A stretch of 64,000 bases of DNA from Bacteroidales bacterium (GTDB lineage: Bacteria > Bacteroidota > Bacteroidia > Bacteroidales > UBA12077), in assembly GCA_028282585.1 (NCBI GenBank), contig JANQHR010000102.1:32001-96000 (forward strand), in the 5' to 3' direction. The notes under the pieces were generated by a model that was not told the origin of the DNA, did not search any database, and worked only from the letters and a program-made list of their open reading frames with translations. Every line of letters starts with the position of its first letter. Position 1 is the first letter of the stretch. Of this stretch, positions 1 through 64,000 are shown piece after piece. The position numbers were made by a program, and so were the translations under genes.

Positions 1-1002
1 GCAGCTTTTATTATGGACCGAATCATGCACAAAATTGGGTTACATGGAAGATCATTCATTCCATTAGTTATGGGATTTGGTTGTAATGTACCTGCGGTAA
101 TGGCTACTCGAACGATCGAAAACAAACAAAACAGGTTATTGACTATGTTAATTAACCCTTTTATGTCATGTAGCGCTCGTTTACCGGTTTATGTTCTGAT
201 AATTTCAGCATTTTTCGTTAAAAACCCGGGATTGGTTTTATTTTCTATTTATATAATTGGGATTGCCATGGCCACTATTGTTGCCATTATTTTTAAAAAA
301 ACCTTATTTAAATCAAAAGAAATTCCTTTTGTAATGGAATTACCTCCATATAGAATTCCAACTTTACGAAACTTACTACGCCATATGTGGTTCAAAGGAG
401 CTCAATACTTAAAAAAAATGGGCGGAATTATTTTGGTTGCTTCAATATTAGTTTGGGCATTGGGTTATTATCCAAAAAATGTTGAATATACAATGGATTA
501 CGACACACAAATTGCAGAAATTCAATCTAAGAATCTTACAAATGGAAATGCAAAAATTGAAGAACTTCTTATGCAAAAAACATCTGAAGAACAGGCTCAT
601 TCATACATAGGGAGAATTGGTAAGTTTATTGAACCAGTTATGAGACCGTTGGGGTTTGATTGGAAAATGAGTGTAAGTATTCTATCAGGGGTTGCGGCTA
701 AAGAAATTGTAGTAAGCACTATGGGGGTTCTTTATCAGGCTGAAGATGATGAAAGCTCAAATAATTTAATGAATCGTTTACAAAACGAAAAAGATAAAGA
801 TGGAAATCCGATTTTTACTCCATTAGTTGCTTTTGGATTCCTTATTTTTATTTTGATCTATTTCCCTTGCGTAGCGGTAGTTGCAGCAATAAAAAAAGAA
901 TCAGGACACTGGAAATGGGCAATTTTTACGGTGTTTTACACAACATTTTTAGCTTGGTTTATGTCTTTTTTAATATACCAGATAGGATCAATTTTTATGT
1001 AA
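1..1002 (+). CDS. feoB: Ferrous iron transporter FeoB, C-terminal part (5' end lies before the window)
   Basis: Motifs GFGCNVPAVMATR, PFMSCSARLPVY, FVMELPPYRIP, AKEIVVSTMG and YFPCVA; the frame is open from the window start. Confidence 0.96.
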   Translation, partial: AAFIMDRIMHKIGLHGRSFIPLVMGFGCNVPAVMATRTIENKQNRLLTMLINPFMSCSARLPVYVLIISAFFVKNPGLVLFSIYIIGIAMATIVAIIFKKTLFKSKEIPFVMELPPYRIPTLRNLLRHMWFKGAQYLKKMGGIILVASILVWALGYYPKNVEYTMDYDTQIAEIQSKNLTNGNAKIEELLMQKTSEEQAHSYIGRIGKFIEPVMRPLGFDWKMSVSILSGVAAKEIVVSTMGVLYQAEDDESSNNLMNRLQNEKDKDGNPIFTPLVAFGFLIFILIYFPCVAVVAAIKKESGHWKWAIFTVFYTTFLAWFMSFLIYQIGSIFM

Positions 1003-1003
1003 C

Positions 1004-1177
1004 ATGGATATTCAGGAAATTATTGTAAGTATCTTATTAATTACTTGTATTATTTATATTTTTTACAATATCGTAAAGCTTTTCATACCCAAAAAAGAAG
1101 AAGCATGCGGTTGTTCCTCTTGCGATTTCAAAACAAAAATCGATGATCTAAAAACACTTTCCAAAAATTTAAAATAA
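1004..1177 (+). CDS. FeoB-associated Cys-rich small membrane protein (57 aa, not in the ORF track)
   Basis: ATG 1 nt after the feoB stop; MDIQEIIVSILLITCIIYIFYNIVKLFIPKKEEACGCSSCDFK..., one TM helix followed by CGCSSC. Confidence 0.85.
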   Translation: MDIQEIIVSILLITCIIYIFYNIVKLFIPKKEEACGCSSCDFKTKIDDLKTLSKNLK

Positions 1178-1251
1178 ATTAACTACTCTGTAATTCCAAA
1201 TAACTTGAAATATTTATATTTTTAGCTTTTAAAACTATTAATGTAATAATT

Positions 1252-1749
1252 ATGGATTATTTATTATTAGGAGTTGGTATTATCCTAATTATTGTTGGGA
1301 TTTTAGGTTGTGTATTACCAATTATCCCAGGCCCGCCAATTAGTTTTATTGGAATACTAGTTTTACATTATACAAGATTTGCAGACTATTCTTCCAGGTT
1401 TTTATGGATTGCTGCTGGATTAGCTGCTCTTGTTACCGTATTAGATTATATAGTTCCAATTTGGGGAACCAAAAAGTTTGGAGGGTCCAAAGCCGGAATG
1501 TGGGGAGCAACCATTGGGATGATCATTGGAATGATATTTATGGGGCCATTAGGCCTTATTATTGGCCCATTGGTTGGAGCTATTATTGGAGAATCAATTA
1601 AAGGAGCTGAACGCAGAGATGCTATTAAAGCCGGTTTTGGTGCATTCGTAGGTTTCTTGTTGGGAATTGGGATGAAGTTAGCCGTATCAATATATATAAC
1701 CTGGCACTTCTTTAAGCCTGTTGGAGTGTATATAAAAGAAATGTTTTAA
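1252..1749 (+). CDS. DUF456 family membrane protein
   Basis: LPIIPGPP, DYIVPIWGTKKFGGSK and Gly-rich TM helices. Confidence 0.85.
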   Translation: MDYLLLGVGIILIIVGILGCVLPIIPGPPISFIGILVLHYTRFADYSSRFLWIAAGLAALVTVLDYIVPIWGTKKFGGSKAGMWGATIGMIIGMIFMGPLGLIIGPLVGAIIGESIKGAERRDAIKAGFGAFVGFLLGIGMKLAVSIYITWHFFKPVGVYIKEMF

Positions 1750-1753
1750 TTAT

Positions 1754-2113
1754 ATGAGTCCAAAAGAGTTAATTCATAAATGGGTAGAAGCTTTCAATGA
1801 AGCGAACACTGAAAAAATTGCAGATTTCTATCATGAAGATGCTATTAACCATCAGGTTGCAAACGAACCTATTATTGGTAAAAAAGCAATAAAAGAAATG
1901 TTTGAGAATGAGTTTGCTTCTGCTAAAATGGTTTGTATTATAGAAAATATATTTGAAGATGGTAATTGGGCAATTTTAGAGTGGAAAGATCCGTTAGGAT
2001 TGCGCGGTTGTGGATTCTTTCAAATCATTAATAATAAAATAGTTTTCCAACGAGGATATTGGGATAAGTTATCTTTCTTAAGACAACATAACCTGCCGAT
2101 TCCAAAAGAATAA
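1754..2113 (+). CDS. NTF2-like/SnoaL-like domain protein
   Basis: WVEAFN...FYHEDA...G.GFF...IVFQRGYWD pattern, 119 aa. Confidence 0.8.
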   Translation: MSPKELIHKWVEAFNEANTEKIADFYHEDAINHQVANEPIIGKKAIKEMFENEFASAKMVCIIENIFEDGNWAILEWKDPLGLRGCGFFQIINNKIVFQRGYWDKLSFLRQHNLPIPKE

Positions 2114-2134
2114 TAATTTAATCCGATACCTATT

Positions 2135-3259
2135 TTGAAAAAGTTTATATTAACAATTATCGTCTTCACGTCTCTGGGATTATTTCGTGGTTTTTCAAAT
2201 AATAATTTTGAAATAACTATTTTGACCTGTTCTCCTGGAAAAGAAACATATTCTGCATGGGGTCATAGTGCGGTTAGGGTAGTTGATAAAAGAGCAAATA
2301 TTGATGTTGTCTACAATTTTGGCCTTTTTGATTTTAATACTCCAAACTTTTATCCAAAATTTATTAAAGGCAGACTAGAATATAAATTAGGGATAGAACG
2401 TACACAGGGTTTTTACCATTTATATTTTAAAGAAAACCGCCAGATTATAGAACAAAAACTAAATTTAAGCGATAAAGAAGCAATTAAAATAATACAACGA
2501 TTACAATACCTATATCTTCCGGAAAACAGGTATTATTTGTACCGCTTTGCAGGCAAAAACTGTACTTCAGAATTAAGAGATTTAATTTTAGAAAATATTG
2601 ATACTGATTTTGAAAATAAATTAACAAATAAAACCGTAAGACAACAATTAAATGAATATCTGCAAGACAGGCTATGGCTTAAATTTAGTATGAGTCTCAT
2701 TATGGGTTATAAAGTAGATCGTAAAGTAGATCTTTTTGAAAGTATGTTTCTTCCTGATTATCTGTGTTATGGTTTAAGAGATATTAAAACTGAAAATGGC
2801 AATCTAATAAAAGAGGAAACTATTTTTAATCAACTTTATGATGTTAACAATGGTTATTCATTATTAATCAATCCTTTATTTATTTTATCTATTCTAGCGC
2901 TACTTGTTATTCTATTTAATAAGAAATATATTCAAACTCCTTTTTTAATAATTATTGGGTTAAATGGTTTAGTAATTTTTACTTTGAGCCTAATAACAGA
3001 ACATCCTGAATTAAGATATAATTTAAATCCTTTATGGATTAATCCATTATATTTCCTTATTGTTTTCTTAAAAAACAATTCAAACCTAAAGATATATTTG
3101 ACAATTTTATTACAACTAATGTTATTTGCTATGATTCCAATTTGGTTGTTTAAAATTCAGTATTTCGAATTGACGTATTTACCCATTACTCTAATATTAA
3201 TTATTATTAATTATAGGATTTTATATTTAAATAAAACCAAAATTTTAACCCTTTTTTAA
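2135..3259 (+). CDS. DUF4105/Lnb-family lipoprotein N-acyltransferase-like protein
   Basis: LTCSPG..YSAWGHSAVRV, VYNFGLFDF, YRF..KNCT and MFLP, then C-terminal TM helices; TTG start. Confidence 0.78.
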   Translation: MKKFILTIIVFTSLGLFRGFSNNNFEITILTCSPGKETYSAWGHSAVRVVDKRANIDVVYNFGLFDFNTPNFYPKFIKGRLEYKLGIERTQGFYHLYFKENRQIIEQKLNLSDKEAIKIIQRLQYLYLPENRYYLYRFAGKNCTSELRDLILENIDTDFENKLTNKTVRQQLNEYLQDRLWLKFSMSLIMGYKVDRKVDLFESMFLPDYLCYGLRDIKTENGNLIKEETIFNQLYDVNNGYSLLINPLFILSILALLVILFNKKYIQTPFLIIIGLNGLVIFTLSLITEHPELRYNLNPLWINPLYFLIVFLKNNSNLKIYLTILLQLMLFAMIPIWLFKIQYFELTYLPITLILIIINYRILYLNKTKILTLF

Positions 3260-3271
3260 TTTACAAAAAAC

Positions 3272-3712
3272 ATGAACACGGAAACAAAAGAATTTAATTA
3301 TGCAGGTTTTTGGAGACGATTTGCTGCATCAATATTAGACGAAACCATAGTCCTTTTTTTTACTACACTTGCCATCGCCCCTATAATGAATCGTTTTATT
3401 TATGGATTTGGAGGTAACGAAATGATAATACTTATGATTTTGGGAGGAATTTATCTTACCATTTTTAGGTGGTGTTATTTTGCAGGAATGGAAAGCTCTC
3501 CGTTGAAAGCAACTATTGGGAAACTTGCTACAGGTTTATATGTTACAAATGCTTCAGGAGAAAGAATAACATTTGGACAAGCAACTGGAAGATTTTTTGG
3601 CAAAATTATATCAGGATTAATTTTATATATCGGTTATATTATTGCTGCATTTAATTCGAAAAAGCAGGCAGTACATGATTTAATGAGTAACTGCCTTGTA
3701 TTAAAAAAATAA
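3272..3712 (+). CDS. RDD family membrane protein
   Basis: YAGFWRRFAASILD, ATIGK and KQAVHDL. Confidence 0.9.
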   Translation: MNTETKEFNYAGFWRRFAASILDETIVLFFTTLAIAPIMNRFIYGFGGNEMIILMILGGIYLTIFRWCYFAGMESSPLKATIGKLATGLYVTNASGERITFGQATGRFFGKIISGLILYIGYIIAAFNSKKQAVHDLMSNCLVLKK

Positions 3713-3737
3713 AACAACTAACAAAACTTTAAAATAC

Positions 3738-3768
3738 GAAAGGGAGTCTTTTAACAGTCTCCCTTTTC
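3738..3768. terminator. Probable bidirectional intrinsic terminator between convergent RDD and arcB genes
   Basis: aaagggag...ctcccttt inverted repeat with A/T flanks. Confidence 0.6.
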
Positions 3769-3795
3769 ATTTTATTTATTTCAAAATTCACTTAC

Positions 3796-4797
3796 TTATG
3801 CTCCTAACGTAGCAACCATAACAGCTTTAATGGTATGCATTCTGTTTTCTGCTTCATCAAATACAATTGATGCCGGAGATTCGAATACCTCCTCTGTAAC
3901 TTCCATACCGTCTAAACCAAATTTTTGGTATATTTCTTCTCCAACTTTAGTTTCTCTGTTATGAAATGCTGGCAAGCAATGCATGAACTTGCATTTCGGG
4001 TTTCCTGTAGCATCCATCATTGCTTTGTTAACCTGGTAAGGTTTTAATAATTCGATTCTTTCTTTCCATACCTCATCTGCTTCTCCCATTGATACCCAAA
4101 CATCAGTGTAAATGAAATCACAACCTTTTACTCCTTCTTCAACATTATCAGTAACAATTATTTCAGCACCAGTCTCTTGCGCAATTTCATTAGCTTGACC
4201 AACTAACTCATCCGTTGGTTGAACGCTCTTAGGAGCAACTGAACGGAATTTCATTCCCATCTTAGCAGCACCAATCATTAATGAGTTACCCATGTTATTT
4301 CTGGCATCGCCAACATAAGCAAAAGTAATTTGATGTAATGGCTTATCAGAGTGTTCTATCATTGTTAAGAAATCAGCTAAAATTTGAGTTGGATGGAATT
4401 CATTTGTTAAACCATTCCATACAGGAACTCCAGCATATTTTCCTAATTCTTCAACAACTTCCTGTCCGAATCCACGATATTCTATACCATCATACATTCT
4501 TCCCAATACCCTTGCGGTATCAGCCATTGATTCTTTACCTCCTATTTGTGATCCTGATGGACCTAAATAAGTAACATGAGCTCCTTGATCGTAAGCAGCA
4601 ACTTCAAATGCACAACGAGTACGAGTTGAAGACTTCTCGAAAATTAAAGCAATATTTTTTCCTGTTAATCTTGGTTGTTCAGTACCGCTATATTTAGCTT
4701 TTTTAAGATCTGCAGAAAGATCTAATAAAAACTTGATTTCTTGTGGAGTAAAATCTAAAAGCTTTAGAAAATTTCTATTTCTTAAATTAAATGCCAT
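3796..4797 (-). CDS. arcB: Ornithine carbamoyltransferase, likely catabolic (follows carbamate kinase)
   Basis: STRTR, HPTQ, HCLPAFH and [10 protein letters not shown] motifs. Confidence 0.93.
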
Positions 4798-4826
4798 AAT
4801 TGTAAGTTTTAAAAAATTTATAATTA

Positions 4827-5789
4827 TTAATCTTCGTATTCCATTGTAATTTTAGTACCGTATTTACGATCTTCCAGTTTAGTACTTTCTGTTATAACGC
4901 TTTTCCTGCCTCCATTTTTAACAAAATCTATACAAGCCTGAATTTTTGGAGCCATACTTCCTTTTGCAAATTGTCCTTCCTCCATATATTTTTCGGCATC
5001 GGCAACACTTAGGAATTCCTTCATTTCTTCATTTTCTTTTTTGAAGTTGATGTAAACATAAGGAACATCCGTTAAGATGTAGAACTCATCAGCCTTGATT
5101 CTTGCTCCTAATAATGAAGATGCAGCATCTTTGTCAATTACAGCTTCTGCAGGGCGTACATCATTTTTTTCATCAATATAAACCGGAACACCGCCACCAC
5201 CAACAGCAATAACAATATTACCTTCCCGAGCTAATTTTTCAATAATATCCTGATTCATAATTCCTTTTGGTTTTGGTGAAGGAACAACTCTTCTCCACCC
5301 ACCATCAGCTTTAACTTCTTCTTTAAATTCCCAACCCTTATCAGCTGCTAATTTATCAGCTTCTTCCTTTTTATAAATTTTTCCTACTCGCTTTTGCGGA
5401 TCTTTAAAAGCAGGATCATCTTTGTCTACTATTACCGAAGTAACAACAGGTACAACGTTTTTATCTATTCCATGTTTCTTAAGAACATTTCTTAACATTC
5501 GCTCAATCATGTAACCGATTCCACCTTGAGAATCAGCAACACAAATGTCTAATGGCATTTGTGGAATATTATACATTTGTTCTCCGGCGTCATTTCGCAT
5601 CAAAATATTACCAACTTGAGGTCCATTTCCATGTCCAATGATAATATCATAGCCTTCTTTAATCATATACACTATATTCTCAAGCGTATCAAAAGTGTTT
5701 TGTTCTTGTTCTTCAATAGTTCCTATTTGGTTACCGCGCAAAAGAGCATTACCTCCCAATGCAACTACAGCTAACTTGTTCATATTCAT
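4827..5789 (-). CDS. arcC: Carbamate kinase
   Basis: [29 protein letters not shown] and GSMAPK. Confidence 0.96.
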
Positions 5790-6023
5790 TAATTTATATG
5801 TTAATATTAATTAGGTTTACAAATCTATGAAAAAAAATCATTTCAAAATTAGAAAATATATATTCTTTAATATGTTAAGAAACAACCTTTGAACGAATGT
5901 TTTAAGTTGTTAATCAAAAGAATTAGTATTTACTTAAAGTATTGACTTTGATTTTTTCTTTTCTTTAACTATTTTTAGTAACTATTTTACAATTTATTTG
6001 GGTTCAACCCTTAAAAGGCGTAT

Positions 6024-6710
6024 ATGAGAAACAGATTATTAATTATTATTTTGCTGGTTTTCATTGCTTTATATTCATGCGAAAAAAAGCAACAAAAAGA
6101 CCGAATTAAGGAAGGATACATTGAATATGACATAGAATATTTGGATGAATCGATGGACAGTTTTATGAAGGGTCTATTGCCAAAGAAAATGGTTATTAAG
6201 TTTAAAGATAACAATACAATTAATAAAATTGAAGGATTCTCAGGAATAGTAAGCTTTACTCATATACAAAATTATCGCGAAAGAAAAAACATTACATTGG
6301 TTAAAGTACTGAATAAAAAGTATAAATACATTGAAAAAATAAATGATAGTTCACTTTTCTTTGAAGATCTACCCGGCTTAAAAATAGAAGAACAAGATAC
6401 TATTGTAGAAATTTGCGGTTTTAAAAGTAAGAAAGCTAAAATCGTTCTTCCGAATTCTAATGTTAAACCTTTCTATATTTATTATACGGATGACATAATT
6501 ATAAATAACGTAAACGTCCAGACACCTTTTAAATCTATTGATGGTGTATTATTAGAGTTTCAAATTAAACTGTATGACATGCCAATGAAATTAACAGCGA
6601 AAAAAATTCAGGCTGCAAAAGTTTCAGCAGAGCATTTTGAAATACCTGAAGGATATGAGAGTATTAATAAGAAAACGATGGCTGAAATCATTGACCTCCT
6701 AAAGCAATAA
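6024..6710 (+). CDS. Hypothetical lipoprotein (GLPGLI/DUF4412-like)
   Basis: Lipobox LYSC followed by EKKQ; EICGFKSKKA, IDGVLLEF and FEIPEGY. Confidence 0.6.
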   Translation: MRNRLLIIILLVFIALYSCEKKQQKDRIKEGYIEYDIEYLDESMDSFMKGLLPKKMVIKFKDNNTINKIEGFSGIVSFTHIQNYRERKNITLVKVLNKKYKYIEKINDSSLFFEDLPGLKIEEQDTIVEICGFKSKKAKIVLPNSNVKPFYIYYTDDIIINNVNVQTPFKSIDGVLLEFQIKLYDMPMKLTAKKIQAAKVSAEHFEIPEGYESINKKTMAEIIDLLKQ

Positions 6711-6826
6711 TTAATACAATTAACGTTTCTTATATAAATTTAATTTTCTAATAAATTATTATGTTTATTTATGTTACTTTGCAGTAAATTTAATACTCCA
6801 AGGTATTCAATTGTTAAATATATTCA

Positions 6827-9229
6827 ATGGCTAAAACAATAAAGACAAAAAAAAGACCTAATAAGAAAAAGAAAAAGTTATATGCTGATGAGCGTATTAA
6901 AATTATACTTGGTATAACAACTATTTTTATAGCAGCATTTTTGACTTTAGCCTTCATTTCATATTTTTTTACATGGAAAGTTGATCAGAGTTTCCAATTT
7001 TCAAAGGTAGTATCACCGGCTGAAGTATCTGTGGAAAATTGGTCCGGTAAAGCAGGAGCCCATTTTGCCAATCTATTTATAAATAAGTGGTTTGGAATTG
7101 CTTCATTTACTTTCCCCTTTCTATTTGTAGTTATAGGTTTTAGGTTTTTCAACTTAAAAATATATTCTATAAGAAAATCATTTAAAATAGCAATTATTGG
7201 AACGCTTATACTATCTGTAATATTTGGCTATTTATTTGGAAATTCAAATGGATATTTAGGTAGTGGTCTTGGTGGAGGACATGGTTATATTATTGCTCAA
7301 TGGTTGAATTCACTTCTTGGTAAAATAGGTACAGCATTTTTGTTGTTGGTTGTATTTATGGCTTTTATTATTTTATCATTTAAGAAATCCTACGATTGGA
7401 TTATAAAAATCTCCACAAAATTATTTAAAAGAGAGTATACCGAGTTTGATGACCATTATGAACCTAATAATGATGTTAAAAAGCAAGAAGAAGTTATTTT
7501 AGAAACACAAAAAGAAGAACCTGTAGATGATAATCTGGTTTTTACAACAAAAACTGTTGAAAAACCAACACAAGTAAAAATTGAACCTGAACAGCTAGTC
7601 GAAAAGAAACCTGATAGCACAGCAAGTGAAGAAGAAGAAGAAGGTATTGAACTCACAATTGAAGAAAAGCATAAGGAAGAAAAACTAAATGGTAAGTTTA
7701 AAAATTATCAGTTAGAAGATTATGATCCAACATTAGAGCTTTCACATTATGAACTTCCTCCTCTCGACCTACTTGAAGACCATGGGAAAGACACCAATGG
7801 TGAAATAGACAAAGATGAGATCATTGCAAATAAAAACAGAATTGTTGAAACTTTAGCAAATTATAAAATTCAAATTGATAAGATCAAAGCAACTGTTGGG
7901 CCAACAGTTACTCTTTATGAAATTATACCGGCACCAGGAGTTCGTATTTCCAAAATTAAAAACCTGGAGGATGATATTGCTCTTAGCTTAGCTGCATTAG
8001 GAATTAGGATAATTGCTCCGATACCAGGTCGGGGAACCATTGGTATTGAGGTACCAAACCAAAAGCCGGAAATAGTTTCCATGCGATCAATTTTAGAATC
8101 TAAAGTCTTTAGCGAATCTAAATATGAACTTGCTATTGGTTTAGGAAAAACTATTTCTAATGACACCTATGTAATTGATTTAGCCAAAATGCCCCATTTA
8201 TTAGTTGCAGGAGCTACAGGTCAGGGGAAATCGGTTGGTTTAAATGCAATCATTGCTTCATTACTTTATAAAAAACATCCAGCCCAATTAAAGTTTGTAA
8301 TGGTTGATCCTAAGAAAGTTGAATTAACTTTATATTCAAAAATCGAAAAACACTTTTTAGCTAAATTACCAGACTCTGACGAATCAATTATAACAGATAC
8401 ACAAAAAGTTGTTAATACCTTAAATTCGTTATGCGTTGAAATGGATCAAAGATATGATCTGCTAAAGGCTGCTCATGTTAGAAATATTAAGGAGTACAAT
8501 GCTAAATTTATTGAAAGAAAGTTAAATCCTGAAAAAGGACATAAGTACCTACCTTATATTATTGTGGTTGTTGATGAATTTGCTGATCTAATTATGACAG
8601 CCGGAAAAGAAATTGAAGGTCCTATTGCCAGATTAGCTCAATTAGCACGGGCAATTGGTATTCACTTAATTATAGCAACTCAACGTCCGTCTACAAACAT
8701 TATTACTGGTGTTATTAAAGCTAACTTCCCAGCCAGAATAGCATTTAGGGTTTCTTCCATGATCGATTCCAGAACAATTCTGGATAGCCCGGGAGCAAAC
8801 CAATTAATTGGACGTGGTGATATGCTGATTTCAACAGGAGATTTAGTGCGATTGCAATGTGCTTTTATTGATACTCCTGAACTTGATAGAATAACTGACT
8901 ACATTGGCAACCAGCAAAGTTACCCAACTGCCTTTATGCTTCCGGAATATGTTTCTGAGGGAGCTGAGGAGATAGGTGATGTAGATTTCTCGAAACGTGA
9001 TCCAATGTTCGAAGATGCAGCAAGATTAGTTGTAAGACACCAACAAGGATCGACTTCTTTAATCCAACGTAAATTTTCAATAGGATATAACCGAGCTGGA
9101 AGAATAATTGATCAGTTGGAAGCTGCTAATATTGTTGGTCCTTTTGAAGGAAGTAAGGCAAGACAGGTATTATTTCAGGACGAATATTCTTTGGAACAGT
9201 ATTTGAAAGACTTTCTCGACAATCCTTAA
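6827..9229 (+). CDS. ftsK: DNA translocase FtsK
   Basis: N-terminal TM domain; MPHLLVAGATGQGKS, VVDEFADL, ATQRPS; gamma domain IGYNRAGRIIDQLE. Confidence 0.97.
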   Translation: MAKTIKTKKRPNKKKKKLYADERIKIILGITTIFIAAFLTLAFISYFFTWKVDQSFQFSKVVSPAEVSVENWSGKAGAHFANLFINKWFGIASFTFPFLFVVIGFRFFNLKIYSIRKSFKIAIIGTLILSVIFGYLFGNSNGYLGSGLGGGHGYIIAQWLNSLLGKIGTAFLLLVVFMAFIILSFKKSYDWIIKISTKLFKREYTEFDDHYEPNNDVKKQEEVILETQKEEPVDDNLVFTTKTVEKPTQVKIEPEQLVEKKPDSTASEEEEEGIELTIEEKHKEEKLNGKFKNYQLEDYDPTLELSHYELPPLDLLEDHGKDTNGEIDKDEIIANKNRIVETLANYKIQIDKIKATVGPTVTLYEIIPAPGVRISKIKNLEDDIALSLAALGIRIIAPIPGRGTIGIEVPNQKPEIVSMRSILESKVFSESKYELAIGLGKTISNDTYVIDLAKMPHLLVAGATGQGKSVGLNAIIASLLYKKHPAQLKFVMVDPKKVELTLYSKIEKHFLAKLPDSDESIITDTQKVVNTLNSLCVEMDQRYDLLKAAHVRNIKEYNAKFIERKLNPEKGHKYLPYIIVVVDEFADLIMTAGKEIEGPIARLAQLARAIGIHLIIATQRPSTNIITGVIKANFPARIAFRVSSMIDSRTILDSPGANQLIGRGDMLISTGDLVRLQCAFIDTPELDRITDYIGNQQSYPTAFMLPEYVSEGAEEIGDVDFSKRDPMFEDAARLVVRHQQGSTSLIQRKFSIGYNRAGRIIDQLEAANIVGPFEGSKARQVLFQDEYSLEQYLKDFLDNP

Positions 9230-9239
9230 TTCTGATATT

Positions 9240-9890
9240 ATGAAAAAATATATTTTAACTTTTATACTAATTCTGGGAATTATATCTGTATTTGGTCAAG
9301 AAGATATTAAGGCAAAAAAAATACTTGATAAACTTTCTTCAAAAACTAAATCTTACAAAACTATAAGTGCTGATTTTAAGGTAACATTCGAGAATTTAAA
9401 GGATAACATTAGTAATTCATCAAAGGGGAGCATAGTTATCAAAGGCAACAAATATCGGCTTAATTTCATGAATACAGAAGCTTTTTTTGATGGAAAAACA
9501 TTATGGAGTTATTTACCTGAGGTAAATGAAGTTAATATTACAGAACCAGAACCTGATGATGAAGATATATTCAATAATCCTAAAAGACTATTTACAATAT
9601 ATGAAAACGATTACAAGTATCAGTTGATTAATCATATCAACGAAAACAAAATAAATTATTCGCTTATTGATTTATACCCAGTTAATTTGGACGAAGATTA
9701 TTCAAGAATAAGATTGCAAATAAATATGGATGATTATTTTTTAAGTTCTGCAACCATATTTGGAAAGGATGGATCACATTATACGATCTCTATTGAAAAC
9801 TTTGAAACAAATAAAGGTTTTGATGACCCGTATTTTGTATTTAATAAAAAGGATTATCCTAAAGTTGAAGTTATTGATATGCGATTTTAG
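9240..9890 (+). CDS. lolA: Outer-membrane lipoprotein carrier LolA
   Basis: Signal peptide, FFDGKTLWSYLPEVNEVNI, and position directly after ftsK. Confidence 0.88.
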   Translation: MKKYILTFILILGIISVFGQEDIKAKKILDKLSSKTKSYKTISADFKVTFENLKDNISNSSKGSIVIKGNKYRLNFMNTEAFFDGKTLWSYLPEVNEVNITEPEPDDEDIFNNPKRLFTIYENDYKYQLINHINENKINYSLIDLYPVNLDEDYSRIRLQINMDDYFLSSATIFGKDGSHYTISIENFETNKGFDDPYFVFNKKDYPKVEVIDMRF

Positions 9891-9912
9891 CAAAGAATTC
9901 CTTCCATACATT

Positions 9913-9939
9913 AAAAACAGCTAATAACGGCTGTTTTTT
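9913..9939. terminator. Bidirectional intrinsic terminator
   Basis: aaaaacagc-N8-gctgttttt between convergent genes. Confidence 0.7.
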
Positions 9940-9948
9940 GCCAATATT

Positions 9949-12060
9949 TCAATTCTTACCTTTTTCTGGATATTCTATCCTGGCATGATAAATATTCATT
10001 AATTTATCCTTAAATAAATTCTTTATCTCAGTAACATCTTTAAAATTAATATCGACATGATCGAATTGTCCCTCTTTCATTTGATTGTCAATTATATTTT
10101 CTACCAAATTACTTATTCTTTCCTCATTAATATCGCTTAAACTCCTAGATGCGGCTTCAACAGAATCTGCCATCATTAAAACTGCCATTTCCTTTGAATA
10201 TGGCTTCGGACCAGGATAGGTAAACATATTTACATCCACGTCTTTATCAGGGAATTTTTTAATATAAGACCTATAAAAATATTGAACCTTTGTAGTACCA
10301 TGATGCGTACGAATAAATTCAATCAATGGGTCAGGTAAGCTATTTTTCTTGGCTAACTCTATTCCATCTTTTACATGGCTAATAATAATATTTGCACTCT
10401 CATCAAATTCATGCATATCGTGCGGATTAAACCCCGATCTCTGATTTTCAATAAAATAAATAGGGTTATTCATTTTACCTATATCATGATACAAAGCGCC
10501 GGTACGGACTAATAATGGATTACCGCCAATTTTATGTATAGCCTCTTCGGCTAAATTTGCAACTTGCATTGAATGTTGAAAAGTGCCAGGTGCTTTTTCG
10601 GCAAGAGCTCTTAATAACTTCTGGTTAGTATCAGAAAGTTCCATCAGTGTTAAGTCAGAAACAAATCCAAAAGTTTTTTCGAAAATGTAAATTATTGGAT
10701 ATGATAATAAAATTAAACCGCTATTAAAAGCAAAAAATTTAAAATTGGCATAATTAAGGTTATTTAAAGTACCATCCTGTGTAATAGATAACCCAAAATA
10801 TATTATACTATAAGTAATAAACACTAAAATTGAAGAAACAAATAGCCCTCCTCTTCTATAATAATTTGTAGTACTAAAAATTGCAATAATTCCTGCTATA
10901 ATATTTAGAAAAACAAATTCAAACCCATTTGGAGCAAAGAAACCAACTATTAGCACAGTTATAATATGAATAAATAAAGCTAATCTTGAATCGTAAAAAG
11001 TTCTAATAATTATTGGAATAATGGCAAAAGGAATAACATAAAGTATATTTTCGGTAAAACTGGATACAATAACGAAGATAACTACAATTAAAAGTATGAA
11101 TACCGTTTTAAAACTATGCTGTAAAATTTCTCGCCTGAAATTCCATAAAAACAAATACAACACTAAAAAACAAGCAGTTATAAATATTATTTGACCCAAC
11201 AACAACCTTCTTGAATTATTAAACGTTTCCAGTTTTGATTTTGATTCGTAACTGAAAGATTCTAATATATTATAGATTTCATTTGTTATAATATCACCTT
11301 CTGATATAATTTTTTCCCCGGATTGAACCATTCCTTTGGTTATAGATATACCACTTATCAATTCGTTCCATTCATAATCTGATTTTTTTTGATCATAAAA
11401 AATATTAGATTCTATATAATCATAAGGATTAAGCGTTTTAATAAAATCTTTATTATTATTGTCCCATAATTGTTCAATATATTTGTTTACTGTATCGACA
11501 ATGAATTCATATGCCTTTTTCTGCGAATTTAAATCATTAATACTAACCTGTTCTGCAATATTATTTCTTAGAAGAATTATTACATCACTATTTTCCAAAC
11601 CTTTTACGTTTTCAATCGATTCAATTATACCGAGACTATATAAATTTTTTAAAATTGACAGGAAATTATTTTTAATTGTAGCATTGTTATTTATAAAAGC
11701 CTTTTCATTGAAATATTTTCCTTCCTCCTTAATTTTCGTTATAAACTCAGTTTCCTTATCATTAAAATGCTGATTAAACTTAGAAATATTAACAGACTCT
11801 ATACTATCCTCATAATTAAAGTATGGTCTAAACTGATTTAATATGCTGTCTTTCTCTTGCTTTAATTGATCTTCACTCTTATAAATAGGAAAATTATAAG
11901 GAGCTAATAAAGTATTATAAGACCAGGGGCTCCCAACTTTATATTCATATCTGAATTTTCCAGGCAGAAAGTAATTAACTAACGCAATTGATAACACAAA
12001 TAAAACTCCCCTAAAAATATGCTTGTAATTTTTCTTTATATAATCTAAAAACCTTTTCAT
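9949..12060 (-). CDS. 7TM-HD family phosphohydrolase (PgpH-like)
   Basis: Extracellular domain plus 7 TM helices; APGTFQHS, LYHDIGK, THHGT and MMADSVEAASRS. Confidence 0.9.
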   Translation of the reverse strand: MKRFLDYIKKNYKHIFRGVLFVLSIALVNYFLPGKFRYEYKVGSPWSYNTLLAPYNFPIYKSEDQLKQEKDSILNQFRPYFNYEDSIESVNISKFNQHFNDKETEFITKIKEEGKYFNEKAFINNNATIKNNFLSILKNLYSLGIIESIENVKGLENSDVIILLRNNIAEQVSINDLNSQKKAYEFIVDTVNKYIEQLWDNNNKDFIKTLNPYDYIESNIFYDQKKSDYEWNELISGISITKGMVQSGEKIISEGDIITNEIYNILESFSYESKSKLETFNNSRRLLLGQIIFITACFLVLYLFLWNFRREILQHSFKTVFILLIVVIFVIVSSFTENILYVIPFAIIPIIIRTFYDSRLALFIHIITVLIVGFFAPNGFEFVFLNIIAGIIAIFSTTNYYRRGGLFVSSILVFITYSIIYFGLSITQDGTLNNLNYANFKFFAFNSGLILLSYPIIYIFEKTFGFVSDLTLMELSDTNQKLLRALAEKAPGTFQHSMQVANLAEEAIHKIGGNPLLVRTGALYHDIGKMNNPIYFIENQRSGFNPHDMHEFDESANIIISHVKDGIELAKKNSLPDPLIEFIRTHHGTTKVQYFYRSYIKKFPDKDVDVNMFTYPGPKPYSKEMAVLMMADSVEAASRSLSDINEERISNLVENIIDNQMKEGQFDHVDINFKDVTEIKNLFKDKLMNIYHARIEYPEKGKN

Positions 12061-12220
12061 ATTGGTATTTAATTGATATTATTACAAATGTATAAATTTT
12101 CAATTACATTTTATTTTGTTCTATAATGCTAAAAAACTGTATTTGTTCAATTTAATTTTATATAAACCTTTAAAACTTACACAAGTAATTTGTATTTTTA
12201 AACTTATAAATTATGTTTAT

Positions 12221-12991
12221 ATGACTAAGTATGGTATATGCGAAACTAGTTTGATTCCTATTCGTAAGGAGCCCAATGATCGCAGTGAGATGGTTTCCCA
12301 ATTATTATTTGGTGAGACCTTTAAAGTTTTGGAGGAGACTGTTAAATGGACATACATAAAACTTAATCTGGATAATTATACTGGATGGGTTGATAATAAA
12401 GAGGTAAGATTAATTTTAGAAGAAGATTTAGAAAGGTTTCAGAATACTCCTTACGTAATTACCAATAAAATATCCACCAAAGTTAGAAATTCCGCAGATG
12501 AATTATTGATTCTACCTCCTGGTTGTACATTATTTAACTTTAACGAAGATGATAATAGTTTCTTTATTGGTAGAAATCATTATAAGTTAGTTGAAAAGTA
12601 TACTGAAATAACAGAAATCAATAAATTAGCAAAACAATTTATTAATGCACCCTATCTTTGGGGCGGAAAGAATCCATTTGGGTATGATTGTTCAGGTTTT
12701 GTTCAGGTGATTTATAGAATTTTAGGAGAAGATTTACCACGTGACGCAGGTCAGCAAGTAAATACTGGTAATAATATTGATTTTATTTCAGATGCTAAAC
12801 CAGGTGATTTAGCCTTTTTCGATGATGAAGAAGGAAATATAATTCATGTAGGAATTATACTTAAAAGTAGAGATATTATTCATTCTTCAGGAAAGGTAAG
12901 GATAGATAAATTAGATCAACAAGGAATATATAACATTGATTTAAAAAAATATACTCACAAATTACGGGTTATTAAACGAGTTTTAAACTAA
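12221..12991 (+). CDS. SH3 + NlpC/P60 cell-wall peptidase (YkfC/dipeptidyl-peptidase VI-like)
   Basis: SEMVSQLLFGE, PYLWGGK, DCSGFVQ, LPRDA.QQ, PGDLAFF and HVGI; ATG at 12221 preferred over the track start at 12116. Confidence 0.9.
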   Translation: MTKYGICETSLIPIRKEPNDRSEMVSQLLFGETFKVLEETVKWTYIKLNLDNYTGWVDNKEVRLILEEDLERFQNTPYVITNKISTKVRNSADELLILPPGCTLFNFNEDDNSFFIGRNHYKLVEKYTEITEINKLAKQFINAPYLWGGKNPFGYDCSGFVQVIYRILGEDLPRDAGQQVNTGNNIDFISDAKPGDLAFFDDEEGNIIHVGIILKSRDIIHSSGKVRIDKLDQQGIYNIDLKKYTHKLRVIKRVLN

Positions 12992-12997
12992 ATTAAT

Positions 12998-13123
12998 ATG
13001 GGTAAGTTTTATATATTGGTCTTTATTTTATCTGTTCTTTTTGTAATATATATTGTTAATAAAAGAATACAACAAAAAGAAAAGGAAAAACATATGAACC
13101 ATGATAATAAGGATAAAAAATGA
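12998..13123 (+). CDS. Small single-TM protein (41 aa, not in the ORF track)
   Basis: MGKFYILVFILSVLFVIYIVNKRIQQKEKEKHMNHDNKDKK*; fills the gap exactly and its stop overlaps the NUDIX start (ATGA). Confidence 0.6.
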   Translation: MGKFYILVFILSVLFVIYIVNKRIQQKEKEKHMNHDNKDKK

Positions 13124-13560
13124 TTTATACTTATGCTTACCCGCGTCCTTCAGTTACAGTTGATATAATTATACTAAAAAATATTGTATCCAAACCTCAA
13201 TTACTTTTAATAGAACGAAAACATGAACCATTTAAAAATAAATGGGCATTACCGGGCGGATTCGTTGATATTGATGAAGAAATTGAAGATGCTGCATACC
13301 GTGAACTAAAAGAAGAAACTTTTATAACAGAAATTAATTTAGTACAGTTTAGAACTTTTGGGAAAATTGGCAGAGATCCTCGCGGAAGAACAATATCTAT
13401 AGTTTACAGCGGTATACTAAAGAATTCAACTCAAGAAATTAAAGCTGGTGATGATGCAAAAGATTTAAATTGGTTTTGTATTGAAGATTTACCTGAGCTA
13501 GCTTTTGATCACAAAGAAATAGTTGAATTATTTTTATCTAAAAATAAAGAGCTCCGTTAA
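13120..13560 (+). CDS. NUDIX hydrolase
   Basis: WALPGGF...AAYRELKEET Nudix box, RDPRGR and LAFDH. Confidence 0.93.
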   Translation: MIYTYAYPRPSVTVDIIILKNIVSKPQLLLIERKHEPFKNKWALPGGFVDIDEEIEDAAYRELKEETFITEINLVQFRTFGKIGRDPRGRTISIVYSGILKNSTQEIKAGDDAKDLNWFCIEDLPELAFDHKEIVELFLSKNKELR

Positions 13561-13596
13561 AAAGAGCTCTTATTAAATGTGGTTTATAAGTGTATA

Positions 13597-14871
13597 TTAA
13601 ATGATCATTCCTGCTGCTACCGTATTATTTGTAGCTTCATCTATTAAAATTAAACTACCCATTTTTCTGTTTTTTCGATATGAATCAAAAAATAATGGTC
13701 TAGTTGTTTTAATTTGAATCTTAGCAATATCATTTAAACCTATTTTCTTGTCCTCAGTATTATGATCTAATGTGTTAACATCTATCTTATATTTAACATC
13801 CCTAATAACACATCTCAAATCATTTGTAGTATGTTTAACCGAATACTTTCCGCCTAAAACCATTGGGGTTTCACTGAACCAGCAAATCATCATTTCAATA
13901 TCCTGACTTGATTTTGGCAAACCATTATCTTTAATAATTAAATTACCACGACTGATATCGATATCATCTTCTAAAGACAAAGTCACTGATTGAGGTGCAA
14001 ACGCTTCTTCTACTTCCTCTTGAAATACATCAATAGTTTTAATTTTTGAGACTAATCCAGAAGGTAAAATCTTAACCTGGTCACCCTTGTGAAAAACACC
14101 ACCTTCAATTCTTCCTGCATATCCTCTGTAATCATGATATTCTTCTTTCATGGGTCGAACGACGTATTGAACCGGAAATCTTGTATCAACGTGATTTATA
14201 TCGCTTGCTATATGAATATTCTCCAGTAAATACAATAATGTTGGCCCTTCATACCAGCTCATATTTTCAGATCTATCAACAACATTATCTCCTAACTTAG
14301 CACTAATAGGTACGAATCTAATATCATGAACATCTAATTTAGTTGCAATTTTATCAAAATCATCCTTAATACTTTCAAAAGCCTCTTCTTTAAAGTCAAC
14401 AAGATCCATTTTGTTTATACAAACAATCATATGTGGTATTTGAAGCAAAGAAGCAATAAAAGCGTGTCTTAATGTTTGTTCTATAACGCCATTTCGTGCA
14501 TCAATTAGTATAAGTGCAACATTAGCAGTTGAAGCTCCTGTTACCATATTTCTGGTATACTGAACATGCCCAGGTGTATCTGCTATTATAAATTTTCTTT
14601 TAGGAGTTGCAAAATACCTGTAAGCAACATCGATTGTAATACCCTGTTCTCTTTCTGCGCGTAATCCATCCGTTAATAATGCCAAATTTACTTCACCATC
14701 ACCAGTTTTTTGGCTTGCCTTTTCTATTGACTCCATTTGGTCTTCGAAAATAGCTTTACTATCGTATAATAACCTACCAATTAAAGTACTTTTTCCGTCA
14801 TCAACACTACCAGCTGTAGTGAAACGTAAAAGTTCCATATCTAAATATCCTTTTGTAATATCTTCTGACAT
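13597..14871 (-). CDS. cysN: Sulfate adenylyltransferase subunit 1
   Basis: GSVDDGKSTLIGRLL, EQGITIDVAYRYF and DTPGH.QYTRNM. Confidence 0.97.
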   Translation of the reverse strand: MSEDITKGYLDMELLRFTTAGSVDDGKSTLIGRLLYDSKAIFEDQMESIEKASQKTGDGEVNLALLTDGLRAEREQGITIDVAYRYFATPKRKFIIADTPGHVQYTRNMVTGASTANVALILIDARNGVIEQTLRHAFIASLLQIPHMIVCINKMDLVDFKEEAFESIKDDFDKIATKLDVHDIRFVPISAKLGDNVVDRSENMSWYEGPTLLYLLENIHIASDINHVDTRFPVQYVVRPMKEEYHDYRGYAGRIEGGVFHKGDQVKILPSGLVSKIKTIDVFQEEVEEAFAPQSVTLSLEDDIDISRGNLIIKDNGLPKSSQDIEMMICWFSETPMVLGGKYSVKHTTNDLRCVIRDVKYKIDVNTLDHNTEDKKIGLNDIAKIQIKTTRPLFFDSYRKNRKMGSLILIDEATNNTVAAGMII

Positions 14872-14895
14872 AATATATTGTTTCTATAGGTTCTA

Positions 14896-15804
14896 TTAAA
14901 AATACCCTTCTTTCTTTCTGTCTTCCATCGCAGCCTCTGACCTTTTATCATCATGACGACCACCTCGCTCTGTTATTCTTGTAGCAGCAACTTCCTCAAT
15001 AATCTCTTCTAGCGTATTTGCTTTAGATTCTACCGCTCCGGTGCAAGTCATGTCTCCAATTGTTCTGAAACGTATAATTCTTTTTTCTGGTATCTCATCA
15101 TCTTTTAAAGTAACGTATTCACCTGCAGCTAAAATAGTACCATCACGATCAATTACCTCTCTTTCATGCGAAAAATATAAACTTGGTATCGGGATATTTT
15201 CTAAAAGAATATATTGCCAGACATCCATTTCTGTCCAATTACTGATTGGGAAAACTCTAAAATGCTCCCCCATATGTTTTTTACCATTAAAAATATTCCA
15301 TAGCTCAGGGCGCTGATTCTTTGGATCCCACTGCCCAAACTCATCTCTATGTGAAAAGAATCTTTCTTTTGCGCGAGCTTTTTCTTCGTCTCTTCTACCA
15401 CCTCCCATTGCACAATCAAATTTCAATTCTTCAATCCCATCAAGCAATGTAGTCGTTTGTAACTTGTTCCTACTTGCATTTACACCTGTTTCATCAACAA
15501 CTTTTCCTTGATCAATTGAATCCTGTACGTACCGAACAATTAATTTTGTTTCGGTATCCTTCATTAATTTGTCTCTGTAATCTAAGGTTTCCTGAAAATT
15601 ATGTCCAGTATCAATGTGCATTAATGGAAATGGTATTCTAGCAGGCCAAAACGCTTTTCTTGCCAAATGAAACATTACAATTGAATCCTTTCCGCCTGAA
15701 AAAAGCATGCATGGATTTTCGAACTGAGCAACAACTTCTCTAATTACAAAAATCGATTCTGCCTCTAATTCTCTTAAATGATTTATTCTGTATTTATTAT
15801 CCAT
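14896..15804 (-). CDS. cysD: Sulfate adenylyltransferase subunit 2
   Basis: FSGGKDS, RRDEEKARAKER, WDPKNQRPELW and MEDRKKEGYF. Confidence 0.97.
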   Translation of the reverse strand: MDNKYRINHLRELEAESIFVIREVVAQFENPCMLFSGGKDSIVMFHLARKAFWPARIPFPLMHIDTGHNFQETLDYRDKLMKDTETKLIVRYVQDSIDQGKVVDETGVNASRNKLQTTTLLDGIEELKFDCAMGGGRRDEEKARAKERFFSHRDEFGQWDPKNQRPELWNIFNGKKHMGEHFRVFPISNWTEMDVWQYILLENIPIPSLYFSHEREVIDRDGTILAAGEYVTLKDDEIPEKRIIRFRTIGDMTCTGAVESKANTLEEIIEEVAATRITERGGRHDDKRSEAAMEDRKKEGYF

Positions 15805-15837
15805 TCTATTCGTAATTTACTATAAGAGACTGCAAAA

Positions 15838-16449
15838 TTAAAAATTTTTATATTCTATCCTAGGTAAAAGTTTAAGTAATATTTGTTGAACGGATTCTTC
15901 GATAGAAGTATCAATAGTTTTGATTTCAACCGCAGGATTTTTAGGTTCTTCATAAGGCGAGTCTATACCAGTAAAGTTTTTTATTACACCTGCTCTTGCT
16001 TTAGCATATAGTCCTTTTATATCTCTCTGCTCACAAACTTCTAAAGGAGTATTAACATATATTTCAAAAAAATCTTTTTCACCTACTATTTCTTTAGCTT
16101 GATTTCTAATCTCCTCGGTTGGAGAAATAAAGCAATTAATTAAAATAACTCCCCCTATCATAAAAAGTTTAGAAACTTCAGCTATTCTGCGAATATTTTC
16201 TTTCCGTTCTTCTTCAGAAAAACCTAAGTTATTATTTATACCTGTCCTTACATTATCTCCATCCAATAATTTTGTTAGATAACCTCTGCTATGAAGTTCC
16301 AACTCAAGTCCCTTTGCAATGGTAGTTTTTCCAGAACCTGATAAACCCGTAATCCAAATTACAATTGACCTTTGCTTTAGTAAACTTTCTTTATCCTCTC
16401 TTTTAAGGATTTTATCAAATGAAGGGTGGATATCACTATTTACTTTCAT
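15838..16449 (-). CDS. cysC: Adenylyl-sulfate kinase
   Basis: WITGLSGSGKTT, LDGDNVR, RDIKGLY and FTGIDSPYE. Confidence 0.97.
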   Translation of the reverse strand: MKVNSDIHPSFDKILKREDKESLLKQRSIVIWITGLSGSGKTTIAKGLELELHSRGYLTKLLDGDNVRTGINNNLGFSEEERKENIRRIAEVSKLFMIGGVILINCFISPTEEIRNQAKEIVGEKDFFEIYVNTPLEVCEQRDIKGLYAKARAGVIKNFTGIDSPYEEPKNPAVEIKTIDTSIEESVQQILLKLLPRIEYKNF

Positions 16450-16466
16450 AATTTTTATATTATGTG

Positions 16467-16474
16467 CAAATATA
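16467..16474 (-). promoter_or_regulatory. Bacteroidota -7 promoter element (TATATTTG) upstream of cysC
   Basis: Matches the TAnnTTTG consensus about 17 nt upstream of the cysC start. Confidence 0.55.
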
Positions 16475-16492
16475 AAAAAAGAAGCTAATAAA

Positions 16493-16597
16493 GCTGTCTC
16501 AAAAGTATTTTTATCTCATTGAGAGTTGAATATTTAAAAACTGCCTTGAATATAGGAACTATGAATAAAAAAGGCTTGTTTCAATCTTTTGGACAGT
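16493..16597. mobile_element. Degenerate MITE-like element with GCTGTCnCAAAAG-type terminal inverted repeats
   Basis: gctgtctcaaaagt ... cttttggacagt; similar ends recur at 45762-45872. Confidence 0.5.
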
Positions 16598-16680
16598 TCT
16601 TATGTTTGTAAGGCATAAGTTTCAGGTCTCAAGTTAAAAATTTAACCTGAAACCTTTTGAGCCTATAAAATTTGAAACTT

Positions 16681-16896
16681 GTGCAAAAACAAATTAACAA
16701 ATTAGATTTTATTGGGCAAAATATCTATGCAGGAATTGATACTCATAAAAAAACATTGGCCAATCACTGTTATTGTTGAAGATGTTATCTATCGGACTTT
16801 TTGCCAACCATCAAGTGCAGTTGTACTTTTTGGTTATTAAAAAAGAATTTTCCAGTAGCAAATTATCATTATGCTTATGAAGCTGGTTTTTGGATA
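16681..16896 (+). pseudogene. IS110-family transposase remnant (N-terminal DEDD domain, frameshifted and truncated)
   Basis: Stitched frames read VQKQINKLDFIGQNIYAGIDTHKK / WPITVIVEDVIYRTFCQPSS..LFGY / LKKNFPVANYHYAYEAGFW; the GID-H and YEAG motifs are typical of Bacteroidota IS110. Confidence 0.8.
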
Positions 16897-17130
16897 AAAA
16901 ATGGTCTGAATGGAAATGGTATAAAGTATATGCAAATAAAGGAAGAGAATATGGTTTACAATTGGGAAGTTTTACAAAATACAATCGTCTACTAAAAAGT
17001 TATATTTGACAAAAGAATTTATATTCAATAAAAATAAGAGGTGAAAGACTTTGTCCTATCTTTTGACATAATAAAAATACTAAACATCTAAATGTCTGTA
17101 AATATAGAAACTAGATTAAAGAAATAAACA

Positions 17131-17171
17131 AAAAAGAGGCTTCTTTTGCTTTACAACATAGAAGCCCCTTT
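17131..17171 (-). terminator. Terminator after susD-1
   Basis: aaaaagaggcttct...agaagcccctt inverted repeat; gives a U-tract on the minus strand. Confidence 0.55.
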
Positions 17172-17189
17172 GTAAATCTATTTATTTAT

Positions 17190-18698
17190 CTACAGAGGAT
17201 TCTGATCTGCTACTGAAATATTATCATTAGCATCTAATTCATCTTGTGGTATTTGCCATACAAGACGATTACTACTAGCAGGTAAAGAACCTGGGAAATA
17301 ATGATTTCCTATACGATCTAATGGTAATTGTCTTCGTTTAAGATCTAACGTTGATGCTAAACCTTCACCATACAACTCTTTTCTTCTCTCTAATAGAATT
17401 TCATCTATTAAGTTCTGACCTGTATTTGTAGACTCTACTGCATTTTCATCAGCTCTTTCCTGAACTAAAAATAATAAATCTTGTGCCTCTGGATAATTAT
17501 TTAATTCTGCATTTGCTTCAGCTTCAATTAATATCATTTCAGCAGCACGCATTAATACATAATGCCCAGTTTGATCATCTTTATCTCTAAATTTTCTAAT
17601 AACGTATTGATCAGCTGGAGTTGCATAACCTGAAGCATTAATTGGATCAGCCATTTTATCCACTACAAGAGGGTATGCATCAACTGCAAGATTAGCTCTA
17701 ATATCTGTTGCAGAAAACTCTGCTAAGAATCCAGAATTCATTCTCATATTATAATATCCAGCAGCTCTTTCTAAATCATACATTGAAAAGAAAGAATAAT
17801 AAAAATGCTGTTGGTCTTGTTGAAATGGTAAACCCCAAATCCATTCTCCATTTGCATCTACATCATTGAATCCAGAAGTATAAGTAGCAGCATTATCAAG
17901 TGAATATCCACTTCTCGCAGCAGCAGCAGCAGTTGCTGCTTCCGACCAGTTACCCATAATTAAATGCGCTCTTGCAAGTATACCTTGAGCAACATTTACA
18001 TTAACATGAGATTTACTATCTCTTTCACCACCTGATGGTAATAAAGTTAGAGCCATACTTATATCTGATAAAATCTGGTCATATACATCTTGAACAGTTC
18101 CTCTAGGGTTACCTTCACTTTCAGGTGTTGCAGGTTCTAAATAAATTGGTACACCAGGGTTATCGCTACCTTCGATATAGGCATGTTGGAAAATATTTAC
18201 CAAATAGAAATAAGCAAACGCACGTAATGTATGAGCTTCTCCCTTTATTCTATTTTTTTCAGATGCTTCACCTTCAGATCCATCAATGTTTACTATAATA
18301 TTATTGCAATTATTAATGATCTTATAGTAAAAATTCCATAACCCTCTTGTTTTTGAATAATTAGCCTGAGTAAAATCAAATCCTAAATCATGATCAAAAT
18401 AATACCATGCAGGATAAGGAATAATAACATCTCTGCCATCTAGCACATCAAGAGTAATATCAACTGATTTTTGCCCCATGTCTTCGTGCCTTCCACTTCC
18501 ACCCGAATCGTATTCTCTTAACCATCTGTATAATCCATTCAATACAGTTTGTGCTCCTTCTGTAGTTTTAAATACATCTGCATCAGAAATGTCGGTAGTC
18601 GGTGTAGTTTCAAGGAAATCTTCCTCACAGCTTATCAAACTCATTGAAAATAGAGCGATAAGCGTTATATTTAAATATTTTTTTAATTTATTTTTCAT
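17190..18698 (-). CDS. SusD/RagB-family outer-membrane lipoprotein (pair 1)
   Basis: Lipobox LISC-EEDFL; GEA..LRAFAYFYLV, MRAAEMILIEAEA, ERRKELYGEG and QNP. Confidence 0.93.
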   Translation of the reverse strand: MKNKLKKYLNITLIALFSMSLISCEEDFLETTPTTDISDADVFKTTEGAQTVLNGLYRWLREYDSGGSGRHEDMGQKSVDITLDVLDGRDVIIPYPAWYYFDHDLGFDFTQANYSKTRGLWNFYYKIINNCNNIIVNIDGSEGEASEKNRIKGEAHTLRAFAYFYLVNIFQHAYIEGSDNPGVPIYLEPATPESEGNPRGTVQDVYDQILSDISMALTLLPSGGERDSKSHVNVNVAQGILARAHLIMGNWSEAATAAAAARSGYSLDNAATYTSGFNDVDANGEWIWGLPFQQDQQHFYYSFFSMYDLERAAGYYNMRMNSGFLAEFSATDIRANLAVDAYPLVVDKMADPINASGYATPADQYVIRKFRDKDDQTGHYVLMRAAEMILIEAEANAELNNYPEAQDLLFLVQERADENAVESTNTGQNLIDEILLERRKELYGEGLASTLDLKRRQLPLDRIGNHYFPGSLPASSNRLVWQIPQDELDANDNISVADQNPL

Positions 18699-18709
18699 AG
18701 CTATTTATT

Positions 18710-21700
18710 TTAAAATGATAAATTTAAGCCAAATGTAAATGTTCTTAATTGAGGGTACCTGTTATCCGTAGTACCCGAAATGTTAACCTCTGGATCTAGT
18801 CCCTGTGTACCAAAAAAAGTAAGTAAATTATCGCCACTTACGTAAACACGAACTCTTTCTAAGTTAGCCTTCGCTAATAAACTTGACGGTAATGTATATC
18901 CAAGTGTTACATTTCTTAATCTCATATAAGTTGCATCGACTAAATATCTTGATGATCTTGAATTTGCATTAGTTGCATTTGCATCCATTCTTGGGATATC
19001 TGATGTTGTGTTTTCAGGTGTCCAAGCATCTAATAAATCAACAGACATATTACCTCCATATCTTAAACCTGCATGAGTAAGTTGCTGGTAATCATAATCT
19101 ATGATTTTACCACCTATACTATAAAATAAGAACACAGAAAGGTCGAATCCTTTATAACTGATATTATTTGTTATACCTCCGTATAAGTCGGGTAATGAAG
19201 TTCCAACATAATAACGAGTTGATTCAGAATAAATATCTGTTGTTTCTCTACCAGTAACAATAGGTTCTCCATTTTCGTCTAAGACTAAGTCTCCACTTCC
19301 ATCTTCCTGGTAAATATCTTTATACCATAAAGAATTACCTGTTACATCATCTACACCTGCAAATTCTCTAATAAAGAAATCGTTTACAGAACGACCTTCA
19401 GCTAACTGTTTAGAACCAACAATAATTTCCGGTGTTCTTTCTGGCATTTTTGTAATTTCATTTTTGTAGTGAGTAAAATTCAAGTCCAAAATCCAGTTAA
19501 AATCTTTTTTAGTAATTATAGCTGCACTCAAAGTACCGTCAAAACCAACATTTTTCATATCAGCTACATTTTCATCTATAGATTCAACTCCTGTTGAATT
19601 TGGTAACGGCCGTGCAAATAGCATATCCTCAACATTTCTTCTAAAGTAATCGACTTCAATATTAAATCGATTTAAAAAACCAACTTCTAATCCGATATTG
19701 GTAGTTTTACTTACCTCCCAAGAAATTCTTTCATTAGCTAACTTATATACTAATAAACCTGGGTCTGTTAAATTATCATGTCCTGTTTCATATAATCCCT
19801 GATAAGCATAATAGTTTTCCATATTAACATCATTTAAAAGCCGATCATTTCCTAATGTACCATAACTAGCTTTAAGTTTTAAATTGCTTAACCAGTCGAA
19901 AGATGACATGAATGCTTCTTCAGAAATTCTCCAGGATCCGCCAACTGACCAGAAATTACCCCATCGATAATCCGGATGGAAACGCGAAGAGCCATCTCGC
20001 CTATAACTAGCTGATATATAATATCTACCAGCATAATCATACTCAGCTCTTCCTAAATAACCCTCAATACGATGGTCTTCTTCATATGATCTAGATGATT
20101 GCGTTGCAGCTGCTGCATCTAATTCTTCAAGTCCTGAAAAAGGAAATGCAGATCTTGAAGTTAATAGAAAATTGTATCTGTACATATATGCTTCATGTCC
20201 TGCTAATAAACTAAAATTATGATTGTCAATAGATTTCTCATATGTTAACAATTTATTGAAAGTATATGCTTCCGTTCTATTTCTTGCCTTTTCGCTAAGT
20301 CCTCCATATGAAACTGCGAAACCAAAGTCTGGATTATTATACTCATGACTACTATAAATATAATAATCATAGCTAAAGTTTGTTTTAAACTTTAATCCTT
20401 CAATTATATCAAATTCACCATAAGTTCTCAACGAAACATTATCTCTTTCATATAATCTATTATCTAAATCTGCACTACCTAATACATTTGTGTTTGGATA
20501 TGCATCTGTTGGTCTTGGAGCTCGTCCGTCTTGATCACCCTCCATACCATAATCATATATTTTATTACCATTATCATCTGTAATAAAAGTACCATCATCG
20601 TTTCTTAAATATACAGGGTAAATTGGAGCCATATTACGTCCAAACTGAATCATATTAGAATAGCTACTACCTTCTGTTGTTGGATAATTTTGATCCGAAG
20701 TTGATCCGGCAAAATTAACTCCAGCTTTGAACCAATCATTTACTCTTTTATCCAGATTAACACGAGCGTTAAATCTTTCAAAATCAGAAACTGGAACAAT
20801 ACCTTCATTTAAAAGATAACCTAATGACATGAAATAAGTTGTTGTTTCATCTCCACCACTAATATCAAACAAATATTCCTGCCTTTTTCCTGTACTTAAA
20901 ACCTCGTCCATCCAGTCAGTATCCCAAAGTAATTCAGCACCATTAACAATATTTCCGTCTGTTCCTACAGGATTATCAACATTATATGGATTATAAACCA
21001 AAGTTGTAATAAGATTATCTGTAGCCCATTGTTCCGGGTCAGTTCTTCCATCAGCTTCTGCTTTATTCCTAATTGCCGTCCAAGTTAATTTACTGTAATC
21101 CTCAGCACCAACAGTATTATAGTCTTCAACAGCTTTTGAACTAATACCATAAGATGCTTTGAAATTAACCTTTGCTTTTCCTTTTTCACCTTTCTTTGTA
21201 GTAATCATAATAACACCATTAGCTCCTCTTGATCCGTAAAGAGCAGTTGCATTTGCATCTTTTAAAACACTCATGTTTGCTATGTCTGCTGGATTTATTG
21301 AATTAATATTACCTTGAAAAGGCACACCATCTACAACATATAATGGATCACTTGATGCATTAATAGACCCAATACCACGAATACGAATTGTAGCATTTTC
21401 TCCAGGCTGACCAGTACTAGAAACAACTTGCACACCTGCTGCATTACCTTGCAATGCGCTTGACACAGATGTTGTAGATAGTTTTTCAATTTTTTCTGTT
21501 TTTATTGTTGCAGCAGAACCTGTAAAAGAAGATTTTTTTGTAGTACCATAAGCAATTACTACAACTTCATCCATTTCCAGTACCTCATCCTGCATAACAA
21601 CATCAATAACAGATCTACCATTAATCAGTTGCTCCTGTACCACCATTCCAACGAAACTAAAAATTAAAGCTTCAGTATCGCTTGGAACAGTTAAAGTAAA

Positions 21701-21874
21701 TTTACCATCAATATCTGTGGTTGTTCCTATTGTGGCATTGCCCTTAACAACAACCGACGCGCCAGGAATAGATAACCCGTCAGCACCAGTTACCGTACCT
21801 GAGATTTGCATTTGTGCCATTGCTGTAAATCCAGCAAATAACAACAATGCAAGAAAGATCGTCAATTTTTTCAT
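18710..21874 (-). CDS. SusC/RagA-family TonB-dependent transporter (pair 1)
   Basis: N-terminal extension; plug PLYVVDG...INPADI..MSVLKDANATALYGSRGANGVIMITTK; RRDGSSRF; C-terminal aromatic residue. Confidence 0.96.
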   Translation of the reverse strand: MKKLTIFLALLLFAGFTAMAQMQISGTVTGADGLSIPGASVVVKGNATIGTTTDIDGKFTLTVPSDTEALIFSFVGMVVQEQLINGRSVIDVVMQDEVLEMDEVVVIAYGTTKKSSFTGSAATIKTEKIEKLSTTSVSSALQGNAAGVQVVSSTGQPGENATIRIRGIGSINASSDPLYVVDGVPFQGNINSINPADIANMSVLKDANATALYGSRGANGVIMITTKKGEKGKAKVNFKASYGISSKAVEDYNTVGAEDYSKLTWTAIRNKAEADGRTDPEQWATDNLITTLVYNPYNVDNPVGTDGNIVNGAELLWDTDWMDEVLSTGKRQEYLFDISGGDETTTYFMSLGYLLNEGIVPVSDFERFNARVNLDKRVNDWFKAGVNFAGSTSDQNYPTTEGSSYSNMIQFGRNMAPIYPVYLRNDDGTFITDDNGNKIYDYGMEGDQDGRAPRPTDAYPNTNVLGSADLDNRLYERDNVSLRTYGEFDIIEGLKFKTNFSYDYYIYSSHEYNNPDFGFAVSYGGLSEKARNRTEAYTFNKLLTYEKSIDNHNFSLLAGHEAYMYRYNFLLTSRSAFPFSGLEELDAAAATQSSRSYEEDHRIEGYLGRAEYDYAGRYYISASYRRDGSSRFHPDYRWGNFWSVGGSWRISEEAFMSSFDWLSNLKLKASYGTLGNDRLLNDVNMENYYAYQGLYETGHDNLTDPGLLVYKLANERISWEVSKTTNIGLEVGFLNRFNIEVDYFRRNVEDMLFARPLPNSTGVESIDENVADMKNVGFDGTLSAAIITKKDFNWILDLNFTHYKNEITKMPERTPEIIVGSKQLAEGRSVNDFFIREFAGVDDVTGNSLWYKDIYQEDGSGDLVLDENGEPIVTGRETTDIYSESTRYYVGTSLPDLYGGITNNISYKGFDLSVFLFYSIGGKIIDYDYQQLTHAGLRYGGNMSVDLLDAWTPENTTSDIPRMDANATNANSRSSRYLVDATYMRLRNVTLGYTLPSSLLAKANLERVRVYVSGDNLLTFFGTQGLDPEVNISGTTDNRYPQLRTFTFGLNLSF

Positions 21875-22025
21875 AAATTAAAATTTTAGGTTCATAAATA
21901 GTTATTAAAAAATATTCATTCGGCTAAAATAAAAAAAAATAAATAAAAATTGCAATAAGGCAAATAAAATCAGCACTTTTTTAAATATAAGTGGCATAAA
22001 TATTTATCGAGAATCAAAAAAAATA

Positions 22026-22089
22026 ATTATTGATAGTCGAAAACTATTATTATTGATAGTCGAAAACTATTATTATTGATAGTCGAAAA
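22026..22089. repeat. 23-bp tandem repeat (about 2.8 copies), each unit containing a mini-hairpin
   Basis: gatagtcgaaaa starts at 22032, 22055 and 22078; each unit contains ATAGT-cgaaa-ACTAT. Confidence 0.9.
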
Positions 22090-22207
22090 TGCTATCCTGA
22101 ATTATTAATTTTTTTTATATATACTAATAACTATTTAATCTAACAGCAAAAAAAGTGGGGAGTCAATGAAAATAAAAATTTGCCACTAACCTATCTAACC
22201 ATAGAAA

Positions 22208-22242
22208 ACCTGCCTGTTCGGTAAACAGGTTAAGCGGCAGGT
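22208..22242. repeat. CCTGCC...GGCAGG REP-like palindrome with an inner hairpin
   Basis: acctgcc-tgttcggtaaacaggttaagc-ggcaggt; inner cctgtt/aacagg pairing. Confidence 0.6.
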
Positions 22243-22489
22243 GAAAACACTCAAACTCAAAAGTTCACAAAAATTTAATAGTCAACACATTATAATTTTG
22301 CGAGGTTTTATGCTTTTGTGTCTACGTATCGAAAATCAATATTTTAAAGGGTTCTCTTTTATTAAATAGCCTAATACCTAATCATACTCTAAGATAAACA
22401 CTAGTATTTGTAACCAATTATCCATTCAAACCCTGATCAGAAATCTCCTGTTTTCATGCTCAACATTTACTTGACATTTAAATCAACGC

Positions 22490-22905
22490 TAATGCTTTTT
22501 CCTCTAATTTGACCTGATTTAGTTGTAATAACAACAATTCGCATATCTAATTAATGTAAAAGCCATATTTAATGGTAAATGCTCCTACCGCTATATTTCT
22601 TGTATACTAGAACGTGTTCTGACTTATCTACAATGGTAAATTTTCTTTCGGAGAAAATACCTATGTGCCTATATCAATTGTAGTGTTCAAGGCACGTAAA
22701 TCATCCGTTAAAAGTGCTAAATTTACTTCGCTATCAACCGTTTAGAACTAACTCTTTCAATTGATTCCATCTAATTTTCGGAAATAGCCTTACTATTATA
22801 CAAAAAACTAACGGTTAGTGTATTTTACCTTCATCAATACTATCTTTAATAGTGAATCAGTAAAAGTTCCATATCTAAATACTCTCTTGTAATATCTTCT
22901 GGTAT
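22490..22905 (-). pseudogene. cysN: Decayed partial copy of the cysN 5' region
   Basis: gtaaaagttccatatctaaata (22860-22881) is identical to cysN 14826-14847; similarity continues with indels and stops for about 400 nt; start codon mutated (cat to tat). Confidence 0.88.
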
Positions 22906-23024
22906 AATATTTTATTTTACAGGTTCTTTATTTGAAGAATCTATAACTGTAATATTTTTTCTATTGTTTTTGCATAAATAAGTCGTTTTATTGTTAACTT
23001 ATTTCACGACGGGACAGTAAAAGA

Positions 23025-23052
23025 AAAAGCCAGGCATTATATCCTGGCTTTT
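23025..23052 (-). terminator. Terminator after susD-2
   Basis: aaaagccagg-N8-cctggctttt. Confidence 0.75.
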
Positions 23053-23071
23053 AATATCATTGTTTAAAAAA

Positions 23072-24463
23072 CTATTCTGCCCACCATACAGGTACAGTTA
23101 GATCTGTTATTGATGTAATGTTAGGGTTGTATAATCTTTCGTTAAGTGTTGTTGGGTATCTCTCAGGTACTTGGTTTATTGCACCTCTTGGATCTGAAGT
23201 TAATACAGGATATCCTGTTCTTCTATAATCACTCCATACTTCAGGTTGTGTAAACATGGCAATATACTTCTGCGTCATTATTGTTTCCAGCGTAATAGTA
23301 GCTGCAGTCTCAGAAGCTACATTTGTAATAAACGCTGCATCAGGAGCAGAACCTGTAAAAAACTCAACCGAAGCAATAACTGCATCATTAAATGCTGCTG
23401 CAGCTCTAGGATCATCATTACTTCTTAAAGCGGCTTCAGCTTCTATAAACTTAGCTTCGAAGTAAGTTAAAAGAGGGAAAGCCTGAGCGTCAGCCATAAC
23501 CCAAGTACCAAAATTAGAAGCAGCGGCATTATCTTCATTAATATCACTACCAACAAATGTACCACCTCCTAAATCAGCAAAATAATAAGGTAAACGAGGG
23601 TCATTTTGTGCAATCATCATATTTACAAGAGTAGCACCAGCTCTCATATAACCACGGTTATTCTGAAATGCCTGCCATTGGTTTAAATCAGTCGAAGCAT
23701 TTCCAGTAGGTGCTAATGTATTATCAGCATTTCCATCTAAACCTGCAGCGTAAGCCTGATCAAGATAACTTAAAGCATCAGTAGCAGATCCGGTAGCATC
23801 ACGATTACTCAATCGATTTGCATATCTTGCTTTCAAAATCCATGCTCCTATCTCCCACATCTCAACATCTCCACCATGTATAACATCATCTTCTAATGGT
23901 GTAAATGCATTCGCAGAAGCATCCATTTGAAAATCTGCAATCGCATCTGTACATAACTGTTGTATTGCTGCAATAATACTTTCCTGCGCGTCAGCAGCAG
24001 GTGCTGTAACTCCGTCTCTTCCATCGAAAGCTTCCGAAAAAGGAACATCTCCCCAAAAATCTGTCACCATGCCTATTCCTAATGCTTTTAGCATCTTTGC
24101 CATACCTCCATAATAAGGATTTTCTTCAGCATAAGTAGCTTCTAAAAAATCAGCTGTTTCCAGTAAATCTGTATATAATCCGTTCCATTCATTACCAACA
24201 GTATTTTCCGTCATTCCATATAATTGATAATCATCTTTAGATTGATCAGTAACACCAGCCGATTGTTGAACGAATATTGAAGCCGCTCTTGCTGATTGAC
24301 TTGTATATGCGAATATTGTTGCAGCTTCAGCAGCAGTTAACAATACTCCGGGAGTAACATTTGTGGGTGAGTTTGGACTATCATCGTAGCCGTCAACAAA
24401 ATCCTCACAACTCGTTCCAAATAAAACAAGTAATGTTATTAATAATATATATATTTTTTTCAT
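23072..24463 (-). CDS. SusD-like lipoprotein (SusD-like_2 type, pair 2)
   Basis: Lipobox GTSC-EDF; D.WGDVPFSEA, DPRL, EAKFIEAEA, IMTQKYIAMF, WSDYRRTGYP and VWW. Confidence 0.92.
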   Translation of the reverse strand: MKKIYILLITLLVLFGTSCEDFVDGYDDSPNSPTNVTPGVLLTAAEAATIFAYTSQSARAASIFVQQSAGVTDQSKDDYQLYGMTENTVGNEWNGLYTDLLETADFLEATYAEENPYYGGMAKMLKALGIGMVTDFWGDVPFSEAFDGRDGVTAPAADAQESIIAAIQQLCTDAIADFQMDASANAFTPLEDDVIHGGDVEMWEIGAWILKARYANRLSNRDATGSATDALSYLDQAYAAGLDGNADNTLAPTGNASTDLNQWQAFQNNRGYMRAGATLVNMMIAQNDPRLPYYFADLGGGTFVGSDINEDNAAASNFGTWVMADAQAFPLLTYFEAKFIEAEAALRSNDDPRAAAAFNDAVIASVEFFTGSAPDAAFITNVASETAATITLETIMTQKYIAMFTQPEVWSDYRRTGYPVLTSDPRGAINQVPERYPTTLNERLYNPNITSITDLTVPVWWAE

Positions 24464-24490
24464 ATTCTAATGTTTTTTATTAATTATATT

Positions 24491-27400
24491 TTAGAATCCT
24501 ACTTTTATACCAAATGAATAGGACTTAGACCCTGGGTTATTAAAGTAATCAAAACCACCAATATTAGATCCGGCACCAGTTAAGCTAGTTTCAGGATCAA
24601 CTCCAGGATAATCCGTACTTAACCATAGGTTAGTTCCTGAAAATGTTAGTTCTACATAGTCTAATAAAGGAATCTTATCACTCTTATTTTTAAATCTATA
24701 ACTTGCAGCCACTTCTCTTAATCTAACCCAAGAACCATCTAAAACAGAATTTTCAGTTGCTCCACCATCACCTAAATAAGAATGCCAGTATACATCAGCT
24801 GGAATATCCATGCCATTAGCAACACCAGTTCCTATAGGATCTCCATCTTCATTTCTAACTAGATTTCCAGAACCATCTACTTCAGCTAATACTCCTGGTA
24901 CTATATATGTTCCTTCTCTATCTTCCGTTTCTTTTTCACGTCCATAGGTTTTCAATCTCCTACCTGTTCCGTACCAAACATCTCCACCTTGTCGAATATC
25001 TAATAATGCTGTAACTGAGAATCCTTTATACGTAATTGTATTTCTTAAACCTAGCAACCAATCTGGGAAAGGATTTCCTAAATTTCCTTCTTGTCCGGCT
25101 TGTAATGGAAGTCCATTATTTGGATTAATAATAATATTTCCATTATCATCTCTTGCCCAACGAGAACCATAGAATGAACCGTAAGGTTGTCCTACAATAG
25201 CATAAGAACCAATACTTGTAAATGCTGATTCTGCAGATACTTCTTCAACACCATCGGCAAGTTTTAAAACTTCACTTTCATTCCTACTAAAGTTCGCTGT
25301 AAAGTTCCAAGTCAAATCATTCATTTTTAAAATATCAACTCCTGCTACTAACTCTATACCTTTGTTAACCATTTCTCCAGCATTAGAATAAATAGAAGTA
25401 TATCCAGATGAGCCAGCTATTGGTCTATTTAACAGAATGTCAACTGTTTTTTGGTTATAATAAGTAAAATCAATATTTACTCTACCATTAAAGAATCTTA
25501 AGTCAACACCTACTTCATTACCAATTACTTTTTCTGGTTTCAAATCAGGATCACCCATTGAAGTTCCATAGCTATATCCGTTTTGTCCCAAAAATGGAAA
25601 TCCGAATCCGTCAGTAAATCCATCTGTCATTGTTGGATTACCAAAATAAGTTCTTGATGAATATACAGGAGGTGCTTTACCTACTTGTGCATATGCATAT
25701 CTAAGTTTACCGAAAGTTAAAATACTATTTTCTGGTAACAATTCAGAGAACAGTAAAGATACACTTGCAGAAGGGTAGAAGAAACTATTTTGGTTAGGTC
25801 CAAAAGTTGATGACCATTCATTTCTTCCTGTGGCTCCAAAGAATAGGAAATTATCATACGAAGCAGTTAAATCGAAATATACAGCAGATGTTCTAATCGT
25901 ACTTGCATATTCACTAGCGTACGTATCTAATCCATTATCAAGATTATAATAATCTTTTAAAACCAGCTCTCTAGCATACGCATAAAAATCAGAATAAGTT
26001 CTTTGATTTAAGTTACCACCAACATTTAATCCAGCTTCTATTTTGTCTGTAAAATCGTGCTTAGCACCTATTATTACATCCTGGTTAAACTCTTCATTTG
26101 TAATAGTGTTATGGTAAACTTCACCTTCTCCATAATTATTACCCATTGCTCCAATTGCAAATGCTCCTTCCCTTTCATCCGAATAAGCATCAGCACCAAC
26201 TTTGTATGTTGCAGCTAACCATTCTGTTATATCATAGTCAAGCGTAACACTTGCCATAATTCTATTAAGGTCATTTTCCAAAGGATTTTCGTAAGCAGAA
26301 AAATATGGATTATCATAAATGAAATAATACATTCTTTGCTGTCCATTTGGAAATTTATAACCGTTCTCAGCATCATTCAAATTAAAACTAGCAGGTGCTC
26401 TAAAAAGTCCTAATGATATACCTGAAATATTACTTCCGTTCTGCGCTCTGTTACCACCTGAATTTGTGTACGCAACAGTTGCTGATGTTCTAAACTTATC
26501 TGTAAATTTCTGGTTAATCGAAACTCTTGCGGTAGTTCTCTTGAAATAAGTATTAGGAATAATACCTTCATCGTCTAAATGACTTAAGCTTAATCTCATT
26601 GTAGTTTTATCCGAACCTCCAGAGATTGAAATACTATGACGTTCTCCTACACCTGTTTGAAAGAATTCCTCAACGTTTTTTGTTGGTGTCATACCCATTT
26701 CAGCAAATGTTGGTCCCCAACTATATGTTGTACCAATTGATACATCATCGCCTCCACCAATATCATTAATACCATTTGGTCCAAAATCAGGAGGTGCAAT
26801 ATATGTGGCTGTAGACTGATCATCACCTGCCCATGTACCTGCAACATACTTATATTGGAATTCAGGTAATTTATTTACTTCTGATATTTTAACGTTATAG
26901 CTATAGTCAACCTTAACTTTACCTGCTTGTCCTTTTTTAGTTGTATACACAATCGCTCCGTTACCAGCTCTTACACCATAAAGTGCAGCAGCAGCAGGAC
27001 CTTTCAAGATTGTTACAGACTCAATATCTTCAGGGTTAATATCTAATGCTCTATTACCAGCATTTACACCTTGTAAGTTAGAGTTAAACGGGTAATTTCC
27101 TGGTGCAGATTGAGTTGTTGAGTTATCAATAGGAACACCATCAACCACAATTAACGGTTGGTTGCTTGTTGTAAAAGAAGACGCTCCACGAATCAGTATT
27201 CTACTTGACGCACCTGGAGTTCCTCCTGAACTTACTACCTGCACTCCGGCTGACTTCGAAGATAATGACTGAATCACATTAGCTTCTCCAACTCTGCTAA
27301 GCTCATCACCAGAAACACCTTGAGCAGAATATCCCAGAGCCTTCCTTTCCCTTGAAATACCAATTGCAGTTACAACAACTTCATCCATTTCCAACACTTC

Positions 27401-27691
27401 TGATTCTAGCTGAACATCAATTGTTGTGCGACCATTAATAAGTACTTCTGTTGTTTTCATACCAACGAAACTAATAATCAAAGCTTCAGTTCCACTTGGT
27501 ACTGTTAAAGAATACTCTCCATCCATATTAGTTGTAGTACCTATAGAGGTATTTCCTTTAACTACTACGGATGCACCAGGTATAGATAAACCGTCTTCAG
27601 CGCCGGTTACTGTACCTGAGATCTGCATTTGTGCTTGTACAGTAAAACCAACACACAGCAAAAATGCAAGAAAAATTGTTAATTTCTTCAT
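24491..27691 (-). CDS. SusC/RagA-family TonB-dependent transporter (pair 2)
   Basis: VVTAIGISRERKALGYS, DINPEDIESVTILKGPAAAALYG.RAGNGAI and FFYPSAS; start at 27691 (MKKLTIF) chosen by similarity to pair 1. Confidence 0.96.
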   Translation of the reverse strand: MKKLTIFLAFLLCVGFTVQAQMQISGTVTGAEDGLSIPGASVVVKGNTSIGTTTNMDGEYSLTVPSGTEALIISFVGMKTTEVLINGRTTIDVQLESEVLEMDEVVVTAIGISRERKALGYSAQGVSGDELSRVGEANVIQSLSSKSAGVQVVSSGGTPGASSRILIRGASSFTTSNQPLIVVDGVPIDNSTTQSAPGNYPFNSNLQGVNAGNRALDINPEDIESVTILKGPAAAALYGVRAGNGAIVYTTKKGQAGKVKVDYSYNVKISEVNKLPEFQYKYVAGTWAGDDQSTATYIAPPDFGPNGINDIGGGDDVSIGTTYSWGPTFAEMGMTPTKNVEEFFQTGVGERHSISISGGSDKTTMRLSLSHLDDEGIIPNTYFKRTTARVSINQKFTDKFRTSATVAYTNSGGNRAQNGSNISGISLGLFRAPASFNLNDAENGYKFPNGQQRMYYFIYDNPYFSAYENPLENDLNRIMASVTLDYDITEWLAATYKVGADAYSDEREGAFAIGAMGNNYGEGEVYHNTITNEEFNQDVIIGAKHDFTDKIEAGLNVGGNLNQRTYSDFYAYARELVLKDYYNLDNGLDTYASEYASTIRTSAVYFDLTASYDNFLFFGATGRNEWSSTFGPNQNSFFYPSASVSLLFSELLPENSILTFGKLRYAYAQVGKAPPVYSSRTYFGNPTMTDGFTDGFGFPFLGQNGYSYGTSMGDPDLKPEKVIGNEVGVDLRFFNGRVNIDFTYYNQKTVDILLNRPIAGSSGYTSIYSNAGEMVNKGIELVAGVDILKMNDLTWNFTANFSRNESEVLKLADGVEEVSAESAFTSIGSYAIVGQPYGSFYGSRWARDDNGNIIINPNNGLPLQAGQEGNLGNPFPDWLLGLRNTITYKGFSVTALLDIRQGGDVWYGTGRRLKTYGREKETEDREGTYIVPGVLAEVDGSGNLVRNEDGDPIGTGVANGMDIPADVYWHSYLGDGGATENSVLDGSWVRLREVAASYRFKNKSDKIPLLDYVELTFSGTNLWLSTDYPGVDPETSLTGAGSNIGGFDYFNNPGSKSYSFGIKVGF

Positions 27692-27890
27692 AGATAAAAA
27701 TTTTAGGTTCATAAATAGTTAATATATATAAATATTCTTCAGCGCTAATGTATAAAAAAAATAGAATAAACAAAAAAAACTGGCATTAATAAACTTAACT
27801 TTTTTTAACAATAATCAACATTTTACAACACTTTTTATTAAAATTCAATAAATTTTCTGCATTATATTTTATCGTTTTAAGATAAAAGAA

Positions 27891-27923
27891 TAATGCCCGA
27901 AATATAAGTTGTTTCGGGCATTA
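27891..27923 (-). terminator. Hairpin/terminator downstream of ftcd
   Basis: taatgcccgaaa-N9-tttcgggcatta, a perfect 12-bp stem. Confidence 0.7.
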
Positions 27924-27977
27924 CATGAAATTAATGTTAAGAAAATCTTATGAGAGATATTTCTTTGTTATTTATTA

Positions 27978-29663
27978 TTATAGTTTGCTTTCCACAATTT
28001 TCAATATCTCTTCCTCTAATTTTTCTGTTTTTTGGTCAATTTCTTGCGCTTTTTTACTAACGGTTTGCACAAATACTTTATCTTCAAGGTCAGCTGAATT
28101 TATTTTTACATTTAAAAATGCCCCCTTAACACAAGAACGAATTGCTAATGCTCCGACACCAGCATCAGAAACTGAATTTGGATTTCCAATTTCCGCCATA
28201 GCCTTGATTAATTCTAATGCTTTGTATGATACTTCCATTACTTTAAATGGAACCAATATTGCATTTTTAGTAGCATCTTGAATTGCCTGTTTTCTTTCAG
28301 CTTTTTCCTTATCAGTTTTTTTTGGTAAACCAAATGTATCCATAATTTTATTAAATGCATCAGTATCTTCATCAACAAGTCGAACCAATTCCGATTGATA
28401 TTGCATACCTTTATCTGCCCAATCAGAAAACTCTTCCCATCGATCGTCCCAACCGCGTTTATGTGATGAAAGATTTGCAACCATTGTGCCTAAAGCTACT
28501 CCCATTGCGCCCATATAAGCCGAAACGGATCCACCACCTGGAGCAGGTGACTCTGAAGCTGTCTCATCGGTAAATTCGGTCAAAGTCATATCAACCAGCT
28601 TTTTCTTCTTTTCATCTGCTGCTAATTTGTACTCAATGATTTTCTCTTCTGGTTTAAATTCATATAAATCATCAAGCCCCATCGATTTAACAGCAATTTT
28701 TATAATCTCTTTTTCAGGTATTCCAACTGAACGGTTTTGTTTTTTTAAAAAATACTTACCTGCATCAAGCATTGCTTGTAAAGGAATTAAACCAACTAAT
28801 TCAGAACCACTAACTCTTACTCCTCTTTCCAATGCTTTTTTAAATACCTCATCAAACGCCACATGAACAGGAGTAACACTTATGTTAGTTAGGTTCATTG
28901 ATATTTGAGCAATACCATACTCATCGATAAACCATCCTATTGCTTTAACGCTTTTTAGTGAACCTGGTTCCCATACCTTATTTCCATTTTCATCTAAAAT
29001 AGGTTTTCCTGTTAACGAATCGCCTTCACGCTTAACTCTTCCCTTTTCACGAACATCAAAAGCAATTGCATTTGCACGGCGAGTTGAGGTTGTGTTTAGA
29101 TTAACATTATAAGCTACCAGAAAATCACGCGCACCTACCGCTGTTACACCAGATTTTGCATTAAATTCTGCTGGTCCGAAATCTGGTTTCCATTCCGGTT
29201 TTGCTAATTTTTCCTGTAAACCTTCGTATTCACCTGCACGGCATACCGCAAGGTTTCTTCTTTTTTCTATTAATGCTGCATTTTCATAACAATATATGGG
29301 TATATTCAATTCCTCACCAATTCTTTTAGCTAATTTATGTGCGTACTTAACAGTTTCTTCCATAGTAATATTAGCAACAGGAACCAATGGGCACACATCC
29401 GTTGCCCCAAATCTTGGATGAGCTCCCTTATGATTTCTCATATCAATCAATTCAGATGCTTTTTTTACAGCAAGAAAAGCTGCTTCACAGACTTCTTCAG
29501 GGCTACCAACCATTGTAACAACTGTTCTATTTGTTGCCTGGCCAGGATCTACATCTAATAAGCTTACACCTTCAACTGCTTCTATTTCATTCGTAATTTG
29601 TTTAATAATATCCATATTGTTCCCTTCGCTAAAGTTAGGAACACATTCTATTAACTGTTTCAT
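27978..29663 (-). CDS. ftcd: Bifunctional glutamate formimidoyltransferase/formiminotetrahydrofolate cyclodeaminase
   Basis: IECVPNFSEG, HPRFGATDVCP, QISMNL; C-terminal SPAPGGGSVSA and SDAGVGA. Confidence 0.95.
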   Translation of the reverse strand: MKQLIECVPNFSEGNNMDIIKQITNEIEAVEGVSLLDVDPGQATNRTVVTMVGSPEEVCEAAFLAVKKASELIDMRNHKGAHPRFGATDVCPLVPVANITMEETVKYAHKLAKRIGEELNIPIYCYENAALIEKRRNLAVCRAGEYEGLQEKLAKPEWKPDFGPAEFNAKSGVTAVGARDFLVAYNVNLNTTSTRRANAIAFDVREKGRVKREGDSLTGKPILDENGNKVWEPGSLKSVKAIGWFIDEYGIAQISMNLTNISVTPVHVAFDEVFKKALERGVRVSGSELVGLIPLQAMLDAGKYFLKKQNRSVGIPEKEIIKIAVKSMGLDDLYEFKPEEKIIEYKLAADEKKKKLVDMTLTEFTDETASESPAPGGGSVSAYMGAMGVALGTMVANLSSHKRGWDDRWEEFSDWADKGMQYQSELVRLVDEDTDAFNKIMDTFGLPKKTDKEKAERKQAIQDATKNAILVPFKVMEVSYKALELIKAMAEIGNPNSVSDAGVGALAIRSCVKGAFLNVKINSADLEDKVFVQTVSKKAQEIDQKTEKLEEEILKIVESKL

Positions 29664-29735
29664 TGTAATATATAGTTTTAAAATTTGACTTTAGGACGTA
29701 AATTTTGATTTTTATACATTATAATATAATATACA

Positions 29736-30995
29736 CTAAATCAATTTACCATTTAATATAACCTGATCAATCAAATTACTTGTATATGCATAAGGCATAA
29801 AGTCGTAAGTTGAAATTTCTTTAGTAATAAACATATTTGCAACTTTTCCCGCTGCAATACTACCATGCGTTTCTTGAATTCCCATTGCATAAGCCCCATT
29901 TATAGTTGAAGCATTAATTACTTCTTCAGGTAACATCTTTAGTTTGATAGTTCCTAAAGACATAATAAATTTCATATTTCCAGATGGGGAAGACCCTGGG
30001 TTATAATCTGAAGCAAGTGCAATTGGCAGCCCTGCATCAATCATTTTACGTACCGGAGGGTCAATCATACCTAAAAAGAATGCTGCTCCGGGTAAAAGAG
30101 TTGGCATAGTTTCGGATTCTAAAAGTGCTCTTATTTCATCCTCACCTGTAAATTCCAGATGGTCAACGGAAAGAGCATTGTATTTAACACCAACCTGAAT
30201 ACCCCCTGAATAATCTAGTTCGTTGGCATGAATCTTTGGTCGCATTCCATACTTTAATCCAGCCATTAATATCCTATCTGTTTGTTCAACTGTAAAAAAC
30301 CCTTTATCGCAAAATACATCTATATAATCTGCTAATTCCTGTGCAGCAACTTGAGGAATCATTTCATTAATTACTAAATCAACATATTTATCTTGTTTTC
30401 CTTTATATTCGGCTGGAACTGCATGAGCTCCCAAAAATGTAGATTTTATAGCAATAGGTGTAGTTTCCTTTAATCGCTTTATTACTCGAAGCATTTTTAA
30501 CTCATCTTCGACTGTTAAACCATATCCACTTTTTATTTCTACCGCTCCTGTTCCAAATCCAATAATTTCATTAATTCGTTGTAAAGCTTGTTCGTACAAT
30601 GAATCCTCTGATGTATTATGAAGTAATTTTGCAGAATTCAAAATACCACCACCTCTTTTTGCAATTTCTTCATAAGATAATCCGCGGATCTTATCACCAT
30701 ATTCTATCTCACGGCTACCGGCATAAACTAAATGAGTATGCGAATCACAGAATGATGGAAATACCATTTTCCCGGTTGCATCGATTTCTTCTCCCTGAAA
30801 AACATTTAAATTTAAATTGCTCATTTTACCAAAATCAGCAATTTTATTTTCCTTTATTATTAAATACGCATCTTCAATTGTATTTAAACTCTGCATATCA
30901 ATACCCGCAACCCATTTTACAGGATTTTCTTCAACGTTTATAAGGCTTTTAATATTTTTAATTAACAAATTCATAAGCATTTTATTACTTTCCAT
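29736..30995 (-). CDS. hutI: Imidazolonepropionase (true start may be a few codons downstream)
   Basis: DSHTHLVYAG.R, IAKRGGGI, EIKSGYGL, DHLE and ASDYNPGSSP. Confidence 0.96.
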   Translation of the reverse strand: MESNKMLMNLLIKNIKSLINVEENPVKWVAGIDMQSLNTIEDAYLIIKENKIADFGKMSNLNLNVFQGEEIDATGKMVFPSFCDSHTHLVYAGSREIEYGDKIRGLSYEEIAKRGGGILNSAKLLHNTSEDSLYEQALQRINEIIGFGTGAVEIKSGYGLTVEDELKMLRVIKRLKETTPIAIKSTFLGAHAVPAEYKGKQDKYVDLVINEMIPQVAAQELADYIDVFCDKGFFTVEQTDRILMAGLKYGMRPKIHANELDYSGGIQVGVKYNALSVDHLEFTGEDEIRALLESETMPTLLPGAAFFLGMIDPPVRKMIDAGLPIALASDYNPGSSPSGNMKFIMSLGTIKLKMLPEEVINASTINGAYAMGIQETHGSIAAGKVANMFITKEISTYDFMPYAYTSNLIDQVILNGKLI

Positions 30996-31086
30996 TAAGG
31001 GTACGAAAATACAAAATTGTATTGATATATATAATAAATTTCGTGTTCTATAACTTATGTTCTATTTTTAACCTAAATATATTAAA

Positions 31087-32709
31087 ATGAAAAAGAAAAG
31101 GGCTATTCCGCACACCTATGTTATCGTATTTTTTATAATTATATTTTCGGCTATTCTTACCTGGTTTGTTCCCGGTGGAGAATTTAACAGGGAGACTTTT
31201 ACTTTACCTGATGGTACAACTCAAGAGATTATTGTAAAAGATTCTTTCCATTATACAGATAATGTACCTCAAACCTGGGAATTGTTTTCTGCATTTTTTA
31301 AAGGTTTTGTGAAACAATCTAATATCATAGTATTTATATTATTGATTGGAGGGGCTTTTTGGATTATGAATGATAGTAAAGCCATTGATGTTGGTATTTT
31401 TTCTTTTCTAAAAAAGACTAAAAAAATAGAGCACATTAAATTATTTAGGTTTCTGGGAATTGAGAACATTATAATTACTTTAATCATGATTATGTTCTCA
31501 ATTTTTGGTGCGGTATTTGGAATGAGTGAAGAAACTATAGCATTTGTTATCATTTTTGTTCCGTTGGCATTATCAATGGGTTATGATTCAATTGTAGGTG
31601 TTAACTTATGCTTTGTTGCAGCTGCTTTAGGGTTTGCTGGTGCACTGTTGAATCCCTTTACAATTGGTATTGCCCAGGGGCTTTCCGGAATTCCGTTATT
31701 TACAGGAATAGAATACAGGTTTTTTATTTGGATTGTTTTGAATTTAGTTGGTATCATATACGTTTTAAGATATGCTAAAAAAATAAAGAAAAATCCAAAA
31801 TCATCATTAGTATATGAAGATGACAATAAAAACTGGAGAAGTAAGGAGCATATTGATGCAGAGAATTTAAAGTATTACACTCCTTTTTCAGCTTGGATTG
31901 TTTATGGGTTTATTTCTGTTGTATTGGTTGTTTTTTCATTTATATATAATCAAACAACATTATCTATTGGAAATTCTTCAACAACAATGCCAATTATTCC
32001 ATTACTTGCCGGATTGTTTATAATTACTAATCCTTTCGTACTCAAAAAATCTGTTCATTTCTTTATTCTAAATATATTGATTTTTACTATTTTCTTCTTG
32101 ATAGTTGGTGTGATGGGATATGGATGGTATGTAATGGAAATTGCAACACTTTTCTTTGTCATGGGATTAGCCTCAGGAATTGCTAATAACAAATCGCCAA
32201 ATACGATAACAAAACTGTTTTTAGATGGTGTAAAAGACATCGCATCTGCAGCTTTAATCGTGGGCTTAGCTGGAGGTATTATCATTGTATTACAGGAAGG
32301 AAAAATTATTGATACTATTCTTTATTCTATTTCCCAATCTATGAAAAGTATGGGAAAAGTCGGGTCTATAGGAATTATGTATTTAATTCAGACATTCATA
32401 AATATTATTATCCCATCAGGAAGTGCTAAAGCTGCTTTAACCATGCCTATTATGGCGCCTTTTTCAGATTTAATAGGAATTTCAAGGCAGGCAACTGTTG
32501 TTGCTTTTCAATTTGGAGACGGTTTTACAAATATGATTACTCCAACATCCGGAGTTTTAATTGGAGTTTTGGGCGTGGCTAAAATTCCATATGAAAAATG
32601 GGTAAAATGGGTAACACCATTCATAATTATCCTGGTAATCCTTGGATTCTTATTACTAATTCCAACAGTTTTAATGGATTTAAATGGATTTGAGCTTATA
32701 AACAATTAA
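31087..32709 (+). CDS. YfcC/ArcD-like basic amino acid antiporter
   Basis: PHTYVI, GMSEE, NPFTIGIAQ, PSGSAKA and AFQFGDGFTNMITPTSG. Confidence 0.88.
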   Translation: MKKKRAIPHTYVIVFFIIIFSAILTWFVPGGEFNRETFTLPDGTTQEIIVKDSFHYTDNVPQTWELFSAFFKGFVKQSNIIVFILLIGGAFWIMNDSKAIDVGIFSFLKKTKKIEHIKLFRFLGIENIIITLIMIMFSIFGAVFGMSEETIAFVIIFVPLALSMGYDSIVGVNLCFVAAALGFAGALLNPFTIGIAQGLSGIPLFTGIEYRFFIWIVLNLVGIIYVLRYAKKIKKNPKSSLVYEDDNKNWRSKEHIDAENLKYYTPFSAWIVYGFISVVLVVFSFIYNQTTLSIGNSSTTMPIIPLLAGLFIITNPFVLKKSVHFFILNILIFTIFFLIVGVMGYGWYVMEIATLFFVMGLASGIANNKSPNTITKLFLDGVKDIASAALIVGLAGGIIIVLQEGKIIDTILYSISQSMKSMGKVGSIGIMYLIQTFINIIIPSGSAKAALTMPIMAPFSDLIGISRQATVVAFQFGDGFTNMITPTSGVLIGVLGVAKIPYEKWVKWVTPFIIILVILGFLLLIPTVLMDLNGFELINN

Positions 32710-33854
32710 ATTGTTTTTAATATTTGGGCAACTATAAAACCAAGATAGTTGCCTAAAGCGTACCCCATAATTCCTACTGTTAAACCGGAAACTATAATTT
32801 CTCGGTTTTTAATAGCACCAGCAATTACCGGCACAAATGGTGGTGAACAAATTAAAGCAGTGGAAGTTATCATTACTGTATCTGTATCTATTTTGAATAA
32901 TCTTGAAATAAATACGTGTAATATAAGGGATACAAAAATTACAAATGAAATGTACCACAATAAGCCTGGTGCTGTCCCTGTAAAAGTTTTAATATTTGCC
33001 ATTGAAGCTATAACCATACTAAATACTAAAATAAGGTACATCCCCAAATCAAAGGTTTTTTCCAGCTTATTTACGCCCTTAACGAGTGAACTCAATATTG
33101 CTAAAGTTGTTATGGCCAACATGACAACAGCCATTTGTGATTCTTTAGAAACAACTAGCGTTAAGCTTCCACCAAAAGCGAATATAATAACAGATAACCC
33201 TAATCCTTTGAGTAAAGATATCCTATATTGTTTCTTCCAAAATCCCCAATATTCATTTTTGTTTATGCCTTCATTATTATTCTTTGAGTTTGGTTTAAAA
33301 CTTTTATAACGTGGCAAAATTAATTGAAATACCTTCTGCCCAATGGTAATAAGAAATAAAAGATAAATTGCTGATATCAACATATCAAACGAATGAGTTA
33401 TAACAAAAACATCCGGGTCAACATCTAATATTAGTTTTAATGATGCAAGATTTGGTGTTCCTCCTGAATACAATCCCACCAGTAATCCTCCAATTTTCCA
33501 AAATTCTTTAAAACCATTTCCATTAAAAATGAAATATCCGACAAAAACTACTAATACAACACTAACCAAAGCAATTATCATCGATGCCAGTGTTTTACCA
33601 GCAATTTTAAACCATGCTTTAATGTTTGTGGAAAATAGCAATAATGGAATTGCTAGAGGAATTGTAATCATGGTCATTAAATCCTGGACTTTGGTGCTAC
33701 CTTCAGGTAAAATGTTCAGATTACCCAAAACCAAACCAAACCCATAAGCTAATAAGACAGCTCCGATTTTATTGACAATTGGGAATTTATGACATAGGTA
33801 TAAAATAAATACCGGGAAAAATAAATAGAATAGTGAAAGTAAGACCAAAGGCAT
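32706..33854 (-). CDS. DUF819 family membrane protein
   Basis: YSGGTPNL and GYALGNYLG, with about 11 TM helices. Confidence 0.82.
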   Translation of the reverse strand: MPLVLLSLFYLFFPVFILYLCHKFPIVNKIGAVLLAYGFGLVLGNLNILPEGSTKVQDLMTMITIPLAIPLLLFSTNIKAWFKIAGKTLASMIIALVSVVLVVFVGYFIFNGNGFKEFWKIGGLLVGLYSGGTPNLASLKLILDVDPDVFVITHSFDMLISAIYLLFLITIGQKVFQLILPRYKSFKPNSKNNNEGINKNEYWGFWKKQYRISLLKGLGLSVIIFAFGGSLTLVVSKESQMAVVMLAITTLAILSSLVKGVNKLEKTFDLGMYLILVFSMVIASMANIKTFTGTAPGLLWYISFVIFVSLILHVFISRLFKIDTDTVMITSTALICSPPFVPVIAGAIKNREIIVSGLTVGIMGYALGNYLGFIVAQILKTI

Positions 33855-33952
33855 AAACTAAGAATTAATAACCAGCATGGAAAACTAAAAGAAAAATTAT
33901 GAATTACCAAAAATGAAAATAAATAAGCCGATGTCTTCTTATCAGCTTATAT

Positions 33953-34834
33953 CTAAAATTCTTCGAACCGGTGCGTAATATCTTTAAAGTCTATTTCTCT
34001 AAACTCGCAGCATTCGTCTAAGTTTTTACTATAAACATCCATAGCTCTGCGGCTCATACCCATACTTGAGAACCCACCATCATGGAAAACATTTTGCATG
34101 GTAATTTTTCTCGTTAAATCAGAAAACATGGTAATACAAAAATTAGCACATTCTTCCGCATCTGCATTTCCAAGTGGTGACATTCTATTTGAGAAATCCA
34201 TCAACTGATCTAATCCCATTACACCGGAACCTGCCGTGGTTTGCGTAGGTGATTGCGAAATAGTATTTATCCTAATTTTCTTTTCGCGTCCATAAATATA
34301 TCCAAAGCTTCGGGCTATAGATTCTAATAACGACTTTGCATCAGCCATATCGTTGTAACCATAAAGCGTTCTCTGTGCGGCAACATAAGATAACGCTAAT
34401 ACAGATCCCCAATTATTCAATGCATCTTTCTTCCTGGAAACTTGCAATATTTTATGGAATGATAAAGCTGAAACATCCAACGTTTTTAAAAAATAATCGT
34501 AATTCAGATTATCATATGTTATTCCTTTACGAACGTTTGGAGACATACCGATTGAGTGAAGTATGAAATCAAATTTTCCACTAAAATGTTCCATGGTTTT
34601 ATCCACTAAATTCTCTATATCTTCAATACTTGTTGCATCAGCAGGAATAACGATTGAATTACATTTTTCCGCTAATTCTTCAGTATCACCTAACCGTAAT
34701 GCAAATGGTGCATTTGTCAAGACAATTTCCGCCCCCTCTTCAAAAGCTTTTTCAGCAACTTTCCACGCAATTGATTTCTCGTTCAGAGCGCCAAAAATTA
34801 ATCCTTTTTTACCTTTTAATAAATTAAATGCCAT
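33953..34834 (-). CDS. fabI: Enoyl-ACP reductase
   Basis: LLKGKKGLIFGALNEKSIAW, YNDMADAK and NTISQSPT. Confidence 0.92.
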   Translation of the reverse strand: MAFNLLKGKKGLIFGALNEKSIAWKVAEKAFEEGAEIVLTNAPFALRLGDTEELAEKCNSIVIPADATSIEDIENLVDKTMEHFSGKFDFILHSIGMSPNVRKGITYDNLNYDYFLKTLDVSALSFHKILQVSRKKDALNNWGSVLALSYVAAQRTLYGYNDMADAKSLLESIARSFGYIYGREKKIRINTISQSPTQTTAGSGVMGLDQLMDFSNRMSPLGNADAEECANFCITMFSDLTRKITMQNVFHDGGFSSMGMSRRAMDVYSKNLDECCEFREIDFKDITHRFEEF

Positions 34835-34910
34835 GATTAAATTTTTTTAATACAAGTTAGATACAATTATGTATTTAGAATGTTCACTTGTACGTGTTAT
34901 TAAGTTTATT

Positions 34911-36566
34911 TTATTTAGTAAGTAAAACTTTTGCGTTTTCAATGGCAGCATCAGTAAGTGCTTCACCGCTTAACATTTTTGCTATCTCTTTTATTCTTTC
35001 TTCTTTTGATAAAAGTTTTATATACGTATTTGTAGTTTCGTGATTATCTTTTTTATACACCAAATAATGAAAATCTCCTTTTCCTGCTATTTGCGGTAAA
35101 TGAGTAATATTTATTACCTGCATATTTTTTGACATTTGCTTGATAATAGTTCCCATTTTATCCGCAATTTCACCAGATGTTCCAGTATCAATTTCATCGA
35201 ATATAATTGTAGGTAAAGTTGTAGTTTCTACTATTAATGATTTTATACTTAACATTAATCTTGATATCTCACCACCTGATGCAACCCTTGATAACTCTTC
35301 CAAAACCACATTTTTATTAGCAGAAAATAAAAACCGGATAATTTCTTTACCCGATGGAAGAAATTCTTTAGTTGGAACTTGTTCAACCTTAAAATTTGCA
35401 TTCGGGATTCCGAGTAATTGTAAAATTTCAATAACCTTATTCTCTATATTTGGAATTATTACTCCTCTATTTTCTGAAATTTGTCTTGCATTATTTGTTA
35501 ATTCATCTAAAATTAAATCAAGTTGTTTCTTGATTTTTTCCGTTTCAAAATCATAGGATGTTATCTTATCAATTTTAACCTGCAGATCGTCCTTAATTTC
35601 AATCAATTCCTTTACAGTAGATACTTTATGCTTCTGTTCTAGTGCATAAATATTATCTAATCTTTCCCGAATAAACTCAATCCTATTTGGATTATGTTCT
35701 AACTTCTCGTTTAATTGTTCAATTTCATTATTAATATCTTGCAATTCGATATACATCGATTCAATTCTATTTGTTAAATCGTCTCCTTCCTTAATATATT
35801 TAGAAATTGAGTCTATTCCATTTTTAGTTTGTTTTAGGTTGGAAATAATCGAAATCTCTTCACCTGATAGTAAATGAAGGCTCTCAGATAGTTTTAGTTT
35901 TACTTCCTCTGCATGATTTAACTGTTCCAATTCTTCCTCTAATTCTTCTTGTTCGCCATCAATTAATTTTACTGATTCTAGCTGATCAAACTGAAATTGA
36001 TAATAATCTAGGTCAGTCTTTGCTTTTTGAGCATTATTAACTAATTTGTCGTATTCTGAGTTTAGTATATTATACTCTTCGAATCTATTTCTATAAGCGT
36101 TAATTAGCTCTTGATGGTCTGCAAAAGAATCAACCAAACTTAATTGAAAATGATCATCCCCCAATAATAAACTTTCGTGTTGCGAATGAATATCAATCAA
36201 AAATGAACTTAATTCTTTTAATACAGAAAGATTTACCGGAGTATCATTAATAAAAGCACGAGATTTACCATGATCTGTTATTTCACGTCTTATAGTAGTT
36301 AAATCTTCATAATCAAGGTCATTCTGTTTAAAAAAATTCTTTATTCTATATTGTTTAATTTGGAATTTTGCCTCCACAAAACATTTCCTGGTTTTATCTT
36401 TTAAAACGCCGGTATCCGCTCTCTGTCCCAGAACCAATGATAAAGCACCCAATAAGATAGATTTACCAGCACCTGTTTCGCCGGTTATGATATTTAACCC
36501 TTTATTAAAATCAATCTCTAATTCATTGATTAAAGCATAGTTCTGAATGCAAATTGATTGTAGCAT
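34911..36566 (-). CDS. recN: DNA repair protein RecN
   Basis: TGETGAGKS, DIHSQH, ASGGE.SR, IFDEIDTG and ITHLPQ. Confidence 0.97.
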   Translation of the reverse strand: MLQSICIQNYALINELEIDFNKGLNIITGETGAGKSILLGALSLVLGQRADTGVLKDKTRKCFVEAKFQIKQYRIKNFFKQNDLDYEDLTTIRREITDHGKSRAFINDTPVNLSVLKELSSFLIDIHSQHESLLLGDDHFQLSLVDSFADHQELINAYRNRFEEYNILNSEYDKLVNNAQKAKTDLDYYQFQFDQLESVKLIDGEQEELEEELEQLNHAEEVKLKLSESLHLLSGEEISIISNLKQTKNGIDSISKYIKEGDDLTNRIESMYIELQDINNEIEQLNEKLEHNPNRIEFIRERLDNIYALEQKHKVSTVKELIEIKDDLQVKIDKITSYDFETEKIKKQLDLILDELTNNARQISENRGVIIPNIENKVIEILQLLGIPNANFKVEQVPTKEFLPSGKEIIRFLFSANKNVVLEELSRVASGGEISRLMLSIKSLIVETTTLPTIIFDEIDTGTSGEIADKMGTIIKQMSKNMQVINITHLPQIAGKGDFHYLVYKKDNHETTNTYIKLLSKEERIKEIAKMLSGEALTDAAIENAKVLLTK

Positions 36567-36659
36567 AACGGATTTATCTGAATAATAATTACAAACTTAC
36601 TAAAAAAAGATCATTGAATATCTTTAATTTAAAGTAAGAATAATAACAAAAAATGTTGA

Positions 36660-37559
36660 TTACTGTTGTTTGATTTTCTTATACTTGTCAGACCGTGTAG
36701 GATCAATCTCAACTAGAATTTTATATACGCGATCTGCTTCTGCCATAAATGATTCGGAAAAAACATTAACAAGCTCATCAGATTTAGCACTCATGATTAA
36801 ATCATAATAGAATAAGTAGGGATCGGGTTTTTGTCGATATATTTTCTGCAATAAATCAAGGCTTTCTGCAATTTCACTTCTACCCTGAGCATCTTTACTC
36901 TCCATAACATCAAGTCCTAATCGATGATATCTATATAAAAATTCTCGAATTCCTCTATACCTGTCGTTAAGAATATTCTCTATTAACCAATATCTGTTTT
37001 TACGACTTTCAAAAGCTTTCCAACCTTTTTCCTGTGCGTTTTGAGCGTTATTTACAATTTGCTCTGCCCTTTGAAAAAATTCTGTTCCTCCCATTAAAGA
37101 AAAAGTATCATAATCTAACCCAAGTATGATATAAGCATAATAAGCTAACACTGATGTAAGGTTCGAGCGATGCTCTGTTATAGTAAATTCTAAAGATTCA
37201 AATTCAACATAATTAAATCTTAAATTATCATCTTTATAATTTAATATGGTAGTATTATAAGAAGTATTATAAGTTGGTCTGTTTGATTGAACCTGAATAC
37301 TTCCAGTGAACTCATCACCACTATGATCCTGAAGGTTAATCAATATATTACATTCAATTCTTTCTTCGTTTGAATAAACATGGTTTGTCCATGCTGTATT
37401 ATTCATGAATTCGTAAATAGCAGTTTGGAGGGTTTGAAAAACTTGCTTATTTGTTCCTTGAATTTGGCTTGAAACTACCTGCACGTTACATCTAAGTTCC
37501 TGACCAACCGAAATAATAGAAATAAATAAAAATACGAATAAAATAACTGCTTTTTTCAT
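36660..37559 (-). CDS. porD: T9SS component PorD (DUF4835)
   Basis: QELRCNV...EFMN.T.WT...ERI.C, YYAYIILG.DYDTF and YHR.GLD; conserved coaBC-porD-recN order. Confidence 0.85.
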   Translation of the reverse strand: MKKAVILFVFLFISIISVGQELRCNVQVVSSQIQGTNKQVFQTLQTAIYEFMNNTAWTNHVYSNEERIECNILINLQDHSGDEFTGSIQVQSNRPTYNTSYNTTILNYKDDNLRFNYVEFESLEFTITEHRSNLTSVLAYYAYIILGLDYDTFSLMGGTEFFQRAEQIVNNAQNAQEKGWKAFESRKNRYWLIENILNDRYRGIREFLYRYHRLGLDVMESKDAQGRSEIAESLDLLQKIYRQKPDPYLFYYDLIMSAKSDELVNVFSESFMAEADRVYKILVEIDPTRSDKYKKIKQQ

Positions 37560-37569
37560 ACTCGAAATT

Positions 37570-38769
37570 TTAAAATCTTTTAATCAGTTCATTCACTATA
37601 TCAACAGCAACATCTTGTTTAGACTTTAATTCAAAATTAATAATATTATCACTATTGTCAATAATACTAATTTTATTGGTATCGTGTCCAAACCCTGCGC
37701 CTTTCTCCTTTAATGAATTTAGAACGATAAAATCAAGGTTTTTATTCTGTATTTTCTTTTTTGCATTCTCCAATTCGTTATTCGTTTCTAGCGCGAATCC
37801 AATAAGGATCTGATTCTCCTTTTTTATCTTACCCAACTCAGCAGCTATATCCTTATTTGGCTCCAAAACGATTTGCATATCATTTTTTCCACTTTTAACC
37901 TTTTCATCATATTGATGTGCTGGTTTAAAATCAGCTACTGCCGCAGACATTATAGCACCATCACAATCAGAAAAATTAGTTACAGCAGCATCATACATTT
38001 CTTGCGCTGTTTGAACTTTTATCTTTTTAATAAGAGGATTTGAAACTTCTAAATGTGTTGGGCCTGTAACAAGAAAAACTTCGGCACCTTGATCAGCTAA
38101 TTTCTCGGCAATTGCATAACCCATCTTACCAGAACTATAATTCCCAATGAATCTTACAGGATCAATTGGTTCAAATGTAGGTCCCGCAGTTACAAGGATT
38201 TTTTTAGATTTTAGTTTTTTTTTTGAAGAAAAGAATTCTATTATTCTCTCGGTAATTGCTTCTGGTTCAGCCATTCTTCCTTTTCCTACCAATCCACTTG
38301 CCAGTTCTCCACTTTCCGGCTCTACAATTATATTACCATAAGATCTTAAAATCTCAATGTTTTTAAGATTAGCCGGATGTTGATACATATCTAAATCCAT
38401 AGTTGGAGCTAACATTACAGGGCATCTTGCGGATAAATATGTAGTAAGCAATAAATTATCTGCAATTCCATGAGCCATTTTACCCATAGAATTTGCTGTT
38501 ACTGGTGCAATTACATATAAATCTGACCACAAACCTATATCGACATGGCTATTCCATTGACCATTTTCAGGGTCGAAGAACTCAACTAAAATAGGATTTT
38601 TTGATAGTGTTGCTAAAGTTAAAGGGGTAATAAACTCTTTGGCTAACCTGGTCATAACCACTTTTACTTGCGCACCCTCTTTCACAAGTAACCTTACAAG
38701 AATAGCAGCTTTATAGGCCGCTATTCCCCCAGTTATTCCCAATAAAATATTTTTTCCTTTTAGCTTCAT
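37570..38769 (-). CDS. coaBC: Bifunctional phosphopantothenoylcysteine decarboxylase/ligase
   Basis: GITGGIAAYKA, TAGPT.E.IDPVRFIGNYSSGKMG, AAVADF and GFALET. Confidence 0.96.
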   Translation of the reverse strand: MKLKGKNILLGITGGIAAYKAAILVRLLVKEGAQVKVVMTRLAKEFITPLTLATLSKNPILVEFFDPENGQWNSHVDIGLWSDLYVIAPVTANSMGKMAHGIADNLLLTTYLSARCPVMLAPTMDLDMYQHPANLKNIEILRSYGNIIVEPESGELASGLVGKGRMAEPEAITERIIEFFSSKKKLKSKKILVTAGPTFEPIDPVRFIGNYSSGKMGYAIAEKLADQGAEVFLVTGPTHLEVSNPLIKKIKVQTAQEMYDAAVTNFSDCDGAIMSAAVADFKPAHQYDEKVKSGKNDMQIVLEPNKDIAAELGKIKKENQILIGFALETNNELENAKKKIQNKNLDFIVLNSLKEKGAGFGHDTNKISIIDNSDNIINFELKSKQDVAVDIVNELIKRF

Positions 38770-38789
38770 GAGCTAATTGTTTGAATAAA

Positions 38790-39119
38790 CTACTCTGCTT
38801 CTTCAGTTTCAGGCTTTCTATAATAGATTTCTCCGTCTAAAAACTCCTGTATTGCTATTAAGCTCGGCTTTGGTAACCTTTCGTAAAATCTGGATATTTC
38901 TATTTGCTCCCTATTTTCAAAAACCTCTTCAAGGTTATCTGTATAAGATGCAAATTCTTCCAACTTTCTGTTCAATTCTTCCTTAAGCTCACTTCCAATT
39001 TGATTTGCCCTTTTTGAAACTATAGCTACAGTTTCATAAATATTTCCTGTTTCTCGATCTACCTCATTTAAATTTCGTGTAACAGTTGATCCTGGAGCCT
39101 TTGTCTTTTTATAATCCAT
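38790..39119 (-). CDS. rpoZ: RNA polymerase omega subunit (Bacteroidota type)
   Basis: TGNIYE...KRANQI...LEEVFENREQIEISRFYERLPKP. Confidence 0.92.
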   Translation of the reverse strand: MDYKKTKAPGSTVTRNLNEVDRETGNIYETVAIVSKRANQIGSELKEELNRKLEEFASYTDNLEEVFENREQIEISRFYERLPKPSLIAIQEFLDGEIYYRKPETEEAE

Positions 39120-39141
39120 CCTAATACAAATTAATTTTATA

Positions 39142-39924
39142 CTAATTTTTCAAATTTCTTTGCGAATCGTCAAACATATCTTTTGCTTCTTTTATATATT
39201 CGCTTTTGGGCCATTCTCCCATAAACGAATAATACTCATCAACAGTAGATTGATATCTTTCCGTTTTTTTTGTATCTACGCTGTTTTCTGCTAATAAAAA
39301 CTTCGACTTAAGAATCATAAACATTAATTCTTCTCGGTAATCTGTTTCCGGAAAATCGTCTAAACTATTATTTAAAGCAATTATAGCTGCCTTATAATCG
39401 CCAAGATTATAATATAATTTGGCACTTTGATATGATTTCTCCACTAATTTATTTCTTAGCTCTTCAATATACCTTGCGCATTCAGCTTTTCTTTCACTAT
39501 TCGGATATCTCGATAGGTACAGTCCAAATAATGAAATTGCTTGATAAGAATATGCTTGATCCAAACTTGGTCGTGGTGACATTAGATAAGTACAATAAGC
39601 ATTCATAAATTCAGCTTCTTGAGCGAATCTACTATTTCCATATATTTTTCTAAACTCATCAAAATAATGAGATGCAAGCAGGTAACTTTTTTGATAATAA
39701 CTACTATATGCAGTGTAAAAATATACGGTATCTGCTTGTTTTGTACCCCTTAATATAGGTTTTAGTTGCTCAAATAAACCTTCAGCCCTAACATAATCTT
39801 CTTCAGCATAATATTCAAGGGCTTTTTTATACTTTAAACTATAATCACGACTCTTCAATAATTTTTCGTACTTACACGACGAAACTATTGCCAACAGTAG
39901 AATAAACGGTATTAATCTTTTCAT
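39142..39924 (-). CDS. bamD: Outer-membrane assembly lipoprotein BamD
   Basis: Lipobox VSSC, TPR-like helices and SPRPSLDQ; start 39924 preferred because a TACATTTG -7 element overlaps the longer start. Confidence 0.9.
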   Translation of the reverse strand: MKRLIPFILLLAIVSSCKYEKLLKSRDYSLKYKKALEYYAEEDYVRAEGLFEQLKPILRGTKQADTVYFYTAYSSYYQKSYLLASHYFDEFRKIYGNSRFAQEAEFMNAYCTYLMSPRPSLDQAYSYQAISLFGLYLSRYPNSERKAECARYIEELRNKLVEKSYQSAKLYYNLGDYKAAIIALNNSLDDFPETDYREELMFMILKSKFLLAENSVDTKKTERYQSTVDEYYSFMGEWPKSEYIKEAKDMFDDSQRNLKN

Positions 39925-40085
39925 TTTTTCAAACATTTTGCAAATGTACAATTTTAGTTTAAAATGCTAAAATTTAATTACACTAAACGCTGATTTTATT
40001 TAATTTATTTTCATCAATTTGCAATTTTTTCAAAAAAACGTACTTTTGTGCCTTTAATATAAGTAACCAATAAAAATCTATAATC

Positions 40086-41339
40086 GTGGATATTTTTGAA
40101 AAGATAAAACAAAGTATGGGGCCATTAGGCCAACATATGAAAGAAGCTCATGGATATTTTATGTTTCCAAAGTTAGAAGGCGATATTAAACCTAAAATGA
40201 TGTTTAGGGGAAAAGAAGTTCTAACATGGAGTTTAAATAACTACATTGGATTGGCAAATCATCCGGAAGTAAGAAAGACCGATTCTGAAGCTACTGAAGA
40301 GTGGGGGCTAGCTTATCCAATGGGCGCCAGAATGATGTCTGGTCAAACAAGTAAGCATGAAGAACTAGAATCAAAATTAGCTGAATTTGTTGGAAAAGAA
40401 GATGCTTACCTATTAAATTTTGGATATCAGGGAATGGTATCTATTATAGATAGCTTAGTAACAAGAAACGATGTTATCGTTTATGATTCTGAATCACATG
40501 CTTGTATTATGGATGGAGTTTTTCTTCATAAAGCAAAAGGAGGAAAAAGTTTTGTTTTCCCGCATAATGACATGGAAAAGTGTGAGAAAATGTTACAATT
40601 CGCATCTAAAAATGCTACAGGTTGCAAAGGTGGTGTTCTTTTAATTACAGAAGGTGTATTTGGAATGGCCGGTGACTTAGGCAAATTAAAAGAAATTGTA
40701 GCTTTAAAAGATAAATATGATTTCAGGTTATTAGTTGATGATGCTCATGGTTTCGGTACAATGGGCGAAACAGGCGCCGGTACTGGTGAATTTTTAGGAA
40801 TACAGGATGGTATAGATGTTTATTTTTCAACTTTTGCAAAGGCAATGGCTGGAATTGGAGCATTCGTTGCATCTAATGAAGATGTTATTAATTATTTAAG
40901 ATATAATTTGCGATCGCAAATCTTTGCTAAATCTTTACCAATGCCATTAGTAGTTGGTAGTTTAAAAAGATTAGAACTACTGAAAACACAAGATCAATTA
41001 AGAGAAAATCTTTGGGCAGTTGTACGTGCTTTACAAAAAGGATTACGTGATGCCGGTTTTGATTTAGGCGAAACAGAATCTCCTGTAACACCAGTTTATT
41101 TATCAGGAAGTATCCCTGAAGGAACAAATATTACAATGGACTTGCGAGAAAATTATAATGTATTCTGTTCAATTGTTGTATATCCTGTAATTCCTAAAGG
41201 ACAATTATTATTGAGACTTATTCCTACTGCAATGCATACTCTTGAAGATGTTGAATATACTATCAACGCATTTACAGCAGTTAAAAAGAAATTAGAAGCG
41301 GGTGAATATAAGGCAGATAGAATTGCTCCGGTGAAGTAA
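40086..41339 (+). CDS. PLP-dependent alpha-oxoamine synthase, most like cysteate acyltransferase (SulA/CapB) of sulfonolipid synthesis
   Basis: HGYFMFPKLEG, WSLNNYIGLANHPEVR, PMGARMMSGQT, DDAHGFG, TFAK (PLP lysine) and RSQIFAKSLPMP; GTG start. Confidence 0.8.
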   Translation: MDIFEKIKQSMGPLGQHMKEAHGYFMFPKLEGDIKPKMMFRGKEVLTWSLNNYIGLANHPEVRKTDSEATEEWGLAYPMGARMMSGQTSKHEELESKLAEFVGKEDAYLLNFGYQGMVSIIDSLVTRNDVIVYDSESHACIMDGVFLHKAKGGKSFVFPHNDMEKCEKMLQFASKNATGCKGGVLLITEGVFGMAGDLGKLKEIVALKDKYDFRLLVDDAHGFGTMGETGAGTGEFLGIQDGIDVYFSTFAKAMAGIGAFVASNEDVINYLRYNLRSQIFAKSLPMPLVVGSLKRLELLKTQDQLRENLWAVVRALQKGLRDAGFDLGETESPVTPVYLSGSIPEGTNITMDLRENYNVFCSIVVYPVIPKGQLLLRLIPTAMHTLEDVEYTINAFTAVKKKLEAGEYKADRIAPVK

Positions 41340-41348
41340 TCATTATAC

Positions 41349-41393
41349 AAAAAATAAGAAAGCCATCTTTAACAGATGGCTTTCTTATTTTTT
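41349..41393. terminator. Strong bidirectional terminator
   Basis: aaaaaataagaaagccatct-N5-agatggctttcttatttttt, a perfect 20-bp inverted repeat between convergent genes. Confidence 0.88.
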
Positions 41394-41405
41394 AATTATC
41401 TGCTA

Positions 41406-42392
41406 TTAAGATCCAAGAAATCGTTCTGCATCCATGGCTGCTCTACAACCAGTCCCAGCGGCAGTAACTGCCTGACGGTAATGAGGGTCCATTACATCGC
41501 CGCATGCAAACACTCCAGGAACTTTTGTAATTGTACTATCTGCTTCGGTTTTAATATAACCTACCTCATCAGTATCCAAATATTCCTTAAATATATCTGA
41601 ATTTGGAGTATGTCCAATTGCCAAAAAGAATCCATGAACATCAATTTTAACCTCCTCACCTTTTCCGTTTGTTAAAATAACTCCTGTTACACCACTCATA
41701 TCACCAACTATTTCCTTTGTTGTATGCTCATAAAGTATTTCTATATTTTTTGTTTTAAAAACTCTATCCTGCATCACTTTAGAAGCACGCATATGATCTT
41801 TTCTGATAATTAAATATACTTTATCACATAATCCTGCCAAATAAGTAGCCTCTTCTGCAGCAGTATCCCCACCCCCCACTACTGCAACATCTTTTCCTTT
41901 ATAAAAGAAACCATCACAAGTGGCACAAGCAGAAACACCCTGACCTTTGAACTTTTCTTCAGATTCTATACCTAAATACTTAGCAGTTGCTCCCGTAGCA
42001 ATAATTAAACTTTCTGCTTCAATAAGCTTTTTACCATCAATTGTAACCTTAAAAGGCCTTTCTGATAAATCTGCTGTCGTAGCCATACCAAACCTAACAT
42101 CGGTTCCAAAACGCTGCGCTTGTTTTTTAAAGTCTTCCATCATTGCAGGGCCTGTTATACCTTCCGGATAACCTGGATAATTCTCAACATCGTTTGTAGT
42201 TGTTAATTGTCCACCTGGTTCCATACCTTCGTACATTACCGGATTTAAGTTTGCTCTTGCCGCATAAATTGCCGCGGTAAATCCTGCCGGACCCGACCCT
42301 ACAATCAGACATTTTACTTTTTCCACTTCAGAATCCACTTGTTTTGGGTTATTTTCTTCTTCTTGATTATCCAATGCTTTAAATAATGCCAT
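41406..42392 (-). CDS. trxB: Thioredoxin reductase
   Basis: GSGPAGFTAA, GVSACATCDGFF, VVGGGDTA and YRQAVTAAG.GC. Confidence 0.97.
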   Translation of the reverse strand: MALFKALDNQEEENNPKQVDSEVEKVKCLIVGSGPAGFTAAIYAARANLNPVMYEGMEPGGQLTTTNDVENYPGYPEGITGPAMMEDFKKQAQRFGTDVRFGMATTADLSERPFKVTIDGKKLIEAESLIIATGATAKYLGIESEEKFKGQGVSACATCDGFFYKGKDVAVVGGGDTAAEEATYLAGLCDKVYLIIRKDHMRASKVMQDRVFKTKNIEILYEHTTKEIVGDMSGVTGVILTNGKGEEVKIDVHGFFLAIGHTPNSDIFKEYLDTDEVGYIKTEADSTITKVPGVFACGDVMDPHYRQAVTAAGTGCRAAMDAERFLGS

Positions 42393-42543
42393 TTTTTTAT
42401 TGTTTATTTAATTGATTTATTTTTCTTTACTAACCATCTAAATATTTTAATAAGTATGGTTTTTTGCATCAATAAATATACCACATTTTAAATAAATATT
42501 AATTTTGCATTTTAAGATTTGATAAGTATTTTTGCTAATTATT

Positions 42544-42618
42544 CGGGATGTAGCTCAGCCAGGTTAGAGTACACGTCTGGGGGGCGTGGGGTCGGAAGTT
42601 CGAATCTTCTCATCCCGA
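42544..42618 (+). tRNA. tRNA-Pro(GGG); CCA not encoded
   Basis: Acceptor stem CGGGATG/CATCCCG, anticodon arm CACGT-CTGGGGG-GCGTG, T-loop GTTCGAAT. Confidence 0.96.
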
Positions 42619-42619
42619 C

Positions 42620-42650
42620 AAAAGCCATAGTTTATATATTATGGCTTTTT
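42620..42650 (+). terminator. Terminator after tRNA-Pro
   Basis: aaaagccata...tatggctttt followed by a T-rich tail. Confidence 0.7.
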
Positions 42651-42721
42651 CTGTCTTTATGTCAGTAATTAATGTAATTATATATTATTAACTTTATGCT
42701 TCTAACGCAAATCTTACATTC

Positions 42722-43735
42722 ATGAAAAAAATTATTATTCTTTCAACTTTAATTCTTGCAAGTATCTTGGTTTTTTCTCAAACGAATAAAAATACGTTCA
42801 CTGCAATGTTTTACAATGTAGAGAATCTTTTTGATACAACTGATGATCCAAATACTAAAGATGATGAATTTACTCCTGAAGGAAGCAAAAGATGGAACAC
42901 GGAAAGGTATGAAAAGAAATTAAAAAATCTATCTATTGTAATTAGTTCTATTAGAGATGATGAATTACCAGAACTGGTTGGTTTATGTGAAATAGAAAAC
43001 CGTAAAGTAATTCATGATTTAATAATGCAAGAAAGAATAAAAAATGCGAGGTACAGATTTGTGCACAAAGATAGCCCTGACACCCGTGGAATTGATGTTG
43101 CTTTGTTATATAATGCCGAAGAATTCCTCTATTTAAATCATAAAATAATTCCAGTAAAACCTGAATTTGATAAAGATTTTAAATCGAGAGATATACTTTA
43201 TGTTAGAGGTATTATTAACAAGAAAGATACATTACATGTTTTTATTAATCATTGGAAATCAAGATGGGGCGGAACAGAAGAAACTGAAAAATACCGCGTT
43301 GAATATGCCAGGTTAGTAAGAAACGAAATAAATCGGATTACAAATGCATATAACCCTTCTAAAATCTTGGTTATGGGAGATCTAAATGATACTCCAAATA
43401 ATAAAAGTGTTAAGGAAATACTAAAAGCAGATAATACAGGTAATAAGGAATCATTGTACAATTTAATGCTTCCATTTACTGAAAAGGGATTAGGAACCCA
43501 TAATTATAAAGGAGAATGGAGTGTATTAGATCATATTATAGTATCCAATTCATTATTAAACAGCGAAACAGGTTTTGTTGTTAAAAATAAAGAAGCGCAT
43601 ATTTTTTCAGCAGGTTGGATCACATATGAAAGCAAAGATGGGTATAAAAGTCCAAACAGGACATATGGAGGATTAAATTATTATGGTGGATATAGCGATC
43701 ATTATCCGGTTTATGTTGTACTTACCAAGAAATAA
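42722..43735 (+). CDS. Secreted endonuclease/exonuclease/phosphatase family protein
   Basis: FYNVENLFD, GLCEIEN, RGIDVALLY, NHW.SR, MGDLND and GYSDHYP. Confidence 0.9.
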   Translation: MKKIIILSTLILASILVFSQTNKNTFTAMFYNVENLFDTTDDPNTKDDEFTPEGSKRWNTERYEKKLKNLSIVISSIRDDELPELVGLCEIENRKVIHDLIMQERIKNARYRFVHKDSPDTRGIDVALLYNAEEFLYLNHKIIPVKPEFDKDFKSRDILYVRGIINKKDTLHVFINHWKSRWGGTEETEKYRVEYARLVRNEINRITNAYNPSKILVMGDLNDTPNNKSVKEILKADNTGNKESLYNLMLPFTEKGLGTHNYKGEWSVLDHIIVSNSLLNSETGFVVKNKEAHIFSAGWITYESKDGYKSPNRTYGGLNYYGGYSDHYPVYVVLTKK

Positions 43736-43741
43736 GTTTTA

Positions 43742-45757
43742 ATGAAATTTAAACTAACTTCTGATTATAAGCCAACTGGAGATCAACCTGAAGCTATAAA
43801 ACAACTTGCAGAAGGAATTGATCGTGGAGATAAATATCAAACTTTGCTTGGAGTAACAGGATCGGGAAAGACTTTCTCTGTTGCAAACGTTATTGAAAAA
43901 GTTGAAAGACCAACCCTCGTATTAAGTCATAATAAAACATTAGCGGCGCAATTATATGGTGAGTTTAAACAATTTTTTCCTGAAAATGCGGTAGAGTATT
44001 TTGTTTCATATTACGATTATTACCAACCGGAAGCCTATTTACCGGTTACTGACACTTATATAGAAAAAGATTTATCAATAAATGAAGAAATCGAAAAATT
44101 AAGACTAAGTGCTACATCTGCATTATTATCAGGAAGAAGAGATGTGATTGTAGTTTCTTCGGTTTCTTGTTTATATGGTATTGGAAATCCCGAAGATTTT
44201 CATAGTAATACTGTTACGATTAACCAGGGACAAACCATTAATAGAAATCAGTTCCTAAGATATTTAGTTGAAAGCCTCTATTCCCGTAGTGAGATTGATT
44301 TTAAACCCGGCACATTCAGGGTTAATGGCGATACCATTGATATTTATCTAGCCTATAGCGATTTGGCCTATAGAGTGGTGTTTTGGGGTGATGAAATAGA
44401 AGAAATAGAATCGTTTGATCCAATTAACAACCAAACAATTGAAAACTTAAAAACAGGAATAATATATCCTGCCAACATATTTGTTACAACAAAAGAACGA
44501 ATGAATAGAGCCATTCATCAGATTCAAGATGATCTATTTGCACAAATTGAATATTTCAAATCAATTGGTAAAAGCTATGAAGCCAAACGAATAAAAGATC
44601 GTGTTGAATATGATCTAGAAATGATCAAGGAGCTTGGCTACTGCCCGGGGATTGAAAATTATTCGAGGTATTTTGACGGAAGAAAACCTGGAACAAGACC
44701 ATTTTGTTTATTGGATTACTTCCCTGATGATTTTTTAACCGTTGTTGATGAAAGTCATGTTACTCTTCCCCAAATTAGAGCTATGTTTGGTGGCGATCAT
44801 TCCCGTAAAAAAAATTTAGTTGAATATGGTTTTAGATTACCGGCAGCAGTTGACAACAGACCTTTAAAATTTGAGGAGTTTGAAGTTTTAACAAAACAAT
44901 TAATGTTTGTTAGTGCTACCCCAGGCGATTATGAGTTTGAAAAATGTGAAGGAGTATTTGTTGAACAAGTTATAAGGCCAACCGGATTACTGGATCCTGA
45001 AATTGAAATAAAACCTTCGTTAAATCAGATTGATGATTTAATGGAGGAAATAAATATTCGAGTTGAAAAAGGCCAAAGAACCTTAGTAACAACTTTAACC
45101 AAAAGAATGGCCGAAGAGCTTACAAAATATTTAACCCGTTTTGAAATTAAATGTAGGTATATCCATTCTGATATTGATACACTGGAACGTGTTGAAATTA
45201 TGGATCAATTGCGGGACGGAACATTTGATGTATTGATTGGGGTGAATCTTTTACGCGAAGGACTTGATCTACCTGAAGTAGCTTTAGTTGCAATTTTAGA
45301 CGCAGATAAAGAAGGTTTTTTACGTTCCAATAGATCACTTACTCAAACCGCCGGACGCGCTGCAAGAAATATTGAAGGAAAAGTAATCATGTATGCAGAC
45401 AAAACTACAGATTCCATGCAGCAAACGATAGATCAAACCGTTTATAGAAGAGAAAAGCAGTTAGCATATAATGAAAAACATGGTATAACTCCTAAACAAA
45501 TTGTAAAGGCATCTCGATCATTAATGGGTAATTACCAGAAAAAAGCTGTCGCAAAAAGTAAAGCTTATTCTGAACCTGAAGGATTAGACATTGCCGCTGA
45601 TCCTATAGTAAAGTATATGGATAAAGTTGCATTGGAAAAGGCGATTGAGAAAACTAAATTATTAATGGAAAAAGCAGCAAAAGAATTAGATTTTCAAGAA
45701 GCAGCCAGACTAAGGGATGAAATGTTTGCATTGCAAGAACTTGCTAAAACGAAATAA
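43742..45757 (+). CDS. uvrB: Excinuclease ABC subunit B
   Basis: PTGDQP, LGVTGSGKT, YYDYYQPEAY, DESH and NLLREGLDLPEV. Confidence 0.98.
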   Translation: MKFKLTSDYKPTGDQPEAIKQLAEGIDRGDKYQTLLGVTGSGKTFSVANVIEKVERPTLVLSHNKTLAAQLYGEFKQFFPENAVEYFVSYYDYYQPEAYLPVTDTYIEKDLSINEEIEKLRLSATSALLSGRRDVIVVSSVSCLYGIGNPEDFHSNTVTINQGQTINRNQFLRYLVESLYSRSEIDFKPGTFRVNGDTIDIYLAYSDLAYRVVFWGDEIEEIESFDPINNQTIENLKTGIIYPANIFVTTKERMNRAIHQIQDDLFAQIEYFKSIGKSYEAKRIKDRVEYDLEMIKELGYCPGIENYSRYFDGRKPGTRPFCLLDYFPDDFLTVVDESHVTLPQIRAMFGGDHSRKKNLVEYGFRLPAAVDNRPLKFEEFEVLTKQLMFVSATPGDYEFEKCEGVFVEQVIRPTGLLDPEIEIKPSLNQIDDLMEEINIRVEKGQRTLVTTLTKRMAEELTKYLTRFEIKCRYIHSDIDTLERVEIMDQLRDGTFDVLIGVNLLREGLDLPEVALVAILDADKEGFLRSNRSLTQTAGRAARNIEGKVIMYADKTTDSMQQTIDQTVYRREKQLAYNEKHGITPKQIVKASRSLMGNYQKKAVAKSKAYSEPEGLDIAADPIVKYMDKVALEKAIEKTKLLMEKAAKELDFQEAARLRDEMFALQELAKTK

Positions 45758-45761
45758 AAGT

Positions 45762-45872
45762 AGGATGTCCGAAAAGTCAAAGTTCAGTTTATCTTTTACA
45801 GAATAAGATATTTGAAAAAAATCTCGTGTTGGGACAAATAAAAAGGGCTGTCGAAAAGTTTTCGGACAGCCC
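45762..45872. mobile_element. MITE-like element; its right end forms a terminator-like hairpin between uvrB and rpoD
   Basis: aggatgtccgaaaa ... ttttcggacagccc (12/14 inverted match), plus an internal copy gggctgtcgaaaagt. Confidence 0.55.
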
Positions 45873-45892
45873 CTCTAAATCTTTTAACAACC

Positions 45893-46753
45893 TTAACCTA
45901 AATAAGACTTTAACAATTTACTTCTTGATGTATGACGTAATCTTCGAATAGCTTTTTCCTTAATCTGCCTAACTCTTTCACGAGTTAATCCAAACCGATC
46001 ACCTATTTCCTCTAAAGTCATCTCTGATACTCCAATTCCAAAAAAGTATCTAACAATATCTCGCTCACGTTCGGTTAGAGTAGCTAATGCTCTATCTACT
46101 TCTCTTTTAAGTGATTCATTTATTAATGTAACATCAGTATTTGGAGAATCATCACTGATAAGAACATCCAGTAAACTACTATCCTCTCCTTCGGCAAAAG
46201 GAGCATCAACCGATACATGGCGTCCTGATACTCTCATCGTATCAGCTACTTTATCTTTTGGAAGCTCTAATTTATCTGCGATTTCATCTGCAGATGGAGT
46301 TCTTTCATTTTCCTGTTCAAATCTTGAAAACGCCTTGTTTATTTTATTCAAAGAACCAACCTGATTCAATGGTAGACGAACAATTCTAGATTGTTCTGCC
46401 AAAGCCTGTAATATAGATTGTCGAATCCACCAAACTGCGTATGATATAAATTTAAAGCCACGAGTTTCATCGAATTTCTCTGCAGCTTTAATTAATCCCA
46501 AATTTCCTTCATTAATCAAATCAGGAAGAGTTAAACCCTGATTTTGGTATTGTTTAGCAACAGAAACGACAAATCTTAAATTAGCTTTAGTTAACTTTTC
46601 CAATGCTAACCGATCTCCCTTTCTAATTTTTTGAGCTAATTCAACTTCCTCTTCTACTGTTACAAGGCCCTCTTTACCAATTTCCTGCAAGTACTTATCG
46701 AGAGAAGCACTTTCCCTGTTAGTAATTGATTTAGTGATTTTTAGTTGTCTCAT
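45893..46753 (-). CDS. rpoD: Primary sigma-70 factor (short Bacteroidota type lacking region 1.1)
   Basis: [40 protein letters not shown] and TRERVRQI. Confidence 0.95.
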
Positions 46754-46835
46754 TGGCTATTAGAAAATTTATGATTATTGTGACTCATTGTCAATGTTTT
46801 CTGCTTAGCCAAAACCTTAAAAAATCCTTTTTTGA

Positions 46836-48323
46836 TCAGTTTAGCTTTACTCTGTACTTATAAACATAAATGTATCTTGTTCCAGAGTGCATAGCTTCAA
46901 TTTCAACAACTTCTCCTTCCTTCTTTTTGCTTAGGATACTTTTAACATCATCAATCCCTTTTACCTTCTGATCTTCTATATGAGTAATAATATACCCTTC
47001 TTCTAAACCTGCTTTTTGTAAGGCTCCATTTTTTATATCTGTTACCCTTACACCATATTCGATATCATATAGCCTTCTGTCACGACTATCCAGAATTCTC
47101 AGAGAAGCTCCAAGGCTTGATATAAATTCCTCGGCTTTGACAATCTCAGTGTTTCCATGCATATTACGTAAAAGAACCTCAAATTGTTTCCTTTTATTCT
47201 CTCTTTTAACCGTAACATATATAGTTTCACCCGGGCGATATTTACCAATCTGAGCAGTTAATTCAGCCGTGCTATTAACCTTTACATTATTAATTTCCAG
47301 AATTATATCACCAGATTTTATTCCTGCTTCTCTAGCTGCACCTTCATTAGCATTTACTATATAAACACCTTCTATCTTATCCAAATTGTTCTTTTCAGCA
47401 ATTTCACTATCAACATCTCTAATTTCAACTCCAAGCACTGCTCTTTGAACTTCGCCAAACTTAATAAGATCTGCTACGACTTTTTTAACCAAATTAATAG
47501 GTATAGCAAATGAATATCCAGAATAAGCTCCGGACGGAGATATAATTGCAGAATTAATACCAACCAGTTCTCCTTTTAGATTTACTAAAGCTCCGCCACT
47601 GTTTCCTTTATTAACAGCAGCATCTGTTTGAATATAAGATTCAATTGTATATTGTGCACGTCTTCTTAGAATATTTATGTTACGTGCTTTTGCGCTAACA
47701 ATACCCGCAGTTACTGTAGAAGTCAAATTAAAGGGATTACCAACGGCCAATACCCATTCTCCTACCTTTAAAATATCAGAATTACCAAGAGCAATATATG
47801 GTAAATCGGTTCCATCTATTTTTAAAAGTGCCAGATCGGTTCCTCTGTCTACCCCTACTAATTCTGCAGTAAAAGTTCTTTTATCATTTAAAACTACCTG
47901 AACTTCATCCGACTTTTCAATTACATGATAATTTGTAACGATATAACCGTCTTCAGAAATTATAACTCCAGAACCAAACGCCTCAATGGGTTGTCTTTGG
48001 ACATCACCGAAGAAAAATTCATAAAGTGGGTTTTCATAATAATCCGTTTCCAAGTTAAATTTTGAAGTTACGTGAACTACCGCATTTACGCTTTTTTCTG
48101 CAGCCTCAGTAAAATCTAAAAATTGTCCATACGAACTTACTGGATCTTGTGTATAGTTTACTAAATTCGAATCTTCTAATATTTCAATTGTATTTTGCTT
48201 TTGGGATTCTAAATCCGGTTTTTCTTCAATCTCATCTTTTATAAAATTCGAATAAATAATTATAGCAAATAGTGATGACAATAATGCTATTAAAATATTA
48301 CCTAAAAATATTCTTGTTTTCAT
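46836..48323 (-). CDS. degP: HtrA/DegP serine protease with two PDZ domains
   Basis: GSGVII, TNYHV, DLALLK and IQTDAAVNKGNSGG. Confidence 0.92.
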   Translation of the reverse strand: MKTRIFLGNILIALLSSLFAIIIYSNFIKDEIEEKPDLESQKQNTIEILEDSNLVNYTQDPVSSYGQFLDFTEAAEKSVNAVVHVTSKFNLETDYYENPLYEFFFGDVQRQPIEAFGSGVIISEDGYIVTNYHVIEKSDEVQVVLNDKRTFTAELVGVDRGTDLALLKIDGTDLPYIALGNSDILKVGEWVLAVGNPFNLTSTVTAGIVSAKARNINILRRRAQYTIESYIQTDAAVNKGNSGGALVNLKGELVGINSAIISPSGAYSGYSFAIPINLVKKVVADLIKFGEVQRAVLGVEIRDVDSEIAEKNNLDKIEGVYIVNANEGAAREAGIKSGDIILEINNVKVNSTAELTAQIGKYRPGETIYVTVKRENKRKQFEVLLRNMHGNTEIVKAEEFISSLGASLRILDSRDRRLYDIEYGVRVTDIKNGALQKAGLEEGYIITHIEDQKVKGIDDVKSILSKKKEGEVVEIEAMHSGTRYIYVYKYRVKLN

Positions 48324-48469
48324 ATCTTTTTTTATTATAGATTCAACCTATTAATTTCAAAATTAATGCCTGCAAAGCTTAAATTAAAAACTGTTTAACA
48401 TTATTTAACAAAAAGTAAACTTTCGCAACTTTTTCCTAATTTATTTATAAGTTTACAAAAAAATGCTAT

Positions 48470-49249
48470 ATGAGGTTCAAATTTCATAAATATCAAGGTA
48501 CAGGAAATGATTTTATTATTATTGATAATAGGGCTAAAAACTTCAATTTAAATCAATTACAGATTATTAATTTGTGTAATAGAAGATTTGGTATTGGTGC
48601 TGATGGTTTAATGTTACTTGAAAAGCATAAAGACTTTGATTTTTTAATGAAGTATTTTAATTCTGACGGTAAAGAAAGCACTATGTGCGGTAATGGAGGG
48701 AGGTGCCTTGTTCGTTATGCATATTCTTTAAATATTACTAATAAAGAAATCCAGTTTATGGCTATAGATGGTAAGCATAAAGCCAAAGTAAATGATAATA
48801 ATACTATTTCTTTACAAATGAATGATGTGTCAGAAATAAATATCGTCAATACTAATTTTTTCCTTAATACCGGTTCACCACATTATGTTACATTTAGAGA
48901 AGATATTAATAACCTGGATGTTTTTAACCGGGGTAGAGAAATAAGATATAGCGCCGAATTTGAACCGGATGGAACAAATGTGAACTTTGTTGAAATTCAG
49001 AATGGTAAAATTTATGTTCGAACTTATGAACGAGGTGTAGAGAACGAGACCTTATCTTGCGGAACTGGTGTTACTGCATCTGCCATTTGTGCATCGTTAT
49101 ACTCAAAATCTGACAAAAATTCATATGACATTTTAACCAAAGGCGGTAATTTGAATGTTTCATTCAAAAAAGTTGATAAAAACAATTTTAAAGATATCTG
49201 GTTAACCGGGCCAGCTGATTTTGTATTTGAAGGAGAAATTGAAATTTAA
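48470..49249 (+). CDS. dapF: Diaminopimelate epimerase
   Basis: KYQGTGNDF, MCGNGGRC, TGSPH and ERGVENETLSCGTG. Confidence 0.96.
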   Translation: MRFKFHKYQGTGNDFIIIDNRAKNFNLNQLQIINLCNRRFGIGADGLMLLEKHKDFDFLMKYFNSDGKESTMCGNGGRCLVRYAYSLNITNKEIQFMAIDGKHKAKVNDNNTISLQMNDVSEINIVNTNFFLNTGSPHYVTFREDINNLDVFNRGREIRYSAEFEPDGTNVNFVEIQNGKIYVRTYERGVENETLSCGTGVTASAICASLYSKSDKNSYDILTKGGNLNVSFKKVDKNNFKDIWLTGPADFVFEGEIEI

Positions 49250-49305
49250 ACTTTAATCCAAATCAAAAGTCAAAAGTAAAATCCTAAAATTAAATCTATA
49301 TTATC

Positions 49306-50394
49306 ATGAAAAGTTTTAAATACCCTTTCATTTTCATCTTATTCGGTTTTCTTTCCAGTAACATAATTGCTCAGGATTCCGGAAACAAAGATGAAATTAT
49401 CGAAAAACTTAATTATCAGTTAGAGTATCTGCAACACAGATTAGATCGCTTAGAAAAAATATCGGATGATATTTTATGGTATAATAAAGTTGGAGATATT
49501 GCTTATGTTGATAAAGTTTATATCTACGGACCTCCAAAATGGAAAGAAAAAAGTCCGACAGCTCAAGGAGCAGGAAATCCCGTAAAATTTTGGACTTATA
49601 CTTTTATTCCAAAAGATATTGATCCATCTAAAAAATATCCATTAATTGTACTACCTCATGGAGGTGTTCATGCCGATTTCACAACTTATTATGCTCACAT
49701 TGTTCGTGAACTGATTTCGCAACAATATATTGTAGTCGCTGCTGAATATCGCGGTAGTACAGGTTATGGAAAAGGCCATTACGAAAAAATCGATTACGGA
49801 GGCTTAGAAACTGAAGATGTAAATGCTAGTAGACAATTTATGATTGATAATTATGAGATTGTTGATGGAGACAGAGTCGGTATTATTGGATGGAGTCATG
49901 GAGGTATGATTACTTTACATAATATTTTTGACCATCCCAATAAATATAAAGTAGCTTTTGCAGGAGTTCCGGTGAGTGATATTATTTCAAGAATGGGGTA
50001 TCAGACACAAAGCTATCGTAATTTATTTTCGGCTGACTACCACATTGGGCAAACTGCTTACGAAAATGTAAATGAATACCGAAGAAGGTCTCCTGCATGG
50101 AATACCCATAAATTTCAAAATACACCATTATTAATTCACACAAATACAAATGATGATGATGTTAATGTTCTTGAAGTTGAGCATTTAATAAAATCATTAA
50201 AAGCTGATGGTAAAAAGTTTGAGTACGAGATTTTTCAAAATATCCCCGGAGGACACTCATTTGATAGAATGGATACAAAACATGCCAGAGAAGTACGTGT
50301 AAAAATATATAAGTTTCTAGGACAATATTTAAATCCACCAAAACAAATTAAGACAGTAAGAGATTTGGAAAAAGCAGCTTATAAAATAAATTAA
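49306..50394 (+). CDS. Secreted S9 (prolyl oligopeptidase-like) peptidase
   Basis: PLIVLPHGG, YRGSTGYG, GWSHGG nucleophile motif and C-terminal GGH. Confidence 0.88.
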   Translation: MKSFKYPFIFILFGFLSSNIIAQDSGNKDEIIEKLNYQLEYLQHRLDRLEKISDDILWYNKVGDIAYVDKVYIYGPPKWKEKSPTAQGAGNPVKFWTYTFIPKDIDPSKKYPLIVLPHGGVHADFTTYYAHIVRELISQQYIVVAAEYRGSTGYGKGHYEKIDYGGLETEDVNASRQFMIDNYEIVDGDRVGIIGWSHGGMITLHNIFDHPNKYKVAFAGVPVSDIISRMGYQTQSYRNLFSADYHIGQTAYENVNEYRRRSPAWNTHKFQNTPLLIHTNTNDDDVNVLEVEHLIKSLKADGKKFEYEIFQNIPGGHSFDRMDTKHAREVRVKIYKFLGQYLNPPKQIKTVRDLEKAAYKIN

Positions 50395-50401
50395 CTAAAT
50401 C

Positions 50402-50881
50402 TTATATCTTTTTTTCAAAAGCGATAAAATACGTTAAATCCTTTTTGTGATTAAAGACTGGTTCAATATTTACTTGACAATCATACTCTATGCCTGATTT
50501 TCTGTAATTTACAAGTGTCTCTGAAACAGGGTTACTTTTTAGTATCGCCTCTCTAATTCGTATTTTAATGGTTTCGCTGGTTTTAGAGCCTTGTAAAAAG
50601 GAAGGTTTTCTGTTGATTGCCTCATCAAAAGTATATCCGGTCATATGATAAAATCCCGAACTTACCCATTGAATAATTTGTTTAGTGTCTGTGATTACAA
50701 TAGCATCGTACGAGTTAACACATTTCATGAGTTCTCCTGGAATTTCAACGTAATGTTGTTTTAAAAACTTTTCTAGATAAATCTTATCATTCATTCTTTT
50801 CATTAACCGATTATAATAATCGAAATAAATGTCCCAACTTAACAACGGTCCACTATTTTGCTCTTTTTTTTTATTTTCCAT
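50402..50881 (-). CDS. Stand-alone PAS (LOV-like, lacking the Cys) domain protein
   Basis: IVITD...F..MTGY...EAINRKPSFLQG...LVNYRKSG...IEPVF; N-terminal PLLSWD. Confidence 0.85.
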   Translation of the reverse strand: MENKKKEQNSGPLLSWDIYFDYYNRLMKRMNDKIYLEKFLKQHYVEIPGELMKCVNSYDAIVITDTKQIIQWVSSGFYHMTGYTFDEAINRKPSFLQGSKTSETIKIRIREAILKSNPVSETLVNYRKSGIEYDCQVNIEPVFNHKKDLTYFIAFEKKI

Positions 50882-50885
50882 AGTA

Positions 50886-51083
50886 TTAATTTTTTAGATT
50901 ACATATTTTTATGATTAATCCTTCGATACACTCTTTGCATAAACATTCGGAATAGTTATTTGAAATATGTTTAATTACATCGACGGGGATTTTGATTTTT
51001 GAACACCAACATTCCATCGAGTTATAACAGGTAAATACCTGACCACATCTTGGACAAATTGCAATTTCTTCTAAAGTTTTCAT
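50886..51083 (-). CDS. Cysteine-rich CWC family protein
   Basis: CPRCGQVFTC....CWC...CLCKEC. Confidence 0.88.
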   Translation of the reverse strand: MKTLEEIAICPRCGQVFTCYNSMECWCSKIKIPVDVIKHISNNYSECLCKECIEGLIIKICNLKN

Positions 51084-51093
51084 GAGTTGAAGT

Positions 51094-52752
51094 TTAAGCT
51101 AATACCAAAACTAATACTTGTGCCAGAAGTATTCTCAAAAACATGGTTAAAGGATAAACCGTGGCATATGCGCTTGCTTGTGCGTGCACAGGTGCAATTG
51201 AATTTGCAAATTCCAATGCCGGTGGATCTGTCATTGAACCTGATAATAAACCGCACAGAGTTAAATAATTCAGTTTTAATAAACGTCCAATAATACCGAC
51301 TACTATTAAGGGGATAAATGTAATTGCTGCACCATAGAGCATCCAAATATATCCACCATTTACAACGGTTTCCCAAAAATGTTTCCCTGATCCTAATCCC
51401 ACACAAGCCAAAAACAAGACAATTCCTAATTCACGAATAAATCGATTTGCACTTGGTGTCATGTAAAAATCAAAGTTTCCTACACGGCCTTTATGTCCGA
51501 GGATTAATGCAACAATTAAAGGACCGCCTGCTAAACCTAACTTTGCAGGAGCAGGTAAACCCGGGATAAAAAATGATATGCTTCCTATCAGAATTCCAAG
51601 GAAAATTCCAATAAACAAAGGAATTAAGTTAGGATGTGATAGGTCATGTAAAGAATTACCTAAAAATCCTGCTATTTCGTTCATGCGGTTTCTGGCTCCA
51701 ACTACCCGAAGTGTATCACCAAATTCAATAGTTGTATTGCCAGCAGGAATGATCTCCGTTTCGCCCCTGAAAATGCGTGTAATATTTGCAGGAAATAATC
51801 CGGACAGGTTAATATCCTTTATTTGTCGGCCGGTTATTTTACGATTGGTGATTAAAATATGCCGCATAGACATTTGATCGGTAATCTTTATTTTCTTTGC
51901 AGGAGATACTTTTCCAACTTTCAGTTCAAGATGAGGAACACAAACATCAGAACATAATCCAAATAGAATATCACCTTCCTGAAGATGTATTTTATCATCG
52001 GGAATAAGATATTCTCCGTCACGCATCAAACGTGAAAAAACAAATTCTTTATCAAGCGTAGTTTTTAAGAATCTAAGGTTTTTCCCAAACAAATTTGGAT
52101 TAGAAACCAATACCTCGACTGTTTTCGATTGATGAGAACCTGCATCAATTTGCTCTTGATAGTTTTCTATCTCTTTGTTCAGTTTGATTTTAAATACGCC
52201 CCGAACTATAAACATAACCAAAATTATTCCCATAATACCAAATGGATAAGCAACGGCATAAGCCATTCCTGAGACTTCCGCTAAAGCATTCCCGTTTGTG
52301 AACTGATCAGATATTAACGATTGTATTGCACCTAAACTGGGTGTATTGGTCACTGCTCCACTGAATAAACCAGCAATAATGTGAGTTTCCATGTTAAATA
52401 GTTTATGAATAGTAAAAGCAGTAAAAAAACCAAATACCACGATCAATGTCGCCAGCAGGTTTAATTTCATTCCATTATTGCGGAATGAAGAAACAAAACG
52501 TGGGCCAATCTCAATGCTAATGGAATAGACAAAAAGAATCAGACCAAATTCCTTTGTAAAATGCAACACCTGATGATTTATTGTTGCTCCTAAATGCCCG
52601 ATGAGCAATCCACTAAATAACACTCCGGCTATACCTAATTTGATGTTTCCAAACTTGATTTTACCAAATAAGATTCCCAGAATTCCTGTGAGGGCCAAAA
52701 ACACCAAGGATGATGCCGTGTTGCTGTTCGAAAATAATTTTAAGATCTCCAT
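51094..52752 (-). CDS. YidE/YbjL (AspT-family) duplicated transporter with two TrkA-C domains
   Basis: LGIAGVLF, EFGLILFVYSI...GP.F, GAVTNTPSLGA, YAVAYPFG, GSMTDPPAL and YATVYPLTMFLR. Confidence 0.92.
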   Translation of the reverse strand: MEILKLFSNSNTASSLVFLALTGILGILFGKIKFGNIKLGIAGVLFSGLLIGHLGATINHQVLHFTKEFGLILFVYSISIEIGPRFVSSFRNNGMKLNLLATLIVVFGFFTAFTIHKLFNMETHIIAGLFSGAVTNTPSLGAIQSLISDQFTNGNALAEVSGMAYAVAYPFGIMGIILVMFIVRGVFKIKLNKEIENYQEQIDAGSHQSKTVEVLVSNPNLFGKNLRFLKTTLDKEFVFSRLMRDGEYLIPDDKIHLQEGDILFGLCSDVCVPHLELKVGKVSPAKKIKITDQMSMRHILITNRKITGRQIKDINLSGLFPANITRIFRGETEIIPAGNTTIEFGDTLRVVGARNRMNEIAGFLGNSLHDLSHPNLIPLFIGIFLGILIGSISFFIPGLPAPAKLGLAGGPLIVALILGHKGRVGNFDFYMTPSANRFIRELGIVLFLACVGLGSGKHFWETVVNGGYIWMLYGAAITFIPLIVVGIIGRLLKLNYLTLCGLLSGSMTDPPALEFANSIAPVHAQASAYATVYPLTMFLRILLAQVLVLVLA

Positions 52753-52870
52753 TTTCTAAATAGATTTAAGTTAACAACAAATTGTGCCCGCGGGAAATAA
52801 AGAAAATGGATCTGTAAAAAAAGATCGATACGTGCTTTATACCGCGAAAGCAGATATCATTCAAGAAACA

Positions 52871-53140
52871 ATTAAGACAGGTCTCCTGGCTTTCCCGACT
52901 TTCAGCGCCTTCTCTCACCCATCGAAGCTTTAGCGAAGGCGGGTCACTCCGCACTTCAAACTAAACTATTCTTTGAGTAAAATGGCAAAATTGCTGAAAG
53001 CACGAATCTGAGTGTATCAGAATCAGGATTACAGTTGCGCGTCAGCCCACGATTTCATACCTCCGTTTTCCTGAGAACTATCAGGACGGCAGGCAAGGCA
53101 CGTGATTCCCTTTTAAACTCTTTTTAAAGAGTATCTTAAT
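52871..53140 (-). ncRNA. Cobalamin riboswitch (with two palindromic insertions) upstream of the YidE/YbjL gene
   Basis: On the minus strand: P1 attaaga/tcttaat, AAAAGGGAAtcacg, gctgacgcgcaACTGTAA, GCCAtt, gaGAAGGCg and B12 box AAGCCAGGAGACCTGTC. Confidence 0.88.
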
Positions 53141-53167
53141 TTTACATGATCTGAATGAACTTGGATG

Positions 53168-53215
53168 CAAAGATATGCATTAATTTCTTGTTGGGAAAAA
53201 TTATAATTATATTTG
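53168..53215. promoter_or_regulatory. Back-to-back Bacteroidota promoters driving the two riboswitches
   Basis: TATCTTTG on the minus strand (53168-53175) and TATATTTG on the plus strand (53208-53215), both matching TAnnTTTG. Confidence 0.7.
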
Positions 53216-53220
53216 CCATA

Positions 53221-53384
53221 TAATTGGTTCCTATTTTTCTTATTAGGAAAAGGATTAAAAGGGAATGTCGTTAAATTCGGCAACAGTTCCCGCTGCTGTG
53301 ATGGCTGCAAAGTTTTAACAATATGTCACTCTTTTACGGGGGGAAGGCGTTAAAACAGGCCTAAGTCAGAAGACCTGCCAATTA
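53221..53384 (+). ncRNA. Cobalamin riboswitch upstream of the btu-like operon
   Basis: P1 taattgg/ccaatta, AAAAGGGAA, ACAGttCCCGCtgCTGTga, gTCACT...GGGAAGGC and AAGTCAGAAGACCTGCC. Confidence 0.94.
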
Positions 53385-53503
53385 AACATAGATTTTGTAG
53401 CCTGCGGAGAACGGGTAGCTAATCATTCCGATGTTTTATTGGCCTTCCAAATTCATCGTATGCTGCAAGATCAAGTTATTAACTCAATTAAATTGCAGTA
53501 ACG

Positions 53504-54082
53504 ATGAAAAATTCAAAAATCACAATCCGCTTTGGAGTTTTATCGCTCCTTGTTTTGGCAGCAGCTTTAAGCCGATTATTACCACATCCCCCTAATTTTG
53601 CCCCTATTGGTGCTATGGCTTTATTTGGAGCCGCTTATTATAAGCAAAAATATCTGGCTTTTATAGTTCCAATTATTTCCATGTGGATTAGCGACTTGCT
53701 AATTAACAATATTTTATATAACCAGTATTTTGATCATTTTGTGTGGTTCTACCAAGGTTTTTATTGGACCTATGGTGCATTTATATTGATTGTTATCATT
53801 GGATTCTTTTTGCTTAAAAAAGTTAAAATTAAGAATCTGATAATTGCGAGTTTAGCTGCATCAGTTACGTTTTTCTTAGTGTCTAATTTTGGAGTGTGGG
53901 CATCAGGATCAATGTATCCTAAAACCGTAAGTGGATTATTAGCTTGTTACACCGCAGGAATACCTTTTTTAAAAAATACAATAACAGGAGACCTTATCTA
54001 TTCAATAGCCCTTTTTGGAGCTTTTGAACTAGCGAAGTATCGATTCCCTGTATTAAAATTACAAACAAGAAAAATCTATTAA
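53504..54082 (+). CDS. DUF6580 family, ECF S-component-like membrane protein (candidate corrinoid transporter)
   Basis: SRLLPHPPNFAPIGAMALFG, SD, FFLVSNFGVW, MYP and CY.AGIPF; about 6 TM helices; first gene after a B12 riboswitch. Confidence 0.8.
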   Translation: MKNSKITIRFGVLSLLVLAAALSRLLPHPPNFAPIGAMALFGAAYYKQKYLAFIVPIISMWISDLLINNILYNQYFDHFVWFYQGFYWTYGAFILIVIIGFFLLKKVKIKNLIIASLAASVTFFLVSNFGVWASGSMYPKTVSGLLACYTAGIPFLKNTITGDLIYSIALFGAFELAKYRFPVLKLQTRKIY

Positions 54083-54089
54083 TAAACAG

Positions 54090-54121
54090 AGCGGCCGTAT
54101 TCGCCAAAATCCCAGCCGCTC
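54090..54121 (+). other. Intergenic stem-loop without a U-tract
   Basis: gagcggc...gccgctc; a similar gaaggagcg...cgctcccttc hairpin lies at 59822-59846. Confidence 0.45.
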
Positions 54122-54159
54122 CTTAAGACAAACAATCATTTACTATAAACAATTGCCGT

Positions 54160-57100
54160 ATGAAACAAATTTACTCATTTTTATTAGTCTTTGCAGGGCT
54201 ATTTTTATTAGGGTTTAATTCTTACAGTCAGGAATTTACCCACAAGGAAGATTTAAACTTAGAGCGAATACGCAGTTCTTCTGACTACCGGAAAACAGTA
54301 AAATTTGCTGATTTGTTTACTTTTCCGGCAGAAGTTGATGTAAAAAGCGAAATTTCAACTAATGCTGACATTACTATCAATTTCTCATCTACCAATGAAT
54401 CTAATATACTATTTGATGGTTACTATTATTCCATCTGGGGAGGGCAATATTTTTATTGCAGAATTCCAGCAAATAGTTACGGTAAAGATACTCTAACAAT
54501 TACGATAACCTATAATGGAATTGAAGCCATTTCTAAAGTTGTGGTAGAAATTGATCCTATTGAATGCAAAGATGATGCATATGATTTGGACATAGGAGAC
54601 ACTCTGGAAGTTGCTGTTACAAGTAATGATAATCCCAAAACCTTTTTTGATTATACAAGTTTTGAAATTATTCAAAATGCAACATCAGGGACACATCAAA
54701 TTACAGGTGACGGAACAATTGAGTATATCAATTCGGAAAGTACTCCTAATTATACTAACGATACCATTATTTACCGCATTGCCGATACGGATTCTAACTA
54801 CGACACGGCAATGGTAGTAATGAGTATCCACAAAGGTTCATATGTTACGAAGGTTTTTGATTACCTGCCTGCTCCTGGTCAATTTGTTAATAAATCCTGG
54901 GCAGATCCCGTTGCCGGAGAAAAAGTAATTGGAAATACCAGCGGAGGAGCTTCTCTTGGTGGGTTTGGCGGGTATATTATAGTAGGGTTTGACCAAGCAA
55001 TCGTTAATCGTAATAATAATGCTTATGGTGTTGACTTTACAGTGAAGGGAAATGCTTTTGGCGGATGGGCCGAGCCTGCCGCTGTTCAGGTAATGAAAGA
55101 TGAAAACGGTAACGGATTGCCTGACGATACCTGGTATGAGTTGGCCGGTTCGGAGTATTATTTCAATACTTCTGTTAAAAACCTTACTATGACCTATTAT
55201 AACCCCAAATACAATACACGTGCTACCATACCGTATTCAACGAATAAAGGGATTAATGGAGCAATGCGTACCAACAGTTTCCACAACCAGCCCTATTATC
55301 CCGATCCATATGGCTTTGAAATTTCCAAAGATTCTGTTTCATTCACCGGTACTTTAACCAAGTTTTTGCTTGATAAAAGCAGGTCCGGTTTTGTAACCGC
55401 AAAACGACTCCCCCGCTTTGGTTATGCGGATAATAAACCCAATGGTAGCAATTCGACTATACCAAATAACCCTTATACAGACACAAAAGGAAATGGCTTT
55501 GATTTGGAATGGGCTGTTGATGCAGAAGGGAATTATGTTGATTTAGATACTGTACATTTTGTAAAAGTATACAGTACGGTACAAGAAGATGGCGGATGGC
55601 TTGGAGAAGTATCCCCTGAAATCTTTGAAATTGGTATTACTACACCGGATCCTTCTTATGTGCCGGAAGACTATTATATACATTCGATCGGAGCCGGTCA
55701 GTTACAAGTATTAAAAGGCACATCCTTCCAATACGAAGGAATCCTTTTCAAAAACGGAATCCCTCAAGAAGGTAATTCAACCTGGTCCACAACAGTTGAT
55801 TCAGTAGGTGCAATTGACAATACCGGGTTGTTTACGGCAAACAAACTGGGAACTACCACCCTCAGATTCCATATTGACCCTGCTGTTCAAAAGGACAGCA
55901 TCACAATTGAAGTAGTTGATTTACAAAGTGTTTATCTGGAGCTTGAAGGCAATACCAATTCGCCGGACAGCACCACAGTTACCAAAGGAAGTTCTCTTTA
56001 TATAAACGCACAGGGTGAAGATAACCGTACAAGTCCTTTCAATAATTTTGTTTATGAAAGCTATAACTGGACTTCAACCAATCCGGAAATAGGAACCATA
56101 ACCAACGGTTTATTTTACGCGAATCAAACCGGGACAACTTCAATTATCGCCACCTCTGTTCATCACCCGGATTTGGCAGACACCATGGTTGTGGAAGTAC
56201 TGCCTATACCTGCATTAGAGAATGTATCTGATACCATTGAAATTGCTTATGAACAGCGCGAAGGAAGCTTTAGCAATACCGATTTGTTTTCAATAGAAGG
56301 TGGCGCTACCATTTTTATGGAGAGTTTAGAAAATGCCAATAACTCTTTAATGCTTAGCTTAGACCAAAACGAGCTTAACTACGAACTTGCTCTCGGTGCA
56401 TTTGGTTATTTCCCGGTTACTTTTACACTGGAAGCCTATAATGAAACCCAGGAAAAGACAATTGTTTTCAAGGCTGCAGAGCCCCAAACCCAAAACAGCC
56501 TGGTATTTGTAAATGGCGGACAATTCATGGACTTGAACCATCCCACCATGTTAATACAGTACAATTCATCAACAAACAAAACCGATACGGTTGACAATTA
56601 CATTGCCGGAGCTACTTCGGTACAGGATATGCTTGTTGATGGCAACTATGCCTTTGTATCGGCTGATTATTACATAACCCGATATGATTTGGACGAAGGT
56701 TTTGCCACTGATTCAATATATACGCAGGATGTAAGTCCTACCGAAGCCGACGGCACGGGAACTGAAGGTGCAGGTGTAAATCATAAAATGGCTATTTACA
56801 ATAACCTGCTTTTGGTTACTCGTCAGTTTAGTTCTGCTGCCCCACAGGATGGGTATAACGTTCGCATATACAACAAAGGTGATTTATCCTTAGTAAAGAA
56901 AATCGCCGTTTCTGACCAGGCAACTGATGTTGTTGTGGCTGGCGAAACCGCTTATGTGATGATTAATGGGGGCTTTGCCGGAACAACCAGTTCTTTGGCT
57001 GTTATCGACCTGAAAACCTTAACCTTAAATCGTGAAATTGATTTAGGCGAAGATGGTTTAGGTGTGATGCAGATGATAGTGAAAGATTCATTGATTTACG

Positions 57101-59814
57101 GTATCCGTTTAGCCAGCTTCATGGGAACTTTTGGTTCAGGTATTATCACTTATAATATAAATACAGGTGCAATAAATGAATACGAATATACGGCCGGAAT
57201 TTCATACGACTCATCACCATTGGCCATTGAACCTATGTTTGGCGATACCATATTTGTGAAAAAAGACCTGGGTTATGTGGCATTCAACACAAAAGATAAT
57301 ACGTTTGGAACGGATAAATATTTCGAGATACCATCTTATTATACACAGGATTTAGAACATATAGGAAAAGGCTCGACCTACAATCCTGAAGATGGTAAAT
57401 TCTATATTGCTTATGCTTATTGGCACGGCACGGGTGTTGGTCAGATTTATAATAGTGCCTCAGATAGTATAGGTTCGTTTGAAGGTGTTGGCGCATCGCC
57501 TGAAGTAGCAAAGATTGCAGATATTTATGAAGGTAATAACAACCCTACTGCAAGTGGAGAATTAGCTGAAAATGTAAAGTTTGAGGAGCAAACGGAAATT
57601 ATATTGGGACCAAACATCTTTGAGGATAGTGAAGATATTGAACCCACTATTTACTTGTACAACCCGGTAGAATATGAGTGGTTAAGTTATGATATCGATA
57701 GTCGCACCTTGACGGCCAACTTACAGGATTTTACACCAGTTGAAACAGAGGTTGATATAATTTTGCAAGCCTTTGACTCACAGGGAGCATTTGTGACGGA
57801 AACTCTTACTCTTTATTTTGTAGAGGATCAGGCTCCGGTAGTATTAAATGCTATTGAAGATGTTGTGGTATTAGAAGATGCAGATGATTACAGCATCTCA
57901 TTAGAAAATGTTTTTACCGATGTTGATAATGAAGATACAGCCATAACTAAATCAATCGTAAGCAATTCGAATAATGCTATTGTTTTGGCAGACATTTCAG
58001 GTAATGAATTAACCTTATCTTTTATTGCCGATGCATTCGGTAAAGCCGAAATTGTGACTGAAGCTTTATCTAACGGATTGACAATTACCGACACATTTGT
58101 TGTAACTGTATCTGCTTTTGATGATGCACCAATGGTTGCCAATCCAATAGCGGATGTTACTGCAAGATATGAAGATCCTGATAAAGTGATAGATATTAGC
58201 AATGTATTTACTGATGTTGATGATGAAACCATAAGTGTTTCCATATTGTCGAACTCAAATCAGGAATATGCTGCGGCTAGTTTATCAGGTTCAGAATTAA
58301 CGATCAACTTTATTACAGAGGGAGCAACAACTTTAATTATAGAAGGCAGTTCAAACGATAAATCAGCTTACGATACCGTAGTTGTTAATGTCGTTAGTGA
58401 ACTAGCCCCTGTGGTTAATAATCCAATAGCGGATATTACTGCCAATGAAGATGACATCATTGCCGGAATTGATATCGAATTGGTATTTGACGACCCGGAC
58501 AGCGACAATGCCAGTATCACAAAAGCCGTTAAAACCATTTCGAACAGTAGCTTACTAAGTGCAAGTATTGATGGAAATAGTCTATCAATTAGTCTGTTTG
58601 AAAATCAGTTCGGAACATCAGAAGTAGTTATTGAAGCAACTTCGAATGGACTAACCGTTACCGATACATTCATGGTAACCGTAAATGCGGTTGATGATGC
58701 ACCAGTGGTTGCTAATCCGATAACAGAGTTTAATGCTGACGAAGACGAAACCATTGCTGCAATTGATATTTCTACTGTGTTTGATGACATAGACAACGAT
58801 AATGCTGCCATAACAAAAACTGTTCAGTCTGTTTCGAACAGAAGCTTGCTAAGTGCAAGTATTGATGGAAATAGTTTATCAATTAGTCTGTTTGAAAATC
58901 AGTTCGGAACATCAGAAGTGGTTATTGAAGCAACTTCGAATGGACTAAGCGTTACCGATACATTTACGATAACCGTAAATGCGGTTGATGATGCACCAGT
59001 GGTAACCAATCCAATAGCTGATATATCAGCAAAAGATAATGCTCGTGACCAGGTTGTTGATATAAGCAATTTATTTACCGATGTTGATGATGAAACAGTG
59101 ACTGTTTCTGTATTGTCGAACTCTAACCCAGAGTTTGCTGCGGCAACATTATCAGGTACTGAATTGACCATCGACTTTATTAAAGAAGGAACCACAACTT
59201 TAATCATCGAAGGAAGTTCTAATAGTAAATCGGTTAATGACATAGTATTAGTTACCGTGGTTGCCGACCAGGCTCCTGAAGTAGCAAACCCAATTGCTGA
59301 TATTTCAGTTATAGAGAACGCTGCCGACTCAGTTATCTCATTGGTAAATGTATTTACGGATGCCGACGACGACGATGGCGCCATAACCAAAACAGTGGTA
59401 AGCAATTCGAACGATGCCATTGTTACGGCAGGTATTACAGGTAATGAATTAACCTTATCATTTGTCGCCGAAGCTACAGGGGAAGCCGAAATTACAGTTG
59501 AAGGAATATCAAACGGCAAATCAGTGGCAGAGACTTTCACCGTAACCATTAATCCTGCAACAGGTATGGAAGAGGTTTCTTTTACTGATATAGTACTTTA
59601 TCCGAATCCGTCAAACGGTATCTTCAGGGTAAATACAAACTTAAGTGAATCATGTGAAGTTCGTATTTTTAATATGAATGGAAATATGGTTTATGCTGAA
59701 AATAATTATACTGGCAACAAGGAGATTGATATTAGTAATCAACCTTCTGGTCAGTATATATTAACCATAAAACATGGAAACAGCATTCAAACGTTATCCA
59801 TAATTAAAAAATAG
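54160..59814 (+). CDS. Large T9SS-secreted multidomain protein: APGQF (BtuH-like) domain, Ig-like domains, BtuG/YncE-like beta-propeller, six Ig/cadherin-like repeats, CTD
   Basis: Signal peptide ending in Q; YLPAPGQFVN...SLGGFGGY...DENGNGLPDDTWYELAG; VFVNGGQF...VQDMLVDGNYAFV; repeated APVVxNPIAD; C-terminal LYPNPSNG...GQYIL..IIKK. Confidence 0.8.
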   Translation: MKQIYSFLLVFAGLFLLGFNSYSQEFTHKEDLNLERIRSSSDYRKTVKFADLFTFPAEVDVKSEISTNADITINFSSTNESNILFDGYYYSIWGGQYFYCRIPANSYGKDTLTITITYNGIEAISKVVVEIDPIECKDDAYDLDIGDTLEVAVTSNDNPKTFFDYTSFEIIQNATSGTHQITGDGTIEYINSESTPNYTNDTIIYRIADTDSNYDTAMVVMSIHKGSYVTKVFDYLPAPGQFVNKSWADPVAGEKVIGNTSGGASLGGFGGYIIVGFDQAIVNRNNNAYGVDFTVKGNAFGGWAEPAAVQVMKDENGNGLPDDTWYELAGSEYYFNTSVKNLTMTYYNPKYNTRATIPYSTNKGINGAMRTNSFHNQPYYPDPYGFEISKDSVSFTGTLTKFLLDKSRSGFVTAKRLPRFGYADNKPNGSNSTIPNNPYTDTKGNGFDLEWAVDAEGNYVDLDTVHFVKVYSTVQEDGGWLGEVSPEIFEIGITTPDPSYVPEDYYIHSIGAGQLQVLKGTSFQYEGILFKNGIPQEGNSTWSTTVDSVGAIDNTGLFTANKLGTTTLRFHIDPAVQKDSITIEVVDLQSVYLELEGNTNSPDSTTVTKGSSLYINAQGEDNRTSPFNNFVYESYNWTSTNPEIGTITNGLFYANQTGTTSIIATSVHHPDLADTMVVEVLPIPALENVSDTIEIAYEQREGSFSNTDLFSIEGGATIFMESLENANNSLMLSLDQNELNYELALGAFGYFPVTFTLEAYNETQEKTIVFKAAEPQTQNSLVFVNGGQFMDLNHPTMLIQYNSSTNKTDTVDNYIAGATSVQDMLVDGNYAFVSADYYITRYDLDEGFATDSIYTQDVSPTEADGTGTEGAGVNHKMAIYNNLLLVTRQFSSAAPQDGYNVRIYNKGDLSLVKKIAVSDQATDVVVAGETAYVMINGGFAGTTSSLAVIDLKTLTLNREIDLGEDGLGVMQMIVKDSLIYGIRLASFMGTFGSGIITYNINTGAINEYEYTAGISYDSSPLAIEPMFGDTIFVKKDLGYVAFNTKDNTFGTDKYFEIPSYYTQDLEHIGKGSTYNPEDGKFYIAYAYWHGTGVGQIYNSASDSIGSFEGVGASPEVAKIADIYEGNNNPTASGELAENVKFEEQTEIILGPNIFEDSEDIEPTIYLYNPVEYEWLSYDIDSRTLTANLQDFTPVETEVDIILQAFDSQGAFVTETLTLYFVEDQAPVVLNAIEDVVVLEDADDYSISLENVFTDVDNEDTAITKSIVSNSNNAIVLADISGNELTLSFIADAFGKAEIVTEALSNGLTITDTFVVTVSAFDDAPMVANPIADVTARYEDPDKVIDISNVFTDVDDETISVSILSNSNQEYAAASLSGSELTINFITEGATTLIIEGSSNDKSAYDTVVVNVVSELAPVVNNPIADITANEDDIIAGIDIELVFDDPDSDNASITKAVKTISNSSLLSASIDGNSLSISLFENQFGTSEVVIEATSNGLTVTDTFMVTVNAVDDAPVVANPITEFNADEDETIAAIDISTVFDDIDNDNAAITKTVQSVSNRSLLSASIDGNSLSISLFENQFGTSEVVIEATSNGLSVTDTFTITVNAVDDAPVVTNPIADISAKDNARDQVVDISNLFTDVDDETVTVSVLSNSNPEFAAATLSGTELTIDFIKEGTTTLIIEGSSNSKSVNDIVLVTVVADQAPEVANPIADISVIENAADSVISLVNVFTDADDDDGAITKTVVSNSNDAIVTAGITGNELTLSFVAEATGEAEITVEGISNGKSVAETFTVTINPATGMEEVSFTDIVLYPNPSNGIFRVNTNLSESCEVRIFNMNGNMVYAENNYTGNKEIDISNQPSGQYILTIKHGNSIQTLSIIKK
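57826..59553 (+). repeat. Six intragenic repeats of about 95 aa each
   Basis: Units begin DQAPVV, DDAPMV, ELAPVV, DDAPVV, DDAPVV and DQAPEV; 58538-58709 and 58832-59003 are near-identical in DNA (offset 294 nt). Confidence 0.9.
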
Positions 59815-59859
59815 TATTAATGAAGGAGCGGAAAGCCGCTCCCTTCTTAAACTTTTATT

Positions 59860-62316
59860 ATGTCGAAAAGAATTCTCTATATATGTGTAATGCTTGTATG
59901 CATGAAACCGCTACAAGCGCAATTTATTTCAGAAATAATTGAGTATAAACCTGCACCCGGACAGTTTATTAATACTTCTGCCTGGGGAATGCCTTCGTCG
60001 GCGCAAAGTTTAGTTGGAAGTATGAGCGGAGCTTTAAGCCTTGGAGCTTTTGGAGGATATGTTGTATTCAAATTCGACAATCCGGTTGAAAACCATACCG
60101 ACAATCCTTATGGGATGGATTTTGTGATTTATGGCAATCCTTTAAAAAATCTGTCTACTCCAAATTTAAATAACAATGTAACCTGGGCTGAACCGGGCAT
60201 TGTTTCCGTTATGAAAGATGAGAATGAAAACGGATTGCCTGATGATACCTGGTACGAACTGGCCGGCTGCGATTATTTCTTTTCGACAACCCAAAAAAAT
60301 TACGAAGTAACTTATACTAACCCGGGCGGCACTACTGCCACTGATGTTCCATGGACCGACAATCAGAGTGATTCGGGTTTTGTATTTGCCAACTCTTTCC
60401 ATTCACAGGCTTATTATCCATTGCCTGAGAATTTCTCTAATGTAGATACTTCCCAATATACATTAAGAGGAACACGCATCAAAGATTTTGTTGACCGAAC
60501 CAACCCAAGTTACATAACCGCAGCAGGTCGTCTGTGGGGTTACGTTGATAACAATTTAAGAAATACATACAACGGGTATCCCGATAATCCCTACACCGAT
60601 AATGTGGAAGAAGGCTCAGGAGGTGATGCTTTTGACATTAGTTGGGCAGTGGATGCTGACGGAAATTATGTTGACCTTAATGAAATTAATTTTGTTAAAG
60701 TCCATAATGCTACTTTAGCTGATGCAGGATGGTTGGGTGAAGTCTCCACCGAAATCACAGGAGCTTTCGATGTAGCACCTGATGCAAGCTATTCGGAATG
60801 GGATTCAACATCATTGGTGCTAAATAATATACCTATTCTTGTAAGTGTTGGCGCAAACTATCAACTGGAAGCTGCCTTTTTTGTAAAAGGACGAAAAATT
60901 AATATAGACAACATAGAATGGGCAGCAACGCCCGAATCAAAAGTATCCATTGATGAAAATAACTTATTAGCAACTGTCGATACCGGAAATGTAACTATTA
61001 CTGCCAGTTGCACTTACGCGGGAAATACGTATTCAACCTCAATGATTACGACCATTATTGCACCTGCTGCTATAGAAATTGTTTTTGACCAAACTGAAAT
61101 TCAGGTAGGGCAAAAATATTTAATAAAAGCTGTTGTAAAGGACCAAAATGAAGGGGAACTTTCAGGATTAACCAATGTATGGGAACCATCTAATGATAAT
61201 GTACAGGTAATAGAAGAAAATGACAGTTCATACCTTGCAGGAGTAAAAACCGGCACATCCACTATTTATGTTTATCCGGCAGGTTACCCCGACATTCGCG
61301 ACTCAATTGAGGTAACGATTCTGGAAGCAGCTGATTCAATTGCTGCTTTCTTAACAATTAAAACCAACACGCATACATTTGTTCCTAAAACCAAAATTGA
61401 ACTAAGTAATTTTGAACTCACCCCGTTTATTTCAGAATCAAACCATAATTACGGCCTTAGTGATGTTCCAAATGTTACGGCTGCACACGCTGTGGCTTCG
61501 ATATTTGAGAATGTTTCGTTCGAAAGCGACCTGCGTTTCAAAGACACAGAGGAAAATGGACTTTACCTATACAAACTACCGGTAAGTTCCGGTTCGCAAA
61601 TAAAATACTATTACGGTTATGGTAATAGTGATGTTGATAAAAGCTGTTGGATGATAAATATTGGGGATAATACCTATTTCAATAATCTTGAAGATGTGGT
61701 GCTTTTCGAAAACGATAATTTAGTTGCCTACTATGTAGAGGATATAACTGCTAACTGGAACCTTTACAATTTAACCGGTTCGGAAACAGCAATTAATGTG
61801 GGTGCATCGATTGATATAACTCTTATGCAGGAAACCTTTTATCTGTATAGTGAGACAACCGTTATAAACGAAGGAATTTCTCCGGCAGCAAACATAGCAG
61901 TATATATTAACGGAGAAGTTTTAATGGAAGGAGGTGACACCATTAAAACAAATAACGAGGGAAAAGCAACACTAATTTTCAACGAGCCGAGCTCTTATAC
62001 CATAGCAGCTGCAACAGAACAAATCAATTTAGTTGTAAACAATAGTACTGATATTCAGGAAAAAACTACAAAGGATTTTACTGTTTATCCTAATCCGGCA
62101 AATGAGAGATTCTCAATCGCTTTTCCATTCTCAAAAAATGAAATCATAGATTTAAAAATCTTCTCAGCAACAGGCCGCTTGGTTTATCAGAATAAATACC
62201 ATAGTTCGAATTCACTGATAAATATAAATACAACAAGCTGGAGTAACGGGTTATATATTATACAAATTGAATCATATTCCGGAAGAGTTGTAAAAAAAAT
62301 GATGATTAACCATTAA
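59860..62316 (+). CDS. T9SS-secreted protein: APGQF (BtuH-like) domain, two Ig-like domains, possible DUF4430/transcobalamin-like domain, CTD
   Basis: Signal peptide LQA-Q; YKPAPGQFIN...SLGAFGGY...DENENGLPDDTWYELAG...GWLGEVSTEI; C-terminal VYPNPA...GLYII. Confidence 0.8.
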   Translation: MSKRILYICVMLVCMKPLQAQFISEIIEYKPAPGQFINTSAWGMPSSAQSLVGSMSGALSLGAFGGYVVFKFDNPVENHTDNPYGMDFVIYGNPLKNLSTPNLNNNVTWAEPGIVSVMKDENENGLPDDTWYELAGCDYFFSTTQKNYEVTYTNPGGTTATDVPWTDNQSDSGFVFANSFHSQAYYPLPENFSNVDTSQYTLRGTRIKDFVDRTNPSYITAAGRLWGYVDNNLRNTYNGYPDNPYTDNVEEGSGGDAFDISWAVDADGNYVDLNEINFVKVHNATLADAGWLGEVSTEITGAFDVAPDASYSEWDSTSLVLNNIPILVSVGANYQLEAAFFVKGRKINIDNIEWAATPESKVSIDENNLLATVDTGNVTITASCTYAGNTYSTSMITTIIAPAAIEIVFDQTEIQVGQKYLIKAVVKDQNEGELSGLTNVWEPSNDNVQVIEENDSSYLAGVKTGTSTIYVYPAGYPDIRDSIEVTILEAADSIAAFLTIKTNTHTFVPKTKIELSNFELTPFISESNHNYGLSDVPNVTAAHAVASIFENVSFESDLRFKDTEENGLYLYKLPVSSGSQIKYYYGYGNSDVDKSCWMINIGDNTYFNNLEDVVLFENDNLVAYYVEDITANWNLYNLTGSETAINVGASIDITLMQETFYLYSETTVINEGISPAANIAVYINGEVLMEGGDTIKTNNEGKATLIFNEPSSYTIAAATEQINLVVNNSTDIQEKTTKDFTVYPNPANERFSIAFPFSKNEIIDLKIFSATGRLVYQNKYHSSNSLININTTSWSNGLYIIQIESYSGRVVKKMMINH

Positions 62317-62322
62317 GAAATC

Positions 62323-64000
62323 ATGAAATATAAAATTACTCTCATTTTGCTTTTTATTAGCGTTAAACTCTTTTCTCAGGCAGTAATTGATACCATAGCA
62401 ATTGAAGAAGTAACCATTTCAGCCAAAAGGATATTTAAGAAGGAATATGCAGGCCAAAAAATATCCAAGGTAGATTCTGTTGTATTGTTAGATAAATTCA
62501 ACCAGAATCTTTCTGATGTATTATCGGAAAATACTTCGGTATACATTAAAGAGCATGGACGAGGTGCATTAGCAACTGCATCGTTTAGAGGAACAGCAGC
62601 AACACATACTCAAGTTTTATGGAATGGAATGAATATTAACTCCCCCATGTTGGGAATGGTAGATTTTTCGTTGATCCCTGTGTATATTATTGACGATTTA
62701 AGCTTAAACCATGGGGGTAGTTCCATTAAAGAACAAAGCGGAGGTTTAGGTGGAAGCGTAAACATCAACAATAAGGTTGACTGGAACAACCGTTTTAGCG
62801 GCCGGTATTACCAGGGAGTTGGAAGTTACTCAAGCTTCGATGAGTTTGGGCAGGTTAACATTGGCAATAAAAAAATTCAATCCAAAACTCGCGTATATTC
62901 TAACAAATCAAAAAATGATTACTCTTTTATAAATAAATCAATTACCGAACGCCCCAAAGTTAAAAATGAGAATGCTGATTATTCAAAATATGGATTTGCC
63001 CAAGAAATCTATTTCAGGACAAACGAATATAATTACATTTCTCTTAAAACATGGGGACAACTTGCTCAACGGTCACTACCAACAGTCCAAAGTTACGAAG
63101 GTTCTGATCATGCCAATTTAAACTCACAAGACGATAATACATTTAAGGCTGTTGCCGAATGGAAACATTACAGAAGCGAAAGTAAACTTCATATTAGTTC
63201 TGGTTATGACTACCAATCTCTTGATTATATATTGGAAAATGAGGTAAATGGTATAGGAAAAGTGCCTGCAATTTATTCTGAAAGTATCATGCAAAGTATC
63301 CATGGTAATGCAAAATATGGTTATGACTTTACTGAGAATTTCCAATTTAATTTATCGCTTAATTATAAACATTACAATGTTAACACCAAAGATTCGGTAC
63401 TAAAAACCGGGTATGATGTTATACGAGATGACTTTTCTGTATTTGGAGGATTCTACTTAAACGTTTTTAAGAAATTTAATATCTCTTTAATGCTTCGTGA
63501 TGATATTATAGATTTTAATTTATCACCTTTAATATTTAACCTGGGTGTTAGTTACAAACCTTTTTTAAATACTGATTTAGTGATTAAAGGTAGCTTTGCC
63601 CGAAATTACCACCATCCTACCCTTAATGACTTATATTGGCAACCTGGCGGTAATCCTGAACTAAAAGCAGAAGAAGGATATACTGAAGATATGACTATTA
63701 CGTATGCTTTAAGTAATAGTAGAATTCAAGTGAGCAGTGAATTAACGGGCTTTTATTCCGACATAAACAACTGGATTATTTGGCTACCCAGTTTCAAAGG
63801 ATACTGGGAACCATTTAATATTAAAAGAGTGAAATCTTATGGTTTGGAATATAACCTTAAAGTAACAAGCTACATTCAAAAGTTAAATATTCAATTACAA
63901 GGAAATTACGGCCTTACAAAATCATTAAACTATGGCGATCCTTTAACATGGGGTGATGAATCGTATAAAAAGCAACTACCATTTATTCCCGTGCATTCCG
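62323..64000 (+). CDS. btuB: BtuB-like TonB-dependent cobalamin receptor (truncated by the window end; not in the ORF track)
   Basis: ATG at 62323; MKYKITL...SVYIKEHGRGALATASFRGTAATHTQVLWNGMNINSPMLGMVDFSLIP and later RNYHHPTLNDLYWQPGGNPEL; lies in a B12-riboswitch operon. Confidence 0.82.
   Translation, partial: MKYKITLILLFISVKLFSQAVIDTIAIEEVTISAKRIFKKEYAGQKISKVDSVVLLDKFNQNLSDVLSENTSVYIKEHGRGALATASFRGTAATHTQVLWNGMNINSPMLGMVDFSLIPVYIIDDLSLNHGGSSIKEQSGGLGGSVNINNKVDWNNRFSGRYYQGVGSYSSFDEFGQVNIGNKKIQSKTRVYSNKSKNDYSFINKSITERPKVKNENADYSKYGFAQEIYFRTNEYNYISLKTWGQLAQRSLPTVQSYEGSDHANLNSQDDNTFKAVAEWKHYRSESKLHISSGYDYQSLDYILENEVNGIGKVPAIYSESIMQSIHGNAKYGYDFTENFQFNLSLNYKHYNVNTKDSVLKTGYDVIRDDFSVFGGFYLNVFKKFNISLMLRDDIIDFNLSPLIFNLGVSYKPFLNTDLVIKGSFARNYHHPTLNDLYWQPGGNPELKAEEGYTEDMTITYALSNSRIQVSSELTGFYSDINNWIIWLPSFKGYWEPFNIKRVKSYGLEYNLKVTSYIQKLNIQLQGNYGLTKSLNYGDPLTWGDESYKKQLPFIPVHS

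Follow-up and report, generated by a model that had tools for sequence, protein, structure and literature searches.

A predicted T9SS-exported protein with a BtuH-type domain and a distant BtuG-like propeller in a Bacteroidales cobalamin riboswitch operon

The DNA analysed here, a stretch of 64,000 nucleotides (the window), contains an operon in which a protein of 1884 aa, P0001, is encoded two genes ahead of BtuB. The first-pass annotation of this DNA had proposed that P0001 joins two B12-binding folds, one like BtuH and one like BtuG, in a single chain projected away from the cell. This raises the question of whether both modules belong to these families, whether both would bind corrinoids, and what such a protein would do beside a complete BtuB-BtuG core. 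We consider it likely that P0001 is a B12-repressed, T9SS-exported corrinoid-capture protein, varying a type of fusion that gut Bacteroides are known to have. Its features (domains, repeats and C-terminal domain, CTD) are far beyond chance.

The operon and the layout of P0001

P0001 is encoded by one unbroken open reading frame, as had been claimed, and the order of its parts is signal peptide, Ig/cadherin-like N-region, BtuH-type domain, Big_2 Ig spacers, seven-bladed propeller, acidic repeats and T9SS CTD. The features of the protein and its operon in the window are as follows.

53208..53396, + strand: cobalamin riboswitch aptamer at the operon head (Rfam RF00174, full length 1-189, 101.5 bits, E 3e-24)
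53504..54082, + strand: DUF6580 membrane protein, 192 aa, first operon gene (Pfam PF20221, E 1.8e-60)
54160..59814, + strand: P0001 open reading frame, 1884 aa, uninterrupted
54160..54228, + strand: signal peptide, no lipobox cysteine, MKQIYSFLLVFAGLFLLGFNSYSQ (judged by eye from the translation)
54229..54834, + strand: N-terminal region, aa 24-225, probably Ig/cadherin-like (weak Big_9 match)
54835..55632, + strand: BtuH-type B12-binding domain, aa 226-491 (homologue by phmmer against PDB; binding predicted)
55633..56499, + strand: Ig-like spacer region, aa 492-780 (Big_2, HL_N-beta)
56500..57522, + strand: predicted seven-bladed propeller, distant BtuG homologue, aa ~781-1121 (AlphaFold2 (AF2), Foldseek, VIA, hhalign)
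57520..57831, + strand: degenerate acidic repeat 0, aa 1121-1224 (19% identity in the alignment with the six repeats)
57832..59565, + strand: six acidic cadherin-like repeats, aa 1225-1802, ~95 aa each (alignment, AF2, Foldseek)
59575..59811, + strand: T9SS type A C-terminal sorting domain, aa ~1813-1884 (Por_Secre_tail 8.2e-13, TIGR04183 1.9e-13)
59860..62316, + strand: second T9SS cargo, P0002, 818 aa, with an N-terminal BtuH-type domain (phmmer; CTD 1e-14)
62323..64000, + strand: BtuB-type TonB-dependent receptor, 670 aa in full, cut by the window end (plug domain 3.5e-12, weak TIGR01779 TonB-B12)

The gene order is cobalamin riboswitch, DUF6580, P0001, the second BtuH-CTD protein, BtuB, a canonical lipoprotein BtuG and a 2663-aa DUF4465-CTD protein. 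All genes lie on one strand, with gaps of 6 to 77 nt inside the window, and the riboswitch lies 108 nt ahead of the first of them. The rest of BtuB, the canonical BtuG and the DUF4465 giant are found beyond the window on the same contig; the BtuG after BtuB (P0005) is a lipoprotein (Cys17) that matches DUF5074 at 2e-23, and the T9SS protein at the operon end matches DUF4465 at E 8e-52. In P0002, aa 20-304 match the BtuH-type structures 8BLW_B (E 9e-47) and 7BIZ_A (E 3e-35), and an Atlas look-up of aa 490-740 reached 0.76 only; in one cluster 34% pointed to DUF4430, too faint a signal to build on. Since transcription starts behind a cobalamin riboswitch, the operon would probably be expressed when B12 is scarce. 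A promoter scan gave 22 promoter-like sites against 40.6 expected, using a consensus that does not cover Bacteroidota promoters, and no terminator-like sites were found in the intergenic gaps.

This arrangement recurs elsewhere. The search for related loci with a single protein as query gave 3 loci. The order riboswitch, DUF6580, giant, BtuH-CTD protein, BtuB, BtuG is found in 3 of the 4 related loci, the DUF6580 gene being at the same place in 3 of 4. The giant of the fourth locus comes with a riboswitch of its own and lies beside a btuB-btuG-btuH operon. A riboswitch is thus present upstream in all five loci examined, the window included.

The N-region of P0001 (aa 24-225) matches Pfam Big_9 at E 0.0046, which is under the cut-off, and its ESM Atlas feature matches to Big_9/Cadherin_5 clusters at 0.92 serve as a lead only; the region is kept in 7 of 150 listed representatives. 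The mature protein has a net charge of -185 and a pI of 4.05.

The BtuH-type domain and the propeller

A domain running from APGQF to GNGLPDDTWYEL had been placed at about 54841-55635 and likened to BtuH. It was found at aa 226-491 (nt 54835-55632), and the likeness proved to be true homology to the B12-binding domain of BtuH2. By phmmer against PDB, the best sequence match is 8BLW_B, the H-domain (393-655) of BtuG1 (E 8e-44), and B12-bound BtuH2 (7BIZ_A, 222-488), a globular domain of ~270 aa, matches at E 7e-41. The main text of PMC8941943 (section 8) lists the B12 contacts of BtuH2 as Gln333, Asn399, Phe401, His476, Tyr510, Trp511, Trp577 and Leu578. Mapping this list by a hand count on the phmmer alignment, we found six of the eight identical in P0001 (Q241, N298, F300, H375, W480 and L481), which was counted as membership in the BtuH-type family; the two changed contacts are Tyr510, replaced by F411, and Trp511, replaced by V412. 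Residues 226-491 are a BtuH-type domain and a predicted cobamide binder. By analogy with BtuH2, the domain would take cobamides by the corrin ring and the nucleotide loop.

BtuH2 (BT1956, 7BIZ) resembles P0001 in this homologous ~270-aa domain, in the Ig-like domains of its chain, in its surface exposure, which for P0001 is predicted, and in belonging to a btuB operon. However, in the lipoprotein BtuH2 three PKD domains come first and the binding domain is C-terminal, whereas the binding domain of P0001 lies near the N-terminus and its T9SS anchor signal is C-terminal.

The second module had been described as a YncE-like propeller starting with VFVNGGQF. This motif begins at aa 782, and the AlphaFold2 model of aa 741-1167 (pLDDT 81.2, pTM 0.80) is all-beta over model residues 40-379, with seven-bladed propellers as its best structural matches in both Foldseek and VIA, which bears out the predicted fold. 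Among the Foldseek matches listed, every one of the 13 down to rank 16 is BtuG1/2/3 or 3DSM (E 1e-16 to 4e-13, TMt 0.74-0.80), while non-BtuG propellers have E values of at least 6e-12 and a TMt of at most 0.67. Across the 48,161 chains of VIA-wide, the top 3 are all BtuG (Z 31.0-31.8) and the next has a Z of 27.6; seven-bladed propellers generally score 23-27, a margin for BtuG of ~3.5 Z. On the structural side, then, BtuG is closest, and a grouping with unrelated adhesin or enzyme propellers was not found. BtuK was also considered as the closest propeller and set aside as less likely: 9S6C (BtuK1; Foldseek rank 32, E 7e-10; VIA rank 9, Z 26.5) and 4R5O (VIA rank 28) were ranked under BtuG in Foldseek/VIA, and 9S6C has no sequence match to the propeller by phmmer against PDB.

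At the sequence level, hhalign of an 80-sequence alignment of the propeller family against 26 aligned BtuG family sequences gave 98.1% and E 9e-14 over 289 columns, at a propeller identity to BtuG of ~15-16%. The family profile has 43 matches in its own genome. About 40 of them run into the CTD part of the model, with their ends at positions 416-421; apart from P0001, only the two canonical BtuGs of the genome (E 4.7e-18 and 2e-8) do not. Pfam, in which BtuG is DUF5074, returned no family for aa 741-1167 even at E <= 1, and DUF5074 is matched by none of 40 scanned relatives at E <= 0.001. BLASTP of the propeller against the BtuG of the locus gave E 0.58, and a phmmer search of PDB with the propeller by itself gave nothing relevant. 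Because BLASTP, phmmer and Pfam all fail, the homology to BtuG is visible only with profiles and structure. The earlier likening of the propeller to BtuG therefore stands as to grouping (hhalign, Foldseek, VIA), but the kinship is distant, with ~15% identity and most H-bonding residues of BtuG2 not retained. Judged from profiles and the predicted structure, the propeller is a distant BtuG homologue in a divergent family.

With BtuG2 (BT1954, 8BMX/8BN0, DUF5074), the modelled propeller shares an N-terminal N-x-G-x-F loop, a C-terminal VG-I-x-P strand and an acidic surface, and the two superpose at an rmsd of 2.4 A over 304 residues (VIA). Unlike BtuG2, it has no DUF5074 match, has most of the H-bonding residues changed, and is neither a lipoprotein nor a BtuB-adjacent lid. 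Instead of an N-terminal lipoprotein capping BtuB, it is an internal part of a chain with no lipobox, and it cannot be the BtuB lid, since the canonical lipoprotein BtuG encoded beside BtuB fills that role.

Corrinoid binding by the propeller is less certain than its ancestry. We took 13 pocket residues of BtuG2 from the literature and placed them by the hhalign alignment, in which identity is ~16% and loop positions are uncertain. Two are identical (Phe58, here F789, and Gln93, here Q822) and three are conservatively changed (Asn107 to D836, Trp194 to F939, Tyr335 to W1088). The remaining 8 of 13 are not kept, six being changed (Glu55 to Gly, Ser195 to Gly, Tyr196 to Thr, Gln219 to Gly, Trp272 to Ser, Tyr316 to Lys) and two falling in gaps (Ser131, Tyr239). 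With only two residues identical and three conservative, binding by the propeller is no more than a tentative prediction, and the eight that are not kept would fit a protein with one binding site only, the BtuH domain. The propeller would then have lost B12 binding or never had it, and would serve as a spacer, or as a docking or scaffold module in contact with, for instance, the canonical BtuG, loops of BtuB or some other partner on the surface. The missing DUF5074 match is consistent with this, as is the finding that most of the 40 scanned relatives are stand-alone signal peptide-propeller-CTD proteins, ~430 aa long; in addition PMC13616437 states that BtuK2, a propeller from a B12 locus of B. 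thetaiotaomicron, showed no cobamide binding. However, bioRxiv 10.1101/2024.02.16.580637 gives BtuG1 ~24% identity to BtuG2 and ~60% of contacts in common, yet picomolar binding. Under the hhalign alignment, the family positions matching the aromatic residues Phe58, Trp194 and Tyr335 of BtuG2 are aromatic in 75, 77 and 76 of 80 sequences, and the position matching Gln93 is Gln in 59 of 80. This conservation, together with the recurrence of the propeller with two different B12 modules, BtuH and DUF4465, argues against a single site, which we regard as rather unlikely. In P0001 as a corrinoid-capture protein with two modules, the BtuG-homologous propeller may provide a second, less certain corrinoid site on its acidic face.

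The propeller branch comprises 151 clusters at 50% identity. The propeller is combined with a BtuH domain in 12 of 150 listed representatives, BtuH always standing before it, and with DUF4465 in 2 of 150, and in the orthologue L017 a single chain carries BtuH, propeller and DUF4465. A whole-genome search with P0008 as query (E <= 1e-8) matched 2 genomes among the 401 of the phylum that were sampled, the own genome counted, and the family is rare in this sample. A wider reading, which we find quite possible without thinking it probable, is that the divergent propeller marks a branch of the BtuG superfamily not described before, exported by the T9SS and binding corrinoids but with no role as a transporter lid. 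In some non-gut Bacteroidales it would be joined with BtuH and DUF4465 on cadherin-like stalks. Such chains would be 'fishing lines' built of modules that extend outward from the cell, carry two or three corrinoid sites differing in selectivity, and feed BtuB-BtuG.

Spacers, stalk and export

Ig-like spacers had been noted in P0001, and Pfam Big_2 does match two stretches of aa 492-780 (E 1.6e-8, 34.8 bits, cut-off 22.8); HL_N-beta also matches in this region (E 6.9e-7, 29.4 bits). The 'Ig stalk' of the first-pass annotation has to be revised, however: the Ig spacers exist but lie between the two modules, and the stalk by the anchor is a C-terminal array of cadherin-like repeats. The six acidic repeats that had been described begin at aa 1225, 1323, 1416, 1514, 1612 and 1705, and a degenerate seventh stands just before them. 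The later repeats are 43-57% identical to the first, and the repeat block has a net charge of -85. The AF2 model of a single repeat (pLDDT 92.7) has its best Foldseek matches in the accessory domain of a fucoidanase, the EC domains of E-cadherin, protocadherins, dystroglycan and SraP (E 1e-4 to 5e-3, TMq 0.56-0.73), and as modelled the repeats have a cadherin/Ig beta-sandwich fold. None of the Pfam cadherin-type models matches them at the curated cut-off (Big_9 is closest at 0.035); the relative P0012 matches Cadherin_4 at 3.4e-11. The seven repeats by the anchor would form an extended stalk, probably stiffened by Ca2+, that keeps the distal modules off the outer membrane. Given this stalk and the T9SS CTD, the projection of the modules away from the cell that had been suggested is plausible.

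The CTD that had been noted is a T9SS type A sorting domain by Por_Secre_tail and TIGR04183, and it also matches the CTD of 8GLK_D (phmmer, E 1e-4). The T9SS machinery is encoded in the same genome (SprA_N 1.8e-178, GldM_1st 1.3e-48). With this CTD, a signal peptide recognised by eye and the machinery in the genome, P0001 has the predicted makeup of a T9SS type A cargo. The signal peptide would take the protein across the inner membrane and the CTD would direct export through the T9SS, followed by C-terminal surface anchoring or release. Corrinoid caught by P0001 would then pass to the BtuB-BtuG complex, which is encoded two and three genes downstream.

T9SS cargo may be secreted or anchored, which counts towards P0001 being a released corrinoid scavenger ('corrinophore'), soluble or vesicle-borne, whose CTD is cleaved without attachment and which is recaptured once loaded. 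This would differ from our best explanation in localisation only. According to PMC8941943, BtuH2 of B. thetaiotaomicron is present in both membrane and supernatant fractions, and B12-binding proteins on vesicles have been reported. A long repeat stalk right before the CTD fits an anchored protein best, however, and no recapture receptor is evident, so release strikes us as unlikely. Adhesins, too, typically have cadherin-like and Ig-like repeats together with a CTD for the T9SS, and P0001 might be an adhesin or other surface protein that has nothing to do with B12 and merely lies in the operon. Strong BtuH homology with the contact residues kept, the riboswitch upstream in five of five loci and a propeller whose closest structures are all B12 binders make this very improbable.

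P0001 among the known B12 proteins

The two folds had been said to occur normally as separate lipoproteins, which is right only in part. According to PMC10404256 and PMC13616437, BtuG1 (BT1490) of B. thetaiotaomicron naturally joins BtuG and BtuH and has two sites for B12. Like P0001, BT1490 (8BLW chain B) combines a BtuG-type seven-bladed propeller and a BtuH-type domain and belongs to a riboswitch-controlled btuB locus, and it is the top VIA match of the P0001 propeller (Z 31.8). It is, however, a 663-aa lipoprotein with the propeller first and the H-domain second, and forms the lid of BtuB1, whereas P0001 has 1884 aa and no lipobox. The layout of BT1490, propeller then C-terminal H-domain in one lipoprotein, is not that of P0001, in which the order is reversed: H-domain, ~290 aa of Ig spacers, propeller, seven cadherin-like repeats and T9SS CTD. 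The P0001 propeller is ~16% identical to that of BT1490 and lacks DUF5074, and its locus has a separate canonical BtuG by BtuB. BtuK1 (BT1486, 9S6C), as described in PMC13616437, shares with P0001 an Ig-type domain and a seven-bladed propeller, B12-binding in BtuK1, and likewise belongs to a B12 locus. The other accessory B12 module, BtuJ/DUF4465, is absent from P0001, but is found in the 2663-aa T9SS protein of the operon and fused to the propeller in relatives. New in P0001 are its reversed module order, its export by the T9SS rather than lipidation, its cadherin-like stalk and its divergent propeller family.

In the literature searched, T9SS, BtuB and riboswitch are nowhere treated together, and no paper on DUF6580 was found. 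The one paper found with type IX secretion, cobalamin and BtuG concerns the BAM complex.

SprA is present in none of 14 control genomes, B. thetaiotaomicron among them. To our knowledge, the BtuG, BtuH, BtuJ and BtuK proteins described until now are lipoproteins in the outer membrane of gut Bacteroides, bacteria without a T9SS. Here the same B12 modules appear to be T9SS-delivered on a long stalk, in one chain and in another order, beside a complete BtuB-BtuG core. If the predicted binding is true, this would extend the known display routes for vitamin scavengers. It would also offer a natural test case for cooperation between BtuH-type and BtuG-type sites, which for BtuGH a 2026 review (PMC13616437) calls uninvestigated, and it would assign a function to a new family of propellers that Pfam does not model.

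Architecture of P0001 and its operon

Positions 54160-59814 (+) of the window form a single uninterrupted ORF of 1884 aa, P0001. The first-pass annotation had divided it into a first domain, spacers, a propeller, repeats and a C-terminal domain (CTD), and all of these parts were recovered where it had placed them.

Parts of P0001.
aa 226-491, nt 54835-55632 (+): APGQF...GNGLPDDTWYEL domain, BtuH-like
289 aa after the BtuH-like domain: Ig-like spacer, Pfam Big_2 in two stretches (E 1.6e-8)
From aa 782, starting VFVNGGQF: all-beta propeller region (AlphaFold2 with 80-sequence alignment: pLDDT 81.2, pTM 0.80)
Starts at aa 1225, 1323, 1416, 1514, 1612 and 1705: six repeats of 93-98 aa each
C-terminal end: the CTD, a T9SS type A sorting domain (Por_Secre_tail 8e-13, TIGR04183 1.9e-13)

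The Big_2 Ig spacers sit between the two putative binding modules. The six repeats, which are 43-57% identical to the first of them and are preceded by a degenerate seventh, stand immediately before the CTD and are therefore the part nearest to the cell, if P0001 is anchored. Pfam cadherin models gave no match to the repeats up to the cut-off. A single-repeat model from 18 repeat sequences (pLDDT 92.7) had its best PDB matches in a fucoidanase accessory domain, E-cadherin EC domains, dystroglycan cadherin-like domains, protocadherins and SraP cadherin-like modules (E 1e-4 to 5e-3, TMq 0.56-0.73), and shows the repeats to be cadherin-like in predicted fold. Mature P0001 is strongly acidic (net charge -185, pI 4.05), and the genome encodes T9SS machinery (SprA 1.8e-178, GldM 1.3e-48). 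As read from the translation, the protein starts with a standard signal peptide that has no lipobox cysteine. P0001 might also be released rather than anchored; this would agree with our main reading in all but localisation, and we consider it unlikely.

A cobalamin riboswitch (53208-53396, 101.5 bits) lies 108 nt upstream of the first gene of the P0001 operon. All genes are on the same strand, and the last three carry on beyond the end of the window, still within this contig.

Genes of the P0001 operon.
53504-54082 (+): gene 1, DUF6580 membrane protein
54160-59814 (+): gene 2, P0001
59860-62316 (+): gene 3, P0002 (818 aa), which also has a BtuH-type domain at its N-terminus (E 9e-47 to 8BLW_B) and a CTD
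Gene 4: BtuB-type receptor, 670 aa
Gene 5: canonical lipoprotein BtuG, 375 aa (DUF5074 2e-23; E 9e-132 to BtuG2)
3537-11528 of L002, the contig beyond the window: gene 6, 2663-aa T9SS protein with DUF4465 (aa 2013-2186, E 8e-52) and a CTD

DUF4465 is described in PMC13398666 as a BtuJ-type B12-binding domain. The 2663-aa protein also carries four BNR_assoc_N-type repeats and acidic cadherin-like repeats of the P0001 kind, and the contig ends about 200 nt past its gene. The DUF6580 protein may be an inner-membrane corrinoid transporter; a literature search found no mention of this family. The middle of P0002 (aa 305-740) has no Pfam or PDB matches and is kept in 1 of the 4 related loci examined (L017, 3e-189); a DUF4430 hint for it (Atlas score 0.76) was too weak for use. 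Back to back with the operon's riboswitch, 54 nt away, is a second cobalamin riboswitch in the opposite orientation (52859-53153 (-), 70.2 bits), which leads into the gene of a transporter of 552 aa containing Asp-Al_Ex and TrkA_C domains (51094-52752 (-)), an unusual gene to be B12-regulated.

The four related loci, on three Bacteroidales MAG contigs and in one genome of the same order, all have a cobalamin riboswitch ahead of the operon of the giant protein, the counterpart of P0001. In three, the riboswitch is followed by DUF6580, the giant, a BtuH-CTD protein, BtuB and BtuG in that order; the fourth locus has the giant behind a riboswitch of its own and, next to it, another riboswitch accompanied by btuB, btuG and btuH. 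The synteny of the operon is thus conserved. For all its cadherin-like repeats, P0001 is most improbably an unrelated adhesin.

The BtuH-like module

A phmmer search of P0001 against all PDB chains gave two strong matches spanning the whole BtuH-like domain, to residues 393-655 of 8BLW chain B (E 8e-44) and residues 222-488 of 7BIZ chain A (E 7e-41). The former is BtuG1 plus a fused H-domain, and the latter is BtuH2 with bound cyanocobalamin (PMC8941943, PMC10404256). Section 8 of PMC8941943 names eight B12-contacting residues of BtuH2, which we mapped by hand count along the phmmer alignment, with the chain index equal to the paper number minus 100; all eight 7BIZ positions matched the residue types named there. 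Six of the eight are identical in P0001 (Q241, N298, F300, H375, W480, L481), while Tyr510 and Trp511 are replaced by F411 and V412. Because the PDB matches are strong and most contact residues are identical, membership of the BtuH domain family, which the first-pass annotation had proposed as a resemblance, is well supported by sequence, and the module would be expected to bind B12.

The propeller as a diverged relative of BtuG

The propeller matches no Pfam family at E <= 1, phmmer found nothing relevant to it in the PDB, and BLASTP against the locus's own BtuG gave E 0.58. When 1.84 billion cluster representatives were searched with HMMER, 151 proteins matched at E <= 1e-3; of these, 60 reached E <= 1e-10 and 12 reached E <= 1e-30. 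Pfam was scanned for 40 of the 150 listed relatives; a T9SS CTD was present in 38 of the 40, and DUF5074 in none. Most of these 40 are about 430 aa long and consist of a signal peptide, propeller and CTD.

Three independent lines show that the propeller belongs to the BtuG superfamily, bearing out the suggestion made from the sequence at first pass. An alignment of 80 members of its family (A2) matched a 26-sequence BtuG alignment (A3) with an hhalign probability of 98.1% (E 9e-14, 289 columns), from the N-x-G-x-F loop through the last strand. The A2 profile had 43 matches in the organism's own genome; 40 begin no earlier than model position 269 and stop at 416-421, which reflects the CTD part included in the profile, and the three propeller matches are P0001 and two canonical DUF5074 BtuGs (E 4.7e-18 and 2e-8), each after a btuB behind a cobalamin riboswitch. 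With the propeller model, all 13 Foldseek rows listed through rank 16 were BtuG1, BtuG2, BtuG3 or 3DSM, the B. uniformis homologue (E 1e-16 to 4e-13, TMt 0.74-0.80), with the first non-BtuG propeller at E 6e-12, BtuK1 at rank 32 and YncE at rank 39. VIA-align, which is independent of Foldseek, placed BtuG in the top three among 48,161 representative chains (Z 31.8, 31.3 and 31.0; rmsd 2.4-3.0 A over 304-309 residues), followed by a row at Z 27.6; this margin is modest though real, since every seven-bladed propeller gets Z 23-27.

BtuG2 pocket residues, taken from a 2026 review (PMC13616437) and the 2023 paper, were mapped from BtuG2 to the locus's canonical BtuG, which retains all of them, and from there through the hhalign alignment to P0001.

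BtuG2 pocket residues and aligned positions in P0001.
Phe58: F789, identical
Gln93: Q822, identical
Asn107: Asp (D836), conservative
Trp194: Phe (F939), conservative
Tyr335: Trp (W1088), conservative
Glu55: Gly, changed
Ser131: gap
Ser195: Gly, changed
Tyr196: Thr, changed
Gln219: Gly, changed
Tyr239: gap
Trp272: Ser, changed
Tyr316: Lys, changed

Across the 80-member family, the positions aligned with Phe58, Trp194 and Tyr335 are aromatic in 75, 77 and 76 sequences, respectively, and Gln is found at the Gln93 position in 59. Divergent contacts do not exclude binding, because BtuG1, at about 24% identity to BtuG2 and with about 60% of contacts in common, is still picomolar for cobalamin (bioRxiv 10.1101/2024.02.16.580637). 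The many changed positions would suit a docking module that does not bind corrinoids, which we regard as somewhat unlikely; we judge corrinoid binding by the propeller slightly more probable than its absence. It cannot be the BtuB lid, since the locus retains a canonical one.

Comparison with known fusions and a proposed role

Propeller and BtuH share a chain in 12 of the 150 listed representatives, with H first in every case; among these, P0009 (1884 aa, 96% identical to P0001) is apparently the same protein. Propeller and DUF4465 are joined in two of the 150, and an orthologue at 7748-12949 of L017 has BtuH, propeller and DUF4465 in one chain, its propeller region 81% identical. The two folds had been taken at first pass to be normally separate, which does not always hold: BtuG1/BT1490 of B. 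thetaiotaomicron naturally joins both in one protein that has two B12 sites (PMC10404256, PMC13616437), and PMC8941943 includes btuH alleles that contain beta-propeller or PKD domains. Section 5.1 of the 2026 review (PMC13616437) puts the BtuH domain of BT1490 at the propeller's N-terminus, whereas the PDB alignment places it C-terminally, at residues 393-655 of 8BLW_B, as do the primary papers (PMC10404256, PMC8941943). Compared with BtuG1/BT1490, P0001 has the reverse module order with long Ig spacers between, T9SS export instead of lipidation, a cadherin-like stalk and a propeller family whose divergence leaves it without a Pfam model. These features, and not the two-fold chain itself, are what is new in P0001; a literature search turned up no account of B12 binders delivered by the T9SS.

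Two further loci of the genome concern B12. In L013 (G000:C65:32000-48000) a riboswitch is followed by btuB, a DUF5074 BtuG, CobU, CobT, CobS and a CobC-like phosphatase, salvage genes which suggest that the organism remodels or salvages corrinoids. In L014 (G000:C116:84000-94000) the genome's fourth cobalamin riboswitch precedes the genes of the anaerobic ribonucleotide reductase NrdD, a DUF2721 protein and the activase NrdG; B12 would here repress an enzyme that works without it.

For P0001, we expect that its operon is induced under B12 scarcity and that the T9SS exports the protein, whose C-terminus would hold it on the surface while the stalk keeps both modules pushed out from the cell. 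Corrinoids would be captured there, by the BtuH module and probably by the propeller as well, and then handed on to the BtuB-BtuG core.
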